A DNA stretch of 64,000 nt from Armatimonadota bacterium (lineage in GTDB: Bacteria > Armatimonadota > SYMT01): assembly GCA_041690135.1 (NCBI GenBank), contig JAWLHY010000001.1:896001-960000 (forward strand). Direction: 5' to 3'. Of the stretch, positions 1 through 64,000 are shown one piece after another; position 1 is the first letter of the stretch; each line of letters starts with the position of its first letter. Made by a program: the position numbers and the translations under genes. The notes beneath the pieces were generated by a model. That model did no database searches, was not told where the DNA came from, and saw nothing but the letters and a program-made list of their open reading frames with translations.

Positions 1-837
1 GCTCGCGACTTCATTCTTATTCATCCGGTAGAAGTGGGTCAGGATGTAGTTGTCGCCGCGTACCTCTCGCACGCCCGCTACCTGTTCCGTCGTCGGCGGG
101 ACCAGGATTACGACGGTGGTTTCCGTCGTGGTCGGCGTCAGCATCGCGATGTGCTGCTGGCGGGTTTCGCGGGTCGCCTGCACCAGGTCCGCTAGGCGCG
201 GGTTCTGAATGTTGGCGTAAGCTGTCTCGAGGCGAGTCAACTCGGTCCGGTTCCAATCCGCGGCGGTGCGCGGGAACGTTTCGGGCGTCAGGTCCGACAG
301 CCGCACGTCCGTCGTCACCCGTGGCATATAGGTGTCGGTAGAGTGGTAGAGCTGGCGGGCGCGGCTCGCCAGGATCAGGTGGTCCGTCATCAGGGTGCCG
401 AACGCGCCCGCGACCCAGGGCTGGTTGGATTCCTGGAAGCGGCGCATGTGCGCGTCCAGCACCGCGGCCTCCATCATCTGCCGGGCATACAGGTCGTTCA
501 GCACGGCGCGGTCGCTGGGTACCAGGTCCGAAGTGGCGTCCAACAACGGAATGATCTCGTAGGTGGTCAGTCCGCGCTCGGTATCCACCTGGTACCGCTG
601 CGGCTCGTAGAGACTCCTCTCGTACTCGTTGTAGTCCATCCGCTCACCGGCCACCCGCTCGTTGTACACGCGCTCGCCGGTGGTAGGATCGATGGTGTAT
701 GCGGTCTGGGGTAGATTCTGCTGTTCGATCTGGCCGGGCTGGTGCTTGGTCGGCTGGCCGATCGTTGTTGGCTGGGCGAAGGCCGCCCCGCTCAGGGTCA
801 GTCCAAGTACAAGCGCAACCGAAAGGGGTTGTCGCAT
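1..837 (-). CDS. Secreted hypothetical protein, possibly with a ferritin-like/DUF4142-like helical segment; 3' end runs off the window
   Basis: Manual translation (not in the ORF track): ATG at 837 preceded by AGGAGG, signal peptide MRQPLSVALVLGLTLSGAAFAQ, frame open to base 1. Confidence 0.75.
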   Translation of the reverse strand, partial: MRQPLSVALVLGLTLSGAAFAQPTTIGQPTKHQPGQIEQQNLPQTAYTIDPTTGERVYNERVAGERMDYNEYERSLYEPQRYQVDTERGLTTYEIIPLLDATSDLVPSDRAVLNDLYARQMMEAAVLDAHMRRFQESNQPWVAGAFGTLMTDHLILASRARQLYHSTDTYMPRVTTDVRLSDLTPETFPRTAADWNRTELTRLETAYANIQNPRLADLVQATRETRQQHIAMLTPTTTETTVVILVPPTTEQVAGVREVRGDNYILTHFYRMNKNEVAS

Positions 838-923
838 CTGTTTTCCTCCTCGACGTGGGTCGACTGTGCGATGCACACTGCGCAGGGAGCACAGGATCGA
901 TCGCGGTCAGAGTCGTGCGTGGC

Positions 924-2066
924 TTACCCGGCGGTCGCGGAAGCCAAACCAGCGCCGGCCGGAGATGTTGCAGTCTCCGGGCGGGCCCGCGAAACTCCAG
1001 CCAACCCCATCAACCGGCTTCCCAGAAGGGAACGGGAGGCAATCAGCACGAGCAAGGCCGTGCCGCCGACGGTGCATCCCAGGAGTACGGCGAGGCGCAG
1101 TTCCAGGGAGGCGGCAGACAATTGCGGGAGGAAGTAGCGGAGCGCCAGCTCCAGGCAGAGCGGGTGAACCAGGTAGATGGCGTAGGACCTGGATGCGAGC
1201 ACGCGTCCGGGTGCATAAAGCCGCGTGGCTGCCAACCGGCAGGCGAGAAGCCACAGAAGCGGCAGGACCGCTACGGTGTAAAGAACCACCGCCGGGCGCC
1301 GGGAACCGGCCTCATTCAAGCCGAGGGGAGACTGGTAGTACTCCCAGAGCAGCCCCAGCGCGGCAGCGGCGGCCAGTGGTCCCCAGAGGCCCCGGTAGTG
1401 GGAGAGTTGCTCGACGATGGCGTTCCGATGCCTCGCCCCAAGCGTGCCGAGCAAGAAGTAGAAGAGCCATCCCGGCAACAGGCTATCGCTCGCATCCCAG
1501 AGGAAGGCGCTCCAGCCCAGGGGGCGTGGCGTGTAGGCAAAGTAGCCCTGATAGCCCAGCGTGAGTAAGAGCGAAGCTACCAGCCAGTGGAGCGCGCGCG
1601 GTCCGGTCACCGCTTTCCACACCCAGGGGAATACGGCGTAGAACTGGAGGACCATGGCGGCGAAGTAGAGGTGGCCCTGGCCGACCTGCCCCAGAACCAG
1701 TCCCAGGAAGTACTGGACAGTACCGACCGGCGGGCTGAATACGGCCGCGTAGACCAGCGCCCATGTGGCGAACGGCAGCCAGGCAGCAAACAGGCGCCGC
1801 TGCCGGAACTCGCGGGGATTCGGCGGCGAGGGATGGGTGAGCTGGAGCACGAAACCCGAGAGGACCGCGAACGTCGGCGTGGCCCAGAGCGCCAGTTGGT
1901 AGAACGGTTCCAGCCCCAGGAGAACTGTCGGGTCCGTGCTCCCCATCCGCGCAGCCGCCGCCAGCACGTGGATCATCACGATCGTGACGCACGCCAGGGC
2001 GCGGAGGAGGTCGGCCTCGGCGGCGCGCTCACGCGGCGCGGGCGGGGTCATCGCAGCAGCGCTCAC
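924..2066 (-). CDS. Acyltransferase family 3 (OafA/IcaC-like membrane O-acyltransferase)
   Basis: DLLRALACVTIVMIH, F..LSGF, HLYF..MVLQFY.VFP and SYAIYLVHP motifs; many hydrophobic helices. Confidence 0.85.
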   Translation of the reverse strand: MSAAAMTPPAPRERAAEADLLRALACVTIVMIHVLAAAARMGSTDPTVLLGLEPFYQLALWATPTFAVLSGFVLQLTHPSPPNPREFRQRRLFAAWLPFATWALVYAAVFSPPVGTVQYFLGLVLGQVGQGHLYFAAMVLQFYAVFPWVWKAVTGPRALHWLVASLLLTLGYQGYFAYTPRPLGWSAFLWDASDSLLPGWLFYFLLGTLGARHRNAIVEQLSHYRGLWGPLAAAAALGLLWEYYQSPLGLNEAGSRRPAVVLYTVAVLPLLWLLACRLAATRLYAPGRVLASRSYAIYLVHPLCLELALRYFLPQLSAASLELRLAVLLGCTVGGTALLVLIASRSLLGSRLMGLAGVSRARPETATSPAGAGLASATAG

Positions 2067-2072
2067 TAGGGT

Positions 2073-2669
2073 CTAGAGGTCCCGGCGGCCTTCCAGCGCC
2101 TGGATCAGGGTCGCCTGATCGGCGTAGTCCAGATCGCCGCCCACGGGCAGGCCGAAGGCGATTTTGGTTACTCGTACGCCGAACGGCTTGATCAACCGCG
2201 CCAGGTACATGGCCGTGGTGTCGCCCTCTACCGTCGGGTTCGTGGCGAGGATGATCTCCTGGATGGCGTCCGCCTGGATGCGCTCCATCAACTCGCGGAT
2301 GCGCAGCATCTCCGGACCGATCCCCTCCAGCGGCGAAATCAGCCCGCCCAGCACGTGGTACCGCCCCCGGAACTCGTTCGTGCGCTCCACCGCGAGGAGG
2401 TCCCGCGGGTCCGCGACCACGCACACCAGGGACCGCTCCCGTCGTTCGTTTCGGCAGATGTCGCAGACGGGTTGGTCGGAGAAGTTGAAGCAGGACTGGC
2501 ACGTCTGCATCTTCTCCTTGACCTCGACGATGGCTTCGGCGATCTGCCGGGCCTCGTCGAGCGGCAGGCGGAGCAGGTGGAACGCCAGGCGCTGGGCGGA
2601 CTTGGGGCCGATCCCCGGAAGCTTTTCAAGTTCTCCAACGAGCCGCGCCAGCGGCCTGGCGTAATGCAT
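2073..2669 (-). CDS. recR: Recombination mediator RecR
   Basis: LPGIGPKSAQRLAFH HhH, C4 zinc finger, YHVLGG..SPLEGIGP, Toprim ATNPTVEGDTTA. Confidence 0.98.
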   Translation of the reverse strand: MHYARPLARLVGELEKLPGIGPKSAQRLAFHLLRLPLDEARQIAEAIVEVKEKMQTCQSCFNFSDQPVCDICRNERRERSLVCVVADPRDLLAVERTNEFRGRYHVLGGLISPLEGIGPEMLRIRELMERIQADAIQEIILATNPTVEGDTTAMYLARLIKPFGVRVTKIAFGLPVGGDLDYADQATLIQALEGRRDL

Positions 2670-3029
2670 CTAGAACCCCATTCCGGGCATGCCGGGGATG
2701 TTGGGGAGTCCTCCGGTGATCTCTTCGAGACGCTGCTTCTTCACGTCGTTGGCCTTTTCGACAGCGTCGCGCACGGCGCTGACGATCAGGTCCTGGAGCA
2801 TCTCTACGTCTTCCGGGTCCACAACCTGCGGGTCGATGTGCACCGCCTCGATCTGGCCGGCGCCCGTGGCTTCCACCCGGACCATGCCGCCGCCGGCGGA
2901 GCCTTCCACCTTCAGGCTCGCCAGCTCCTGCTCCATCTTCTGCGCCTGTTCCATGGCTTTCTGAACCTGTTTCATCAGGCCACCCATGCCAGGCATTCCA
3001 CCACCACCCATATTTCCAAAACCGCGCAT
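2670..3029 (-). CDS. ybaB: YbaB/EbfC nucleoid-associated protein
   Basis: GSAGGGMV.V and DPEDVEMLQDLI motifs; canonical position between dnaX and recR. Confidence 0.95.
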   Translation of the reverse strand: MRGFGNMGGGGMPGMGGLMKQVQKAMEQAQKMEQELASLKVEGSAGGGMVRVEATGAGQIEAVHIDPQVVDPEDVEMLQDLIVSAVRDAVEKANDVKKQRLEEITGGLPNIPGMPGMGF

Positions 3030-3134
3030 GCCTGCTCCTTTCGCCCACCGCCCGGTGGGCGATGGAAACCTTTACCAGTTTAACTTGACCGGGCTCCGTT
3101 GTCTTGAGCTCAGTCGATCGTTCCCAATCTCACG

Positions 3135-5213
3135 CTACTTCAGTTCCGGCTCGTCCGGGTCGATGATTTGGCCCTCGAACACCTCAATCACGTCATGGAT
3201 CAGCTCATTCCCCCGGGGAGACGGCATTGAAGGCAAGGAGGTCTGCCTTGGTGGTGCGGGCGCCGCAACCGGCGGAGGAGAAGCCGCGGCCTCGGCGGGG
3301 GCTGGTGAGCTTGTCCGGGAGTGAGAAGGACTCCGTACCGGACTTCCCGCAGCGGGACGCTTTGTTGCCGTAGGGGAACCGCCCTTATCACTCTTGCCGT
3401 CGGCCTCGGCCCGCACCCGGCACTGAATTCCTGTGATGCGGAGAATCGCCTCCACCAGCGGATCACTGAACTTCTTGCCCCGGTTCGTGAACATGACTGC
3501 CATGGTCGTGCTGGGGAACTGGATCACCAGTTCGTCATGCTCGAACCGGGCGGGCATGGTGTCGGCCAACGCCGCGGAGATGGTCATCTGACGCTGGCGT
3601 TTCAGCTCTTCCCCGATGAGCCGCCATTTGCTCCGCACCGCCTCGATGTTCAAACTGGAGCCGCCCGTGTGCGGTGCGGTGGAGGACGTAGCCGGCGGCA
3701 CCGGCGCGACCGGGGGAGTGGGCTGCCGTACCGAAGCGCTGGACGACCCATTTGCGGGCGCGGGCGCCGCGGGCGGGCTGTCGAAGAAGTCTCCAAAGTC
3801 GTCGTCGCCGGCATCGCCCATCCGCGCATCCCCCACGGTCAATGGCGGAGGCGGGAGGGGATCAGCACCGAAAACTCCCGATGGAGCCGGCGCCGCGGGC
3901 TCCGACCGAGCGGGAGGCGTAGCCGCCGCCGGCTCGTCATAGAAGGGCGAGGCGGCTCCGGAGTCGCGGACCGTGGGGGGAGATGGGCGCGAAGTGGGGC
4001 TGGAGAGGGGCGTTGAAGACCGGGTAGGCGTGGTGGAAGGAGTGCTGCGACCGGTGGAGACGGGTCGAGATGCCGCCGCGGAGCCGCTGGCGGCGGCGGG
4101 TCGGCTCTCGGCGGCCGGGCGGACTTCCGCAACGGGAGCCGGGGGGACCATCAGCCGGCACACGGCCAACTCCAGCAGGAGCCGGGGCTGCTCGCTCCAG
4201 CGGGCCTCCCGGTCCACCTGCGCCAGCGTCTCGATCGCGCCGATGATCCGGTGCTGCCCGTAGGCCCGGGACTGGTCCAGGATGCGGGCGGCCTGGTCGG
4301 CATCGAGCGGTGGAGGGCTCCCCGCGGCGGAGAGCATCAGTGTCCGGTAATGTGCTGTGGCATCCTTGAGGAGCTGTCGCGGATCCTTCCCCTCGGCGAT
4401 GAGTTCCTCCAGAAGCTGGTAGGCCGCCGCGCCGTCCGCCAGGCGGATGTGCTCCGCCAACTGATAGAGGGTGTCCGCATCGACGGTCCCCAGCACCGTG
4501 TAGACGTCCTTCGCGGTGATCGTACCCTCACAGAAGGCCAGCACCTGTTCCAGCAGGCTCAGGGCGTCGCGCCAGCCGCCGTTGGCTTCCCGGGCGATCA
4601 GCGTAAGGGCGTTGTCTTCGATCATCACGCCTTCCTGGCCTGCCACGTAGGCGATCCGCTCCCGGAGCTGCTCCATCGTCGCGCGGCGGAACTCGAACTT
4701 CTGGCAGCGCGAAACGATGGTCGCCGGGATCTTATGGGCCTCGGTGGTCGCCATTACGAAGACCACGTGCGGCGGCGGCTCTTCCAGCGTTTTCAGGAAG
4801 GCGTTGAAGGCATCGCCGGTGATCTGGTGCGCTTCGTCGATGACGTACACCTTGAAGCGGCCGTTCGCCGGCGCGTAAGCGACGTTGTCCCGGAGTTCGC
4901 GGATCTCGTCGATCCCGCGGTTGGACGCGGCATCGATCTCCTTCATATCCAGGTAACGCCCCTCGGTGATCTGCACGCAGGCGGGGCAGGTGTTGCACGG
5001 TTCCGGTGTAGGGGCGCGCTCGCAGTTCAGCGCCTTCGCGAGCAGGCGGGCCGTGGTGGTCTTGCCGGTGCCGCGGGGGCCGCAAAACAGGTAAGCGTGC
5101 GCCACGCGCTCGGAGCGGATCGCGTTCTGGAGCGTCCGGATGACATGCTCCTGACCCGAAACTTCTTCAAACGACTGCGAACGGTATTTGCGATAGAGGG
5201 AAAGATAGGCCAT
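3135..5213 (-). CDS. dnaX: DNA polymerase III subunit gamma/tau with long P/S/A-rich linker
   Basis: LYRKYR, GPRGTGKTT, EIDAASNRG, IIDEAH-like Walker B, LKTLEEPP, SRC. Start set at ATG 5213. Confidence 0.97.
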   Translation of the reverse strand: MAYLSLYRKYRSQSFEEVSGQEHVIRTLQNAIRSERVAHAYLFCGPRGTGKTTTARLLAKALNCERAPTPEPCNTCPACVQITEGRYLDMKEIDAASNRGIDEIRELRDNVAYAPANGRFKVYVIDEAHQITGDAFNAFLKTLEEPPPHVVFVMATTEAHKIPATIVSRCQKFEFRRATMEQLRERIAYVAGQEGVMIEDNALTLIAREANGGWRDALSLLEQVLAFCEGTITAKDVYTVLGTVDADTLYQLAEHIRLADGAAAYQLLEELIAEGKDPRQLLKDATAHYRTLMLSAAGSPPPLDADQAARILDQSRAYGQHRIIGAIETLAQVDREARWSEQPRLLLELAVCRLMVPPAPVAEVRPAAESRPAAASGSAAASRPVSTGRSTPSTTPTRSSTPLSSPTSRPSPPTVRDSGAASPFYDEPAAATPPARSEPAAPAPSGVFGADPLPPPPLTVGDARMGDAGDDDFGDFFDSPPAAPAPANGSSSASVRQPTPPVAPVPPATSSTAPHTGGSSLNIEAVRSKWRLIGEELKRQRQMTISAALADTMPARFEHDELVIQFPSTTMAVMFTNRGKKFSDPLVEAILRITGIQCRVRAEADGKSDKGGSPTATKRPAAGSPVRSPSHSRTSSPAPAEAAASPPPVAAPAPPRQTSLPSMPSPRGNELIHDVIEVFEGQIIDPDEPELK

Positions 5214-5344
5214 CGTCAAACGGTCGTTCGCGCTTCGCCGCCGAAGACTCCTTCATCCGGGCGAAAGGGGCTAGGAGTCGTGGGAAGAAAGGAGCTCCAA
5301 CCCCGGAACACTCCGGGGCGGGCAACCTGGGTAGGCAAAATGAA

Positions 5345-5608
5345 GGTCGTGCACCCACCGTCGACGTGCGCCACGGCGCGCTAACCCGTGCATACCGCTC
5401 AGACCAGGCGGTCTGCAACACACCGTCCACCCTCTTACCGCTGCTTCTTCCGATCTGACGGGGTTCGAAGGCTTTCGGCTGCGCAGGACCCAGTCCTCGA
5501 CACGGCCACACGGGGCGGACCACCAGGCAACACGCCTCGGGTGGGAATTCAGCCCCGCTAGGCGGATTGCGGGTACAGGGCACCGCCAGCTCCCCGCTTA
5601 GCACGACC
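5345..5608 (-). ncRNA. ffs: Large bacterial SRP RNA (Alu + S domain)
   Basis: Minus strand reads GGTCGTGCTAAGCGGGGAG..GCGGTGCCCTGTACCCGCAATCCGC..GGGTCCTGCGCA..GTCAGATCGGAAGAAGCAGC..GTGCACGACC, colinear with Bacillus scRNA. The ends pair, and it lies upstream of dnaX as in Firmicutes. Confidence 0.95.
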
Positions 5609-5614
5609 GCGGGC

Positions 5615-5620
5615 ATTATA
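5615..5620 (-). promoter_or_regulatory. -10 box (TATAAT) of the ffs promoter
   Basis: Perfect TATAAT 6-7 nt upstream of the SRP RNA 5' end; no clear -35. Confidence 0.7.
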
Positions 5621-5684
5621 CACGAATGCTCCCCACAGGGGAATGGAATCCGGATCCGAACGCGAAAAGCGGGGAACCGGGCGC

Positions 5685-5760
5685 GTAGGGGCATCGGCCC
5701 TGGTTGCCCTCGCCTTGGATCTGATCAACAAGTGCAAAACCGATCGCCCCGACGCAATAA
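5685..5760 (+). repeat. GTAG-type REP-like dispersed repeat, copy 1
   Basis: 58/76 ungapped identity (hand count) to 13461-13536; begins GTAGGGGCA..TGCCC. Confidence 0.7.
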
Positions 5761-5938
5761 GGGGATGCGGATGCCCCTTCACCCGGCTCAATCCAGCCGG
5801 CGCAACTGGTCCGCGCAGGCAAGAGCAGGAATACCCGAACCGGTAAGAAGAAAGATTGCCGCAGAAGGCTACATTCCTGTAGCGCTCCGGCGCCGAGCCT
5901 GCCGCTTCTTGCGCCACGGGAACAACGGAGTTGCTCGC

Positions 5939-7753
5939 ATGGTACGACACGCACCAGGTCGCATCCCAAGCCCGCCTGGGTTAATCCTGCTGCTGGTGCT
6001 GGCCGCTGCCGGCTATGCATCCGCGCAGGAAAACCGGTATGACCCTTTCGCGGGCGATACCCGCCTGGAGCAGAAGGTCACGGTATCGGCGGAGGGCCAG
6101 TCGCTCGGCGAGTTCCTGGAGTTGTTGGCGGGCAGGACCGGTGTGGCGTTAACGGCCAGCCGGCAAACGGCCGATGACAAGGTAGTCATCTTTGGGCCTT
6201 CGCGGCCCCTGCGCGAAATTCTAACCGATTTGGCGACGCTGTTCGACCACCGCTGGACCCGCGAACGCGACGCCGAGGGATCTCGACGCTACACGCTGGC
6301 CCGGACCGCGCGTGCGCCGGCGCACGAACAGCGGTTGGCGCGCGCGGCGGCGGAGAAGGTGATGTCGCAGGTGGACGAGCAGGTCCGGGCCCTGGGCGAG
6401 ACTCCGGAGCAACTCGCGCGCCGCCCGCAACAGGACCCCATCCGCAGGTTCCTTTCCGATCCGGAGCTCCGTTTCCCGACTGAACTCTATGCGGAGTTAA
6501 CGCCGGAGCAGCGGATTGCGCTCTACCTGCGCCGCAAGCTCGATTTCCCGTTCCGCAGCCTACCGGAGCGGTACCAGACACCTCTTCGCAAGGTCTATGC
6601 GGAACGGCTTGGCATCTTCGAGCGGTACGTGCGCGAGAACCCGGGAGTACTCCCGCCGATGGGGAAAGACGCGGACGACAGCCGGCGACTGTTTGTGGAT
6701 CGCCCGGAGGACCTGGACAAGGGCTCGCTTCGGTTCCGCGTGCGGCGAGGCGGGGGGCACCTCTTTATCGGAATGGGCCTGGGAGTGCTCCCGTTCCGCG
6801 CCGATGTCGATCGCGATCCATCGGGAAAGCGGCAATACATCACCTCCCTCGGCTTCTGGGGCGTCACCATCCTCGAGGGCCCGGCTTCCTGGGTGCTTCC
6901 ACCCCACGGCAATCCGTACACGCTGGAGAAAGTATCGGAGGAGGCTCCGCTGCCGGAGGCGGCGATCACCCGCGGGGTACTCCGGGAAAAGACATGGCTG
7001 GACCGGCTGCGGAACCTGGCGAAGACGAGCGGCCGGCCGATCGTGGCGGACTACTATCGCAGCAAGCCCGTTGCGCAGCCGCCGGACGAGCCAGAACTCT
7101 CCGGTGATGAAACAACGCGGGTCCTCGATACCCTTTGCCGGCCGGAAGGGTACCTGTGGTGGACGCACGAACGCACCCTCTTCTTTCGCAAGCGGGAGTG
7201 GTACGAGCAGAAGCGCTACGAGGTCCCGGATCGCTGGCTGGCGGCCGTGGCGAAGCGTCTCCGCGCTGGTGGCGGGCACCCACGCCTGGCGGATGTGCTA
7301 CTGGCGGCGCAATTGACCCCTGCCCAACTGGCCGGGCTCACCAGCCTTTACGAGGGTGAATTTAGCGGAGACGAGGAAACGTATGCCGGCCTGCCCGAGC
7401 TGCTGGCTATATTCAAAGCCGGCTGGGTTCGCGATATTGTCCTGCCACTGGGAGCGCCGGCTCCCGGTGGCATTCCCGCTCCCCAGCTAGGCTTTCCGGA
7501 CCTTTCCCTTCGCCAGCGCAATCTCCTCGCCGCCTTCCTGGAAACACGCGACTTCCCCGTGACCCCGGAGGGCGCCCAGACATTTCGCGTGGCGATCTCC
7601 CGTGCACCGGAGACGGGGAGCGATGGCGACCCGCCGAGGGTGCTGGTGCGGCTGAAGTGGTCCCTGGGTATGGAGGAGGGCATGCCCTACGGCCTATCGC
7701 TGCCCCTCCAGTTCCAGGCCCCCGGAACAGCTACCCGGATCGATCTGCAATGA
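5939..7753 (+). CDS. Secreted hypothetical protein with an N-terminal STN-like segment
   Basis: Long ORF; signal peptide follows ATG 5939; DTRLEQKVTV...SLGEFLELLA..TGV.L resembles secretin/TonB short N-terminal domains. Confidence 0.7.
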   Translation: MVRHAPGRIPSPPGLILLLVLAAAGYASAQENRYDPFAGDTRLEQKVTVSAEGQSLGEFLELLAGRTGVALTASRQTADDKVVIFGPSRPLREILTDLATLFDHRWTRERDAEGSRRYTLARTARAPAHEQRLARAAAEKVMSQVDEQVRALGETPEQLARRPQQDPIRRFLSDPELRFPTELYAELTPEQRIALYLRRKLDFPFRSLPERYQTPLRKVYAERLGIFERYVRENPGVLPPMGKDADDSRRLFVDRPEDLDKGSLRFRVRRGGGHLFIGMGLGVLPFRADVDRDPSGKRQYITSLGFWGVTILEGPASWVLPPHGNPYTLEKVSEEAPLPEAAITRGVLREKTWLDRLRNLAKTSGRPIVADYYRSKPVAQPPDEPELSGDETTRVLDTLCRPEGYLWWTHERTLFFRKREWYEQKRYEVPDRWLAAVAKRLRAGGGHPRLADVLLAAQLTPAQLAGLTSLYEGEFSGDEETYAGLPELLAIFKAGWVRDIVLPLGAPAPGGIPAPQLGFPDLSLRQRNLLAAFLETRDFPVTPEGAQTFRVAISRAPETGSDGDPPRVLVRLKWSLGMEEGMPYGLSLPLQFQAPGTATRIDLQ

Positions 7754-7806
7754 GATCGCTCCGCGCGTGCAAGGTAATGTGCATAACCTTGGAGCCGGGT
7801 GTCAGC

Positions 7807-7835
7807 TTGACACGACCATGCCCTTGTGCTACCCT
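7807..7835 (+). promoter_or_regulatory. Sigma70 promoter of efp
   Basis: TTGACA-17 nt-TACCCT with a TGn extension. Confidence 0.65.
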
Positions 7836-7873
7836 AACTCGGTTCGAGCGACCTGTGTTAGAGGAGTGGGATC

Positions 7874-8434
7874 TTGATCGATACGAGTGATTTCCGGAAT
7901 GGAATGTCCATCATCCTGGACAACGTGATCTACCAGATCGTGGAGTTCCAGCATGTGAAGCCCGGCAAGGGCGGAGCTTTCGTGCGGACCCGGTTGAAGA
8001 ATCTCCTGACCGGAAACACGCTGGACAAGACCTTCCGGGCCGGTGAAAAGATGGAGCAGGCGGTCCTGGACCGGAAGAAGATGACCTACCTGTACGACCA
8101 GGGCGAGACCTACGTCTTCATGGATCAGGAAAGCTTCGATCAGGTGGAAGTTCCTGCCGCGGCCATTGGCCCCCAGGTGAAGTATCTGAAGGACAACACC
8201 GAGGTGGAAGTCTGCACCCATAAGGACAAGATCCTCACCGTCGAGCTTCCCTTCGCCATGGAATTCGAAGTGGTGGAGACCGATCCCGGCCTTCGAGGCG
8301 ATACGGCATCCGGCGGGTCCAAGCCGGCCACGTTGGAGACCGGAGCCGTGGTGAACGTCCCGTTGTTTATCAACGTCGGAGAACGAATCCGCGTCGACAC
8401 GCGCACCGACAACTACATCGAGCGCGCCAAGTAG
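7874..8434 (+). CDS. efp: Elongation factor P
   Basis: HVKPGKGGAFVR, PGLRGDTASG, KPATLETG, VPLFI; TTG start after GAGGAG. Confidence 0.98.
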   Translation: MIDTSDFRNGMSIILDNVIYQIVEFQHVKPGKGGAFVRTRLKNLLTGNTLDKTFRAGEKMEQAVLDRKKMTYLYDQGETYVFMDQESFDQVEVPAAAIGPQVKYLKDNTEVEVCTHKDKILTVELPFAMEFEVVETDPGLRGDTASGGSKPATLETGAVVNVPLFINVGERIRVDTRTDNYIERAK

Positions 8435-8547
8435 GACCAGCCGGCGGTCGGATCGCGCTTCGCGTAGAACGGTCGCAACAGCACCTTTTTGCTCCCTGTC
8501 CACTCGGGTGGGCGGGGAGCCTGCTTCACCCCAAACACCCCGCTCCT

Positions 8548-8958
8548 ATGAATCTGGACCGGATCGAGGCCATCCTCCAGCTCCTCTACCGCCAACAGCA
8601 TGTTGGCGAGGTATCCGTGGCAGGCGACGGATGGCGCGTACAAGCGCGCAAGGGGCATGGCGTACCCACCGTCATGCCGAACATCGACGTCGAAGACGTT
8701 GCGCCCGCCGAGGAACGTCACGTGATACGGGCCGGTCGGGTCGGGATCTTCCGGGAGGGCAAGCAGCCCATCGGAGCCGGCGACCGGGTCAGCAAAGGTT
8801 CCCCGTTGGGCCAGATCGACTCCATGCGTATCCTCAACCCCATCCTGGCCGAAGAGGGCGGGACGATTCTGGAAGTGCGCGTTGAGGACGGAGATCCGGT
8901 AGAATTCGGCCAGGAGTTGTTCGTGCTCGCCCCGCTGGGTCCCCTTTCGGGCGAGTAA
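8548..8958 (+). CDS. Biotin carboxyl carrier protein-like protein lacking the biotinylated Lys (DSMRI in place of EAMKM)
   Basis: Biotinyl-domain motifs VGIF, GDRV..G..LG.I, G.I..V.VEDGDPVEFGQ.LF; sits in the accB position between efp and accC. Confidence 0.85.
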   Translation: MNLDRIEAILQLLYRQQHVGEVSVAGDGWRVQARKGHGVPTVMPNIDVEDVAPAEERHVIRAGRVGIFREGKQPIGAGDRVSKGSPLGQIDSMRILNPILAEEGGTILEVRVEDGDPVEFGQELFVLAPLGPLSGE

Positions 8959-9018
8959 CGACGGATCCCCCCCCCACCTTTACCGGGCAACGAAGGCAAG
9001 ACGAGAGCGAGCGGAGGA

Positions 9019-9396
9019 ATGGCAATGCGCAACCAGGTCGGTCGGGGATTCTCCCTGGTGGAGATCCTGGTGGTGGTCGTGATCCTGGCCATCCTCGCAG
9101 CTTTCCTCATGCCGCGTTACATGTCCAGCACCAAACTTCCCGGCGGCAAGACGGCCGGCTCGCCCGTGCAGAAGGCGAAGGGGGTCGAATGCACCACCAA
9201 TCTCCAGCAGATCCGCCAGGCATACACGATGGCCACCCAGGTGGGAGATGAAACTCGTCCGGCCAGTCTCCAGGATCTGCGCGCTTACGGCGTAACGGAC
9301 TCCCTCATGAAGTGCCCCGTTGGCGGCATGCCGTACCGTTTCAATCCGGCAAGCGGGCAGGTCGGCTGCACCTATGCCGGGCACGAGCGTTTCTGA
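9019..9396 (+). CDS. Prepilin-type N-terminal cleavage/methylation domain protein
   Basis: GRG|FSLVEILVVVVILAILAA class III signal; C-terminal CPVGG.Y...VGC. Confidence 0.9.
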   Translation: MAMRNQVGRGFSLVEILVVVVILAILAAFLMPRYMSSTKLPGGKTAGSPVQKAKGVECTTNLQQIRQAYTMATQVGDETRPASLQDLRAYGVTDSLMKCPVGGMPYRFNPASGQVGCTYAGHERF

Positions 9397-9405
9397 AATC
9401 TCAAG

Positions 9406-10776
<1,371 letters not shown>

Positions 10777-10985
10777 CGCGACCGGCTGAGAATTCCCGTT
10801 TCCCAAAACCCTCGCGGTCCGTCCGAGGAAAGCCGGGTCGGCACACCGAACCAGAACCTTAAGCGCAGCTTATCAAGGCCGGTCGGTAGGCGCGCAACCG
10901 AAATCTGGCGGGTTGAGATACAACGAACCGGAACAATCCGGGCGAACCACTAAAGGGAGTAGCAGTAGGAGCCCATAGGTGGCGC

Positions 10986-11405
10986 ATGAGTAAGCGGAGA
11001 AACGCCCGAGAACTGGCCCTGAAGATTCTTTTCCAGATCGACGTCGGCAAGTTACCCCCGGATGAGGTGCTCGATACTTCGTTCGAAGAGGTAAGGCCGC
11101 CCGTCGAAGATCGCCGGTGGGTGCAGGAGATGGTGCCCGCGGTGGTCCAGGAGATCGATGCCCTGGATCAAATCATCGGGGAATTAGCGGAAGGTTGGCG
11201 ACTGGACCGACTAGCAAAAGTAGATAAGAACGTGCTGCGGTTGGCGCTTTGCGAGCTCCAACGCGGCAGCGACGTTCCGGCCAGCGTCATCATCAACGAT
11301 GCCGTCGAGATCGCGAAGAAGTACTCGACCGAGGACAGCGGAAGGTTCGTGAACGGCATCCTGGGCAGCTTCCTTCGGCGGCAGCAGCCCGGCGAAGGGC
11401 AGTAA
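10986..11405 (+). CDS. nusB: Transcription antitermination factor NusB
   Basis: RRNARE.AL..LFQ, W.LDRL..VD.NVLR, AVEIAKKYS...S..FVNGIL. Confidence 0.97.
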   Translation: MSKRRNARELALKILFQIDVGKLPPDEVLDTSFEEVRPPVEDRRWVQEMVPAVVQEIDALDQIIGELAEGWRLDRLAKVDKNVLRLALCELQRGSDVPASVIINDAVEIAKKYSTEDSGRFVNGILGSFLRRQQPGEGQ

Positions 11406-11428
11406 GTGAAACAGGCAGGCAAACGCTG

Positions 11429-13348
11429 ATGGCCAAGATCCTAGACTCGGTTAATGACCCGGCCGACCTGAAAGGTCTCTCCGTTACCCAGCTCAAGCAG
11501 CTGGCGCAGGAGATCCGGGACGAGATCATCGATAGCATTTCTAAAACCGGCGGCCACTTCGCGCCCAACCTGGGCGCCGTGGAGATTACGCTGGCTCTTC
11601 ACTCCGTGCTGGATAGCCCCCGTGATAAGGTCATCTGGGATGTCGGGCACCAGAGTTATCCGCACAAGCTGATTACCGGCCGGCGGCACCGCTTCCATAC
11701 CATCAAGCAGTTGGGCGGTATCAGCGGTTACTGCAAGCGCGCGGAGAGCCCTCACGACCACATCGAAGCGGGACACGGCGGCACCTCCATTTCCGCCGCC
11801 CTCGGCCTGGCGCATGCCCGTGATATGCGGGGCGGAAACGAGACGATCGTGGCGGTGATCGGCGACGGCTCGTTGACGACCGGTCTCGCCCAGGAAGCGC
11901 TGAACAACGCCGGCCACAACAAGAAGTGTAACCTGATCGTTCTGCTCAACGACAACCAGATGTCGATCGCGCCGAACGTCGGGGCGCTCTCCGAATGCCT
12001 GGGTAAGGTCCGCGCGGAACCGCACTACCTCTGGGCGAAGCGCGAAGCGGAGACGGTGCTCCACCACCTCCCGCTGGGGGACCGGCTGCTCGATGCGATC
12101 TCCAAAGTCAAAGACGGGGTCAAGCAGCTTGTCGTGCCGGGGATGCTCTTCGAGGAACTGGGGTTCACCTACCTGGGGCCGGTCGACGGGCACTGCCTCG
12201 AAAGTCTCCAGCAGGCGATCCGTCAGGCACAGCGCATCGGCGGCCCGGTGCTCATCCATGCCTTCACCCAGAAAGGCAAGGGCTATGCTCCGGCAGAAGA
12301 CGATCCGTTCAAGTGGCATGCCACGAACCCGTTCGTGCCGGAAACGGGCGAACCGCGCAGCAAGAGCAGCACGCTGACCTACTCCAAGGTCTTCGCGAAG
12401 ACGCTCATCAAGCTGGCGGAGAAGGACCCGCGCATCGTCGCCATCACTGCCGCCATGCCGGACGGCACGGGCGTGCTCGACTTCCAGAAGGTCTTTCCGG
12501 ACCGCTGCGTCGACGTGGCGATGGCCGAGCAGCACGCGGTGACCTTCGCGGCCGGGCTGGCGGCGGCGGGCATGCGCCCGGTCGCCGCGATCTACAGCAC
12601 CTTCCTGCAGCGAGCCTATGATCAGATCATCCACGACGTCTGCATCATGGACTTCCCGGTGGTGTTCTGTATGGACCGCGGCGGACTGGCCGGCGATGAT
12701 GGCCCCACCCATCAGGGTGTGTTCGATATCGCCTACATGCGGTCAATCCCGAACATGGTTCTGATGGCCCCGAAGGACGAGCCTGAGCTCCAGCGGATGC
12801 TGGCGACCGCGCTCAAGCACCCCGGACCGATTGCCGTGCGCTACCCGCGCGGAGGCGGCCCCGGCGCTCCGCTGCTGGATGAGATCGAGCCGCTCCCGAT
12901 CGGCGTCGCCGAAACCCTCCGCGAGGGGGACGACGTGGCAATCATCGGCTTCGGGTACGGCGTCACTCCGGCCCTGGAAGCGGCGGAGACGCTGACCGGT
13001 GAGGGGATCCAGGCTACGGTGATCAACGCGCGCTACACCAAGCCGCTGGACACCGAACTGATCCTCGAAGCGGCACGCCGCACCCGGCGGGTCGTCACCA
13101 TCGAAGATGGCGTGCGCCAGGGCGGCTTCGGCAGTGCGGTGTTGGAAATGCTGCAGGACCATGGCTGCACGGTCCCGGTGCTTCGCCTCGGCATTCCGGA
13201 CCGGTTCATCGAGCATGGCAAGCGCGAGAAGTTGCTGGAACTGCTCGGCCTGGACGGTCCCGGCGTGGCCCGCAGCGTCCTGGAATTCGTCAAGGGCATC
13301 CCCAGCGGGGATCTGGTTCCGGATCTCGACTCCCTACCGAAGGCGTAA
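11429..13348 (+). CDS. dxs: 1-deoxy-D-xylulose-5-phosphate synthase
   Basis: GGHFAPNLG, WDVGHQSYPHK, TPP motif GDGS..N, MAEQHAV, IYSTFLQRAYDQ, DGPTHQG. Confidence 0.98.
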   Translation: MAKILDSVNDPADLKGLSVTQLKQLAQEIRDEIIDSISKTGGHFAPNLGAVEITLALHSVLDSPRDKVIWDVGHQSYPHKLITGRRHRFHTIKQLGGISGYCKRAESPHDHIEAGHGGTSISAALGLAHARDMRGGNETIVAVIGDGSLTTGLAQEALNNAGHNKKCNLIVLLNDNQMSIAPNVGALSECLGKVRAEPHYLWAKREAETVLHHLPLGDRLLDAISKVKDGVKQLVVPGMLFEELGFTYLGPVDGHCLESLQQAIRQAQRIGGPVLIHAFTQKGKGYAPAEDDPFKWHATNPFVPETGEPRSKSSTLTYSKVFAKTLIKLAEKDPRIVAITAAMPDGTGVLDFQKVFPDRCVDVAMAEQHAVTFAAGLAAAGMRPVAAIYSTFLQRAYDQIIHDVCIMDFPVVFCMDRGGLAGDDGPTHQGVFDIAYMRSIPNMVLMAPKDEPELQRMLATALKHPGPIAVRYPRGGGPGAPLLDEIEPLPIGVAETLREGDDVAIIGFGYGVTPALEAAETLTGEGIQATVINARYTKPLDTELILEAARRTRRVVTIEDGVRQGGFGSAVLEMLQDHGCTVPVLRLGIPDRFIEHGKREKLLELLGLDGPGVARSVLEFVKGIPSGDLVPDLDSLPKA

Positions 13349-13370
13349 CACCCGCTACGGGCGCAAGATA

Positions 13371-13418
13371 AACGATAAACGGGCCACGGATCCTGGGATC
13401 CGTGGCCCGTTTATCGTT
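13371..13418. terminator. Perfect 23-bp inverted repeat after dxs, likely bidirectional terminator
   Basis: AACGATAAACGGGCCACGGATCC-TG-GGATCCGTGGCCCGTTTATCGTT between convergent units. Confidence 0.8.
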
Positions 13419-13460
13419 CAAGCCGCACTCCCACGGTTCCCGTCCACGCCAAACGGAAAT

Positions 13461-13718
13461 GTAGGGGCATCGGCCGTGGTTACCCTCGGCGTGTGCCAGA
13501 TCAGCGCCTGCAAAACCGCGCGCCGAGACGCATTACACCGCGGTCGAACCCAACCGTGGTTGGCCACGAGTACGCGCGCACAACCTCGGCTGCTGCGGAA
13601 ATACGGCCACACCGAATTGGCACGCCGACGGCGTCACCTCCGTTCACTACCACGAAGGCTGCGAGTTTGCAGGGGGTCATCAAACCCATCACAGGGCAAC
13701 CACAGCGGGTGCCTCCTA
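13461..13718. repeat. REP-like repeat copy 2 with an inverted partner (REPIN-like)
   Basis: 13461-13536 matches 5685-5760; 13693-13718 reverse-complements to TAGGAGGCACCCGCTGTGGTTGCCCT, similar to the first 26 nt of the copy. Confidence 0.6.
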
Positions 13719-13782
13719 AGGCTGCACGAATCGCAAGCACCTGACTACGCCCAACCCTACTGATACCGGTTACGGTACCCCG

Positions 13783-14820
13783 CTAGGCGGATCCGGACTG
13801 CCACGCCGGCTTGTACTGATCCAGGTTCTCCTTGGTGATCAGGTAGAGCGGCGTGATCTGCGGGTTGTCCACGGCCTCGCCCTTCAGGTGCTTGAGGGTC
13901 GCCTTGACCGCTTCGCGGCCCTGGGTCTCCGCGTCCTGCAGAATGGTGGCGTGGATCTTTCCGTCTCGGATGTAGTCGAACGCGTCGGACTCGCCGTTGA
14001 AGCCGATGATCTTGATCTCCGTCCGGCCCTTCTGGCCGCACACATCCGCGGCAGCCAGCGCGCCATCGTCGGACTGGGCCACGACTGCATCGATCTCCCC
14101 CTTGGCGAACTGCAGCAGGATCGTCTCCATTACTTTCACCGCGTCTGCCCGCTGGAATTTATATGGGGCTCTGGTCACAATCTGGAATTCGGGATGACCC
14201 TTCAGCGCTTCCTCCAAACCAGCTTCGCGGTTCCGTTGCGGCGAAGAGCCGAGCACCCCCTGTAACAGGGCGATCTTCGCGCCCTTGGGGAACGCCTCCA
14301 TGATCGCCTTACCCTGGAGGCGGCCACCTTCGGTGTCGTCGGCTCCCACGTAGGTCACCACGTCACCGCCTCCCACCGTACGATTGACGGTGACCACGGG
14401 GATCTTTGCCTGGTTCGCCTTCTGCACGCCCGGCGGGAGGGTCTCCGTTTCGGTGGGGCACAGAATCACCGCATCGACCTTCTGGACCACGAAGTTATCA
14501 ATCGCGCTGATCTGCTTCTGCGCGCTGTCCTGGCCGTCCACGACGTTGATGGTGGCGCCGGCCGCCTTTGCCTCTTCTTCGAGGCCCTTCTTCATGGCGA
14601 CGAAGAAGGGATGGCTGAACGTGGGAATGGTGCAGCCCAGGCTCTGCCCGCTGCCGGATGATCCGCTGGCGGTCGTGGCCGGTGTGCTGCTCGGAACTTC
14701 ATCGCTGCCGCCGGGGGCGCTATTGCTGGTCGAATTCCCGCCGCAGGCGGAGAGGGCCACACTGCACCCCGCCGCCGCGGCGGTCAGCAGCCACCGCCGC
14801 CGGTCCATGATTCGCTTCAT
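13783..14820 (-). CDS. Sugar ABC transporter substrate-binding lipoprotein (RbsB-like)
   Basis: HPFFVAMKKG, IPVVTVN, YVGADD..GG, DDGALAA motifs; RRRWLL and LSAC lipobox. Start approximate. Confidence 0.9.
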   Translation of the reverse strand: MKRIMDRRRWLLTAAAAGCSVALSACGGNSTSNSAPGGSDEVPSSTPATTASGSSGSGQSLGCTIPTFSHPFFVAMKKGLEEEAKAAGATINVVDGQDSAQKQISAIDNFVVQKVDAVILCPTETETLPPGVQKANQAKIPVVTVNRTVGGGDVVTYVGADDTEGGRLQGKAIMEAFPKGAKIALLQGVLGSSPQRNREAGLEEALKGHPEFQIVTRAPYKFQRADAVKVMETILLQFAKGEIDAVVAQSDDGALAAADVCGQKGRTEIKIIGFNGESDAFDYIRDGKIHATILQDAETQGREAVKATLKHLKGEAVDNPQITPLYLITKENLDQYKPAWQSGSA

Positions 14821-14859
14821 TGCTGTGTCCTTTGATTTCAATTAACCAACATGTAGATG

Positions 14860-15855
14860 CTAGCGACGCATCCGGGCACGGGCATCTACCGCTACGGCCA
14901 GGAGGATGATCAGGCCCTGGATGACGGGGCGCCAGTTGGGGGCGTTTACGGCCATCTGCAGGCCCACATCGATCACACCGAGGGTCACGGCGCCCAGGAG
15001 TACGTTCCACGCGCCGCCCAGTCCCCCTCCCAGGGCAATCCCACCCACGATGCAGCTCGCCAGGCTCTGAAGCTCATATCCGGTACCGGCGACGGGGCTC
15101 GCCTGCCCTGCCCGCGCCGTCAGGACCAGACCGCCGACGGCGGCCAGCAAACCGGAAAGCACGTAGGTGGAGATCTTCAGCCGGGCCGTATCCAGACCGG
15201 CGAGCCGGGTGGCCTCTTCATTGCCCCCCAAAGTGTAAAGGTGCTGTCCGTAAGGCAGCAGCCGAAGCGTGAACGCCAGCAGCACCACCATGGCCAGGAA
15301 CAGCACCGAGCCGTAGGAGAGCATTCCGACCTGCCCGAACGAGATTTGCCGGAACGCATCCGCCTGGTTCCCCAGGGACAACGGCTGGTTGTTCGTGTAG
15401 ACATTGGTCAGGCCGAAGAAGGCGATCTGGGTGCCAAGCGTCGCCACGAACGGGTTGATCCCCACCCGGGCGACGAGCAAGCCGTTGATGTATCCCAGCA
15501 ACATTCCCGCGGCGAGCCCGCCCGCGATGGCCGCCGGCATCGGCAACCCATGCTGGCTCATCAGACGGGCCACCACCGCGCCCGTCAGGCTGGCGATGGC
15601 ACCTTGCGAGAGATCGAAGCCGCCGCCGATTAGCGGAAAGGCCTGGCCTACCGCGAGTATGCCGACGATGGCAATCGCGTTCAGGATGTTGAAGAAGTTG
15701 TCCGGCGACAGGAACCGGGGCTCGCGCGAGCCGAACACGGCGCAGAGCACCACCAGCGCGATAACGCCCGTAAAGGGGCGAATGCGCGCGAGCAGCCCGG
15801 CTCTCGGTCCCGCTTTGTCCCTGGTCTTCTCCCCTACGCTGTCCAGACCCGCCAA
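14860..15855 (-). CDS. Sugar ABC transporter permease (RbsC-like)
   Basis: GGFDLS.G, INPFVATLG, GGNEEA.RLAG, YELQSLA..IVGG. Confidence 0.92.
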   Translation of the reverse strand: MAGLDSVGEKTRDKAGPRAGLLARIRPFTGVIALVVLCAVFGSREPRFLSPDNFFNILNAIAIVGILAVGQAFPLIGGGFDLSQGAIASLTGAVVARLMSQHGLPMPAAIAGGLAAGMLLGYINGLLVARVGINPFVATLGTQIAFFGLTNVYTNNQPLSLGNQADAFRQISFGQVGMLSYGSVLFLAMVVLLAFTLRLLPYGQHLYTLGGNEEATRLAGLDTARLKISTYVLSGLLAAVGGLVLTARAGQASPVAGTGYELQSLASCIVGGIALGGGLGGAWNVLLGAVTLGVIDVGLQMAVNAPNWRPVIQGLIILLAVAVDARARMRR

Positions 15856-15867
15856 GAGTTGAACCCC

Positions 15868-17355
15868 CTACCCCCCGACGATTGCCGCCAGGACGGCATG
15901 CTCCGTCACCGTTTCGGCCGGCTCCGTGAGAACCAGCCTTCCTTGCCGCATCACTCCCACCCGGTTGCCCAATCGCAGCGCTTCCTGGATGTCCGGGGTG
16001 GCCACCACCACACCGGCGCCGTCTTCCGCCAGGCTCCGGATAAGCCGATAGATCTCCTCGCGAGCTCCGACATCGACGCCGCGCGATGGCTCATCGAAAA
16101 GGTACACCACGCCGTTGCGCTCCGCGACCCGCCCGACGACGACCTTCTGCTGGTTACCCCCGGAAAGGGTCTGCATCTCCTGTTCCGGGCTGGAGCAACG
16201 GACTCCGTACTTCTCGATCCGCGCCACGGCCGCTTCCCGCTGCGCGCGGCGGTTCAGCAGTCCGGCGGTGGTCCAGTGTTTCAGGTCCGCAAACGTCAGG
16301 TTGGTCTTCACGTCCAGCGTCGGAACGATTCCAAAGGCCTTGCGATCGCCCGGCGAGAGGAGCACGCCCGCGCGGATGGCATCCCGCAGGGAGCTCCAGC
16401 GAACCGCCTGCCCGCGGAGCCGCAGTCCTCCGGAGGCGATCGGCACGGCTCCGTAGAGCGCCCAGAGAAGCTCCGTCTGCCCGGCGCCTGCCGCCCCGGT
16501 GAGCGCCAGGATCTCCCCTTGCCGCACTTCCAGGGAAACTTCGCGGAAACCGCGCCCGCTCACGGCGTCGGCTGTCAACACGGGGGCGCCCGCGCGGCTC
16601 TCCGGGCGTTCGCCGGCTGCCACCGCGCGTCCCACCATTGCCTCGACCAGCTCCGCCTCGGTGACTGCCCCGCGTGCCCAGGTCGCCACGTTGCGCCCAT
16701 CCCGCAGCACGGTGATCCGGTCGGCCACCGCGAAAACTTCCTCCAGGTGGTGCGAGATGTAGATCATCCCGATCCCCCGCTCCTGGAGTGATCGCATGAT
16801 CGCGAACAGGCGCTCCGTTTCGCGCCTCGAAAGGGCCGCGGTCGGCTCGTCCAGCACCAGGATGCGGGCCCGCCGGTACAGCGCCTTGGCGATCTCCACG
16901 AGCTGTTTCTCGCCGGTCCCCAGCTCCTTCACCGGAAGTCGCGGATCCAGGTGAAAGCCCAACTCTTCCAGGTGAGCGGCGGCGGCGCGGAACAGCTCTC
17001 GCCGGTTCATCAACGGGATGAGCCCCGCCAGTCGCCGCGCCGGTTCCTGCCCGATCAGGATGTTTTCAGCGACGGAGAGATCGGGAACCAGGTTGAACTC
17101 CTGGTAGATCACTCCGATACCGGCCTCAAGGCCCTCGTGGGGGTTGCGGATGCGTACGGGATTACCGTCGATCCGGATCTCTCCGGCGTCGCGGGAGTAG
17201 GCGCCCGCCAGGATCTTGATCAGAGTAGACTTGCCCGCCCCGTTTGCTCCGACCAGCGCGTGGACCTTCCCCGCGTCGAGTTCCAGGCTCACGCCGGAAA
17301 GCACGCGCGCTCCGGGAAAAGATTTTTGAATGCCGGCGAGCTCGAGGAGCGCCAT
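15868..17355 (-). CDS. Sugar ABC transporter ATP-binding protein (RbsA-like)
   Basis: GANGAGKST, LDEPTAAL, LSGGNQQKV, DEPSRGVDVGA; start at ATG 17355. Confidence 0.93.
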   Translation of the reverse strand: MALLELAGIQKSFPGARVLSGVSLELDAGKVHALVGANGAGKSTLIKILAGAYSRDAGEIRIDGNPVRIRNPHEGLEAGIGVIYQEFNLVPDLSVAENILIGQEPARRLAGLIPLMNRRELFRAAAAHLEELGFHLDPRLPVKELGTGEKQLVEIAKALYRRARILVLDEPTAALSRRETERLFAIMRSLQERGIGMIYISHHLEEVFAVADRITVLRDGRNVATWARGAVTEAELVEAMVGRAVAAGERPESRAGAPVLTADAVSGRGFREVSLEVRQGEILALTGAAGAGQTELLWALYGAVPIASGGLRLRGQAVRWSSLRDAIRAGVLLSPGDRKAFGIVPTLDVKTNLTFADLKHWTTAGLLNRRAQREAAVARIEKYGVRCSSPEQEMQTLSGGNQQKVVVGRVAERNGVVYLFDEPSRGVDVGAREEIYRLIRSLAEDGAGVVVATPDIQEALRLGNRVGVMRQGRLVLTEPAETVTEHAVLAAIVGG

Positions 17356-17525
17356 GGATAGGGTAATACGGGTTGGAGTTGCGTGAGACGAAATGCCTTG
17401 AAACGTTCTCTCCCCAGTCCCCGTGTTCCTTCCACACCACCGCGGCCCCGGTGTATGATGCACAACAACAGGCACCGAGGAAATACGGAGAGGCTGCACA
17501 GGAAAGGTTGCGCAGAGGACAACGG

Positions 17526-18098
17526 ATGTATTACGTGGCGCTTGGAGACAGCATCAGCATCGACGACTACACGGGCGTGCGCGGGGGCGGCGCGGCGAGC
17601 CAGTTCGCGCGGCGGATCGGCGCCGATCCCTTCCGGAACCTCACCCGGGACGGCAACGTGGCGGAGGGGGTGCTGCAGGATCTGGAGCGGATCGAAGGCC
17701 GGCCCGACCTGGTGACCCTTACCGTCGGCGGCAACAACCTGCTCCTGGGGGACGATCCGGAAGGAATCTTCCTCAAGATCCGCCAGATCGCGGAACGTCT
17801 CGCCAGCTACGAAACTACCGTGATCCTCAACACCGTTTACGATCCGACGGATGGTAACGATGCGATGGCCGAGCGGTTGGGTCTTGCACCGGACCTGCGG
17901 GAACGCTTCGAGGGAGTCAACCAGGGCATCCGCGAGATCGCGGGGAAGTACGGGTTCATCCTCAGCGACCTGGAAGAACTGTTCCACGGGCACGGCGCCC
18001 TCTCCCAGGATCCGTGGTACGTGATGGTGATCGAGCCGAACCTCGCCGGAGCCACCGCAATTGCGAGGCATTGGGAGGCGCTTCTCACCTCCCAATGA
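17526..18098 (+). CDS. SGNH/GDSL hydrolase
   Basis: YVALGDSIS, TVGGNN and C-terminal IEPNLAG (atypical DxxH block). Confidence 0.8.
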   Translation: MYYVALGDSISIDDYTGVRGGGAASQFARRIGADPFRNLTRDGNVAEGVLQDLERIEGRPDLVTLTVGGNNLLLGDDPEGIFLKIRQIAERLASYETTVILNTVYDPTDGNDAMAERLGLAPDLRERFEGVNQGIREIAGKYGFILSDLEELFHGHGALSQDPWYVMVIEPNLAGATAIARHWEALLTSQ

Positions 18099-18114
18099 TC
18101 TGCGAAGATCTCTT

Positions 18115-19533
18115 CTAAAGAGTAAGCACCGGCAGTGGGGCGCCTACCTGCTCCAGGGGCTCTCCAAAGAAGCCCCACTGGGCGCCCTTCGTGGAGCGGA
18201 CCTTGACCAGCCTCCCCGCCATCCCGGGGTGGCCCGGCAGGTGGCAGGTCTTGTTCTCCCGGGTGTAGCCCGTGTAAAGACCGTCTCCCTGCTCGCTGGG
18301 TCCTTCCACCAGTACTTCAAAGGTCCGGCCGATCAACGCCTGGTTCTTCTCCAGGCTGATGCGGTTCTGCACGGCAATCAGGCGGTTGAGGCGGTCGATT
18401 TTCACGTCGTGCTCCAGCTCCCCTTCCCAGCCGTGCGCGGGGGTTCCCGGCCGGGGGCTGTAGTTGAACATGTACGCACCGTCGAACCGCACCTCTTCCA
18501 CCAGGGAGAGGGTGTCCTGGAACTGCTCTTCGGTTTCACCGGGAAAGCCCACGATGATGTCCGTGGTGATGGCGCAATCCGGCATCGCCTGGCGGATGCG
18601 CCGGATGCGGTCGAGATACCGCTCGCGGTTGTAGCGCCGCGCCATGCGCTTGAGCACGGTATCGTTGCCGCTCTGGACCGGCAGATGGATCCACTCGCAC
18701 GCCTTCGGGCACTCCGCCACGGCGTCGATCAACTCATCGTGCATCAACATCGGGTGCGGGCTGGTGAAGCGGATACGCTCGATACCGTCCACGTCGTTGA
18801 TCAACCAGATCAGGTCAGCCAGGGAGTAGACGCGGCTGTCCTCGGCGGCGTCCGCGTAGTAGTAAGACTTGTAGGCGTCCACCGTCTGGCCCAGCAGCAT
18901 CACTTCTTTGGTGCCGGTCTGCGCCAGCGCGCGGACCTCTCCCAGCACGTCGGAAACGGGTCGGCTCCGCTCCGGACCGCGGGTCCTCGGCACGATGCAG
19001 TAGGTGCAGGCGAAGTCGCAGCCCAGGATCACCGGAACGAACGCTTTCAGCTTGCCCCGCGCGGGAGCGCCGACGCTCGGGACCAGGTCCACCAGGTCGG
19101 TGGTCATGTGGGGGTCCGGCGCCATCCAGGAGGGGGTGCCCCGCTTCGGCATGTCGAGCGCCACCAGCCGTTTCCCGCTCCGGCGCACCTCTTCCACCAG
19201 CTCGGCGACGCGGCCGACGTTGGCGGTGCCGATCACCAGGTCGACATAGGGCGCGTTCTTCAGGATCGCTTCGCCTTCGCGCTGGGCCTGGCAGCCGCAA
19301 ACACCCAGCACCAGGTCCGGGTTGCCGCGCTTCAGCTTCCGCAGCTCGCCCAGGCGGCTGTAAACCTTGAGCTCCGGCTTCTCTCGGACGGAGCAGGTAT
19401 TCAGCAGGATCAGGTCCGCCTGTTCCGGCGCCTCCACGGCCTCGCCCCCGGCCCGTTCCAGCAGGGCGGTCATGCGATCCGTGTCGGCCACGTTCATCTG
19501 GCAGCCGTAAGTTTGAATATAGAAACGGTTCAT
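18115..19533 (-). CDS. miaB: tRNA 2-methylthio-N6-dimethylallyladenosine synthase MiaB
   Basis: TYGCQMN, NTCSVRE, GCDFACTYCIVP, RFTSPHP, HLPVQSG, IVGFPGET, TRAM domain. Confidence 0.97.
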   Translation of the reverse strand: MNRFYIQTYGCQMNVADTDRMTALLERAGGEAVEAPEQADLILLNTCSVREKPELKVYSRLGELRKLKRGNPDLVLGVCGCQAQREGEAILKNAPYVDLVIGTANVGRVAELVEEVRRSGKRLVALDMPKRGTPSWMAPDPHMTTDLVDLVPSVGAPARGKLKAFVPVILGCDFACTYCIVPRTRGPERSRPVSDVLGEVRALAQTGTKEVMLLGQTVDAYKSYYYADAAEDSRVYSLADLIWLINDVDGIERIRFTSPHPMLMHDELIDAVAECPKACEWIHLPVQSGNDTVLKRMARRYNRERYLDRIRRIRQAMPDCAITTDIIVGFPGETEEQFQDTLSLVEEVRFDGAYMFNYSPRPGTPAHGWEGELEHDVKIDRLNRLIAVQNRISLEKNQALIGRTFEVLVEGPSEQGDGLYTGYTRENKTCHLPGHPGMAGRLVKVRSTKGAQWGFFGEPLEQVGAPLPVLTL

Positions 19534-19723
19534 CGAATGGTTCTCGGGAGCAGAAATCGTGAATGTCCCGATCATACCAGAAAGGCCGTCGTCTCGAAAG
19601 TCGCGGACGCCAGGGCAGAAAAGCAGAAGGGGGAATGGCAGGCTCCGGTTACCCGGGCTTCCATTCCCCCATTCTTCCCTTCTCCCATTCGACCTGGAGC
19701 ATCCGCTCAGGTCAAGGGACGGA

Positions 19724-20344
19724 TTAGTGGGCCGCGTGCACGTCCACCAGCTCGACGTCGAAGATCAGGTCGGCGTTCCCCGGGATCGGGCCGCCCGGCG
19801 TGCCGGTTTCTCCGTAGCCTAGCTTGGAGGGGATCACGAGTTGGCGCTTCTCACCGACTTTCATCCCCTTGACGCCTTCATCCCACCCGGGGATCACGTT
19901 GCCCCGGCCCAGCGTGAAGTGGATCGGTTCGTTCCGGTCGAGCGAGCTATCGAACTTCTCGCCGTTGCTCTTCAGCCACCCGGTGTAATGGACGGCCACA
20001 TCCTGGCCCGGCTCGGCTACCTTGCCGTTCCCTTCCTTCAGCACGGCGTAGGCAAGTCCGCTCTCCGTGACCTGATACTTGGACGGGTCCACCTTCGCCC
20101 AGGGGCCATTGGGGACTTCGACTTTGCCACCGGACGCTGCCTTCTCGGTGCCATGGGCATCCTTATCCTCGGACGCAGCCTCCTCCGAACCATGGGATTC
20201 CGCGGGCGCGTTTCCTTCGCCCGGTGCGTTCGTCGAAGAGGCCGTTGGCGTCCCGTCGGTCGGCGCGGCCGCCTGCTCGCTCGGGCCGCAGCCCCCTACC
20301 GTGATCAACAGACCGGCCAGTGCCGGCGCAATGAACCAGCGCAT
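19724..20344 (-). CDS. FKBP-type peptidyl-prolyl isomerase (lipoprotein)
   Basis: [34 protein letters not shown]; lipobox VGGC. Confidence 0.93.
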
Positions 20345-21178
20345 TTACTTTTTGAGCTCCTCTGCTCGAATGAGATGGACATCGAAGACCAGGGTCGCGT
20401 TGGGCGGGATCGGCCCCCCCGGCGTCCCGGAATCCCCGTAACCCAGCTTGGCGGGAATGACGAGCTGGCGCTTCTCGCCCGGCTTCATTCCCTGCACCCC
20501 CTCGTCCCAGCCCGGAATCACCTGGCCTTGCCCGAGAGGGAATACAAAAGACTGCCCGCGGTCGATCGAGCTGTCGAATTTCTTGCCGTTGGTAAGCCAA
20601 CCCGTGTAGTGGACGGTGACAAGTTGCCCCTTCTTGGCGGCCTCACCCTTGCCCTCCGTCAGCACAGAGTACTTCAGGCCGCTCTTCGTGGTCTTCAGGT
20701 CCTTCTCGGCCACTTTGGCCGGTTTCTCGGCCGGCTCGAAAGTACCGACGATCTCGACCATCTCCACCTCGAACGTGAGGGTACTGTTGGCGGGGATCAA
20801 GCCGCCTCCGATCTCACGGTCACCGTAGGCGAGCTTGGGCGGGATGATCAATTGGCGCTTCTCGCCGGCCGTCATGCCCTGGAGACCTTCATCCCAGCCC
20901 GGAATGACCAGCCCGCGGCCCACGATCAATTCGAACGGGCGCTTGCGGCGGTGGGAGCTGTCGAACTCTTTGCCGCTATCCAGCCAACCGGTGTAATGCA
21001 CCAGCACCTGCTGGTTCTTCGCTACGGCCGGCCCGCTTCCGGGCTTCAACACCGCATATTTCAGGCCGCTTTCGGTGGTCTTCACGTTTTTCGCGTCTAC
21101 CTTGACCGGCTCCGCCCAGGCGGCCCCGGCGATCAGGAGCGCGGCCCCGATGAGCGGCGCTCGAACTGTTCGGATCAT
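20345..21178 (-). CDS. Secreted two-domain FKBP-type peptidyl-prolyl isomerase
   Basis: Signal peptide from ATG 21178; two copies of [19 protein letters not shown]. Confidence 0.92.
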   Translation of the reverse strand: MIRTVRAPLIGAALLIAGAAWAEPVKVDAKNVKTTESGLKYAVLKPGSGPAVAKNQQVLVHYTGWLDSGKEFDSSHRRKRPFELIVGRGLVIPGWDEGLQGMTAGEKRQLIIPPKLAYGDREIGGGLIPANSTLTFEVEMVEIVGTFEPAEKPAKVAEKDLKTTKSGLKYSVLTEGKGEAAKKGQLVTVHYTGWLTNGKKFDSSIDRGQSFVFPLGQGQVIPGWDEGVQGMKPGEKRQLVIPAKLGYGDSGTPGGPIPPNATLVFDVHLIRAEELKK

Positions 21179-21403
21179 CTGCAGTCTCCCGGCATTGCCC
21201 CGGATCCGGCCGCGGGCAGAAATGGGGTTGCGTTGGACAATTATGTTGCCTTTGGTGGCCTTCTGCCCGCACCTTCTACCGCTTCGGGACCCGCGATGGT
21301 TCCATTTCGCGCGTTTGGCTCCGGAGGTCAGGCAGGAACCCGCTTCTTTCCCGGAGTATGGTTGAGGGGCGATGCTCCGGGAACCTGCAACGAAGGGATG
21401 AGA

Positions 21404-22366
21404 ATGAAAGCGATCCGTGTGCAAGAATTTGGCGCTCCCGCCGTGATGCGGCTGGAAGAAGTAGCGGACCCGCAGCCCGGCGCCGGACAGGTGCTGGTAC
21501 GCGTGAAGGCAGCCGGAGTCAACCCGGTCGATACCTACATCCGCTCCGGCATCTACGCCAACCGCCCACCGCTCCCCTATACGCCCGGGTCGGATGCCGC
21601 GGGAGTGGTGGAAGCCGTGGGGGAAGGAGTCACCGCGTTTGCTCCTGGCGACCGGGTGTATACTTCCGGCACTCTCAGCGGGGCTTACGCGGAGCTCGCC
21701 CTGTGCAGCGAGGCGCAGTTGCACACGCTGCCGGAAAGGGTTTCCTTTGAGCAGGGCGCCGGCGTGAACGTACCCTACGCCACGGCCTACCGCTCGCTCT
21801 TCTATCGGGCGCACGCGCAGCCGAATGAAACCGTCCTGGTGCATGGGGCTTCCGGCGGGGTGGGCATCGCCGCTGTCCAGATCGCGGTCGCGCATGGCAT
21901 GTGGGTCTTCGGAACGGCCAGCTCGGAGCGCGGACAGGAGCTGGTCCGCGCCCAGGGCGCCCAACACGTTCTCGACCACAGCGATCCGGGATACCTCCAG
22001 CAGGTTCTGGACCTGACCGGGGGCCAGGGGGTGGATCTGATCCTGGAGATGCTCGCGAACGTAAATCTGGGGAAGGACCTGACGGTCCTGGCGAAAGGCG
22101 GACGGGTGGTCGTTATCGGCTCCCGCGGCACCGTCGAGATCAACCCGCGAGATGTGATGGCACGGGACGCCGCGATCCTGGGAATGCTCCTGTTCAACGC
22201 GAGCGAGAAGGAACTGGCCGCCATCCATGCCGCCCTGGTCGCGGGTCTCGCCAACGGCTCGCTCAATCCGATTGTGGGAGAGGAGATCCCACTGGCAGAT
22301 GCCCCGCGGGCGCACGAAGCGGTGATGGCGTCCGGCGCCTACGGTAAGATCGTGCTGAAGCCTTGA
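21404..22366 (+). CDS. NADPH:quinone reductase (zeta-crystallin/MDR family)
   Basis: MKAIRV, GVNPVDTYIRSG, VLVHGASGGVG, GKIVL. Confidence 0.92.
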   Translation: MKAIRVQEFGAPAVMRLEEVADPQPGAGQVLVRVKAAGVNPVDTYIRSGIYANRPPLPYTPGSDAAGVVEAVGEGVTAFAPGDRVYTSGTLSGAYAELALCSEAQLHTLPERVSFEQGAGVNVPYATAYRSLFYRAHAQPNETVLVHGASGGVGIAAVQIAVAHGMWVFGTASSERGQELVRAQGAQHVLDHSDPGYLQQVLDLTGGQGVDLILEMLANVNLGKDLTVLAKGGRVVVIGSRGTVEINPRDVMARDAAILGMLLFNASEKELAAIHAALVAGLANGSLNPIVGEEIPLADAPRAHEAVMASGAYGKIVLKP

Positions 22367-22501
22367 GGGTGTTCAGGCGTTGGGCGCCCGGGAGCCAACA
22401 GGTAAGCGGCGTGGGGGCCTTTGCCTGAACGAACCTGAGAGGCAGGTGGATCGCCTGAAGGAGTGGAGAGAGTTGGAGATCCAGCCCCGGAGACACTCGG
22501 A

Positions 22502-23146
22502 ATGCAACAGCCGCCTGAATATCCTGGTCCCCCATCCAACAGTCCCCACCTGCCGCCCTCCGCGCCGGGATCTCCTCCCAGCCGGCGGGGAGCACCCTGG
22601 TGGGCCTGGCTGCTTGGTGGATGTGCGGGCTGTGGCGTCGTTACCGCGGTGTTGGTGTTCTTTCTCGTAACGTCCGCTACCGGCCTGGTGCGTTCCATTA
22701 ACACTAACGTAGGGTCAGTCACGGTCGACACTGTGCAGCAGTCCCTGGGCGAGGTGCCCCTCTACCCGGGCAGCCAGCTCGATGAAGACCAGACGCGAGC
22801 CCTTATCCTCACCCTGCGCGCGGGGGAGAACCTGGTCGGCAGGATGTCCGGAAAAGATGTCCAGGGGATGTTCTCCGGCCTGGCGATGCTCTCCACTGCG
22901 GACCCGCCGGAAAAGGTCCTGGCCTACTACGACCAACGGTTGCAGGCAGCGGGCTGGAAAGTCTCTCGCTCCCAGGATACGGCCTTCCAGGAACAGCGGA
23001 TCTACACCCGGGGTGGGGAGTCGGTGATCGTTCAGACCCAGCAGCAACCCGGCGGAACGATCATCACGCTCATGCGCGGTGGGCGTGGAATGCAGGCGCC
23101 GGCTGGCGGAGCAACCCCGAAAAACAGCCCGGTGAACGAGGAGTAG
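22502..23146 (+). CDS. Membrane-anchored hypothetical protein
   Basis: Pro-rich N-terminus, GGCAGC TM helix, VPLYPGS and V.AYY...L..AGW motifs. Confidence 0.7.
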   Translation: MQQPPEYPGPPSNSPHLPPSAPGSPPSRRGAPWWAWLLGGCAGCGVVTAVLVFFLVTSATGLVRSINTNVGSVTVDTVQQSLGEVPLYPGSQLDEDQTRALILTLRAGENLVGRMSGKDVQGMFSGLAMLSTADPPEKVLAYYDQRLQAAGWKVSRSQDTAFQEQRIYTRGGESVIVQTQQQPGGTIITLMRGGRGMQAPAGGATPKNSPVNEE

Positions 23147-23151
23147 CGCAA

Positions 23152-23517
23152 GTGTTCGTGAGAAACCTGGATGCCTGCGAAGTGATCACGGCCAACGACC
23201 TGACGGAGCTTCGGGAACTGTTCCACCCCGGGAAGGATGCACTGCCCGTCGGCTACAGCCTTGCCCACGCCGTGATCCGGCCGGGCGAACGATCGGTCCG
23301 GCACCACCTGGAGGGGGCGAGTGAGGTGTATTACCTGCTCTCCGGCAGGGGGAAGATGCACATCAATGCCGAGGTGCGGGAAGTACGTGCGGGAGACGCT
23401 CTGTTGATCCCGGCCGGAGCAGTACAATACCTGGAGAACACCGGAGACGAGGACCTGGCCTTCCTGGCGATCGTCGAGCCGGCGTGGCGCGCGGAGATCG
23501 ACGTCCGCGACGAGTGA
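23152..23517 (+). CDS. Cupin domain protein
   Basis: HHL...EVYY.LSG.G and G..LLIPAG motifs. Confidence 0.88.
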   Translation: MFVRNLDACEVITANDLTELRELFHPGKDALPVGYSLAHAVIRPGERSVRHHLEGASEVYYLLSGRGKMHINAEVREVRAGDALLIPAGAVQYLENTGDEDLAFLAIVEPAWRAEIDVRDE

Positions 23518-23527
23518 ACCGGACAAT

Positions 23528-23553
23528 AAAAAAGCCGCCCACAGAGGGGCGGC
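23528..23553 (-). terminator. Rho-independent terminator
   Basis: GCCGCCC/GGGCGGC stem followed by T6 on the minus strand. Confidence 0.75.
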
Positions 23554-23703
23554 CAAGCACTGGCTGATCAAGAAGGAGTAACACGCTTCATCCTTCCAGC
23601 CCTATCTTAGCCAGATTTGCCGCATCCCAAACTTGATTTGCGCAAATCTTTTATGCCGGTGATATTACGCCTCCTCGCAGCCCTGGCGAGAGGCTGAATC
23701 AGA

Positions 23704-23729
23704 AGGGGGAAGGCGGGTGCCTTCCCCCT
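23704..23729. terminator. 11-bp hairpin downstream of the 23792 gene
   Basis: AGGGGGAAGGC-GGGT-GCCTTCCCCCT; weak U tract. Confidence 0.5.
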
Positions 23730-23791
23730 CGTTCTTCTCCGCACCTACGCGTGCGCAGGTCTCGGGAAGCACCACCGGTCTCTCTTCAGGA

Positions 23792-24997
23792 TCAATCTTC
23801 CGCCGGAGGCGTTTTCGCCTGCACGGTGAACCCACCCACGGCTACAGGCCCCGTGAGCGTGAGCACGGGATCCCCTTCGATCTGGAGGTAAGCCGTATCG
23901 GGGCTCAGCCGGCTATTTCCGTTGTCGATGATCGTAAGCGTGAAGGCTCGGCCACGCACCCGGTTAACGGTCGCGACACCTGTAATCACTGCCCGGTTTC
24001 CGTTGAAGACTTCCACCGACTGGATGCGGGTACTCCGCACGTGGAGCCGTGCCCGCGGGTCCAGGAAGACAAAACTTCCCACCGGCTTCTTCCGCAGCGA
24101 GTTCGCGCGCACGTTGAAGATCGCCCGGTTCTCGCCGACCTGCAGGATCGAGTTGCCCGCGACCAGGCCCGGGAAGCCCGCCTCGGCCACCAGTTGATCC
24201 GAAACAAACCAACCGCCCTGTCCGTTGGGCGTGAAAACGATCGTCAGCCCCTCCAGGTCGGAGTCCTCGGGAACGTCAGCATCGATGTCGAAGTGCTCAT
24301 ACACGGTGCCCTCCGTGCCCGTGTTGAAGTTCCGGTTCGCCGACAGATCGATCTCCGCCGGAATGGTCGGCTCACCTGCCGCTCTTACCTCTTTCACCGG
24401 TCCCCCGCCGGGAAGATCGCCCGGCGTCACCCCAACCAGGATGTCATCGCCTCCGGAAGGGGCGTCGACGGTGGAGATGAGCACTCGTCCGTCCTGCAGG
24501 ATCTGGATCTGGAAGGTGTTGATGATACTTTCGTCGTCATAGGTGGGCACCTGCTCCCAGGTGAACACCGCACGGTCCGGGAAGAGGCGGTAACGCACGG
24601 CACCGCCGTCCCGCGGGTCCAGGTCGTGCCAGGCGCCGGCGATGCGGGGGCCTTCCGTTACGAATTCGAACGGATCGCCGTCACAGCAATCGTCGTCGTC
24701 GTTGTCGCCCAGCCAGATGAACCCGTTGTCGGTGACCGTCACCTGGGTGTAGACCTGCCCCTGGAACGGAAAGTTGAAGCCCAGGTCGATGAGCGCTGTA
24801 TCGTCATCTCCGAACTCCAGGTTGGTGCCCGTGTCAACTTCATAGTACGGGGGCAAGGGCACCTTAACGCCGGCTTCCGCCCGGCGGGGCTGTACCGCAC
24901 CGCTAAAAACCAACCCACCGAGCGCCGCACAAAGCACGCCCGTACCCAGGGCGCGCTTCGCCCCGGAACGCATCCACGAAGTCCTCTTCAGCAACAT
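23792..24997 (-). CDS. Secreted acidic protein with nidogen(NIDO)-like region and beta-rich C-terminal domain
   Basis: Signal peptide; LGFNFPF.G..YT.V.V..NGFI, IAGAWHDLDP, NTFQI.I..DG. Confidence 0.7.
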   Translation of the reverse strand: MLLKRTSWMRSGAKRALGTGVLCAALGGLVFSGAVQPRRAEAGVKVPLPPYYEVDTGTNLEFGDDDTALIDLGFNFPFQGQVYTQVTVTDNGFIWLGDNDDDDCCDGDPFEFVTEGPRIAGAWHDLDPRDGGAVRYRLFPDRAVFTWEQVPTYDDESIINTFQIQILQDGRVLISTVDAPSGGDDILVGVTPGDLPGGGPVKEVRAAGEPTIPAEIDLSANRNFNTGTEGTVYEHFDIDADVPEDSDLEGLTIVFTPNGQGGWFVSDQLVAEAGFPGLVAGNSILQVGENRAIFNVRANSLRKKPVGSFVFLDPRARLHVRSTRIQSVEVFNGNRAVITGVATVNRVRGRAFTLTIIDNGNSRLSPDTAYLQIEGDPVLTLTGPVAVGGFTVQAKTPPAED

Positions 24998-25218
24998 CCG
25001 GAAAATCCTCGCGCACAGAGGTACCGCTTCTCCGGCACTCCCCTGGCAGTTACATCCAAGCGGGGTTTATCGACCACCAGTCAAAGATGACTTCTGGTCA
25101 ATAAGACCCTCGTTGTCTGCAGCCCTGGCGGCTGCCTCCTCTATCCTTATCGCGCTTCGAAGAGTTCCGTGTAGTTCTGCCAGGCAGCAACCGGCTGATT
25201 TCCACCCAAAGGGGGAAG

Positions 25219-26574
25219 CTAGCGGTCGAAGTACGGGTAGTCAACCAGCACCCGCCGCAGCTCTTCGGCCGTGGTGTGGCCTTCGCGGACGAGCTTACGC
25301 CCGGCGTCCGGAAGCGAGCCCGTCTCTCCGGGGAACAGAGCCGCTCCCAGCAACCCGGTTGCCTCACCCGCCGTGATCTTTTTCCGCACTTCCTCGTCCA
25401 CTTCGACCATTTCATAGAAAGGGAGACGACCGTGATATCCGCTACCGGAGCAGGCGTCGCAGCCCGCACCCCGCAAGAAGGCCCCCCCACCCGGTTCCAG
25501 CCCCACCGATTGGAGCAACGCTGAGTCCGGGTCGTACTCGACGCGGCACTGCCGGCACGAGTGCCGGACCAGGCGCATGCCAATCAGCCCTATCAGTACC
25601 GATCCCAGTTGAAACCGGCTGGCGCCTGCTTCGCGGAGTTGTTCGAGGATTTGTAAAGCACTGGCGGCGGTCATCTGAGTCAGCACCAGATGTCCCGTGA
25701 CTGAAGTGCGAATCGCCAGGTCCAGGGTCTCCCGGTCCGGCAGATCCCCCACGAAGACCACATCCGGGTCGCAGCCCCGAAGCAGGTGGCGGAGCGCGGC
25801 GGCGAAGGAGAGGCCGCGGTCAACATCAACCTGGGTTTGCGAGAGCCCTTCCAGCCGGTAAGCGACCCGTTCCTCCAGAGTCATCAAGTTGGCTCCGCCC
25901 GCTTCCCGGTCCAGGAGGTGCTGGAGGATTCCGTAGATCAAGGTTGTCTTGCCGCTCCCGACGGGCCCCCCTACAACCAGGAGCCCATTCGGTTGCCGAA
26001 GAATCCGGTACAGCGTTTCGGTTTGACGAGGCGAAAGGTGCATCCGCTCCAACGGAGGAGGGCGCCTCTCAACCGGGACCATCCCGAGCGTCAGGTGCTC
26101 GCCGAAGACGGTAGGCATCACGGCCAAGCGCACGTCGTACTCTCCAGCCTGGTGAGGAACGATGAATCTTCCGGCTTGCGGTAGATCATGCCGCTCCAGG
26201 TCGCACTGAGCCAGCAGTTTGAACCGGTCGACCACCGGCTTCCATTCGTTGCGGGAAAGGGATGCGAAAGGCTCCAGGCGGCCGTCGATCCGGAAGGAGA
26301 TAGCAAGCTCGGACCGGCGGGGCGCCAGGTGGATATCCGTAGCTCCCTGCTGAAGGGCGTCCTGGAGGAGCGAGTGGGCCAACCGGACGATACTCGCTTC
26401 TCGGGCTCCTTCCAGCGTCTCCAGCACTTCCCGTTCCCGACGCACCTCCTCGCGTAGCCGGGGATCCGTGGTGAGCAGCCCTTCGAAGGCTTCCAGTTCG
26501 GCTCCCGCAAGCTCACCGCGAAAGAACGGCAGAATATTCTCTCGAGCCCATTCCGGATCAAGCTGGCGCTTCAT
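25219..26574 (-). CDS. Anti-sigma-like N-terminal domain fused to a degenerate GspE/PilB-family ATPase
   Basis: GATDIHL.P, FRIDG, GPVGSGKTT, DPDVVFVG, TGHLVL, CRQC..CDAC zinc motif, GHTT.EEL.RV; N-terminus ILPFFRGEL...E...FE..L...P..REEV. Confidence 0.85.
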   Translation of the reverse strand: MKRQLDPEWARENILPFFRGELAGAELEAFEGLLTTDPRLREEVRREREVLETLEGAREASIVRLAHSLLQDALQQGATDIHLAPRRSELAISFRIDGRLEPFASLSRNEWKPVVDRFKLLAQCDLERHDLPQAGRFIVPHQAGEYDVRLAVMPTVFGEHLTLGMVPVERRPPPLERMHLSPRQTETLYRILRQPNGLLVVGGPVGSGKTTLIYGILQHLLDREAGGANLMTLEERVAYRLEGLSQTQVDVDRGLSFAAALRHLLRGCDPDVVFVGDLPDRETLDLAIRTSVTGHLVLTQMTAASALQILEQLREAGASRFQLGSVLIGLIGMRLVRHSCRQCRVEYDPDSALLQSVGLEPGGGAFLRGAGCDACSGSGYHGRLPFYEMVEVDEEVRKKITAGEATGLLGAALFPGETGSLPDAGRKLVREGHTTAEELRRVLVDYPYFDR

Positions 26575-27142
26575 CTCCTTGATGTCCTTCCTCTGCATCC
26601 AGAGCATCCACGGCGCGCCGCAGCCGGCGGAGCGCTTCCGACATCCGCGACTTGACCGTCCCGAGCGGAATGCCGAGTTGCGCGGCGACCTCGGCATAGC
26701 TCATTTCTTCAAACTGACAGAGCTCAAAAACCACCCTGTACCGGGCGGGGAGCTCCGAGACCGCACTTAGCAGGTGATGGAGGCGGTCCCGGCCCAACGC
26801 AACGGCCTGCGGGTCCCGGGAAGCAAAGGCTGTTTCCGCCATTGCTTCCTCCAACCGGACCGGCGAAGGGTCCCGGCGGAACTTCTTCCGCTGGTTCCAC
26901 CAGAAGTGGCGGGCAATCTGAAACAAGTAAGCCGAGAAACTACCCGACGGTTCATAGCGCTCCCGGGTCCGCCACAGGCGAAATAGAGTTTCCTGGGTGT
27001 AGTCGTCCGCAAGAGACCGGTCGGCAAGCAAGGAAGCGAAGAACCGTTGGAGCGGTTCCCGGTGGCGGGCAGTGAGTTCGCGGAAGGCCGTTACGTCCCC
27101 CTCCCGGACTCGCAGCATCAGTTCGATGTCGGTTGGCTCCAT
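26558..27142 (-). CDS. ECF RNA polymerase sigma factor
   Basis: Region 2 ADDYTQETLFRLW..SFSAYLFQIARH; region 4 LP..R.VF.L....MSYAEVA..LGIPLGTVKSR. Confidence 0.95.
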   Translation of the reverse strand: MEPTDIELMLRVREGDVTAFRELTARHREPLQRFFASLLADRSLADDYTQETLFRLWRTRERYEPSGSFSAYLFQIARHFWWNQRKKFRRDPSPVRLEEAMAETAFASRDPQAVALGRDRLHHLLSAVSELPARYRVVFELCQFEEMSYAEVAAQLGIPLGTVKSRMSEALRRLRRAVDALDAEEGHQGDEAPA

Positions 27143-27216
27143 GCGTGGCGATCCCGTTCCCTCATGCTCCTTAGTTCTCGCCCGCACGCAAAGTTCGATA
27201 CCGTTAACCGGAAATC

Positions 27217-28026
27217 TTGAGAAAGGCGTACCTCTTGCCTGCCAATTCCTCGAAAGTCGTGTTGATCACTGGCGCCAGCAGCGGGCTGGGGGCCGCCGCT
27301 GCCCAGGCGTGTGCCGCCGCCGGGCATCGCGTCGTGCTGGCCGCCCGCCGCATGGATCGTCTCCAACAGGTTGCCGATGCCATTGGCCGCTCCGAAAATG
27401 TCTTGCTGATTCCCACCGACATCCGCAGTCTCGAGAGCATTCAAGCCATGGTGCGGATTGCCGAGGAGCGGTTCGGACAGATCGACGTCCTGGTAGCCAA
27501 CGCCGGGGTCGGTAAGTGGGAGCCGCTACACGATAGCAACGAGGACACGCTCCTCTGGCAGATGGACGTAAACGTGTTGGGCGTGGTCCGGTGTGCCCGC
27601 GAGGTGCTGCCAGGAATGCTCCAGCGGAAGAGCGGACACATCATCACCGTCGCCTCCGTAGCCGGAGAGATCCCCTCCGCGGGGACTTCCATCTACTCGG
27701 CGACCAAGGCCGCGGTGATTGGATTTTCCGAGGGACTGCGCCGCGAGGTGGAAGCGTCCGGCGTCCGGGTCACCTGCATTCAGCCCGGGTTCATTCAGAG
27801 CGAGATGACCGAGGGGAACCCTTTCCCAATGCCGCCGGCTTCCGTCGTAGGGGATCTCGTGGTGCGGCTCATCCGGCGGCCGGTACGACGCGCGGTGGTC
27901 CCCCGCTGGTATGGCGCCGGGATCTGGCTCAACCGTTTTCTCCCGGCCTGGATCGATCTCATCGCCTGGAGCATGCATCAGAGGATCGCCGATCATGCTA
28001 AGGAACGTGGCGCTTCCGAGTCGTAG
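27217..28026 (+). CDS. SDR family oxidoreductase
   Basis: ITGASSGLG, ANAG, YSATK. Confidence 0.9.
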   Translation: MRKAYLLPANSSKVVLITGASSGLGAAAAQACAAAGHRVVLAARRMDRLQQVADAIGRSENVLLIPTDIRSLESIQAMVRIAEERFGQIDVLVANAGVGKWEPLHDSNEDTLLWQMDVNVLGVVRCAREVLPGMLQRKSGHIITVASVAGEIPSAGTSIYSATKAAVIGFSEGLRREVEASGVRVTCIQPGFIQSEMTEGNPFPMPPASVVGDLVVRLIRRPVRRAVVPRWYGAGIWLNRFLPAWIDLIAWSMHQRIADHAKERGASES

Positions 28027-28034
28027 CCAAACCC

Positions 28035-28094
28035 AACCGCCAAGACGCCGAAAACGCCAAGAGAAAGGAAGTAGCGAGCTCAAGTCTTGGCGGT
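28035..28094. repeat. CGCCAAGA-type intergenic palindromic repeat
   Basis: ACCGCCAAGA (28036-28045) with exact inverse TCTTGGCGGT (28085-28094) and a tandem second CGCCAAGA. Confidence 0.45.
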
Positions 28095-28157
28095 ACGACG
28101 AGATGCGGATGTTATTTGGTCTTCATTCGAAATCCATAGCGACGAGAGTTCTGGCGA

Positions 28158-29975
28158 GTGGACATAAGAAGAGCGGACAACCCGGATAGGAAGGACGGCA
28201 GGGTCACCCTTGGGGCCTCGGGCCTAGAAGGGTGCCGGCTCCGGCAACCGTGGCTCAAGACACTGGGCGCCCTTGCCTGGGGGCTCATGCTCTCCGGATG
28301 CGGAAAAGGGCTGCCTGGTTCGCCGCCTTCCTCCCCCCTTCGCTTCACCGCCCTCGGTCCCGAGACGGGGGTTACCTTTCGGCACGATGCCGGCGCGGAC
28401 GGATCGCAGCAGCTCCATCAACAGTTGGGGGGAGGGTGCGCCGTCTTCGATTTCAATAACGACGGCTGGCTCGATCTCTACTTCGTGCAGGGTGCCCCAC
28501 CCACCGGAGATGGCCAGGACCCCCGTTGGAGCAACCGCCTCTATCAGGGCGGCCCTGGGTGGCGATTCACGGATGTCACGGATCGGGCCGGGGTTGCGGG
28601 CCGCATTGGTACCGGCAAATCCTTTGGCGTTGGCTGTGCCGTCGGCGACTGGGATCGGGACGGCGATGAGGATCTACTCGTCACCACGCGAGACGGCATC
28701 CTCTTCTATGGCAATCAGGGTGACGGTACGTTCCGTGACGAGAGCGTGAATGCCGGGCTGCCGCAAGAGGGGTTCTGGACGAGTGCCACCTTCCTGGACT
28801 TTGACCGCGACGGCTGGCTGGATCTCTACCTCTGCCGGTACACGCCGCCCGGAGCAAAGACCAACACTCCGCCGGCCTCCGCCGGTTCCAAGCCGACTCC
28901 GGATTCGGAAAATCCGGCGCGGACGACCTCACGGCTCTACCGCAATGTGGGGGGGCAGGTGTTTCGGGACGTTACCGCGGAGGCCGGCACGCTGGAGCCG
29001 AACAGTCACGCCCTGGGGGTCCTGGCCAGTGACCTTGACGGAGACGGTTGGCCCGACCTTTGCGTCACCAACGACGGAGTGCGCAACTTCCTCTTCCGCA
29101 ATGACCGTGGGGTCTTTCTGGAACGGGGGCGTGATGCGGGCGTGGCGGTGGACGAGTCGGGGGTGGCCCGTCCCAGCCGGGGCCTTTGCGGAGCCGACGT
29201 TAACGGTGATCTGGCTCCCGACCTGTTTTTGACTACCGGAGAACGCCATCCTAACTTACTCTTCCTCGGCGGGAATGATCTAACCCTAAAGGAAGGCGCG
29301 GCTGCGGCGGGACTGTCGCCCGACACCTCCATGTCCGCGTGGGGCTCCGCTTTCGCCGACTTCGATCTCGACGGTCGGACCGATCTGGTGGTGCTGGGAG
29401 GTGCGTCCCAGCAAGCGGTTGGCGCGGGTTCGGCAGCGGGCGGTGCGCAGCGTCCCCGGCTCTACCGGGGTGAGGGCGGCGGCATGTTCCGGTCGGCCGG
29501 GGAACAGGCGGGGTCCTGGTTCCGGGAAGCGCACGATGGGCGCGGGATCGCAACCGGTGACCTGGATCAGGATGGGGACCTGGACCTGGTCGTAACGCGT
29601 CTGAACGGTACGCCGGTCCTGCTTCGCAACGACCACCGAGCGAAGAACCACTGGCTCCAGCTACGCCTAGTGGGGACCGAGAGCAATCTCTCCGGGATCG
29701 GGGCTCGGGTGACGGCTATCGTGGATGGCCAGCCACGCATGGCAGAGGCCCGCTCCGGGGCCGGCTATCTCTGCGCGCAGAGCCCTACCGTCGCTTTCGG
29801 CCTGGGCACTGCGCAGGCCCTGGACGGTCTGGAAGTTCGCTGGCCCTCCGGGGCGGTGGACGCGCTTCCGCCCGTGCTCGGCGACCGGGTCATCATCCTG
29901 AAGGAAGGCGGCGACCTTCTGCCCACTCCGACCTCTTCTGCAGAACCCCAGGCACGTGGCAGTCTGAAGCGCTAG
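28158..29975 (+). CDS. CRTAC1-family FG-GAP/ASPIC-UnbV protein
   Basis: Repeated DxDxDGxxDL motifs; C-terminal N..GIGARV...GAGYL.....FGLG....LEVRWPSG. Start uncertain. Confidence 0.9.
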   Translation: MDIRRADNPDRKDGRVTLGASGLEGCRLRQPWLKTLGALAWGLMLSGCGKGLPGSPPSSPLRFTALGPETGVTFRHDAGADGSQQLHQQLGGGCAVFDFNNDGWLDLYFVQGAPPTGDGQDPRWSNRLYQGGPGWRFTDVTDRAGVAGRIGTGKSFGVGCAVGDWDRDGDEDLLVTTRDGILFYGNQGDGTFRDESVNAGLPQEGFWTSATFLDFDRDGWLDLYLCRYTPPGAKTNTPPASAGSKPTPDSENPARTTSRLYRNVGGQVFRDVTAEAGTLEPNSHALGVLASDLDGDGWPDLCVTNDGVRNFLFRNDRGVFLERGRDAGVAVDESGVARPSRGLCGADVNGDLAPDLFLTTGERHPNLLFLGGNDLTLKEGAAAAGLSPDTSMSAWGSAFADFDLDGRTDLVVLGGASQQAVGAGSAAGGAQRPRLYRGEGGGMFRSAGEQAGSWFREAHDGRGIATGDLDQDGDLDLVVTRLNGTPVLLRNDHRAKNHWLQLRLVGTESNLSGIGARVTAIVDGQPRMAEARSGAGYLCAQSPTVAFGLGTAQALDGLEVRWPSGAVDALPPVLGDRVIILKEGGDLLPTPTSSAEPQARGSLKR

Positions 29976-30066
29976 CGGTCTGCAGATCGCTAGCGGCCCC
30001 GCCAGCCGATCCACCGGAGCACCCCAAGTGAGCGCATTCGCTGATCGACTGTTTGATGCAACGCAA

Positions 30067-30240
30067 TTGAGGTGTGTCCAGGACTACGACGAGAGCACCT
30101 TGCCCTACAACTCCACCGGCGGCACCGGGGCGGCGGGAGCCCGGAACTGGGAAATCGAGCTGCAGCCGTTCATCAAGAATGCACAGATCTTCCGATGCCG
30201 CAGCGTGCAGGCACTGCACGGCTACAGTTACAGCATGTCC
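30067..30240 (+). pseudogene. Fragment of a DUF1559/prepilin-type gene
   Basis: VQDYDE...W...LQPFIKNAQIFRC core, without the N-terminal pilin helix or C-terminal H-x-DG motif. Confidence 0.55.
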
Positions 30241-30372
30241 GTGTCGCCCGACCCTACCACTCACCGCACCCCTAACCAAAATCCTCGTCCAAAATTGCCC
30301 GCAGGTTCTCCCATTCGCTGCATTCGCCCAATTCGCGGATCGCCCGTTCCCACCAACCCCCGCCCCTTTCAA

Positions 30373-30401
30373 TTGACGCCTATACTTCCGTTTGGTACAA
30401 T
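30373..30401 (+). promoter_or_regulatory. Sigma70 promoter upstream of the lepA leader
   Basis: TTGACG-17 nt-TACAAT with a TGn extension. Confidence 0.8.
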
Positions 30402-30406
30402 ACGCC

Positions 30407-30525
30407 GTCTTCCCGGGCGGCACCCTGTGCCCGTGGTTACTGGCCGCCTGGCGCGAGTGTGAAGAATCGGGTGGTGCGGTAAAGAAAACCGCCCGCAGCG
30501 CGCAGGCCCGCAGGGGCCTTTTTTT
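30407..30525 (+). ncRNA. Putative structured leader/sRNA ending in an intrinsic terminator
   Basis: Lies between a strong promoter and AGGCCC-GCAG-GGGCCT-T6; two GC-rich stem-loops can be drawn. Family not recognised. Confidence 0.55.
30504..30525 (+). terminator. Intrinsic terminator/attenuator just before lepA
   Basis: 6-bp stem plus T tract ending 22 nt before the lepA ATG. Confidence 0.7.
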
Positions 30526-30547
30526 GCGGATAAGGGACTGGAGCAGT

Positions 30548-32362
30548 ATGGCGAGCGGCGATCGACAGGCGCATATTCGGAATTTCTGCATCATCGCGCA
30601 CATCGACCATGGGAAGTCGACCCTGGCCGACCGCCTGCTGGAGGTGACGGGCACCATCAGCCGCGAGCAGCACCAGGACCAGATGCTCGACAAGATGGAT
30701 ATCGAGCGTGAGCGCGGTATCACCATCAAGATGGCGTCTGTTCGCATGTCCTACACAGCGGACGACGGGCAAGAGTACGAGCTTAACCTCATCGACACCC
30801 CCGGGCACGTGGACTTCACCTACGAAGTTTCCCGCTCCCTGGCGGCGTGCGAAGGGGCCATTTTGGTGGTCGACGCGGCCCAGGGTGTCGAGGCGCAAAC
30901 TATCGCCAACGTCAACCTGGCGCTCAACAACGACCTGACCCTGGTCCCCGTGTTGAACAAGATCGACCTCCCTGCCGCCGACCCGGAGCGGGTGGTTGCG
31001 GAAGTGGAAGAGACGCTGGCCATCCCCCAAGAGGAGTGCATCCTCGCCAGCGCCAAGGAGGGCATTGGCGTCAAGGAAATCCTGGAAGCCGTAGTCCAGC
31101 GCGTCCCGCCCCCGAAGGGCGATCCGGACGCACCCCTCCGCGCCCTGATTTACGACAGTCATTTCGATCCGTACCTGGGCATCGTGGCCTACGTTCGCGT
31201 GGTAGACGGCTCCCTCCGCCCACAGCAGAAGATCCGGATGATGTCCACCGGCCGGGAATTCGAAGTCACCGGCGTCGGTGTGTTCAAGCCGCACATGCAG
31301 CCGGCGAGTGGCCTGGGGGCGGGCCAGGTAGGCTTCGTGCACGCCGCCATCAAGTCGATCGGCGATTGCCGCGTGGGCGACACCATAACGGGCGTGGGGG
31401 ACCAGAGGGCCTCGGAGATGCTGCCGGGGTACAAGCAGGTCAAGCCGATGGTATTCTGTGGCCTGTACCCGGTGGTGGGTGAAGACTACCCGGACCTTCG
31501 CGAGGCTCTCGGCAAGCTGCAGCTCAACGACTCGTCGCTCACCTACGAGCCGGAGACCTCCGCGGCCCTCGGCTTCGGGTTCCGCTGCGGGTTCCTCGGA
31601 TTGCTCCACAGCGACGTCATCCAGGAACGGCTGGAGCGGGAGTTCGATCTTGACCTGATCGCCACGTCTCCGTCCGTGATCTACCGAGTGACGACCACCG
31701 ACGGCAAGGTCCACGAGATCGACAACCCGGCCAACTGGCCGCAGGTCCAGAAGATCGCCAGCATCACCGAGCCTTACGTGGATGCCACGGTCATCACGCC
31801 GAAGCACTACGTGGGCACCTGTATGGAGCTGTGCAACGACCGCCGCGGTATCTTCAAGCACATGGAATACGCGGGGACGGAGCGCGTGATCCTGAGCTAC
31901 CAACTCCCCCTTGCCGAGATCCTGATGGACTTCTTCGACAGTCTCAAGTCGCGGACGAAGGGGTACGCCTCCTTCGATTACGAGCTGTCCGGTTACCAGG
32001 AGAGCCCCCTGGTGAAGATGGACATCCTGATCAACGGCGACCCGGTGGACGCCCTGTCGTTCATCACCCACCGGGAGCGGGCCTACACCCGCGGCAAGCA
32101 GCTCGTGGAGCGCCTTAAGGAGATCCTGCCGCGGCAGATGTTCGAGATCCGCATCCAGGCCGCCCTCGGCAGCAAGATCGTAGCCGCGGAACAGGTCCGC
32201 GCCCTGCGTAAGGACGTGCTGGCCAAGTGCTACGGCGGCGACATCAGCCGGAAGCGCAAGCTGCTGGAAAAGCAGAAGGAAGGCAAGAAGCGGATGAAGT
32301 CCATCGGCCGCGTCGAAATCCCGCAGGAGGCCTTCCTCTCCGTCCTCCGCGTTTCGGACTAG
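30548..32362 (+). CDS. lepA: Elongation factor 4 LepA
   Basis: [70 protein letters not shown]. Confidence 0.99.
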
Positions 32363-32402
32363 CCCCCGCGCCGCTTGCGGCTGAACGTGATTCAGGTGTA
32401 CC

Positions 32403-33185
32403 ATGGCGTCCATGAATGGACGTGTTGCACTGGTGACGGGCGCGGGCAGCGGGATCGGCCGCGCGACGGCGGAGGCGCTGGCGGAAGCCGGGGCCGCAGT
32501 TGCCGTTTCGGATTTGAATGAGGCCACGGCCGCAGCGGTGGCTGACGGCATCCTCACGCAAGGCGGCCGCGCAATCGCACTGGCGGGCGACGTCTCCCGG
32601 CGGGAGGATGCCCGCCGCTGGGTCGAAACCACGCAGCGGCAGTTCGGGCGTCTCGACGTGCTGGTCAACAACGCGGGTCTCCAGCACGTGTCCCCGGTCC
32701 ACGAGTTCGATGAGGACCGCTGGGATCAGCTCATCGGCGTGATGCTCACGGGAGCGTTCCTCACGACCCGTTACGCACTTCCTGGGATGCTGGAGCGCGG
32801 CTGGGGGCGCATCATCAACCTGGGCTCCATCCATTCCCTGGTGGCCTCTCGCTACAAGTCGGCGTACGTGGCAGCCAAGTTCGGGCTGCTGGGGCTCACC
32901 AAAACGGTGGCCCTGGAAACCGCCGGCACCGGAGTAACGGTCAACTGCGTTTGTCCCGCCTACGTCCGCACACCGCTCATCGAGAATCAGGTGCCCCTGC
33001 TGGCGCAGAAGCACGGCATTCCGGAGGACGAGGTCATCCGCACGATCATCCTGCCGAACTGCCCGCTGGGTCGCCTGCTGGAGCCGCGGGAGGTAGCCGA
33101 AACCCTCCTCTATCTCTGCAGCGACGCGGCCGCCGGAATGACCGGTGCAGCCCTCCCCCTCGACGGCGGCTGGACCGCCCAGTGA
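32403..33185 (+). CDS. 3-hydroxybutyrate dehydrogenase-like SDR
   Basis: NNAGLQHVSP..EF, S.H.LVAS..KSAYVAAK, CPAYVRTPL, DGGWTAQ. Confidence 0.85.
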   Translation: MASMNGRVALVTGAGSGIGRATAEALAEAGAAVAVSDLNEATAAAVADGILTQGGRAIALAGDVSRREDARRWVETTQRQFGRLDVLVNNAGLQHVSPVHEFDEDRWDQLIGVMLTGAFLTTRYALPGMLERGWGRIINLGSIHSLVASRYKSAYVAAKFGLLGLTKTVALETAGTGVTVNCVCPAYVRTPLIENQVPLLAQKHGIPEDEVIRTIILPNCPLGRLLEPREVAETLLYLCSDAAAGMTGAALPLDGGWTAQ

Positions 33186-33195
33186 CGAGGTTAGG

Positions 33196-33243
33196 GATAA
33201 GGATGGAGATGAAGATGGAGATGTGGACAACGATAAGGATCAG
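33196..33243 (+). repeat. Degenerate hexamer tandem repeat (GAYNNN x8)
   Basis: gataag gatgga gatgaa gatgga gatgtg gacaac gataag gatcag. Confidence 0.6.
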
Positions 33244-33258
33244 GAGAGCGGAACCGAA

Positions 33259-34545
33259 TTGAGTTCCTCACTCATCCAGCTTGGGGGGGGACCTTCGGTG
33301 GCCGCCACTCGCGCCCATTCGCGAGCATTCGCGGATGGAACCGCCGCGCGCGCTCCGCTGGCGCTGTACGTGCACATTCCGTTCTGCGTGCGGAAGTGCT
33401 ACTACTGCGACTTCAACTCCGGCCCCGCCTCGGAAGCGATCCGCAACCAGTTCGTGGATGCCGTCGTCGCGGAGATCCGCACCTCTCCCTGGAAGGGTTC
33501 GCCCGCCCGCACCGTCTTCTTCGGCGGCGGCACCCCGTCGGAGTTGAACACGGCCCAACTTGCTCGCATCACCACCGCCCTCCGCGAAACCTTCGCCTTC
33601 TCCGGACAGCCGAAATCCCTTGCCTCGACCCTACCTCCACACTCCCCTACCTCTACACCTCCACACCCGGAGCCGGAGTGGACCATCGAGTGCAACCCGG
33701 GCACGGTGTCGCTGGAGTCGCTGCGGGCGATGCGGGAAATGGGCTTCAACCGGATCAGCCTGGGGGTGCAGACGTTCCAAGACCATCACCTGAAAGCGCT
33801 CGGCCGGATCCACACCGCGGCGGAAGCGGCCGAGGCGGTGACCGCGGCCCGATCTGCGGGGTTCCACCGGTTGAACGTCGACCTCATCTTCTGCCTGCCG
33901 GGGCAGACGTTCGAAGAATGGAAGAGCGACCTCGAAGCGGCCTTCGCCCTGGAGCCGGAGCACCTTTCGCTGTATAACCTGACCATTGAGGAGAACACGG
34001 AATTCGGGCGCAGACACCGCCTCGGAATCTTGTCTCTCCCTGATGAGGACCTCTCTGCCGACATGTACGAGTGGACGCTTGACCGATGCTCGGTCAAGGG
34101 CTTTGAACAGTACGAGGTTTCTAACTTCGCACGCGCCGGTGAAGAGTGCCGGCACAATCAGGTCTACTGGCGACAGGAGCCATTCATCGGTTTCGGTCCC
34201 AGCGCCGCGTCGTACTTCGACGGGGTCCGCTGGACCAATACCGGCAGCATGCAACGTTACCTCGCCACGGCGGCACACGACACGGGGCCCGAAAGGGCCA
34301 CGGAAGAGGAACTTCCCCCGGTCGAAGCCGCCGGCGAGACGATCATGCTGGGGCTCCGCACGCGCGAGGGAGTGGATTTCGAAGCAGTAGCCGCACGCTA
34401 CGGCCTCGACGCGGAACGGCAATACGGTGAGGTGACCCGCCAACTGGTTGAGGACGGCCTGGCCTATCGGGACGGCCGACATCTCAAGCTCACACGCCGA
34501 GGGATTCTCCTGGCCAATGCCGTTTGTGCCCAGTTCCTGACCTGA
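33259..34545 (+). CDS. hemW: Radical SAM heme chaperone HemW
   Basis: LYVHIPFCVRKCYYCDF, FGGGTPS, RISLGVQ, YEVSNFA, HNQVYW; downstream of lepA. Start uncertain (33259 or 33298). Confidence 0.92.
   Translation: MSSSLIQLGGGPSVAATRAHSRAFADGTAARAPLALYVHIPFCVRKCYYCDFNSGPASEAIRNQFVDAVVAEIRTSPWKGSPARTVFFGGGTPSELNTAQLARITTALRETFAFSGQPKSLASTLPPHSPTSTPPHPEPEWTIECNPGTVSLESLRAMREMGFNRISLGVQTFQDHHLKALGRIHTAAEAAEAVTAARSAGFHRLNVDLIFCLPGQTFEEWKSDLEAAFALEPEHLSLYNLTIEENTEFGRRHRLGILSLPDEDLSADMYEWTLDRCSVKGFEQYEVSNFARAGEECRHNQVYWRQEPFIGFGPSAASYFDGVRWTNTGSMQRYLATAAHDTGPERATEEELPPVEAAGETIMLGLRTREGVDFEAVAARYGLDAERQYGEVTRQLVEDGLAYRDGRHLKLTRRGILLANAVCAQFLT
33629..33668 (+). repeat. Octamer tandem repeat inside hemW
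   Basis: ccctacct ccacactc ccctacct ctacacct ccacaccc. Confidence 0.7.
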
Positions 34546-34574
34546 GCGATCGGGCGAAGATGGAAAGGCACTCC

Positions 34575-35750
34575 ATGAGCCAAACAAGAGAAGACAACCT
34601 GTCGTCCGTGGGACGGACCGCGCTGGGCCTGGTGGTGCTGGGGTTCTCCAGCGCCCTCTTCGGTGCCCTGGTCGTCGGGCCGCGGTTGGGTGAGCAGTTG
34701 GTACCCGCCGCGTCGGCCCTCGAGAAGCGCCCCGTTTCCGGTCCACAACCGGCCGCCTCCGACGAAACGGCCGGTGTCGCACAAGAGGGTGGTGAGCAAC
34801 TTGCTTCCGTGGATGTCGCGGAGCGGGACGCCCCTCCCGGAATCAGTACCTCCGATACCACAGAGGTTGCGACCGGCGACCCCGCGCAGGAGCCGGCCGG
34901 TCCCGATGCCGATCCCGACCAGGGAATACCTGGGGCGGCGGATGCGGATCCCAAAACAAACGCAAACGGTGTTACGGCGCTTCCCGCGGCATTGCCCGGT
35001 GCTCCGGGGGCTTCCCGTGTTGCCGCCGAAGTCGCCCCGCCGCAGCCGGCGGTTGCTGCCGACGATACCGACCGGCTCGCGGCCGAACGGGAACGGGAAG
35101 CTGCCCGAGAGCGAGAGGCGGAAGCCCAACGTCTGAAGGAAGCGGCAGCCCGTAGCAGGCGTGAGGCTGAAGAGCGTCGGCAGCGAGCGGCCGAGTTGGC
35201 GCGCCAGGAACGGGAGCGGCGGCAGGCTGAGGAGCGAGAACGGGAGCGGGCAGCGGAACGCGAACGCGAAGCCCAGGCCAAAGAGCGCGAGCGCGAACAG
35301 CGTCTCGCCGCGGAGCGCGAACGTCGCGAGGAAGAGCAGCGCCGGGAAGCCGCACGTAAGCCGAGGAGCCAGGGACCCCGGCGCGCTGCGGCTGATGCCG
35401 ATCGCAAGCCGCAGCGGCAAGCGATCCGCCCGTCCGCGACGGACCCTGCCGAGCGGAAAGCAGCGGTCAGCCCCCGCGCCTCGTCGGCGGCCCTCCCGGT
35501 GATCCGTCCGGAAGTGGCCGAGGACCAGGGTGTGTTCAAAGTCCGGGTGGGACGGTTCAAGTCCCGCGAGGAAGCGGAGAAAGCACGAGACGCGCTGAAC
35601 CGCAGTGCCGGGAAAGAGGCCTTCCTGGTGCGGGACGGTGAAACCTACCGTCTCCAGGTGGGAGCGTACAAAGACCGCGCTAACGCGGATAAATTAGCAG
35701 GAGAGTTGCAGGGCTCGGGGTCTCGTTCCGAGTCGGGCTCCGACCGCTAA
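34575..35750 (+). CDS. SPOR-domain membrane protein (FtsN/DedD-like architecture)
   Basis: N-terminal TM, E/R-rich coiled coil, C-terminal VRVGRFKSREEAE and YRLQVGAY.DRANA. Confidence 0.85.
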   Translation: MSQTREDNLSSVGRTALGLVVLGFSSALFGALVVGPRLGEQLVPAASALEKRPVSGPQPAASDETAGVAQEGGEQLASVDVAERDAPPGISTSDTTEVATGDPAQEPAGPDADPDQGIPGAADADPKTNANGVTALPAALPGAPGASRVAAEVAPPQPAVAADDTDRLAAEREREAAREREAEAQRLKEAAARSRREAEERRQRAAELARQERERRQAEERERERAAEREREAQAKEREREQRLAAERERREEEQRREAARKPRSQGPRRAAADADRKPQRQAIRPSATDPAERKAAVSPRASSAALPVIRPEVAEDQGVFKVRVGRFKSREEAEKARDALNRSAGKEAFLVRDGETYRLQVGAYKDRANADKLAGELQGSGSRSESGSDR

Positions 35751-35779
35751 AGGCAACTAACCAGAAGTAGAGTGAAGCG

Positions 35780-36259
35780 ATGAAACGCCCGGAAGCGCCC
35801 GCCCGCGACAGCAAGAAGATGGTCGCCGTCAACCGGCGGGCGCGCCATGAGTACGACATTACCGACACCGTGGAAGCCGGCCTGGTCCTGACCGGCACGG
35901 AGATCAAGTCCGTGCGGGCCGGAAAGGTCCAGCTTAACGATGCCTATGCGCGGATCGAGAATGGCGAGGCGTGGCTCCACGGAATGCACATTGCGCCGTA
36001 CGAGCACGGTCATCGGACCAACGTGGAGAGCGTCCGCAAGCGCAAGATGCTGCTTCACCGCCGTGAGATCGACCGCCTCTTCGGAAAAGCCCAGGAAAAG
36101 GGCCTGACCCTGGTGCCGCTTTCGGTCTATCTGCGCAACGGCTTCGCGAAAGTGGAGCTGGCGGTCGCGAAGGGACGAAAGCTCTATGACCGCCGCGACG
36201 CGATCGCCGACCGGGAAGCGCGGCGGGAACAAGAACGTGCCATGAGCGAGCGAAGATGA
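35780..36259 (+). CDS. smpB: SsrA-binding protein SmpB
   Basis: NRRARHEY, EAGLVL.GTEIKS.R, RK.LLH..EI, KG.K.YD.R. Confidence 0.98.
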   Translation: MKRPEAPARDSKKMVAVNRRARHEYDITDTVEAGLVLTGTEIKSVRAGKVQLNDAYARIENGEAWLHGMHIAPYEHGHRTNVESVRKRKMLLHRREIDRLFGKAQEKGLTLVPLSVYLRNGFAKVELAVAKGRKLYDRRDAIADREARREQERAMSERR

Positions 36260-37113
36260 ACAAGAACCAACGTTTCGGCGCGCACATGGGTACGTCCGGC
36301 GGCCTTCACAATGCCCTCACCGCGGGTCGCGATGTCGGCTGCGACGTGGTCCAGATTTTCACCAAGAGCCCCCAGCAGTGGAAGGCGAAGGAGATCACCG
36401 AGGACCAGATCTCTGCCTTCCTGCGTGCACAAGAGGAGACGGGAGTTCCTTGTGTCGCCTCGCACGACAGCTATCTCATCAATCCTGCCGCGGCCGATCC
36501 CGAGCTGCTGCAGAAGAGCCGTAACGCCCTGGTGGATGAGCTGGTCCGCAGTTCTCGCCTTCGGATCCCCTACGTGGTCATGCACCAGGGAGCCTGCGGG
36601 GATGCCTCCGAAGAGGAGTCATTGGGACGCCTGGCGGAGACGGTCCGCTATGTATTGGACCGCGCACCGGAGGACGGCAGTGTCCTGCTTCTGGAAACGA
36701 CCGCCGGCCAGGGTACCTGCCTGGGCGATCACCTGGAGCACCTGGCCTACGTCTTCAATGAAGTTGATGCCGGCGACCGTCTGGCGGTGTGCCTGGATAC
36801 CTGCCACATGTTCGCTGCCGGCTACGACTTACGCGACGCGGAGAGCTACGCCGCCACCATGGAACAGGTGGAGCGGTTGATCGGCTTCCACCGGATCAAG
36901 CTGATCCACGCCAACGACTCGGTGAAGGGGTTAGGCAGTCACGTGGACCGCCACGCCCATATCGGTCAGGGCGAGCTCGGCCTGGAGGCGTTCCGCCTCC
37001 TCCTCACGGATCCCCGGCTGGCCGAAGTCCCCGTGGTGCTCGAAACCCCTAAGAAAGACGAGATGGACCCGGTCAACCTGGCGGCTCTGCGTGCTGCGGC
37101 GGGAGTTGCCTGA
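36256..37113 (+). CDS. nfo: Endonuclease IV
   Basis: GAH, QIFTKSPQQW, H.SYLIN, LETTAGQG, CLDTCH.FAAGYD, H.NDS, DRH.HIG.G, LETP. Confidence 0.96.
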   Translation: MNKNQRFGAHMGTSGGLHNALTAGRDVGCDVVQIFTKSPQQWKAKEITEDQISAFLRAQEETGVPCVASHDSYLINPAAADPELLQKSRNALVDELVRSSRLRIPYVVMHQGACGDASEEESLGRLAETVRYVLDRAPEDGSVLLLETTAGQGTCLGDHLEHLAYVFNEVDAGDRLAVCLDTCHMFAAGYDLRDAESYAATMEQVERLIGFHRIKLIHANDSVKGLGSHVDRHAHIGQGELGLEAFRLLLTDPRLAEVPVVLETPKKDEMDPVNLAALRAAAGVA

Positions 37114-37612
37114 ACCAACCATCCAAATAAGCAATGCCCAGGATCGTCATTGCGAAGGCCAGACGCTGTAGCGTGTTGCCAAGAGGCTGCCGCATCTGTG
37201 TAACGACCGCTCCCCTGACCAGGGGGCCTGCCACGTCGGGTAACGGGGTACGTGGTCAGCGTGGCTGTGCTCCGACCTGGCGACGGCTTGGGGTCTGTGA
37301 AGTCGGTGGGGTTCTACCCCTCCTCGCAGAGACAGTCGCGTGGCTTCTAAACAGACTATGCTCAAGGTCGTCATTGCGAAGCCAGCCAGGGCGCGGTTGG
37401 TGGGGAGAAACAGCTACTGCCTACTTCCAGCCTATGGTTGTACGCCGCCGCAATGCCGGCTGTGGCAATCCCCCTGGTGAATGGACCAGTTAACCGTCTA
37501 CGGAGTCTCCGGCTGGGATCGCGGCGCCGTTCCTGGCCAGTGCAGAGACCCATTTTGGCTGGTCTTGGGCAGCAGGCTGCCGCACCCGTGTAAGGACATC
37601 TCCCCTGACCAG

Positions 37613-38092
37613 CTACGCGGCCAGGGGGAGTTCGTCCTCACCGATCAATTCCGGCAGGCGCATCTGCTGCGCGCCGAGGGCGGGAACTGTCAGCAACTTG
37701 CCGGCGAGCCAGTCCGCGAAGACCTGCGCTTCCTGCCACTTACCGATGCCCTCCGCCCGGTTCTTGCCGGTTAGCGCCAGGACCTCGCACTGGTGCATAC
37801 CGCGGCGGTCGCGTACCGCCAGGAACTCCTGGTAGATCGCCTCGATTCGCGCCACGGACTCGCGCGCCAACTCCACGTTCTTGAACCGCAGCACGCCGGC
37901 CAAGCGCGAAGCATAGCGGTTCTGCGGCCCTGTCGAGGTGTACAGGTCCACGTACTCCGGCGTGCACCCATGTTCGATCAGGGCGTTCGCCACGTAGCTC
38001 GGGTCCGTCTGCAGCAGCTCGGCGATGGCCTCGACCCGTAGACCCTTCTCGTGCATCCCCACCGCCAGCTCTTTCTTTGTCATCCTACTCAT
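37613..38092 (-). CDS. Hypothetical protein with N-terminal HTH-like segment
   Basis: G..VEAIAELL.TDPSYVANAL; coding-like codon pattern. Confidence 0.7.
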   Translation of the reverse strand: MSRMTKKELAVGMHEKGLRVEAIAELLQTDPSYVANALIEHGCTPEYVDLYTSTGPQNRYASRLAGVLRFKNVELARESVARIEAIYQEFLAVRDRRGMHQCEVLALTGKNRAEGIGKWQEAQVFADWLAGKLLTVPALGAQQMRLPELIGEDELPLAA

Positions 38093-38145
38093 CTGTCGTT
38101 ACTCCCAATCCGACAGATGAATTATAGCAAATATCTGTTTGCTAA

Positions 38146-39096
38146 TCAATAGCCAAGGTCGAGGCGGTCGAGACAGCTCCGCAGGATTTCCGGCTCCCAT
38201 TCGGGGCGTTCCGGGCTGCGCGGATGGGTGCGAGAGGTCGCTATCCTTCCCTGGGCGTGCAGGAAGTAGGCTGCCGAATGCTTGTAGGCGGGCACCGGAG
38301 CGCGGAAGGCGACGTTGCCGAGATACTGGAGCGCTTCGGCCAACTCCATGTAGGCAGGATCCCCCGTTTCCCACATGCGATCCCGCTCGGCGAACTTCTC
38401 CGGGCAGAAAGTCGCCAGACCCAGCAGGTAGTCGCTTCCGTATTCGATCATGTCGATGCCGAGGTCGTTACCGGTGTAAACCCGGAACTCGGGCCGGTAC
38501 TCGTCACGCAGCTCCAGGCGCCGCAGCTCCACGAGTTTGCTCAGTGAGGAGTGCTTGGCGCCGACCAATTCCGGGATGTCCAGCATTCCACGGAACGTTT
38601 CCTCGTCCCAGATCTCGCCGTTGGGTGCGAACATCTTGCCCAGTTCGAAACCAATGACCGCCCCCTGTCCGCGGCAGATCTCCCGGTAGGCGGCTACTTT
38701 CTCCGCGGGCGAGAGGTGGTGCAGGCGCGAGGTTTGGAAGAGGATGGGAGTGCCGCCATACCGGTGGATTCGTTCGATCTCACGTCGGTAGAGATCGACG
38801 ACCTCCCCCTCTCGGCCCTCGATGAAGGCCCCGGCGACGAACTCGGTTCCGGATCCCAGTGCCTCCCGCGCCAGGGCCAGCACCTGCTCCTTCTCCGCGT
38901 CGGAGAGCAGGTTGGCGTAACCCGTGTCCATGTTCACGGCGTTAACGAGGCCGGCGGCGTGAGTTGCCTGGAGATGGCGCTGGAAGTCCTCCTCCGCGAT
39001 GTTCCCATCAGCCCGGTAGGGCAACAGGGCGGCCGCGATCCCGTGAATTTTGCGTCCGGGTCGTAAGCGTGAGTAGATCTTCTGCAGTCGGCTCAT
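38146..39096 (-). CDS. Dihydrodipicolinate synthase-like (class I aldolase) protein
   Basis: AVNMDTGYANLL, GAKHSSL, YTGNDLGIDM..YGSDYLLGL. Confidence 0.8.
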   Translation of the reverse strand: MSRLQKIYSRLRPGRKIHGIAAALLPYRADGNIAEEDFQRHLQATHAAGLVNAVNMDTGYANLLSDAEKEQVLALAREALGSGTEFVAGAFIEGREGEVVDLYRREIERIHRYGGTPILFQTSRLHHLSPAEKVAAYREICRGQGAVIGFELGKMFAPNGEIWDEETFRGMLDIPELVGAKHSSLSKLVELRRLELRDEYRPEFRVYTGNDLGIDMIEYGSDYLLGLATFCPEKFAERDRMWETGDPAYMELAEALQYLGNVAFRAPVPAYKHSAAYFLHAQGRIATSRTHPRSPERPEWEPEILRSCLDRLDLGY

Positions 39097-39228
39097 TTGT
39101 CTCTCCAGCGGGCTTCCGCACCATGCCAGCCCTTACTTGCCACCGTTACAGTGGGCCGTTATCCGGGGAAATTATAGTTCCCCGTCACCTTTTTCGGGCT
39201 GTGGGAATAATAGGACTGGAGGTGCGAG

Positions 39229-40491
39229 ATGGCGACAGAACGCGTACAGCTTCGGGGGCACATCATCGACTCGCTCTTGCTGCCGAAGGTGCTGGACGAG
39301 ATCGCGGCCCGCAGCGGCCGTTTCGAGCTGGAAGAGCTGGTAGTAGCCCAGCGGCGGGACGAGACGAGCCACGCGCGTATCCGCGTGGAAGCGGATAGCG
39401 AGGAGATTCTGACCGACATCCTCACCCGCATCCAGGAGCATGGCGCGGAACTGGTGGATGGGCGCGAGGCGACGCTCGTCGCGGCCCCGGCGGACGGCGT
39501 GTTTCCGGAGCAGTTCTTCGTCACCAGCAACCACCCCACCCAGGTGCGCTGCGGCAACCGCTGGCTACCGGTATCACCCGTGCGGATGGACTGCGGGGTG
39601 GTGGTCGACCCGGAGTCCGGTGTTGCGCGCGCCGCGAAGTTTGCGCAGGTGCGGAAGGGGGATCGGGTGGTCGTGGGCCATCACGGGATCCGGGTCCTGC
39701 CGCTGGAGAGGGCGACCCGCCGTTCGAGCAGTTTTGAATTCATGGCCAGTGAGGTGTCGGCGGAAAAGCCGAAGGCGGTCGCGATCCGCGCCGTGGCCGA
39801 GACGATGCGCGCTACTCGTGCCGCCGGCGAGAAGATCCTGCTGGTGGCAGGCCCGGCCGTGGTGCACACCGGGGCCTCGCCGCACGTGATGCGCCTGATC
39901 GAGATGGGCTACGTGGATGTTCTCTTCGCCGGGAATGCGCTCGCCGTGCACGACATTGAGCGCGCATTCTACGGCACGGCACTCGGGGTTCACCTGGAGT
40001 ACGGCACCCCGGTGGAAGCGGGACACCAGCACCACCTCCACGCCATCAACCGGATCCGCCATGCGGGCGGCATCCGACAGGCGGTGGAAACGGGCGTCCT
40101 CACGAGCGGTCTGATGCACGCTTGCGTCCGGCACGGGGTGGAATACGTTCTGGGCGGTAGTGTGCGGGATGATGGGCCGTTGCCTGAGGTGATTACGGAC
40201 GTAGTACAGGCGCAGTTGGCGATGGCGGAGAAGATCCACGGAGTGGGTTTTGCCCTGATGGTGGCCACGATGTTGCACAGTATTGCCGCGGGCAACCTGC
40301 TACCGGCTTCGTGCCGGATCGCGTGCGTCGATATCAACCCGAGTGTGGTTACGAAGCTGGCGGACCGGGGGAGCTTCCAGGCCGCGGGGATCGTTACGGA
40401 CGTAGAGCCGTTTTTCCATGAGCTTCTGACCTACCTCACCGACCTCACCGACCTCGCCGAACCCGTTGGAACGGAGAACCCGGATGCGTAG
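39229..40491 (+). CDS. TIGR00300-family LOR/SDH-like protein (ornithine cyclodeaminase part of ArgZ/AgrE)
   Basis: GHIIDS, DGVFP..F..T.N, FEFM.S.VS.E, GNALAVHDIE, GS.RDDGPLP, TMLHSIA.GN, KL.DRGS. Confidence 0.88.
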   Translation: MATERVQLRGHIIDSLLLPKVLDEIAARSGRFELEELVVAQRRDETSHARIRVEADSEEILTDILTRIQEHGAELVDGREATLVAAPADGVFPEQFFVTSNHPTQVRCGNRWLPVSPVRMDCGVVVDPESGVARAAKFAQVRKGDRVVVGHHGIRVLPLERATRRSSSFEFMASEVSAEKPKAVAIRAVAETMRATRAAGEKILLVAGPAVVHTGASPHVMRLIEMGYVDVLFAGNALAVHDIERAFYGTALGVHLEYGTPVEAGHQHHLHAINRIRHAGGIRQAVETGVLTSGLMHACVRHGVEYVLGGSVRDDGPLPEVITDVVQAQLAMAEKIHGVGFALMVATMLHSIAAGNLLPASCRIACVDINPSVVTKLADRGSFQAAGIVTDVEPFFHELLTYLTDLTDLAEPVGTENPDA

Positions 40492-41281
40492 ACTGCTGAT
40501 GGTGGCGCCCACTTTCTACGGCGTCGAGTACGAGATTAACCCCTGGATGAGTCGCGCCAATCCGGCGTCACGGGAGGCGGCACAGGAGCAGTGGGAGGGT
40601 CTCTACCGCACCCTGTGCGAGGAGGTCGGCGCACAGGTGGAACTGGCGGAGCCGCAGCCGGGTCTGCCGGATATGGTCTTCACCGCCAATGCCGGCCTGG
40701 TGCGGGGTCGGCAGGCGCTGCTGAGTAACTTCCGGTACCAGGAACGCCAGGGCGAGGCGGCTCACTTCCGGGACTGGTTCGAGGCCCATCGGTTCGAGGT
40801 TGTTTGCCTCCCGTCGGAGCGGCTCTTCGAAGGAGAGGGGGATGCGCTCTTCCTCGGTGACACGCTCTTTGCCGGCTACCGCTGGCGCAGCGACGTTCAC
40901 GCGCACCGGATGATCGGCGAAACGCTAGGTGTTCGGGTGCTGTCGTTGGAACTGGCCCAGCCCCACTACTATCACCTCGACACCTGCTTCTGTCCCCTGG
41001 ACGACCGCACCGCGGCGTACTTTCCGGAGGCGTTCGACGAATACGGGCGGACCGTTATCCGCGCCAACGTGCCGGACCTGATCGAGGTGTGTCCGGAGGA
41101 GGCGGCTCGCTTTGGGTGCAACGCCGTCGTGCTGGAGAAGGACGTTGTACTGAATACGGGTTGTCCCCGGTTCGAAGGCGCCCTCCGGGATCGCGGGTTC
41201 GTCCCGCATTCTACGCCGCTGGATGAGTTCCTCAAGGCGGGCGGGGCCGCGAAGTGCCTCACCCTCTACCTGGACCGCTGA
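40484..41281 (+). CDS. Amidinotransferase/arginine dihydrolase-like protein (ArgZ N-terminal domain)
   Basis: YEINPWM, PDMVFTAN, FEGEGD, YHLDTCFCPL, F.CNAV, EF.KAGG.AKCLTL. Confidence 0.9.
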   Translation: MRRLLMVAPTFYGVEYEINPWMSRANPASREAAQEQWEGLYRTLCEEVGAQVELAEPQPGLPDMVFTANAGLVRGRQALLSNFRYQERQGEAAHFRDWFEAHRFEVVCLPSERLFEGEGDALFLGDTLFAGYRWRSDVHAHRMIGETLGVRVLSLELAQPHYYHLDTCFCPLDDRTAAYFPEAFDEYGRTVIRANVPDLIEVCPEEAARFGCNAVVLEKDVVLNTGCPRFEGALRDRGFVPHSTPLDEFLKAGGAAKCLTLYLDR

Positions 41282-41291
41282 GCGGAAAGAC

Positions 41292-42032
41292 TTATATCCG
41301 TTTCATGGCATCCAACAGGGGGTGACTCTCCTGCGGCGGAGACGGCGCGAAGCCCTGGTCGAGCTGCACGATCGTTCCGTTCTCCGAGGTGCTGAGCCAG
41401 ACGCGGTCGACTAGGTCGAGCATCATTTTATAGCCCATCCCGAGCGACACTTTGGTGGAGAAACCCGGCTTCAGGATTGCGGCGGGTAGGAAATGCGAGG
41501 CAATGCCGGTGCCCCGGTCGGAGATCCGGACGCGGATTCCGTCGTCGGCTGCGAAGACCTGGCAGCGACCGTCCACCGCATGTTTGAGTGCATTTCCCAG
41601 CGCCTCGGCCGCTGCGAGCACCAGGTCCGTAATCCTCTCTTCGGGCATTCCCGCAGCCTGCGCGGCTCGCTGGATGGTTTTCCGCGCGGCGCCGAACTCC
41701 GTGCCGTTGGTGACCGGCAGATCGACGACTTCCCGGCCTACTTCTGGGATTTCCCCGCTCTCCACCAGTTCGAATTTTCCGTGGGTGACGGTGCGGATGA
41801 CCTCACGGTAGAACTGTTTCTTCTCCTCTTCCGCACGCAGCGTCTGCTCGTGAGCCTCCTCCAACTCGCGCACGAGGGAAGACAGCCGGTGAACGGTGAG
41901 CCGGAAAGTCTCCGCAAGCTCACGCAGTTCATCTCCTTCCGCGGCGGAGGGCGCCGTCGGCTGGTCCGGTTGCCGCTCGCGGCCCCGTGTCCGTAAGTTC
42001 GCCAGCTTCCGCTGTGCGCAAAGAGAGCTCAT
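41292..42032 (-). CDS. RsbW/RsbT-like HATPase (Ser/Thr kinase) with N-terminal half-HAMP and coiled coil
   Basis: E...NALKHA, ISDRGTGI, GFSTK.SLGMG; N-terminal DELRELAETF. Start uncertain. Confidence 0.85.
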   Translation of the reverse strand: MSSLCAQRKLANLRTRGRERQPDQPTAPSAAEGDELRELAETFRLTVHRLSSLVRELEEAHEQTLRAEEEKKQFYREVIRTVTHGKFELVESGEIPEVGREVVDLPVTNGTEFGAARKTIQRAAQAAGMPEERITDLVLAAAEALGNALKHAVDGRCQVFAADDGIRVRISDRGTGIASHFLPAAILKPGFSTKVSLGMGYKMMLDLVDRVWLSTSENGTIVQLDQGFAPSPPQESHPLLDAMKRI

Positions 42033-42224
42033 TCCTCGTTCCTCACCCGCCCGGCAGGGCTTCACCCCTTCACCGTACCCGCCGGTACCACAGTCTACAC
42101 TTACCCGGCGGGGTTCGGGTTTCCGTGTCCTCCCCGTGACAATTTTCCTGGACAACTTCCCGCCGGACCCGTACGCATCCGCCGGAGTTGGGTAATACAC
42201 AGCCGAGAAAAGGAAGACGCGTGC

Positions 42225-43400
42225 ATGAGCCTCCGGATGAAGCAGGCCCTGATTCTGCTGTTCGCCACCGTGCTGCCCTTTGCCCTGGGCTGGGCCGCGA
42301 TGGCGTTTATTGTCGCGCCGGCCTACCGGCAAGCGGTGCGGAGCGGTACGGAGGAAGCGGCGCGCCGCCTGGCGGAGAGTGCTTCCCGCGACCTGACGCG
42401 AGACGTCAGCCGGCTAGAGCGGCTGGCCGCCTGGATGGAGCTACGAAAACTGGTACGCCTTCCTCCGGTCGGCGTGGAAGAGGCGGCCCGGCTCGACCGG
42501 CAGTGGTCCCGTCTCCCCGCGAATTCGCCCGCCGTTGAGCGGGTGCTGGAGAACCCCGTTTCCCGCGAATTGCGCTGGCTACACGAGACGGATGCCGCTA
42601 CCGCGGAGATCATGGTGACTAACCGGGCCGGCCGGGTCGTTGCGGCCAGTGCCCATCCGGCCGATTTCATTCAATCCGACGAAGCCTGGTGGCGACAGGC
42701 GTATGCGGAGGGGCGGGGTCGAGTCTTCATCTCCGATCTCTTTCACGACCGGAATGCCGACGTGTGGGCCTTCGACATCGCCGTCCCGGTTTACGGCGAA
42801 GGGGCCGAAGGCTCCCCTGTGATCGGCGTGTTGAAGATGACCCTGGACGTCGGCCATGCCTTCAAAGACCTCCGAACCGCGCGGGTCGGGGAAGACGGCC
42901 AGGCATTGCTGGTGGATGCGAAGGGCCAGGTCCTGGTATCCCCGGATGAGACCGAGCCGCTGAGCCGCAACATCGACGGGGATGCCATCGGTCGCCTGCA
43001 GCAACAATGGGAAGGGAGTATGGTTCTGGGCACCGGTGAGGAGGCGCTGCTGACTTCCTGGTCCCGCGTGCCGATCCTCGACCGCCTCGACCAGCGCACC
43101 GCACAGGTTCCGCGCCTGTATGTGGTCACGCAGCGGAGCGCCGCGGCAGCCTTTGGACCGCTCCGTAGAGTCCACCAGTGGATGCTGTTGATCGGACTCG
43201 TCACCATTACATTTGCCGTGACCCTGGGCTATGTACTGGTCGATCGCCTGGTCGTTCGTCACATCCGGGTGCTGGCAGAGGGTATGCGGGAACTCTCACA
43301 GGGGAACTTCGAAAAGGCCGCGGCCATTGCCGACGACTTGCTGGGGTATTCCGAACCGGAACCGCCCAAACCGCAGCCGCGTGAGCGCGCCCCGGTGTAG
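42225..43400 (+). CDS. dCache-type membrane sensor with truncated HAMP and no output domain
   Basis: TM, EIMVTN..G..VA, DF.QSDE.WW, IAVPV...IGVLK, LVD..G, second TM, then HIRVLAEGMRELSQGNF and a stop. Confidence 0.85.
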   Translation: MSLRMKQALILLFATVLPFALGWAAMAFIVAPAYRQAVRSGTEEAARRLAESASRDLTRDVSRLERLAAWMELRKLVRLPPVGVEEAARLDRQWSRLPANSPAVERVLENPVSRELRWLHETDAATAEIMVTNRAGRVVAASAHPADFIQSDEAWWRQAYAEGRGRVFISDLFHDRNADVWAFDIAVPVYGEGAEGSPVIGVLKMTLDVGHAFKDLRTARVGEDGQALLVDAKGQVLVSPDETEPLSRNIDGDAIGRLQQQWEGSMVLGTGEEALLTSWSRVPILDRLDQRTAQVPRLYVVTQRSAAAAFGPLRRVHQWMLLIGLVTITFAVTLGYVLVDRLVVRHIRVLAEGMRELSQGNFEKAAAIADDLLGYSEPEPPKPQPRERAPV

Positions 43401-43591
43401 CCCACATCAGACGTGTCGGCCGAACGCTCGGATCGGCCCGGCCGGGTAGCCCGTCCGCAGGTGCCGGCGGCGCGCTCATGATGGCGGTGTGCCGCTGCGT
43501 GAAACCCGTGCGTTCCCACGTGGGACCGGTGCTCGGGTGTGCACCGACCCCACGTGCTTGCGGGGCGTCAACCTCCGGGTTCAATACCTGA

Positions 43592-44428
43592 TCAACCTCG
43601 CGTGATCACGGTTTCGAGGTACTCGGCCGCGATGGCGATAGGTCCATCTCCCCCGTTGCGATCATAGCGGCGGGCCAGACCCACGAGATCGCCCTGAAGT
43701 GCGTCGCGTTGGTCTTCGGGAAGCGCTTCAAAGGCGCGCAGGGTAGGACCGTAATACGTCCGAAAGAACTCGACGTTCTCTTCCGCCGAGCGGAAACGGA
43801 AGATGGCGGTGCGCGGGTAACTCACGATGGAGCTCGCCCCCACGCCAAAGAGCGTACGGAGGTAGTCCTCGTCGCCCCAGCGAATTGGCGGCTGCAGGCC
43901 CGGTGCCGGCGGGAGATAGCGAGAGAATAGCCGGAAGGTCTCACCAATGAACCCATCCGGAGTCCAGCTGGCGATGGCGATGCGTCCGCTGGGGCGGCAG
44001 ACGCGTAGCATTTCCGCAGCGGAACGTTTGTGGTTGGGAGCAAACATGACCCCGTAGATGGAGATCACCGCGTCGAACGACGCGTCCGGGAACGGCAGCT
44101 CCTCTGCGTCCCCCTCGACGAACTCGACCGACAGGTGTTCCGCGGCGGCGCGGAGCCGGCCTCGCTCCAGAAGGGCTGGGACATAGTCGAGGCCGACGGT
44201 GTCACAGCCGCGCCGAGCTGCCGCCAGTGCGGCATTCCCACTTCCGGTGGCTACATCCAGGACCCTCCACCCCGCCTGGAGATCGGCCGTTTCGCAAAGA
44301 TGCTCGGCCTGGTAAACGATGCGGGCGGCCACGACGGAGAAATCTCCACTACTCCAGGTTGCCTGCTGTTTCTGTTTGACGGCAGAGTAATCCGGGCCTG
44401 GAACTGTCACTGCTTCGTTAACGGACAT
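43592..44428 (-). CDS. Class I SAM-dependent methyltransferase
   Basis: VLDVATGSG, GDAEELPFPDASFD, S.YGVMFAP. Confidence 0.92.
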   Translation of the reverse strand: MSVNEAVTVPGPDYSAVKQKQQATWSSGDFSVVAARIVYQAEHLCETADLQAGWRVLDVATGSGNAALAAARRGCDTVGLDYVPALLERGRLRAAAEHLSVEFVEGDAEELPFPDASFDAVISIYGVMFAPNHKRSAAEMLRVCRPSGRIAIASWTPDGFIGETFRLFSRYLPPAPGLQPPIRWGDEDYLRTLFGVGASSIVSYPRTAIFRFRSAEENVEFFRTYYGPTLRAFEALPEDQRDALQGDLVGLARRYDRNGGDGPIAIAAEYLETVITRG

Positions 44429-44454
44429 GGGAACCCTCCTTTGGGAGCATTTTT

Positions 44455-44472
44455 AGAACGACCGGTCGTTCT
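44455..44472. promoter_or_regulatory. Probable TetR operator
   Basis: Perfect 18-bp palindrome AGAACGACCGGTCGTTCT between the divergent tetR and methyltransferase genes. Confidence 0.75.
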
Positions 44473-44529
44473 TTCTACTCATAGGGCCGGGCGTGCTAGA
44501 ATGTCAATGGCGAACTTTCGTTACTACCT

Positions 44530-45195
44530 ATGGAAACCACCCAACTTTCCCCCCGCAAGCCCCGTATCGATGGTGTGGAGAGCCGACGCTCCATTCTCGA
44601 CGCAGCAGCTCGCCTGGCCACGACCCACGGCCTCCAGGGCCTCTCGATTGGCGAACTGGCGACGCACATCGGCATGAGCAAGAGCGGGCTCTACGCCCAC
44701 TTCAAGTCCAAAGAGGAACTCCTTCTGGCGACCATTGCGCGGGCCGCCGAGATCTTCGAAGAGGACGTAGCTCGCAACGTGCCCGTGGACGCCCACGGTC
44801 TCGCACGCGTCTTCGCGCTGTCCGAGGCCTTCCTCGATCATCTGGCGCGCCGCGTTTTTCCCGGAGGGTGCTTCTTTGCCACCACTTTTGCCGAGTTCGC
44901 GGTTCACCCGGGCCGGGTGCGCGATCGGATTCTGGAAGTCAAGGCGGTGTGGCTCGGCCAGTTCGTCGCCGCCCTCGAACAGGCACAATGCGCGGGTGAG
45001 ATAGCGGCGGACGCGGATGTGGAACAGCTGGTCTTCGAGATCACCTCGGTGCTGTTCAGCGCCAATTTCACCTGGATCATCAGCGAGGAGCCAGCCGTGC
45101 TGGAGCAGGCGCGTGTGGGGGTGAGGCACGCCCTGGAGCGCGTCAAAGTGCAGCCGCGTGACGAACGTTTGCCTGGTATACTCAAGCTGAGTTAA
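44530..45195 (+). CDS. TetR/AcrR family regulator
   Basis: SIGELA..IGMSKSGLYAHFKSKEEL, PGGCFF. Confidence 0.95.
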   Translation: METTQLSPRKPRIDGVESRRSILDAAARLATTHGLQGLSIGELATHIGMSKSGLYAHFKSKEELLLATIARAAEIFEEDVARNVPVDAHGLARVFALSEAFLDHLARRVFPGGCFFATTFAEFAVHPGRVRDRILEVKAVWLGQFVAALEQAQCAGEIAADADVEQLVFEITSVLFSANFTWIISEEPAVLEQARVGVRHALERVKVQPRDERLPGILKLS

Positions 45196-45212
45196 CTGCA
45201 AGGAGAACCAGC

Positions 45213-46184
45213 ATGTATGCCGTGGGAGTGTTCGAGGGGAAGAGCCGGGTCGACCCAAAGGCGGGCCCCCGCACGCTGAGCGGATGGCTGGAAAACCAGG
45301 CGGAGGATACCTGGGTAGACCTTCAAGAACCCGCCGCTGAAGAGCTGACCTTTATCGAGGACCGGTACGGCGTGCATCCTCTCACGGCCGAGGAATGCGG
45401 GCACACCGGGGTCCGTCCCAAGATCGAGGAGTACGACGACCACCTTTACATCGTGCTCCACGGGATCAATCACAACGAGGGGCAGGATGCGCTGAACACC
45501 GTGGAATTCAAGTTCTTCCTCTGGAAGAACCGCCTGATTACCGTCCACGACAAGCCCAGCAGCAGCATCCGGGCCGCGCAGGAGCGCGTGAAGCGAGATT
45601 CCCACTTCCTGGCGCGGAACGGCGTAGACTCGGTCCTCCACGTGATCATCGATGCGGTCGTCGATCACTACTTCCCGGTCCTGGAGGGCCTCGAAAGCCA
45701 GCTCCTCAAACTGGAAGGAGAAGTGCTTCGCGACGCCGCTCCTTCCATGCTGGAGGACTCCGTCCGCCTGGAGCGGGCCCTGCTGACCCTTCAGCGGCTC
45801 ACCCACGCGCAGCTCGATGTGCTGGGCGCCCTCTCCTCCGGGCGGTATAGCCAGATCGACCCGCAGGATCTTGCTTACTTCCACGACGTGCACGACCACC
45901 TGCACCGGATCAGCGAGCGGGTCCATACCGCGCGGGAAGTGCTGGCGGGCATCCGGCAGTGCTACCTGTCGCAGGTCTCGAACCGGACCAACAACGTGAT
46001 GAAGACCCTGGCCGTGGTGGCGACGATGCTGATGCCCGCGACCTTCGTCACGAGCCTGCTGGGGATGAACCTGACCCACATGCCGGGCCGCGACAACCCG
46101 GAGACCTTCTGGTGGATCACCGGCGGCGCGCTGGCCGCGAGCCTCCTAAGCCTCGGCGTCATGAAGCGCCTTCGCTGGCTCTAG
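45213..46184 (+). CDS. corA: CorA-family divalent cation transporter
   Basis: RPKIEEY, D..VD.YF, N.VMK.L, GMN motif, two C-terminal TMs. Confidence 0.9.
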   Translation: MYAVGVFEGKSRVDPKAGPRTLSGWLENQAEDTWVDLQEPAAEELTFIEDRYGVHPLTAEECGHTGVRPKIEEYDDHLYIVLHGINHNEGQDALNTVEFKFFLWKNRLITVHDKPSSSIRAAQERVKRDSHFLARNGVDSVLHVIIDAVVDHYFPVLEGLESQLLKLEGEVLRDAAPSMLEDSVRLERALLTLQRLTHAQLDVLGALSSGRYSQIDPQDLAYFHDVHDHLHRISERVHTAREVLAGIRQCYLSQVSNRTNNVMKTLAVVATMLMPATFVTSLLGMNLTHMPGRDNPETFWWITGGALAASLLSLGVMKRLRWL

Positions 46185-46188
46185 GAAC

Positions 46189-48834
46189 CTATTGCGCGGC
46201 CCTCTTCTGGAGTTGGTATAGCAGAGTCAACGCCTCGATGGGCGTGGTGGTGGTCAGGTCCAGCTTGCGGAGTTCTTCCAGCACCGGGTTCTCCTCCACT
46301 TCGAACAGGTTCAACTGCACCCGCTTCCGGCTTTCCGTGATTCGCGCTTGCTGCGTCGGGAGTCCGCCGTTGACGCCCCCGCTAGAGGCTTCCAGATCCG
46401 CGAGTACTTCCCGCGCTCGGGTGATCACTTCATCCGGCAGGCCGGCCAGCCGCGCCACCTGGATCCCGTAGCTCCGATCGGTGCCGCCGGGAATGATCTT
46501 CCGCAGCCAGACGATGTGGTGCCCATCTTCCTTGACCGCCGCCCGGTAGTTCTTGACTCCCGGAAGCCGGTCGGCGAGGTCGTTGAGGTGGTGGTAGTGC
46601 GTGGCAAAGAGCGTCCGCGCCCCCACCTGCTGTAGATACTCCGCCACGGACCAGGCGATGGAAAGCCCATCGTAAGTGCTGGTGCCCCGGCCGATCTCGT
46701 CCAGGATCACCAGGCTGCGGTCTGTGACGTTGTTCAGGATATTGGCCGTTTCATTCATCTCCACCATGAAGGTGGACTGCCCGCTGGCCAGGTCGTCGTG
46801 CGCCCCCACGCGGGTGAAGATCCGGTCCACCACCCCGATCTGCGCCGCATCCGCGGGGACGAAGGAGCCGGCCTGCGCGAGGAGAACGATGAGCGCCACT
46901 TGCCGCAAATAGGTGGATTTCCCGGCCATGTTCGGACCGGTGATGATCAGCATCCGGTTCTCGCTGGTATCCAGCAGCGCGTCGTTCGGAACGAACGGCT
47001 CGGTGCCCAGCTTCTCCACCACGGGGTGCCGGCCGTTGCGGATCTGGATCACCTCTCCCCCATCCACTGCGGGACGCACGTACCCGCCGCGTACGGCCGC
47101 CTCGGCGTAAGAAGTGAGAACATCCACCTCCGCGGTAGCTCCCGCCACGTCGAGGATGCGTCCCGCTTCCGCGCCGATCCGGTCCCGCAGCTCCGTGAAG
47201 AGGCGGACCTCCATGTCCTGCATCTTCTCTTCCGCCCCGAGAATCAACGCTTCCCGCTCCTTCAATTCCGGCGTGTAGTAGCGCTCGGCGTTGGCGGTGG
47301 TCTGCTTCCGGTGGTATTCCGCAGGTACCAGGTGGACGTTCGGTTTCGTGACCTCGATGTAGTAGCCGAAGACGCTGTTGTACCCCACCTTGAGGCTCTT
47401 GATCCCGGTCCGCTCGCGCTCCTGCGTCTCCAGGTTGGCGATCCACTCCTTACCCTCGGTGGAGGCCCGCCGCAGCTCGTCGAGCTGCGGAGAGTACCCT
47501 TCCCGGATCATCCCTCCGTCACGAATGCTGGCGGGCGGCTCGTCGACCAGCCCGGCATCCAGCAGCGCCGCCAGCTCGTCCAGCGGCTCCAGGCGCTCCG
47601 AGAGTTCAGAAAGGTAGACCGAACGGCACTGTGCCACCAGCTCCTTCAACTCCGGAATCCGGTGCAGGGAGCCGCGCAGGGAGCCGAGGTCGCGCGGGTT
47701 GGCGGAGCCCGTGGCGCACCGGCTGGCCAGGCGCTCGAGGTCGCTCACCTGCCCCAGGCGCTCTCGCAGGTCCCCCCGCAGCAGCGCGCTTTCGGTCAGT
47801 TCCTCCACGGCGTCCTGGCGCTCGTTGATCCGGATCGGGTCCAGCAGCGGCTGCTCCAACCACTTGCGCAAGAGGCGCCCCCCCATGGGAGTGGAACTCT
47901 GATCCACCACCGAGAGGACCGTCCTCGCCCGGCCGCCGTCCCACATCGACTGGGTGAGTTCCAGGTTCCGCCGGGCGGTCGGGTCGAGGAGCATGAACTC
48001 CGATACGGCGTAGGTCGTGAGCCCCCGGATGTGCTTCGCCGCTTCGATCTGGCGCTTTCCCAGGTAATCCAGCACGGTCCGTGCCGCTTCCACCGCGTGC
48101 GGGAGTTCCTCGCAGCCGAATCCCCGCAGGGACTGCACCGCGAAGTGATCCAGCAGTACCTGGCGCGCCGTCTTCCGGTTGAACGGATCGGCCGTGATGG
48201 GACTGACGGTCCAGGACCTTCCCTCCGTGAGCCATCCTTCCCAGGCCGCCATCAGGTTTTCCGGGAGGAGGAGTTCGCGGGGCGAGAGGCGATCCAGCTC
48301 ATCCGAGAGGCGGCGCGCAGCGTCCGCTCCTTCGATCTGCGTGACCGCGAACTCGCCGGTGGAGATATCGCAGACCGCCAGGCCGAACGCGCCCACCCCT
48401 TCCCCGCCCGCCGCACCCGGCTGCGAGGCCGACACGGAGGCGAGATAGCTGTTCGCCTTCGCGTCGAGCATCGCGTCTTCGAGGACGGTGCCCGGCGTGA
48501 TCACGCGCGTGACCTTCCGCTTGACGATCCCTTTGGCGAAGCGGGGGTCCTCGACCTGTTCGCAGAGCGCCACCCGATGTCCCGCCGCGATCAGCCGCGC
48601 CACGTAGCGGTCTACGGCATGGAACGGCACGCCGCACATCGGAATCCGCTCGCCCTGCACGTAGTCCCGGGAAGTCAGGGTGATCTGGAGCGCCTGCGCC
48701 GCCACCTCCGCGTCTTCCCCGAACATCTCGTAGAAGTCGCCGAGCCGGAACATCAGGATCACGTCCGCGTACTGCTTCTTGATCTCCCAGTACTGGCGGA
48801 AAAGCGGGGTCAACTGGTCGGAGGCAGGAGGCAT
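46189..48834 (-). CDS. mutS: DNA mismatch repair protein MutS
   Basis: TP..RQY..IK, FR.GDFYEMF, TGPNMAGKSTY, STFMVEM, DEIGRGTST, SYGIQVA. Confidence 0.99.
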   Translation of the reverse strand: MPPASDQLTPLFRQYWEIKKQYADVILMFRLGDFYEMFGEDAEVAAQALQITLTSRDYVQGERIPMCGVPFHAVDRYVARLIAAGHRVALCEQVEDPRFAKGIVKRKVTRVITPGTVLEDAMLDAKANSYLASVSASQPGAAGGEGVGAFGLAVCDISTGEFAVTQIEGADAARRLSDELDRLSPRELLLPENLMAAWEGWLTEGRSWTVSPITADPFNRKTARQVLLDHFAVQSLRGFGCEELPHAVEAARTVLDYLGKRQIEAAKHIRGLTTYAVSEFMLLDPTARRNLELTQSMWDGGRARTVLSVVDQSSTPMGGRLLRKWLEQPLLDPIRINERQDAVEELTESALLRGDLRERLGQVSDLERLASRCATGSANPRDLGSLRGSLHRIPELKELVAQCRSVYLSELSERLEPLDELAALLDAGLVDEPPASIRDGGMIREGYSPQLDELRRASTEGKEWIANLETQERERTGIKSLKVGYNSVFGYYIEVTKPNVHLVPAEYHRKQTTANAERYYTPELKEREALILGAEEKMQDMEVRLFTELRDRIGAEAGRILDVAGATAEVDVLTSYAEAAVRGGYVRPAVDGGEVIQIRNGRHPVVEKLGTEPFVPNDALLDTSENRMLIITGPNMAGKSTYLRQVALIVLLAQAGSFVPADAAQIGVVDRIFTRVGAHDDLASGQSTFMVEMNETANILNNVTDRSLVILDEIGRGTSTYDGLSIAWSVAEYLQQVGARTLFATHYHHLNDLADRLPGVKNYRAAVKEDGHHIVWLRKIIPGGTDRSYGIQVARLAGLPDEVITRAREVLADLEASSGGVNGGLPTQQARITESRKRVQLNLFEVEENPVLEELRKLDLTTTTPIEALTLLYQLQKRAAQ

Positions 48835-48975
48835 GGCTGTTCAATCCAGGCTGCGGGTGGAGATGGCAGCCTTCCTTATTAAGCCATGAATCGAGCGCGA
48901 TGAGAAGAAAGTGCCCGGTTCGCGCTCACGGAATGAAGGGTCTCTGCACTTCTACCGTTTGTCCCGGCGGCTCCC

Positions 48976-49803
48976 TCAAAGGGCATGGCCGCCAGCCACC
49001 TGCACCACCTGGCCCGTCATCCAGCGCGCCTGCTCCGAAGCGAGAAACAGGATCACATTGGCGATCTCTTCCGGGGTACCGATCCGCCGGAGCGGAATGG
49101 ATGGCAGCAGGGCTTGTTCGAGGTCGCGAGGGATATAGCCGGTCTGCACTGGTCCCGGCGCCACCGCATTGACCGTAATTCCCAGTGGCCCCACCTCAAT
49201 AGCTACGCTCCGGGTGAGAGCCTCCACCGCGGCCTTACTCGCTCCGTAGGCGATCTGACCGGCAAAAGCACGCGCTGCATCGGTGCTCAGGTTGATGATC
49301 CGGCCCCAGGAAGCCTCGCGAGCCTGGTACCGGCGGACGTACTCGGCGCTCATCAGCGCGGTGGCGCGCGCGTTGACCGCAAAGGTACGGTCCAACCCCG
49401 CAGCGGTCGTGGTGAACACGGTGTCCTGCTCCTCGTAGTGGGCTGCGTTGTTCACCAGCACCTCCACCGGCCCCAAGGTGCTCTCGACCCAGTCGAACAG
49501 GCGCGGGATCTCGCCCGGCTGGGAGAGGTCCGCTTCCAGCCCCACACACTCATCTCCCACCTCTCGGATGGCCGCGATCACTTCGCCGGCATCCCGCGCA
49601 CGCAAGGCATGGTACAACGGCAAACCCGGCTCCTCCGGGGTATTACCTGGCGCTGCGCCCGGCGGAGCCTCCATCCGCCGGTAGGTGACGGCTACCCGCG
49701 CTCCCTGGCGGGCGAAGGCCCGGGCAGTGGCCGCCCCGATTCCCTGGAGGTTATTCGCACCCGAGATCAACACGACCCGTCCCGCCAGTCCCGGATCGAT
49801 CAT
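48976..49803 (-). CDS. SDR family oxidoreductase
   Basis: SGANN..GIG, VNNAA, YGASK, PGPVQTG. Confidence 0.9.
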   Translation of the reverse strand: MIDPGLAGRVVLISGANNLQGIGAATARAFARQGARVAVTYRRMEAPPGAAPGNTPEEPGLPLYHALRARDAGEVIAAIREVGDECVGLEADLSQPGEIPRLFDWVESTLGPVEVLVNNAAHYEEQDTVFTTTAAGLDRTFAVNARATALMSAEYVRRYQAREASWGRIINLSTDAARAFAGQIAYGASKAAVEALTRSVAIEVGPLGITVNAVAPGPVQTGYIPRDLEQALLPSIPLRRIGTPEEIANVILFLASEQARWMTGQVVQVAGGHAL

Positions 49804-49819
49804 CCTTCTACTTCCACCG

Positions 49820-50770
49820 TCACAATCCGCGACCTGCTCCGACCGTCAGCACGTCCTCACGCGGGGATTCCCCACGCGGAACCGTGGTATCTTCCTCCGA
49901 CTGGGCGGAGAGGACTTCCGTTAAGGCGTCTAGCGTGGCAGAGACTTCCCGGAACTGCTCCTGGGCAGCCGTACCAACCGAGCGGTTCGCCGACAGGGCG
50001 GAGAAGGCGCGGGTGAGCTTAGCTTCCGTTTGCACGAACACTTCGGCGGCCGCTGCGAACTGCCGCACCTGCGCTTCCAGATGAGCGGCCGTCTCGGCTC
50101 GAACCGGGGAGGAGCCCTCCCCAACTCGCTGCACACGCACCGCCACCAACTGGAGCCTGCGTGCCCAGTCGAGCAGATCGAGCAGGCGCTTTGAAGTGTC
50201 GGTTAGTAGGTCTTTTACGGGAATGCCCGTCCTTTGCCAAACCGGCTCGGCAGCGAGAGCCCGCATGGAGAAGTAGGCTTCCAGCGCCTCGTCCAGAGGC
50301 TCCGCCAGCGACTCCGAAACGGATCCCAGCGCCGCACAAGCTTCCAGCAACCGCCGATAGAGTGGGTCCCCGCGGAAGTGTCGCTTCGTGAGTGCCTCCA
50401 GGCCGCGAGTTGTGAGATAGGTCAGGGGAGCGCTCAGGCCCATCGCCGCCAGGAAGGCCGGAGCACCCACTTCATGGCCGTTAGGACCTCCGAGGGCGAC
50501 GGCTGCAATGACTCCCAGCGGGATGCCAGGGATCAGGGGCGAAATGCGGGTTGCGAAGCCACGGACCTGAGCCCACGCATCGGTAAGCTTCGCCTCCGCC
50601 TTTTGCAACTCCGCGGCCTTCTTCTGGAGGCGATCGAGAGTCGGATGGCCGGAGGGCGGTGGTGCGTGCGAGGGGGCAACTCCGGCAGGACTGGTCGAAT
50701 GACGCACGGGTTGATCCGCGAAAGAGGCTCCGATTTCCAGGACTTCCATCGGCTCCGGCACGGAAGCCAT
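49820..50770 (-). CDS. Hypothetical membrane protein (2 TM plus helical C-terminus)
   Basis: Long ORF in a same-strand run with two hydrophobic segments. Confidence 0.7.
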   Translation of the reverse strand: MASVPEPMEVLEIGASFADQPVRHSTSPAGVAPSHAPPPSGHPTLDRLQKKAAELQKAEAKLTDAWAQVRGFATRISPLIPGIPLGVIAAVALGGPNGHEVGAPAFLAAMGLSAPLTYLTTRGLEALTKRHFRGDPLYRRLLEACAALGSVSESLAEPLDEALEAYFSMRALAAEPVWQRTGIPVKDLLTDTSKRLLDLLDWARRLQLVAVRVQRVGEGSSPVRAETAAHLEAQVRQFAAAAEVFVQTEAKLTRAFSALSANRSVGTAAQEQFREVSATLDALTEVLSAQSEEDTTVPRGESPREDVLTVGAGRGL

Positions 50771-50834
50771 GCGTTCCGGAGGCCAAGATGCGAACAGTAT
50801 ATCAGAAGCCTTGCCGTCCCTATCCTAATCGCAA

Positions 50835-51386
50835 TCATCCATATTCGACCGCAGGCCCTTCATCCTTCCAAAGCGGGGGCATCGGCTGCGGCCCTTCCCG
50901 CAGAACCGCGGTCTCGAACGCCAGCAGGGCCTGTTTGCAGGGCAGGCCACCTCCGTAGCCGGTAAGGGAGCCGTTCGCGCCGATGACCCGGTGGCACGGC
51001 ACGATGATGGAGATCGGGTTGCGACCGTTCGCGAGCCCCACCGCGCGGCAGGCCTTGGGGTTTCCCACCTCTCCGGCAAGTTGCCCATAGCTCCAGGTGG
51101 CTCCGTAGGGAATCTTTGTTAGGATCTCCCACACGCGTTGTTGAAACGGGGTCCCCCGCCCGCCCAGTGGCACGTCGAACGACTGCCGTTCGCCCCGGAA
51201 GTACTCCGAGAGCTGCTCCCCCACGCGGGAGAACAGGGGGTGTGCGTCGTCGCGCCGCCAGTCAGGGCCCATGGAAGGTCCGTGGCGGGGATCGGGCAGG
51301 TAGAGACCGGTAAGCCGGTCACCGTCCGTCAGCAGCAGCAGTTCCCCCACGGGACTCGCGTATCGGGTGTAACAGGTATGGCTCAT
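50835..51386 (-). CDS. ogt: Methylated-DNA-protein-cysteine methyltransferase
   Basis: GTPFQ..VW, IPYG...SY, RAVG.ANG.NP, PCHRVIG; ATGA overlap with the upstream gene. Confidence 0.95.
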   Translation of the reverse strand: MSHTCYTRYASPVGELLLLTDGDRLTGLYLPDPRHGPSMGPDWRRDDAHPLFSRVGEQLSEYFRGERQSFDVPLGGRGTPFQQRVWEILTKIPYGATWSYGQLAGEVGNPKACRAVGLANGRNPISIIVPCHRVIGANGSLTGYGGGLPCKQALLAFETAVLREGPQPMPPLWKDEGPAVEYG

Positions 51387-52840
51387 GGCTTTTTCTCCAG
51401 GCTGTTCCAGAGGTGCATGGCGGCGTAGGCGCGCCAGGGCCGCCATGGTTCGGCCAGGGTGCGGACCTGGGCCGTCGAGACGCCGCCCAGCACCTGGCGC
51501 AAGACGAGGTCGGAGGCGGGAAAAGCGTCGGGCCAGCGCAAGGCGCGTAGCGCAATGTACTGCGCTGTCCAGTCCCCAATACCCGGTAGTGCCGTGAGGC
51601 GCGCCAGCATCTGCTCGATGTCGGCTCCGGGCTCCAGGCGGATCTCGCCGCCGGCCACCGCGCGAGCCAGGGACTGAAGACTGACGGCCCGCGAGCGCGT
51701 GACGCCCAGCGCTGTCAACTCCGAGAGATCGGCTTCTGCGATCGGCTGCGGCCGGGGCGACAGGTGGGTTAAGCCCGGCTGGGGAGTAGTGATGGGTTCT
51801 CCAAAGGCGCGGACGAACCGCCCCGCCAGGGTGGTGGCGGCCCGCACGCTGATCTGCTGTCCGAGGATGGCGCGTAACCCCAGTTCGAAACCGTCGAATG
51901 CCCCCGGCACGCGCAGGCCCGGGTGCCGTTCTAGGGCCGGAGCCAGCCGCGGGTCGGCGCGGAGGTGATCTGCAATGGGAACGGGGTTCGCGTGCAGGTC
52001 AAACAGGTGCTTCACCCGGGCCAGGACCCCCATCAGCACCGGCGCCAGGGAGTGACTCACTTCCAGTTGAAGGGCGTCCTTTCCCGCCGCCGGTTCGACG
52101 GAGAGCCACCCTGCATGTTCTCCGAGGCGGACGGTGCGACAGTAGCGCTCCCCTTCCACCTGCTCTGCCCCGGCAAAAGCCCGGCCACCCAACCACCCCA
52201 GCAGTGGCTCCCAGGCCATCGGAGGGCGGTAGGTCAGCTCCAGGCGAATTGAGTCCGCTGCCGTCGGCTCCCCAGCCTCGGCCCGGCTCTTGCGCAAGTC
52301 GGAAGGCGAGAGGCGATAACGCTCCCGGAAGAGGGTGTTGAAGCGGCTCACGCTGGAGAACCCACTTGCAAAAGCCACCTCCGTGATCGGCAAAGTGGAA
52401 TCGGTCAACAGCCGCTTGGCCAGCAGTAATCGTTGCGTCTGTGCCAGCTCGATGGGAGAGAGCCCCACCTCTTCCCGCAGCACCCGCCGCAGTTGCCGGG
52501 CGCTCAAGCCCAGGTGCGTCGCCAGGTCGTCCAACGTTCCTTCGTTCAAAGCGCCATCCTCGATGCGCCGGACGGCGGCAACCGCGGCCCGGTGCGGTGC
52601 ATCGATCTGGGCCATTCCGGGCGCCAGTTCCGGGCGGCAGCGCAGGCACGGCCGGAATCCCGCCCGCTCCGCCAGGGCCGCGGAAGCGAAGAAGCGGCAG
52701 TTCTCACGGTGCGGCGTTTTGGCCGGGCAGATGGGGCGACAGTAGATACCCGTTGTCGCTACCCCAACGAAGAAGAGCCCGTCAAAGCGTGCGTCGTGTG
52801 TGGTCAAAGCCTGATAGCAGCGTTCCGAGTCGAGTAACAT
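51383..52840 (-). CDS. alkA: Ada-AlkA fusion (Ada Zn-binding + AraC HTH + 3-methyladenine glycosylase)
   Basis: TTGIYCRPIC, GFRPCLRCRP, ASGFSS..RFN, AILGQQISV, LPGIG.WTA.Y, DAFPA.D. Confidence 0.95.
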   Translation of the reverse strand: MLLDSERCYQALTTHDARFDGLFFVGVATTGIYCRPICPAKTPHRENCRFFASAALAERAGFRPCLRCRPELAPGMAQIDAPHRAAVAAVRRIEDGALNEGTLDDLATHLGLSARQLRRVLREEVGLSPIELAQTQRLLLAKRLLTDSTLPITEVAFASGFSSVSRFNTLFRERYRLSPSDLRKSRAEAGEPTAADSIRLELTYRPPMAWEPLLGWLGGRAFAGAEQVEGERYCRTVRLGEHAGWLSVEPAAGKDALQLEVSHSLAPVLMGVLARVKHLFDLHANPVPIADHLRADPRLAPALERHPGLRVPGAFDGFELGLRAILGQQISVRAATTLAGRFVRAFGEPITTPQPGLTHLSPRPQPIAEADLSELTALGVTRSRAVSLQSLARAVAGGEIRLEPGADIEQMLARLTALPGIGDWTAQYIALRALRWPDAFPASDLVLRQVLGGVSTAQVRTLAEPWRPWRAYAAMHLWNSLEKKP

Positions 52841-52932
52841 ACCCCCTTCTTAGCAGATCCGGAACGGAAGTGCTCTCCGTTTTCGGACATGAAACGGGGC
52901 CGCACGCTTGTGGGAGAAGCCTGGAATTTTCT

Positions 52933-52961
52933 GGAACTTTTCCGCCGCGAGCGGCATCTGG
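52933..52961 (+). promoter_or_regulatory. Possible ECF/sigmaE-type promoter for the histidine kinase
   Basis: GGAACTT-17 nt-TCTGG resembles the sigmaE consensus. Confidence 0.35.
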
Positions 52962-52995
52962 TATTTAGACATTATTTAGCATCGGGACCCGCAGC

Positions 52996-54006
52996 GTGCT
53001 CAATATCCTCAATCGCCAGCCCTGTTCGCGGATCGTCGGCCTCGGCTTCGTCCTGACTTTTCTCGTCTTCCTGGCCGACTACCTGACCGGCGTCGATTCG
53101 TCGGTCCTCATCCTCTATGTGTTGCCGGTCTGCATCGTGGCGTGGTTTGCCGGACGCCGTTGGGGAGTCGTCACTTCCCTGGCGTGCGGATTGGCCTGGT
53201 TCATCGCCGATGCTCTCGTTCACCGGACAGGCTTTACCTGGATGGCGGGTTGGAACGCCGTGATGCGCGGCGGTGTATTCATCGCCCTCTCCGTTACCGT
53301 GTCGGCCCTGAGTGAATCCGCCCGCCGCAAGGAGGAGTTGCTCCATTTCATTGTCCATGACCTGCGTTCGCCGCTCACGAACGTGCTCTCCGGACTACAA
53401 ACGCTCCAGCACCATTCGGAAGGGCTGGATGAGGTCCAAAGGGAGGTCGTGGGTATTGCGGCGACCTCGGCTACCCGGATGTCGGTCCTGATCGATTCCT
53501 TGCTGGATCTCCCGCGCCTGGAGAGCCAGTCGCTGCCGCTCAAGGTCCGGACCGTTTCGAGCGACGAGATCCTGGAAGCGGCGCGCAGCCAGGTGAGCCT
53601 CTGGGCCCGGCAGAGCGGCGTCACCTTGCGGATCGAACCACATCCCGGCACTCCGCCCGTGCAAGTCGACCCGGACGTCACCGGAAGGGTGCTGGTCAAC
53701 CTGTTGGCCAACGCGCTCAAGTTCAGCCCGGTCGGGGGAACGGTGACGTTGCGGGTTGCCCCGCATGAGGAGGGCATGGTCTCCTTCAGCGTGAGCGACG
53801 AGGGCCCCGGAGTTCCCGCGGAATGGCTCGAGCGGGTGTTCGACCAGTACGCGCAGGTGGAAGGCTCCCGCGCCTCAGTCCGCGGCACCGGTCTTGGGCT
53901 TTCCTTTTGCCGGATGGCCGTCCACGCGCAGCAAGGTCGCATCTGGATGGAGAGCAGCCTGGGAAAAGGAACCACGGTCATCTTCACGGCCCCTTCGGCC
54001 GGCTAG
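52996..54006 (+). CDS. Membrane sensor histidine kinase (orphan)
   Basis: N-terminal TMs, HDLRSPL, NLLANALKF, D.GPG, GTGLGL. Confidence 0.93.
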   Translation: MLNILNRQPCSRIVGLGFVLTFLVFLADYLTGVDSSVLILYVLPVCIVAWFAGRRWGVVTSLACGLAWFIADALVHRTGFTWMAGWNAVMRGGVFIALSVTVSALSESARRKEELLHFIVHDLRSPLTNVLSGLQTLQHHSEGLDEVQREVVGIAATSATRMSVLIDSLLDLPRLESQSLPLKVRTVSSDEILEAARSQVSLWARQSGVTLRIEPHPGTPPVQVDPDVTGRVLVNLLANALKFSPVGGTVTLRVAPHEEGMVSFSVSDEGPGVPAEWLERVFDQYAQVEGSRASVRGTGLGLSFCRMAVHAQQGRIWMESSLGKGTTVIFTAPSAG

Positions 54007-54010
54007 AATC

Positions 54011-54568
54011 GTGAAACGCACGGTCACCACCTGCTACCTGGAGATGACGGACCCGGCGGACCTGCGCCCGGCCCGCGCCAGGCCGGAATTGGAGGTGGTA
54101 CGGGCCGAGATCTCCAGCCCAGAGCTTTCGCGCTACCTCTACACTGCGGTCGGCGGGCCCTGGTTCTGGACGGACCGCCTGGACTGGTCGTACTCCCGCT
54201 GGCGCGACTATCTCGACCGGCCGGAGGTCGAGACGTGGGTCGGCAGCGTTCGGGGGACGCCGGCAGGTTACTTCGAACTCGAACGACAGGCCGATGCGAA
54301 CGTAGAGATCGTCTACTTCGGGCTGCTGCCGCAGTTCATTGGCCAGGGCCTGGGCGGGTGCCTTCTGACCCGGGCGGTGGAGCGCGCGTGGGAAGGGAAC
54401 ACCCGAAGGGTTTGGGTCCACACCTGCACGCTGGACGGCCCCCTGGCCTTGCGAAACTACCTGGCCCGGGGTTTCCGCCTCTACCGCGAGGTTACCCAGG
54501 AAGCAGAACTTCCTGCCGTTCCGCCAGGCCCGTGGCCTGGCGCTGGCGCTGGCGCCGTCATCGGATGA
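54011..54568 (+). CDS. GNAT family acetyltransferase
   Basis: YFGL.PQFIGQGLG, VWVHTCTLD, NY.ARGF; GTG start. Confidence 0.9.
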   Translation: MKRTVTTCYLEMTDPADLRPARARPELEVVRAEISSPELSRYLYTAVGGPWFWTDRLDWSYSRWRDYLDRPEVETWVGSVRGTPAGYFELERQADANVEIVYFGLLPQFIGQGLGGCLLTRAVERAWEGNTRRVWVHTCTLDGPLALRNYLARGFRLYREVTQEAELPAVPPGPWPGAGAGAVIG

Positions 54569-54574
54569 AGGCCT

Positions 54575-54871
54575 TCAGTCTCTGCCTTTTTCGCACTCCT
54601 GCAGAGCCCGGAGAATCGCCTGCCAGCGTCGACGTTCGATCCGCTGCGTCGCGATCATGATCCCGAAGACGATGGCTACACCTAGCTGCAGGCTTCCCAG
54701 CACCAGGCGCGTAATGCCCTTCACATACGCGCCACTGTAGAGCTGGTCAACCTGGAAGCCCGCAAAGGCCTTCCACACCAGGTCGGCTAAAGTATGTCCC
54801 TCTCGGCTCCCGAAGAATGCGGCGAGTCCGACTAAGGCGAACGGATCCGGCAGTTCGTTCCACAAGTGCAC
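54575..54871 (-). CDS. Small hypothetical membrane protein
   Basis: Hydrophobic ORF filling the gap; weak resemblance to TM2 motifs. Confidence 0.45.
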   Translation of the reverse strand: MHLWNELPDPFALVGLAAFFGSREGHTLADLVWKAFAGFQVDQLYSGAYVKGITRLVLGSLQLGVAIVFGIMIATQRIERRRWQAILRALQECEKGRD

Positions 54872-54937
54872 GCGGAGTCACCCAGGTGAATGCCACAGCC
54901 GGCGCCTCCACCGCGGCGGCGCCGGTAGCAGCCCTGC

Positions 54938-56245
54938 TTACTCGTGCCGGAGCGCCTGGATCGGGTTGAGCGCCGACGCTTTCATGGCCGGGTAGATCCC
55001 GAAGAAGATTCCCACGAACGCCGAGGAGCAGAATGAGATGAGCATCGGCGTCATCGTGATGTAGGTGGTGAACCCGAGACCGCCCTCGCTGTTTGGCTTG
55101 CCCATCCAGACCGCCAGCCCAATCCCGATGAGGATCCCCAGCATCCCGCCCATGAGGGAAAGGGTAACGGACTCGATCAGGAACTGGTACAGGATGTGCT
55201 TGCGCTTGGCGCCGATAGCTCGCCGGATACCGATCTCCCGCGTGCGCTCGGTCACCGTGACCAGCATGATGTTCATGATCCCGATGCCGCCCACCACCAG
55301 CGAGATGGCCGCAATGCCGGAGAGGAGCATGGTGAGAAAGCTGCTTTGCTGCGTCGCCGTCTCGAGGAGCTCCTGCTGGTTGAAAATGCGCACGCTGGGT
55401 GGATCGCCCTCCGGAACCTTGTGCGCCTTCGCCATGATCCGGTAGACCTCTTCCTCCACGTCGAGCATGCGGTCTACCGAGACAGCCGAAACACTGATGG
55501 CGCGGATGCTCTCCGTACGGAAGAGGCGACGCATCGACGTGGTAATGGGGATGCTGACCGTGTCGTCTTTGTTGGCAAAGGGTACCGCGCCCTGCTGCTT
55601 CTGCACCCCAATGACCCGGAAGCGCTTACTATTGATCAGGATCGACTTCCCAACCGCTGTCTGCGGTTGATCGTTGAACAGCTCCTCCGCAACCTCGTGG
55701 CCCAGGATAGCCACCAATGCCTTCTGCTCGATCTCCGCGGCCGTGAACATGCGCCCGACCGCTAATGGGAGGTTCCGGACCTCGAAGTACTCGGGAGTGA
55801 CCCCGTAAATGTCCGTAAGCGAATTCCGGTTCCTATACTCCACACGGATGCCGCTGTTGCGGACCTCGGGCGCTACGGCCGTGATGTAGCGCGCTTGCTT
55901 GCGGAGCATCTCCACATGCTCCAAGCGCATGTGCTCGCCGGAGCCTTGCCCCTGGCTCACACCGTTGCGGCGCAGTTCCTGCGGGCGAATGTAGAGACGG
56001 TTCGTGCCGAGCTTCTTGATCGACTCCTCCGTGGACTTCGCCGCGCCCTCTCCCAGGGCCACCATGACGATCACGGCCGAGACCCCGATGATCACGCCCA
56101 ACATCGTGAGGAAGGAGCGCATCTTGTTGGCCATCAACCCCCCCAGCGCGACCCGGAAGGGTTCCGTAAGACCCATTCCGCGATAGCGGGCGGCGGCAGG
56201 CACGGAAGGCAGCAGTGGTGTGGACGGGGATTCGAGTACGCTCAT
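54938..56245 (-). CDS. MacB/FtsX-like ABC transporter permease
   Basis: NKMRSFLTMLGVIIGV, ISLVVGGIGIMNIMLV.VTERTREIGIRRAIGA, GIYPA.KA..LNPI.ALR.E. Confidence 0.95.
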   Translation of the reverse strand: MSVLESPSTPLLPSVPAAARYRGMGLTEPFRVALGGLMANKMRSFLTMLGVIIGVSAVIVMVALGEGAAKSTEESIKKLGTNRLYIRPQELRRNGVSQGQGSGEHMRLEHVEMLRKQARYITAVAPEVRNSGIRVEYRNRNSLTDIYGVTPEYFEVRNLPLAVGRMFTAAEIEQKALVAILGHEVAEELFNDQPQTAVGKSILINSKRFRVIGVQKQQGAVPFANKDDTVSIPITTSMRRLFRTESIRAISVSAVSVDRMLDVEEEVYRIMAKAHKVPEGDPPSVRIFNQQELLETATQQSSFLTMLLSGIAAISLVVGGIGIMNIMLVTVTERTREIGIRRAIGAKRKHILYQFLIESVTLSLMGGMLGILIGIGLAVWMGKPNSEGGLGFTTYITMTPMLISFCSSAFVGIFFGIYPAMKASALNPIQALRHE

Positions 56246-56442
56246 GCGGCAGTCAGCACAGTGAGATCTAGTAGGATTGGCAAGCTCTGCCAGAAATCCG
56301 GCAACGACGATAATCCGAACCAGATCAGTTATGACCCCATTAGGGGTGTGCTGTTTCGGGAGGCGCCCCTTTCTCAAGGGAATCGCTACAGATAGCGGTT
56401 GGAGAGCGAGTAACCACCCCCCACCTGCACGACAGACCAGGT

Positions 56443-56477
56443 GGTGACTTGCGTCACATTACGGGAACTCGTATACT
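56443..56477 (+). promoter_or_regulatory. Sigma70 promoter overlapped by a CRP/FNR-like site
   Basis: TTGCGT(56449)-17 nt-TATACT(56472); GGTGA-N6-TCACA at 56443-56458. Confidence 0.55.
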
Positions 56478-56596
56478 TACCCGGCTACGTAATCTAGTAA
56501 ACCTCGTGCGCAAAAAAGTTTTCCGGTCCCAAACCGGCCGCGCTGAGGACCGAGCCAAGCCGGCTCACCGCCATCATCTAATCCATTTATTTGCCT

Positions 56597-57682
56597 ATGA
56601 CACCTTTTATTCAGCTTGCTATCTCGTTCATTACGGGCGCCTCTCCGGCTCCGAAGCCGGTAGTCGCCCCGCAGCCGGTGGTCGCTCCGCAGATCGCGCC
56701 GGTTCCGTTGTTCCTGAGTGCCGTTTCCGCGGACCGGTCGGCGGCAGCCGCGCGTGTGGCTCAGACGCCGCCGAGCGCGGAGGTCGTGGCGCGTGCCCGG
56801 CAGACGGTGCAGCACCAGGCCGAGGAGGGACGGCGAGGCAAGCTGTATCACCGCTTCCGGTTCTCGGATGGTATGGAAGTCGAATTCAGCGACCGTCCGC
56901 GCCGTGGTAGGGAGCGTGCCCGTCGGGACCGTGTGGTGGTTCACGCCGGCGTGGAAACGGCGGACCGCGAGCCGGCCAGCACCTTCGAGGCCGCCGGTCG
57001 TGCCGCGGGAGTTTCCGCGGAGGCGGTGACTGCCCTGAAGTACGTCTCCGGCCACGAGGGCGGTTTCGACGCCATCAACACCTGGGACTCCGCCCGCTTT
57101 AGTTGGGGGTTCATCCAGTTCGCCGGGGGACGCGGCCTGCCGCCGCTGCTGGCCCACATGAAGGAACGCAACCCGGAACGTTTCGCGGAGTTGCTGGGCC
57201 GCTATGGCGTGGACGTGCAGCGCGATGAGAGCGGCGATCCGGAACCTGTGTATGTGAGCCCGGAGTCCGGCAAAGTGCTGCGGGGCAATGCCGCCGAGCA
57301 GGCCTATGGGGATGATCCGTTGGTGATTGCCGCGTTCATCCGCGCCGCCCGCTATCCGGAAATCAAGCAGCTTCAGATCGAGTCGGCAATCGAGAACTAC
57401 GTCGAGCCGGCGCTGGAAATGAAGTGGAAGGACGTGCCGCTGGGCCAGGTGCTCCGGACGCCCAAGACGCTGGCGCTGCTCATCGACCGGAAGGTCCACG
57501 AGGGCAACACCGCCCGGTTCCGCCGCGCGCTCGACCGCGTTTGCGCCGACCCGGCCATCGCGCCGGCCCTGGAGTCCGAAGTGGCGGCGCGTGTTGTGAG
57601 CGAGGCCGCGGCCCGCTCCGGCGCCATGATCCGCAACCGGCTGGTCAACATCTGGACCTCGGATCTTCCCGGCCCGCAGTAA
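56597..57682 (+). CDS. Hypothetical protein with lysozyme-like motif (putative peptidoglycan hydrolase)
   Basis: HEGGFDAINTWD...FSWGFIQF; Pro/Ala/Val-rich N-terminus. Confidence 0.65.
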   Translation: MTPFIQLAISFITGASPAPKPVVAPQPVVAPQIAPVPLFLSAVSADRSAAAARVAQTPPSAEVVARARQTVQHQAEEGRRGKLYHRFRFSDGMEVEFSDRPRRGRERARRDRVVVHAGVETADREPASTFEAAGRAAGVSAEAVTALKYVSGHEGGFDAINTWDSARFSWGFIQFAGGRGLPPLLAHMKERNPERFAELLGRYGVDVQRDESGDPEPVYVSPESGKVLRGNAAEQAYGDDPLVIAAFIRAARYPEIKQLQIESAIENYVEPALEMKWKDVPLGQVLRTPKTLALLIDRKVHEGNTARFRRALDRVCADPAIAPALESEVAARVVSEAAARSGAMIRNRLVNIWTSDLPGPQ

Positions 57683-57840
57683 GCGGCTCCGGCCGCTTCC
57701 GCTCCGGAGTTTGGCCGACTACCTGTAGCAACAAGAATGGAAGAAGTGAATAATGGGGGAATGGATGAGCCGGGCCTCGCCGCGACTTCCATTCCCCCAT
57801 TTTCGCGCCGCTTGACTCCGAAGTGGCCTCGTACCCTGTC

Positions 57841-57874
57841 CTCTTGCTCCTGCTCTTACTCCTAATCCTAATCC
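57841..57874. repeat. Degenerate hexamer tandem repeat
   Basis: ctcttg ctcctg ctctta ctccta atccta in a convergent intergenic region. Confidence 0.5.
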
Positions 57875-57917
57875 GGCCCTCCCCACTTCATCTCGCCTTT
57901 CGTGCTCATCTATCCCA

Positions 57918-58640
57918 TCAGGGCTTCGGAGGCACCTCCCACGGATAGCGGCCCTCCGCATCCGGCCATTCGGACAGTTTCTCCGCCGGAAGCTTCTGCA
58001 CGCGCCCGTCCCAGAATGCGACCAGGGCCCGCTTGCCGGGCTTGACCGCACCGGTCCTTCGGTCCATCTCCGCATGATAGAGGCACCAGGTCACCACGGC
58101 GTTGTCGGCCGGCTCCGGCGCTGCCAGGAGCCGGCGGTCACCCGGAGTCCACTCCGCGTTGCCGGTCCAGTCCGGGCAGTAGTGGCGTTCGCAAAGCGGC
58201 GTGGAAGAGCCGGGGTTCCGCACCTGGACGTCATAGCTGCTGAAAGCGGGGATCATGGCCACGGTCCCGGTGAAGCGGTTCACTGCGGGCGCCAGTTCGT
58301 CATGGCTCCGGAACTTGACGGGGCTGTGAGAGCAAGTGAAGGAGAGCCAATCTTTAACGTACATGGGGTAGAGCCGGGTCTCCACGGTCCGGCCGTCGTA
58401 GGAGATCCCGTAGAGTGCGTCCGGAACCTCGCCATGGTCGTCCCGGTACATCTTGAGACCCTGGATCATTGCCTTCAGGTTGGACATGCACGCCCCCTGC
58501 CGGGGTCCCCGTTCGACATTGACGGTGGGCACAAGCAACGCCAGTGCGAAGATCACCCCCGTCACCACCATCAACTCCCGCAGGGTGAACCCGCGAGGCC
58601 GGTGATCCCAGGACCTGTTCCCACGCACGTGCTGGATCAT
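57918..58640 (-). CDS. Prepilin-type (DUF1559-like) protein
   Basis: RG|FTLRELMVV, C.SNLK, LYP.YVK....F.C, H...ALVAFWDG.V. Confidence 0.85.
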   Translation of the reverse strand: MIQHVRGNRSWDHRPRGFTLRELMVVTGVIFALALLVPTVNVERGPRQGACMSNLKAMIQGLKMYRDDHGEVPDALYGISYDGRTVETRLYPMYVKDWLSFTCSHSPVKFRSHDELAPAVNRFTGTVAMIPAFSSYDVQVRNPGSSTPLCERHYCPDWTGNAEWTPGDRRLLAAPEPADNAVVTWCLYHAEMDRRTGAVKPGKRALVAFWDGRVQKLPAEKLSEWPDAEGRYPWEVPPKP

Positions 58641-58818
58641 TCCCAGACCTCTCCCCCACTGGCACTCGCAACCACCCGGCTAATTGCCTGACGCTCCGCG
58701 ATCCGCACGGGTTCCCGATCTCTTCCTGAAGGTGTGGGGGAGCTTTCCGGGAGTTCGATGTGGCGACTCCAATGATCGCCGCAATCGCCCGGTGTTTCGC
58801 GCCGCCCAGGTGCGTGAG

Positions 58819-59031
58819 GGGAGTCCGGACGCCAGTCCGGGGTTCGGAAGCGGCGGCCGCAAGGATGGCCGGACGCTAAACAGAACCGCGGAAGTCAGGT
58901 CGCCATCGGGGTCCGCGACGGGCTGAAGCCGCGCCGCTCCCGTTACCCTGCGGGGTGCCCGCCTTCGCGGGCACAGTCCGGCGAGGAGATGGGCACCCTA
59001 ATCAGCGGTTTTGTTTAGCGTCCGGACTCCC
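58819..59031. repeat. Palindromic REP/REPIN-like intergenic element
   Basis: 58869-58889 vs 59005-59025 inverted (20/21); 58819-58832 vs 59018-59031 inverted (14/14); internal GGGCTGAAGCC. Confidence 0.65.
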
Positions 59032-59165
59032 ACCCCGCGCTCTAAAAAATGGATTCGCCGGGACAGCAATCACGCCAGAGGACCGGGTGACGGCTTCCAC
59101 AGGAGGTTTCTCCGGCTGACCGTTGAAGAGATGGAGGTGCGTTGTATTCCGCTGAAGCTTTAGTG

Positions 59166-60464
59166 ATGAAAACTCCCTCCCGGTTCAAAGCGCTCCTGCC
59201 GTTCGTCGCCCTTCTTGCCGCCATTACCGCGACGGTTCAGGCCGCCCCGCCCGAGGCCCGCTGGCCGGACTTCCGCGGCCCACGCGGCGATGGTCGTGGT
59301 CCTGCGGAGGTGCACCTGCCGGTCACCTGGAGCGAAACGCAGCACGTCCGGTGGAAGGTGCCTATCCACGGCCGCGCCTGGTCCTCGCCCGTGGTGTGGG
59401 GCAACCAGGTCTGGCTCACCACGGCCACGGAGGACGGAAAGCGGATGTCGGCCCTCTGTGTGGACCGCGCGACCGGGCGCATCCTGTTGGACCGGGAGGT
59501 CTTCTCCAACGCCGACCCGGAGCCGCTGGGGCTGGGGCAAGAGGGAAACACCTACGCTTCCCCCTCACCCGTCATCGAGGCGGGGCGGGTGTACCTCCAC
59601 TTCGGCACCTACGGCACGGCCTGCCTCGACACGCACACCTTTGCCACCCTCTGGCAGCGGCGCGACCTCAACTGCACGCACTCCGTGGGCCCCGGATCCT
59701 CGCCGGTGCTCTTCCGCGACCGTCTCATCCTCACCCTCGACGGTACCGACCACCAGTACCTCGTTGCCCTGGACACGAAGACCGGTAAGACGCTCTGGAA
59801 GACGGACCGCTCCGCCAACTGGACCGTGGGCGATCCGCGCGACCGCACGCCCCAGCACGAACAGAAGAAGGCGTTCAGCACCCCGCTGCTGACCGAGTGG
59901 CAGGGGCGGCCGCTCCTCATCAGCAGCGGCGCCAAGGCGACCTACGCCTACGACCCCACCAACGGCCGGGAGTTATGGAAGGTCGCCTATAAGGGATTCT
60001 CCAACGGCTCCCGTCCGGTGGCCGGGCACGGGATGGCGTTCATCAACACCGGCTACCACCGCGCAGAGCTCTGGGCGGTGAAGTTGGGTGGCCAGGGCGA
60101 CGTCACCCGCAGCCACGTCGCCTGGTCCTACACCCGCAATGTCCCGCTGAACCCCTCGCCGGTGTTGATAGGCGACCACCTCTACCTGCTCAACCACGGA
60201 GGCATTCTCACCTGCCTCGACGCGAAGACCGGAGTGGAGGTCTGGAAAGAGCGCCTCCCCGGCACCTATACGGCCTCGCCACTCTACGCCGGCGGTTACT
60301 TCTATTGCTTCGGCGAGCGAGGCCAGGCGGCGGTCCTCAAGCCCGGGCCGCAGTTGCAGAAGGTCGCCGAGAACCAGTTGGGCGAAGGCTGCATGGCCAG
60401 CCCCGCCGTCGCCGGCGATTCCCTGGTGATCCGTACCCGCACGCACCTCTACTGCCTCAACTGA
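59166..60464 (+). CDS. PQQ-like beta-propeller protein (BamB-like, secreted)
   Basis: WPDFRGP.G, W.E...V.WK, SSPV, repeated LD.KTG..W, ASPA....L.IRT..HLYC. Confidence 0.9.
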   Translation: MKTPSRFKALLPFVALLAAITATVQAAPPEARWPDFRGPRGDGRGPAEVHLPVTWSETQHVRWKVPIHGRAWSSPVVWGNQVWLTTATEDGKRMSALCVDRATGRILLDREVFSNADPEPLGLGQEGNTYASPSPVIEAGRVYLHFGTYGTACLDTHTFATLWQRRDLNCTHSVGPGSSPVLFRDRLILTLDGTDHQYLVALDTKTGKTLWKTDRSANWTVGDPRDRTPQHEQKKAFSTPLLTEWQGRPLLISSGAKATYAYDPTNGRELWKVAYKGFSNGSRPVAGHGMAFINTGYHRAELWAVKLGGQGDVTRSHVAWSYTRNVPLNPSPVLIGDHLYLLNHGGILTCLDAKTGVEVWKERLPGTYTASPLYAGGYFYCFGERGQAAVLKPGPQLQKVAENQLGEGCMASPAVAGDSLVIRTRTHLYCLN

Positions 60465-61359
60465 CGGAGAGGTGTTCTTCGATAGCCGCGATAACCGCCA
60501 GGGCGGAGTGCTCGTCCAGTTCGCTTCCGAAACGCCAGGTCTTCCCGTGGTAGTAGAAGGCGATCGTCGGTGTTACCGCGGCGGCCGGTCCCGCGGCCAC
60601 CGAGCCCCACGCCTCCCCCTTCGGAGGGCGGGAGAACCGCAGGTGCTGGATCTCGTCGAGGGCGAAGGTTCGCTCCCCCTTCCAGCTCAGCATGGACGCT
60701 TCCACCTTCAGGCCGCACGGGCTTACCGTGATCATCTCCGAACCGCCCTGCGTCCAGAGCCACCATTGGGCGGAGAAGTACATCAACAGGGCGAACGGCA
60801 CGCCCACCAGCAGCCCCACCCAGGGCCCCCAGGGAGTGGGCCCGCGCCCGAACATCCCCAGGATCGAGTTCATCAAGATAACCCCGCAAACGCAGAACCA
60901 GGCCGGCAGCACCAGGATCAGGAACCAGTTGCGCGTGGGGCCAATGTGGATCTGCAGGCCGCGTGGTCCGCGGTCGATCGCTACCCGGGAGGAGACCTTC
61001 CCTGCCAGCGCGCCCGGATCATCGAGGCGCGCCCGGCGCCGTAGCTCATCCTGCTCCAGCCGGGCCGCTTCGACCTCCCGTTCCATCCGCGCGATCAACT
61101 CCGGCTGCTTACCGGTGAGTTCGTGCGGCGGAACCCGCTGCAATTCGTCCAGGATGACGGCACCGTCCGCATAGAGGTTGCGGACCATATGGAAGCGCTG
61201 GCGGAAGTCTTCTTCGGTCCCCGGTGCGGGGATGAATCCGGTCACCATGCGGCGGGTCAGCCACTGTTCCGCGCGACCCTTGAGGGCGCCGTCGAGCCGG
61301 GCCGGGCCGGAGCGCTCCCCGGCGGAGAGAATGGGGCTTGGATTCGAGGCCATCTTCAA
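60457..61359 (-). CDS. Hypothetical membrane protein
   Basis: Helical N-terminus, two TMs, beta-rich C-terminus. Confidence 0.7.
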   Translation of the reverse strand: MKMASNPSPILSAGERSGPARLDGALKGRAEQWLTRRMVTGFIPAPGTEEDFRQRFHMVRNLYADGAVILDELQRVPPHELTGKQPELIARMEREVEAARLEQDELRRRARLDDPGALAGKVSSRVAIDRGPRGLQIHIGPTRNWFLILVLPAWFCVCGVILMNSILGMFGRGPTPWGPWVGLLVGVPFALLMYFSAQWWLWTQGGSEMITVSPCGLKVEASMLSWKGERTFALDEIQHLRFSRPPKGEAWGSVAAGPAAAVTPTIAFYYHGKTWRFGSELDEHSALAVIAAIEEHLSVS

Positions 61360-61395
61360 CTTCCCTGGGGACAGAACAAACTGCCCACAGGGATT

Positions 61396-61662
61396 CTAAC
61401 GGCTCCGCGAGCAGAAAGGCCTCCCTCGGTTGGCCTCCGTTTGCTCCGCCAGCCTGCCGTACTCCGCCAGCGCCAGGGCATAGGCGTGGCAAAGGTCCCG
61501 CGCCCACGGCTCCCCCTCGGCGCAAAACTGGCTCACGCGCGCCAGCCCCGTCAGAAGGCAGCGCGCTCCCGCCTCCACCTCGCCCCATCCCAGGAGGCGG
61601 CAGGCTTCCTGCACGGCGCGGCAGAGCAGCCGGTATTCTGCTGTGAGCAGTTCCTTTTCCAT
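61396..61662 (-). CDS. Small hypothetical protein
   Basis: ATG ORF in a same-strand run; helical pattern. Confidence 0.55.
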   Translation of the reverse strand: MEKELLTAEYRLLCRAVQEACRLLGWGEVEAGARCLLTGLARVSQFCAEGEPWARDLCHAYALALAEYGRLAEQTEANRGRPFCSRSR

Positions 61663-61813
61663 ACAAGCAGGTCATACCAAAGCTGCGGCAACTTCAACCG
61701 GGGGATGATGTTTCTTGGTCCCGTCCGGCAGTTCCTTCGCGGGACGGGACCTCTCGTGAATCCTCACCTGGAGGTAGGAAACGGCACCCTAGAACGCTCA
61801 TAGCGTGGAGGCG

Positions 61814-62674
61814 TCAGGGCTTGGCGTAGCGGACTTCTCCCTTTGCGTCCCGGAGAATCAGCTTGGGACCGATTTCGTCCACCGAGGAGAGGAAAGCCCC
61901 TACGGCTCCGTTGCGATCATACAGGGATAATCCCGGCCCTTCCTTGAATGCCGCCAGGCCGACCCGAACCTTGTCCGCACCATCATACAGGCCCAGCGCC
62001 GGGCCATCCTTGGTCAACCCTACGACGGCCCGCGCGTTCCCCGCGGCGTCCCACAGGGTAAACCGGGGAGCGTCCCCAATCGCCTCCATCCCGGCGCGCT
62101 GCGTACCATTTCCATCCAGAAGAGAGAGTTCGGGCCCTTCACCGCTCACGCGGAAGGAGGCACGCTGACTCCCGTTGGCATCGTGAAGGGAGAATTCCGG
62201 GCCCTCCTTGCCGACGAAAATGGAACTGCCCATTTTACCGGTGGATGAGTAGAGGCCCACCGCCGGACCGCCCTTGCCCGCACCGAAGGCCATCCGCGTA
62301 TTCCCCTCGGGGTCGGCGAATGTCAGCCGCGACGAAACACCGTCCGCCCTGAGAGATACCTGGCTCTTCTCGTCGGCATTGGCGAGGTAAAACGTGGGGC
62401 CGTCTTTACTGACCTCCAGGCCGGTACGGGCCTTGCCCTCCTCATCGTAGAGACTCAACAGCGGCGCCCCTTCGAACATGGTGAACAGACCCCGCACTTC
62501 CCCCCGCGCGTCGACCAGCTCAAACCGCTCTGCCTGGACAGTCTTGACCTTTTGGACCGCAATGGCCGGCGCCAGGCAGGCGAGGGACAGAACCAGGATC
62601 ATCCCCAGCCGCCACCGGCGGTTCTCTCGCTCCAGTTTCTCCAGCCGGGCCAGTATTTCGCTATCGTTCCGCAT
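61814..62674 (-). CDS. Membrane-anchored protein with about ten 22-aa beta repeats
   Basis: Coiled coil plus TM, then GP.L.L.D..G..R..L repeats. Confidence 0.8.
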   Translation of the reverse strand: MRNDSEILARLEKLERENRRWRLGMILVLSLACLAPAIAVQKVKTVQAERFELVDARGEVRGLFTMFEGAPLLSLYDEEGKARTGLEVSKDGPTFYLANADEKSQVSLRADGVSSRLTFADPEGNTRMAFGAGKGGPAVGLYSSTGKMGSSIFVGKEGPEFSLHDANGSQRASFRVSGEGPELSLLDGNGTQRAGMEAIGDAPRFTLWDAAGNARAVVGLTKDGPALGLYDGADKVRVGLAAFKEGPGLSLYDRNGAVGAFLSSVDEIGPKLILRDAKGEVRYAKP

Positions 62675-63002
62675 CGCGTTATTCGCTCCGTTCTTCGGTT
62701 CGGCAACTGCCGCGCACCAAGCGTTTCAATGGCTCACCCGGCCCGCGCCCGCCGCGCCCGGCCGGGGTCACCAACCCGGCTCCGTCGTCAGGAAGCGATG
62801 CGGCCCTTAGGCAACGCTTATCGCTTCCCCCTCGACCCACCACGGGCTTGCAGGAGATTATAACAAGTGTTCGCCTGGCCTGCTCCAATCCCTCCGCAAA
62901 GGTCGGGTCAGCCGCACATTCCTCGGCGATGAACTCCTCCAGGGTCTTCCCGAAAAGGTTCCTGGTTGTCTGGCAGCCAACTAACGACGGAGGACATTGA
63001 GA

Positions 63003-64000
63003 ATGAACCGTCGCCGGATTGCCTGGGCTGTGGTGCCCACCGCACTCGTCTTATTCGCTGCTACCGGTGCGGCCCGCCCCCGCCTGAAAGTCATCAAGCA
63101 GATCCTGACGGCCAACGGCCTCACCGGCGGGGGAACCGGCCCGCAGGTCACCGTGGGGATCGCAGAAGGTGGAGTCACCGGGTCACACGTGCTTGATAAC
63201 TCATTAGGCGTCGAGGACTTCAATTCGGCCGCCCGTACGGCGCTGAAGGGCGATCCTGGACTGCAGGGGCCGGCCGGTCCCTCGGGCCCCCAGGGAGTGA
63301 AGGGAGATACAGGACCCACCGGACCGATGGGGCTGCAAGGCGCGGCAGGTGCAGATGGTCCGATTGGACCGCAAGGACCACGTGGATTCCCGGGCCCAGC
63401 GGGATCTCAGGGGCCGATTGGGCCAGCAGGACCAACCGGGGCACAGGGGCCGGCGGGACCGCAGGGACCGGTGGGCGAAGGCGCGCTGACCCAGGGTCCC
63501 GGAGTAGGTGGACAAGTCGTGGAGTTCGCGCGCTGGGGTACGCCGGCGCCCGGTGGTGGCCTCTTCTATGGCGGGAACTTCAATTCCGGAGGGGGTCTTC
63601 CCGCATCCATTTCAAATCGCCGGGGCCAGTTTTTGTTCATCACCGGTATTGATGAGAACAGTGATGGGGAGTGGAACGGGAGCGTAGATTCGGTAGGCTT
63701 GTTTCTGGCTGATCCGTCGAGCATCAACATCATAGCCAAAAGCAAAATGACACTTCCCGGAGGCGGAGTACTGCTGAAGTTTCTCCATGGACAAGAGAAC
63801 GGATACGGTCCCTTCAAGCTGGGGCAAGAGCTTTTCCTGACCGACGCAGGCGCCATCTACTTCGTGGCTGGAGTTGGTCCGAATCCTACGAGTTCGCCCC
63901 AGCGGCACTGCCTCTATGGCTGGCTGAACGGAGAGCTCTTTGCGGTGAGTGGATGGGATGCAACTACGGCCGATGGTCTGCCGATCGTGCAAGTTATGGA
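63003..64000 (+). CDS. Secreted collagen-like protein with C-terminal beta-repeat domain; runs off the window
   Basis: Manual translation (not in the ORF track): GGAGGA RBS, signal peptide, 25 uninterrupted Gly-X-Y triplets at 63249-63473, then N..G.F.F-like motifs. Confidence 0.88.

Follow-up and report, generated by a model that had tools for sequence, protein, structure and literature searches.

An ECF sigma factor gene overlaps a gene for a soluble protein that joins an anti-sigma-like domain to a PilB/GspE-type ATPase fold

A sigma factor gene and a secretion ATPase-like gene in one overlapping pair

The window, which is the whole 64,000-nucleotide stretch of DNA that was analyzed, carries two overlapping genes on its reverse strand behind a promoter-like sequence (Table 1). 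The first gene encodes a stress-type sigma factor of the ECF kind. In Pfam searches its product matched Sigma70_r2 (E 3.3e-12) and Sigma70_r4_2 (E 4.1e-18) and otherwise nothing substantial, and the NCBIfam model TIGR02937 (sigma70-ECF) scored 89.4 bits against a cut-off of 42.9. A protein that consists of the sigma-2 and sigma-4 regions only and scores above the cut-off of the superfamily model has the build of ECF group 4. The top NCBIfam match was PRK12513, which at 119.3 bits stayed under its cut-off of 206. The closest solved structures were AlgU, SigW, sigma-E, RpoE, and SigK.

The second gene encodes the fusion protein. Its ATG lies at position 26574 and the last base of the sigma stop codon at 26558, so that the two genes overlap by 17 bp, as noted in the sequence-only reading of this DNA. 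An alternative ATG at 26598, used in the public gene call P0003 (459 aa), would lengthen the overlap to 41 bp; the starts of orthologous fusion proteins lie near the 26574 ATG. Gene coordinates of the same genome place its ordinary zf-HC2 genes mostly a short distance downstream of a Sigma70_r4_2 match. The fusion gene sits in the anti-sigma slot, and its position matches that of these ordinary zf-HC2 genes.

The fusion protein is soluble. Its maximum Kyte-Doolittle mean over 19 residues is 1.29, below the values of 1.99-2.65 in four membrane anti-sigma controls, so the earlier claim that it lacks a transmembrane helix stands. Its AlphaFold2 model is confidently globular, with a mean pLDDT of 93.5.

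Table 1. Features of the sigma factor and fusion protein locus (positions in the window)
Feature	Position	Strand	Basis or remark
Putative autoregulated ECF-type promoter, GAACTTT, 12 nt, GAACTAA	27171..27196	-	54 nt upstream of sigma ATG
ECF (group 4) sigma factor gene	26558..27142	-	194 aa; Pfam and NCBIfam
Sigma-2 region of the sigma gene	26882-27070	-	
Sigma-4 region of the sigma gene	26621-26773	-	
Soluble fusion protein, anti-sigma-like domain plus PilB/GspE N2 and ATPase	25219..26574	-	451 aa
Anti-sigma-like N-terminal domain, residues 1-57	26404..26574	-	hhalign and profile searches
N2 domain of PilB/GspE fold, residues 58-175	26050..26403	-	Pfam, solved relatives, AlphaFold2 model
C-terminal ATPase domain, residues 176-451	25222..26049	-	Pfam, solved relatives, model, motif alignment
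Walker A GPVGSGKT, residues 203-210, intact	25945..25968	-	
GDLPD at GE-RD position, residues 276-280	25735..25749	-	Asp for Glu and Pro for Arg
Degenerate His box TGHLVLTQMTA, residues 293-303	25666..25698	-	second His replaced by Thr
Tetracysteine motif C340, C343, C372, C375, retained	25450..25557	-	
C-terminal motif LVDYP (family consensus LFDYP), family-specific	25234..25248	-	low-confidence tail

A promoter-like motif shared by related loci

Related loci display a common motif upstream of the sigma gene, recognized by eye, that resembles GAACC(T/A)TT ... (A/G)AC(C/T)-TAT. A loose regular expression of the motif matched 6 of 9 upstream regions, compared with 6 of 957 control windows. A strict pattern was present once in the 9.1-Mb genome, at the promoter of the operon, and a control pattern gave no match. 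It appears that the sigma and fusion genes form an operon that is probably autoregulated from this predicted promoter with an AAC-type -35 element.

The pattern search of the source genome returned no target beyond the operon's own promoter. In three other genomes (G260, G388, and G402) a stricter pattern found seven sites, compared with none for the control, and three of the seven were operon promoters. Three further sites had a different -10 region, CGTCTATAC or TGTCTATAC, and lay upstream of a tiny open reading frame; at the two of these sites that were inspected, no clear gene followed it. The seventh site (G388, contig C9, locus L140), likewise with a different -10 region, was located 35 nt upstream of an open reading frame of at least 455 aa. 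The four sites outside the operons were not counted as targets. A search of public sequencing runs returned no RNA run and three runs with small shares (0.06-0.09).

Conserved pairing and a single origin of the fusion

Among 434 genomes of the phylum, which is probably Armatimonadota, 10 proved to carry the full-length fusion; they represent at least four families. An orthologous sigma gene was present directly upstream on the same strand in all 10, whereas none of 23 canonical PilB/GspE loci had a sigma gene inside 1.5-kb flanks. The sequence-only reading had named a failure of this pairing in homologs among the grounds for giving up its proposal, and the pairing proved to be conserved. The orthologous sigma factors, one next to every fused ATPase, are 41-56% identical. 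The spacing from the sigma stop to the ATPase start ranges from an overlap to a 2-bp gap, with three exceptions. In G260, a 370-bp gap contains a small open reading frame of ~106 aa that belongs to no known family. In G388, an intact fusion gene accompanies an interrupted sigma gene, and the contig end truncates the sigma gene of G198. Within one order (68 genomes), every sigma match of at least 168 bits came from one of the seven fusion-carrying genomes and adjoined the fusion; the best of the other sigma factors scored 152.5 bits. The sigma and fusion genes are inherited together.

A tree built on the last 395 residues placed 27 fused proteins on one side of a branch (SH-like 99) and 45 canonical ATPases on the other. 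Under midpoint rooting, members that retain a zinc motif branch at the base. The tree topology indicates that the fusion arose once.

The fusion family is small, comes from uncultured genomes and metagenomes only, and its related members are not independent samples. A metagenome scan, in which 80 of 145 loci were kept, yielded a single orthologue on the short contig L026. This protein is 42% identical and has the same N-terminal domain, and the 188 bp available upstream contain no sigma coding sequence. Another candidate, L027, was rejected as a 550-aa canonical PilB. Among the 80 loci, only L101 had a sigma-like open reading frame, which lay some 5 kb away from the ATPase. Six other genomes of the same GTDB family contained no orthologue (best match 39% identity), and a scan of genome contigs with the fusion protein confirmed one locus among 91 pattern matches, an unrelated ATPase with 26% identity.

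An anti-sigma-like domain without zinc ligands

The first ~55 residues had been described as anti-sigma-like, with the HxxxCxxC ligands replaced by L/D/L. Both parts of this description are borne out at the profile level. When residues ~8-57 were compared by hhalign with 13 zinc anti-sigma domains, which had been picked independently by Pfam in the same genome, they aligned over 51 columns with a probability of 94.5% (E 7.9e-8) and shared a GEL motif. In this register, and in a comparison with the zinc-motif relatives, L33, D37, and L40 align to the H, C, and C zinc ligands. The Hx3Cx2C motif is absent from the copy in the window, and the full C...Hx3Cx2C motif is kept in the fused members P0191 and P0165. 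The motif is not obligatory in class I anti-sigma domains (ASDIs), since passages of PMC7406223 report it in about 56% of them.

Profile searches gave a similar picture. At E<=0.001 the N-domain profile retrieved 802 of 1.84 billion representative proteins, and the best 149 of these included 62 zf-HC2, 26 T2SSE, 3 RseA_N, and 2 RskA_C proteins. Likewise, zf-HC2 was weakly matched by 8 of 14 N-domains of the family and every other Pfam family by at most three. The N-domain of the window's copy alone matched no Pfam family even at E<=10, and NCBIfam anti-sigma models matched the protein weakly (E 0.0074 and 0.037); the anti-sigma homology therefore rests on profiles. In the Pfam check proposed earlier, the ATPase body matched T2SSE and the N-domain as a single sequence reached no threshold. 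When solved structures were searched by sequence with this profile, the 25 weak matches at E<=10 included V-ATPase subunit D, designed helical proteins, and ferritin, and no anti-sigma factor. At the profile level, homology links residues ~8-57 to class I anti-sigma domains. A degenerate N1/MshEN domain was considered for this region and ruled out, as hhalign gave a probability of 1% against 24 canonical PilB/GspE proteins carrying N1/MshEN. T2SSE_N/MshEN (PF05157) was also unmatched in the Pfam search, in agreement with the original statement that the protein has no MshEN domain.

According to passages of PMC7406223, a class I domain consists of a three-helix bundle and a flexible linker followed by a fourth helix that binds sigma-2. 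The AlphaFold2 model of the fusion protein places N-domain helices at residues 7-18, 24-36, and 38 onward, and draws one unbroken helix from 38 to 75. In other words, the third helix of the anti-sigma-like domain is continuous with the first N2 helix, which in the model occupies the helix-4 position of class I domains. Because of this unbroken helix, a canonical helix 4 is not evident.

A secretion ATPase fold with relaxed catalytic motifs

The remainder of the protein has a PilB/GspE fold. The Pfam family T2SSE matched residues 58-441 (E 4.1e-76; 256.5 bits against a cut-off of 24.9), and scores stayed far below the NCBIfam equivalog cut-offs for GspE (302.6 against 630.25 bits), PilB (263.1 against 675.65), TfpB (238.3 against 850), and ComGA (168.3 against 300). 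The nearest solved chains were PilF (6f8l and 5oiu), GspE (4pht and 1p9r), and PilB (5tsg). With these the fusion protein has in common its N2 and ATPase fold (E 1e-60 to 1e-70) as well as Walker A and the tetracysteine motif. It differs from them in having the anti-sigma-like domain in the place of N1/MshEN, relaxed GE-RD and His boxes, a C-terminal LFDYP motif of its own, and no pilC/gspF neighbor.

The extent of the relaxation was estimated in 28 family members and 60 canonical sequences. The Walker A lysine is present in 85% of the family, compared with 100% of the canonical sequences. The catalytic Glu and Arg drop to 53% and 46%, and the second His-box histidine to 53%, where each is at 100% in the canonical set; in that set the Asp of GE-RD is conserved at 96% and the Gly at 100%. 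The register of GDLPD was also placed by alignment to PilF. All four cysteines are present in 24 of the 28 members. At the C-terminus, L443, D445, and Y446 are invariant across 14 family members, and an LFDYP-type motif is missing from two canonical sequences in the alignment; the tail that holds this motif is modeled with low confidence, with a pLDDT down to 48 in the final block. The sequence-only reading had described a complete N2 and ATPase region. It is complete as a fold, but not catalytically, because Glu, Arg, and the second His-box histidine are replaced. Judging from these alignments, the constraints of a motor have been relaxed, with catalytic motifs variable in the family and replaced in the window's copy.

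Does the protein nevertheless work as a pilus or secretion motor? Its platform would then be encoded elsewhere, the sigma factor would merely control transcription, and the N-domain would be a non-binding adaptor of anti-sigma ancestry. The full-length T2SSE match and the retention of Walker A and the four cysteines are consistent with this account. Platform proteins do exist elsewhere in the genome (13 T2SSF and 16 T2SSE matches in total), and some members, such as P0128, P0154, and P0191, have canonical GE-RD and His boxes. However, catalytic residues that are universal in canonical sequences are retained at only 46-53% in the family. Furthermore, about 349 kb of the contig separate the fusion gene from the nearest T2SSF (pilC/gspF) match, in agreement with the earlier remark that no such partner lies nearby; by contrast, four of the genome's canonical ATPases adjoin a T2SSF gene. 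A mere regulon member would need neither overlapping frames nor to be inherited so strictly with a single sigma lineage. The N-domain is also as conserved as the ATPase body (mean pairwise identity 0.435, against 0.41-0.43 in the body). A working motor is thus an unlikely explanation.

A candidate anti-sigma factor with a repurposed ATPase fold

The explanation that we favor, with a probability of roughly 0.7, is that the locus is a two-gene ECF module in which the fusion protein would act as an anti-sigma factor in the cytoplasm and use a repurposed secretion-ATPase fold as its sensor. The sequence-only reading had proposed the same, and the parts of that proposal that can be computed (homology, pairing, solubility, and the missing pilC/gspF) agree with it. 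In this model, the zinc-less class I domain of ~57 residues would hold the co-encoded sigma factor inactive. The N2 and ATPase body would serve as the sensor or output part and would no longer serve a pilus or secretion platform. The third anti-sigma helix, running into the first N2 helix, would couple the two domains. A change in the clamp between N2 and ATPase would shift the sigma-binding surface, because the third anti-sigma helix continues into N2, and release the sigma factor. Such a change could be triggered by nucleotide binding (the P-loop is kept), by oligomerization, or by a bound partner. Binding and inhibition of the sigma factor, as well as a releasing signal, are what we infer from this arrangement, and the module may be linked to nucleotide status or to the pilus or secretion machine.

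A more elaborate version, which we regard as speculative and rather improbable, is that the fusion protein forms a hexameric pseudo-motor whose ring of anti-sigma domains would store several copies of the cognate sigma factor and release them upon a change of ring state, triggered by the ATP/ADP level through the retained P-loop or by docking of the ATPase body to a T4P/T2SS platform. If docking were the trigger, the assembly state of a surface machine would be coupled to transcription, much as sigma-28 is linked to flagellar assembly by FlgM export. With either trigger, the fold of a secretion ATPase would have become a device for transcription signaling.

PilB/GspE-type ATPases are hexameric machines that perform mechanical work. 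One possibility, slightly less likely than a working motor, is that the protein binds its sigma factor and acts positively or actively, as an ATP-driven remodeler that loads, releases, or protects the sigma factor or strips it from another inhibitor, instead of sequestering it passively. The P-loop lysine kept in most members and the mechanical nature of these ATPases fit such a role, and the ~106-aa open reading frame of G260 could encode a second regulator. A need for hydrolysis is argued against, because the catalytic residues are relaxed and the clade of G260 and P0134 has lost the Walker A lysine. The extra open reading frame is found in only one of the 10 genomes, and all characterized class I domains described in passages of PMC7406223 and PMC8999054 are inhibitory. 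It is extremely improbable that the two genes lie together by chance or through an error of assembly or gene calling in one metagenome-assembled genome, for which one might cite the 25 contigs and 4% estimated contamination of the source assembly and the missing sigma gene on L026. The arrangement recurs across 10 genomes of at least four families and at none of the 23 control loci, and several independent sources contain the fused frame as a single protein.

Comparison with known systems

The anti-sigma factor that we propose has its closest counterparts in soluble class I anti-sigma factors with a C-terminal sensor domain, such as ChrR (a ZAS domain and a cupin, acting with RpoE), and in RsrA/RshA. 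As described in passages of PMC8999054 and PMC7406223, such proteins likewise lack a membrane span, have an N-terminal domain of the zf-HC2 type with a separate soluble domain behind it, and are encoded directly after an ECF sigma gene. Unlike ChrR or RsrA as portrayed there, the fusion protein carries an N2 and ATPase body instead of a cupin or a bare zinc-thiol switch. In the window's copy L/D/L take the place of the zinc ligands, which two basal relatives keep. In the model, the position of the fourth helix falls on the first N2 helix, with no visible linker.

A parallel on the ATPase side comes from MshE and forms of PilB whose N-terminal MshEN domain binds c-di-GMP, according to passages of PMC12943098. 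MshE, as presented there, and the fusion protein both have a regulatory module N-terminal to a T2SSE ATPase. In MshE, ligand sensing by the N-domain controls the motor. The fusion protein probably works the other way round: its ATPase body would govern what is held by the N-domain.

SpoIIAB and RsbW are cytoplasmic nucleotide-binding anti-sigma factors with a GHKL kinase fold, whose grip on the sigma factor depends on the nucleotide. They lack an ASDI domain, and their targets are group 3 sigma factors, on which they act by partner switching. Their likeness to the fusion protein is a functional analogy only, since the folds are unrelated and the fusion protein has no HATPase_c match in Pfam.

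Full-text literature searches found no description of an anti-sigma domain fused to a T2SSE/PilB/GspE ATPase. The main-text passages of PMC7826278, PMC7406223, and PMC8999054 mention neither T2SSE nor a pilus, although the supplementary context tables of PMC7826278 might list the pairing; the one mention of ATPases in these ECF texts is "AAA ATPases (ECF257)" in PMC8999054. Within these searches and passages, the earlier remark that no described ECF group has this architecture holds. Public copies that were inspected along with their source names were all labeled only as GspE/PulE/PilB-like. Genome surveys would therefore count the fusions as pilus or secretion components.

Implications for ECF signaling

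Pairs of ECF sigma and anti-sigma factors are among the main signaling systems of bacteria. The conserved pairing described here points to a sigma-factor switch of a kind that we have not found described. Passages of PMC8999054 associate known soluble anti-sigma factors with redox sensing, partner switching, or a mechanosensing complex. An anti-sigma domain welded to the body of a secretion or pilus ATPase would add a new type of input to ECF signaling. It would also offer a clear example of how signaling has recruited the fold of a motor ATPase whose catalytic motifs are still being relaxed. The module is compact, consisting of a promoter, a 194-aa sigma factor, and a 451-aa partner.

Layout of the two genes

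The fusion protein is most likely a cytoplasmic anti-sigma factor (probability roughly 0.7). In this reading its zinc-less class I domain would hold the co-encoded ECF sigma factor, and its PilB/GspE-derived body would act as the sensor. The sigma factor has no Pfam domains besides its two sigma domains, and it passes the NCBIfam cut-off for the sigma70-ECF superfamily (89.4 bits versus 42.9). Its closest solved structures are AlgU, SigW, sigma-E, RpoE, and SigK, all of which, as far as is known, are under the control of anti-sigma factors of class I. The gene for the fusion protein occupies the anti-sigma slot. A public gene call places the start at 26598, 8 codons further upstream, and would lengthen the overlap to 41 bp; orthologues begin near the 26574 start. 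The protein has no stretch of transmembrane strength, as its hydrophobicity maximum is 1.29 compared to 1.99-2.65 in membrane anti-sigma controls. The genome (9.1 Mb in 25 contigs) contains 16 T2SSE matches and 13 matches to T2SSF, the pilC/gspF platform family. Four canonical ATPases, that is, ordinary PilB/GspE proteins, lie beside a T2SSF gene, and the T2SSF match closest to the fusion gene is ~349 kb away. The sequence-only reading had claimed an ECF sigma gene, a 17-bp overlap, a soluble product, and no pilC/gspF partner nearby. Since gene layout, domains, solubility, and the lack of a nearby T2SSF gene all agree, that observation is confirmed wherever it could be checked.

Features of the locus and of related loci (positions in the window unless a locus is named)
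Feature	Position	Strand	Remarks
ECF sigma factor, 194 aa	26558-27142	-	Pfam Sigma70_r2 and Sigma70_r4_2
Fusion protein, 451 aa	25219-26574	-	From its ATG, overlaps the end of the sigma gene, stop codon included, by 17 bp
LVDYP motif of the fusion protein	25234-25248	-	
Candidate promoter element	27171-27196		
401-aa protein	23792-24997	-	Fusion gene 221 bp upstream, same strand
Two neighbouring genes	19724-21240	-	Resemble, by eye, FKBP-type peptidyl-prolyl isomerases that begin with a lipoprotein or signal sequence
SDR gene	27217-28026		Divergent from the sigma promoter region
605-aa protein	28158-29975	+	FG-GAP repeats and ASPIC/UnbV domain; adjoins the SDR gene
ORF between sigma and fusion genes, genome G260	L115:1145-1465	+	~106 aa, in a 370-bp gap
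Interrupted sigma gene, genome G388	L114:768-1501	+	In-frame stop, then frame change
Three further sites, loci L141, L144, L145 (G260, G388)	1501-1531	-	GAACCTTT-N17-(C/T)GTCTATAC

Signalling and pilus parts abound in the genome, which has 60 Sigma70_r4_2 and 16 zf-HC2 matches; when the coordinates are read by eye, a sigma match stands a short way upstream of most of the latter. The 401-aa protein begins with a hydrophobic stretch that looks by eye like a signal peptide, and its sole Pfam match is a weak one to NIDO (E 0.00015, under the cut-off).

The N-terminal domain

A Pfam check proposed for both parts of the fusion protein succeeded for residues 58-441 (full-length T2SSE, E 4.1e-76) and failed for residues 1-57 (the N-domain), which match no Pfam family even at E<=10. 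The window's N-terminus gave two weak NCBIfam anti-sigma matches (E 0.0074 and 0.037) in the correct N-terminal register. The first 58-67 residues of 14 family members (the fusion protein and its fused relatives) were aligned, and E21, F30, E31, L34, L40, R41, and R48 were invariant. In single-sequence Pfam scans of these N-domains at E<=10, zf-HC2 was hit by 8 of the 14 (best E 0.00053) and every other family by three at most. Searched with a profile of the alignment, a set of 1.84 billion representative proteins yielded 802 matches at E<=0.001, 24 of them at E<=1e-10. The best 149 of the 802 included 62 zf-HC2 (best 1.1e-28), 26 T2SSE, 3 RseA_N, and 2 RskA_C proteins. In the non-ATPase matches, the matching region was mostly N-terminal, with a hydrophobic stretch behind it in many. 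Among solved structures, the same profile retrieved no anti-sigma factor by sequence.

Further evidence comes from an independent set of 13 zinc anti-sigma domains chosen by Pfam within the same genome, which the N-domain profile matched with a probability of 94.5% (E 7.9e-8, 51 columns). This bears out the claim that the N-terminus follows the class I pattern. The register places L33, D37, and L40 opposite the His and two Cys ligands, the very replacement that had been proposed. Two fused members, P0191 and P0165, keep the full C...Hx3Cx2C motif ahead of the ATPase. The homology to anti-sigma domains depends on profiles, a single sequence being insufficient. Mean pairwise identity is 0.435 in the N-domain and 0.41-0.43 in the ATPase body, so the two are equally well conserved. 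A relationship to N1/MshEN was also considered and rejected: the profile matched 24 canonical PilB/GspE proteins, N1/MshEN regions included, with a probability of 1%, and the N2 junction alone aligned.

The ATPase body

The closest structures to the ATPase body are PilF, GspE, and PilB (E 1e-60 to 1e-70). A tree of the C-terminal 395 residues set 27 fused proteins apart from 45 canonical relatives by one branch (FastTree, SH-like 99), and the zinc-motif members were basal when the tree was rooted at its midpoint. With that midpoint root, the tree would be consistent with a zinc anti-sigma domain having been fused once, long ago, and having lost its ligands later. The PilB/GspE region is complete in length, as had been claimed, but in the window copy GE-RD has become GDLPD and the second His-box His is a Thr. 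When 60 canonical sequences were compared with 28 family members, the Glu and Arg of GE-RD were present in 100% of the former and in 53% and 46% of the latter; the first and second His-box His, again in 100% of the canonical sequences, were kept in 67% and 53% of the family. The pattern is that of an ATPase fold probably retained for binding or conformational change, not for sustained hydrolysis.

Could the motor still be working, with the sigma factor merely regulating it? This is unlikely; in the window copy the P-loop (GPVGSGKT) is intact and four cysteines are kept, but the fusion protein, compared to working PilB/GspE proteins, is without catalytic residues, N1/MshEN domain, and genomic partner. 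A role for the fusion protein in actively or positively remodelling the sigma factor is slightly more doubtful still. The Walker A Lys, present in 100% of canonical sequences, is kept in 85% of the family, and it is lost (GSGRN / GSARN) in the clade of G260 and the proteins P0131 and P0134.

Conservation of a C-terminal LFDYP motif (LVDYP in the window) extends over 14 aligned family members. It lies in the low-confidence tail of the structural model and is missing from both canonical sequences in one alignment. It may serve, as a short motif, in docking or in degradation.

A proposed model for sigma release

How would an anti-sigma factor of this kind let go of its sigma factor? According to the account in PMC7406223, the three helices of class I domains bind sigma-4, and a flexible linker leads to a fourth helix that binds sigma-2. 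An AlphaFold2 model of the fusion protein (50-row alignment, mean pLDDT 93.5) predicts helices at residues 7-18 and 24-36, then a single long helix, 38-75, that continues into N2. The position of the fourth helix is predicted to be taken by the first N2 helix. Since the first N2 helix carries straight on from the third anti-sigma helix, a natural way for the sigma factor to be released would be through a change in the N2/ATPase clamp. Candidate release signals are nucleotide state, oligomerisation, and docking to a partner.

The closest in working would be ChrR-like soluble class I anti-sigma factors with a C-terminal sensor domain. In contrast to ChrR, the fusion protein has a C-terminal domain of another nature and shows no evident linker or helix 4. 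It shares the T2SSE superfamily fold with PilB/GspE but falls under the equivalog cut-offs. The anti-sigma/T2SSE architecture is undescribed in the full-text literature searched and in the main text of ECF papers and a review; the supplementary context tables of PMC7826278 could list it.

Conservation of the pair

A total of 434 genomes was searched with the protein or with family profiles (a phylum sample of 401, 42 from family f7, and 68, 3, and 71 from three orders). All family members come from uncultured genomes or metagenomes, and related genomes are non-independent observations. Ten of the genomes carry a full-length fusion (G000, the window's genome, and G027, G198, G225, G260, G383, G388, G402, G405, and G406). 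Fusions score 521-729 bits with matches starting at profile position 2-4, compared to at most ~477 bits and starts at ~36-52 for canonical ATPases. All ten have a sigma gene directly upstream on the same strand, its product 41-56% identical to the window's, so the pairing is conserved in homologues, as the sequence-only reading required. No sigma gene was found within the 1.5-kb flanks of 23 canonical PilB/GspE loci of the same family. That the pairing is an artefact is barely conceivable.

The interval from sigma stop to fusion start ranges from an overlap to a 2-bp gap, with departures in three genomes. The ORF in the gap of G260 matches no Pfam family and occurs in that genome only. In G388 the fusion gene is intact, and the sigma interruption reflects either decay of the gene or a fault in the assembly. 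In G198 the sigma gene is cut off by the contig end. Among the 68 genomes of one order, the seven that bear the fusion are the only ones with sigma matches of 168-318 bits, always at the fusion locus, the best other sigma scoring 152.5 bits. Thus, both genes are inherited as a unit, patchily; no orthologue was found in six other genomes of the window's own family. The one counter-example is the metagenome contig L026 (42% identical, same N-domain), where the 188 bp upstream, interrupted by stop codons in each frame, contain no end of a sigma gene. As the contig ends there, a sigma gene could lie farther off. Flanking genes vary among the loci with ORFs listed, so the module looks two-gene. One NCBI copy of the family is labelled Armatimonadota, and all source names seen are GspE/PulE/PilB-like.

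A putative promoter

The regions upstream of the sigma genes have a common element, GAACC(T/A)TT, ~12 nt, then (A/G)AC(C/T)-TAT, located 54-97 nt before the start codon. A loose regular expression matched 6 of 9 upstream regions and, in control windows taken at these loci, 6 of 957. The window's version is the sole genome-wide match to a stricter pattern, and a control pattern had none. The element fits a candidate autoregulated ECF promoter. Pattern searches of this genome and of G260, G388, and G402 found no further targets beyond the operon itself.

At each of three other sites, on L141, L144, and L145, a conserved stretch comes next, and two of these stretches show a clear tiny ORF, MFHPSRSP. 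The two sites looked at further have no clear protein gene behind them. A related ECF promoter could here be driving a small RNA or a leader.
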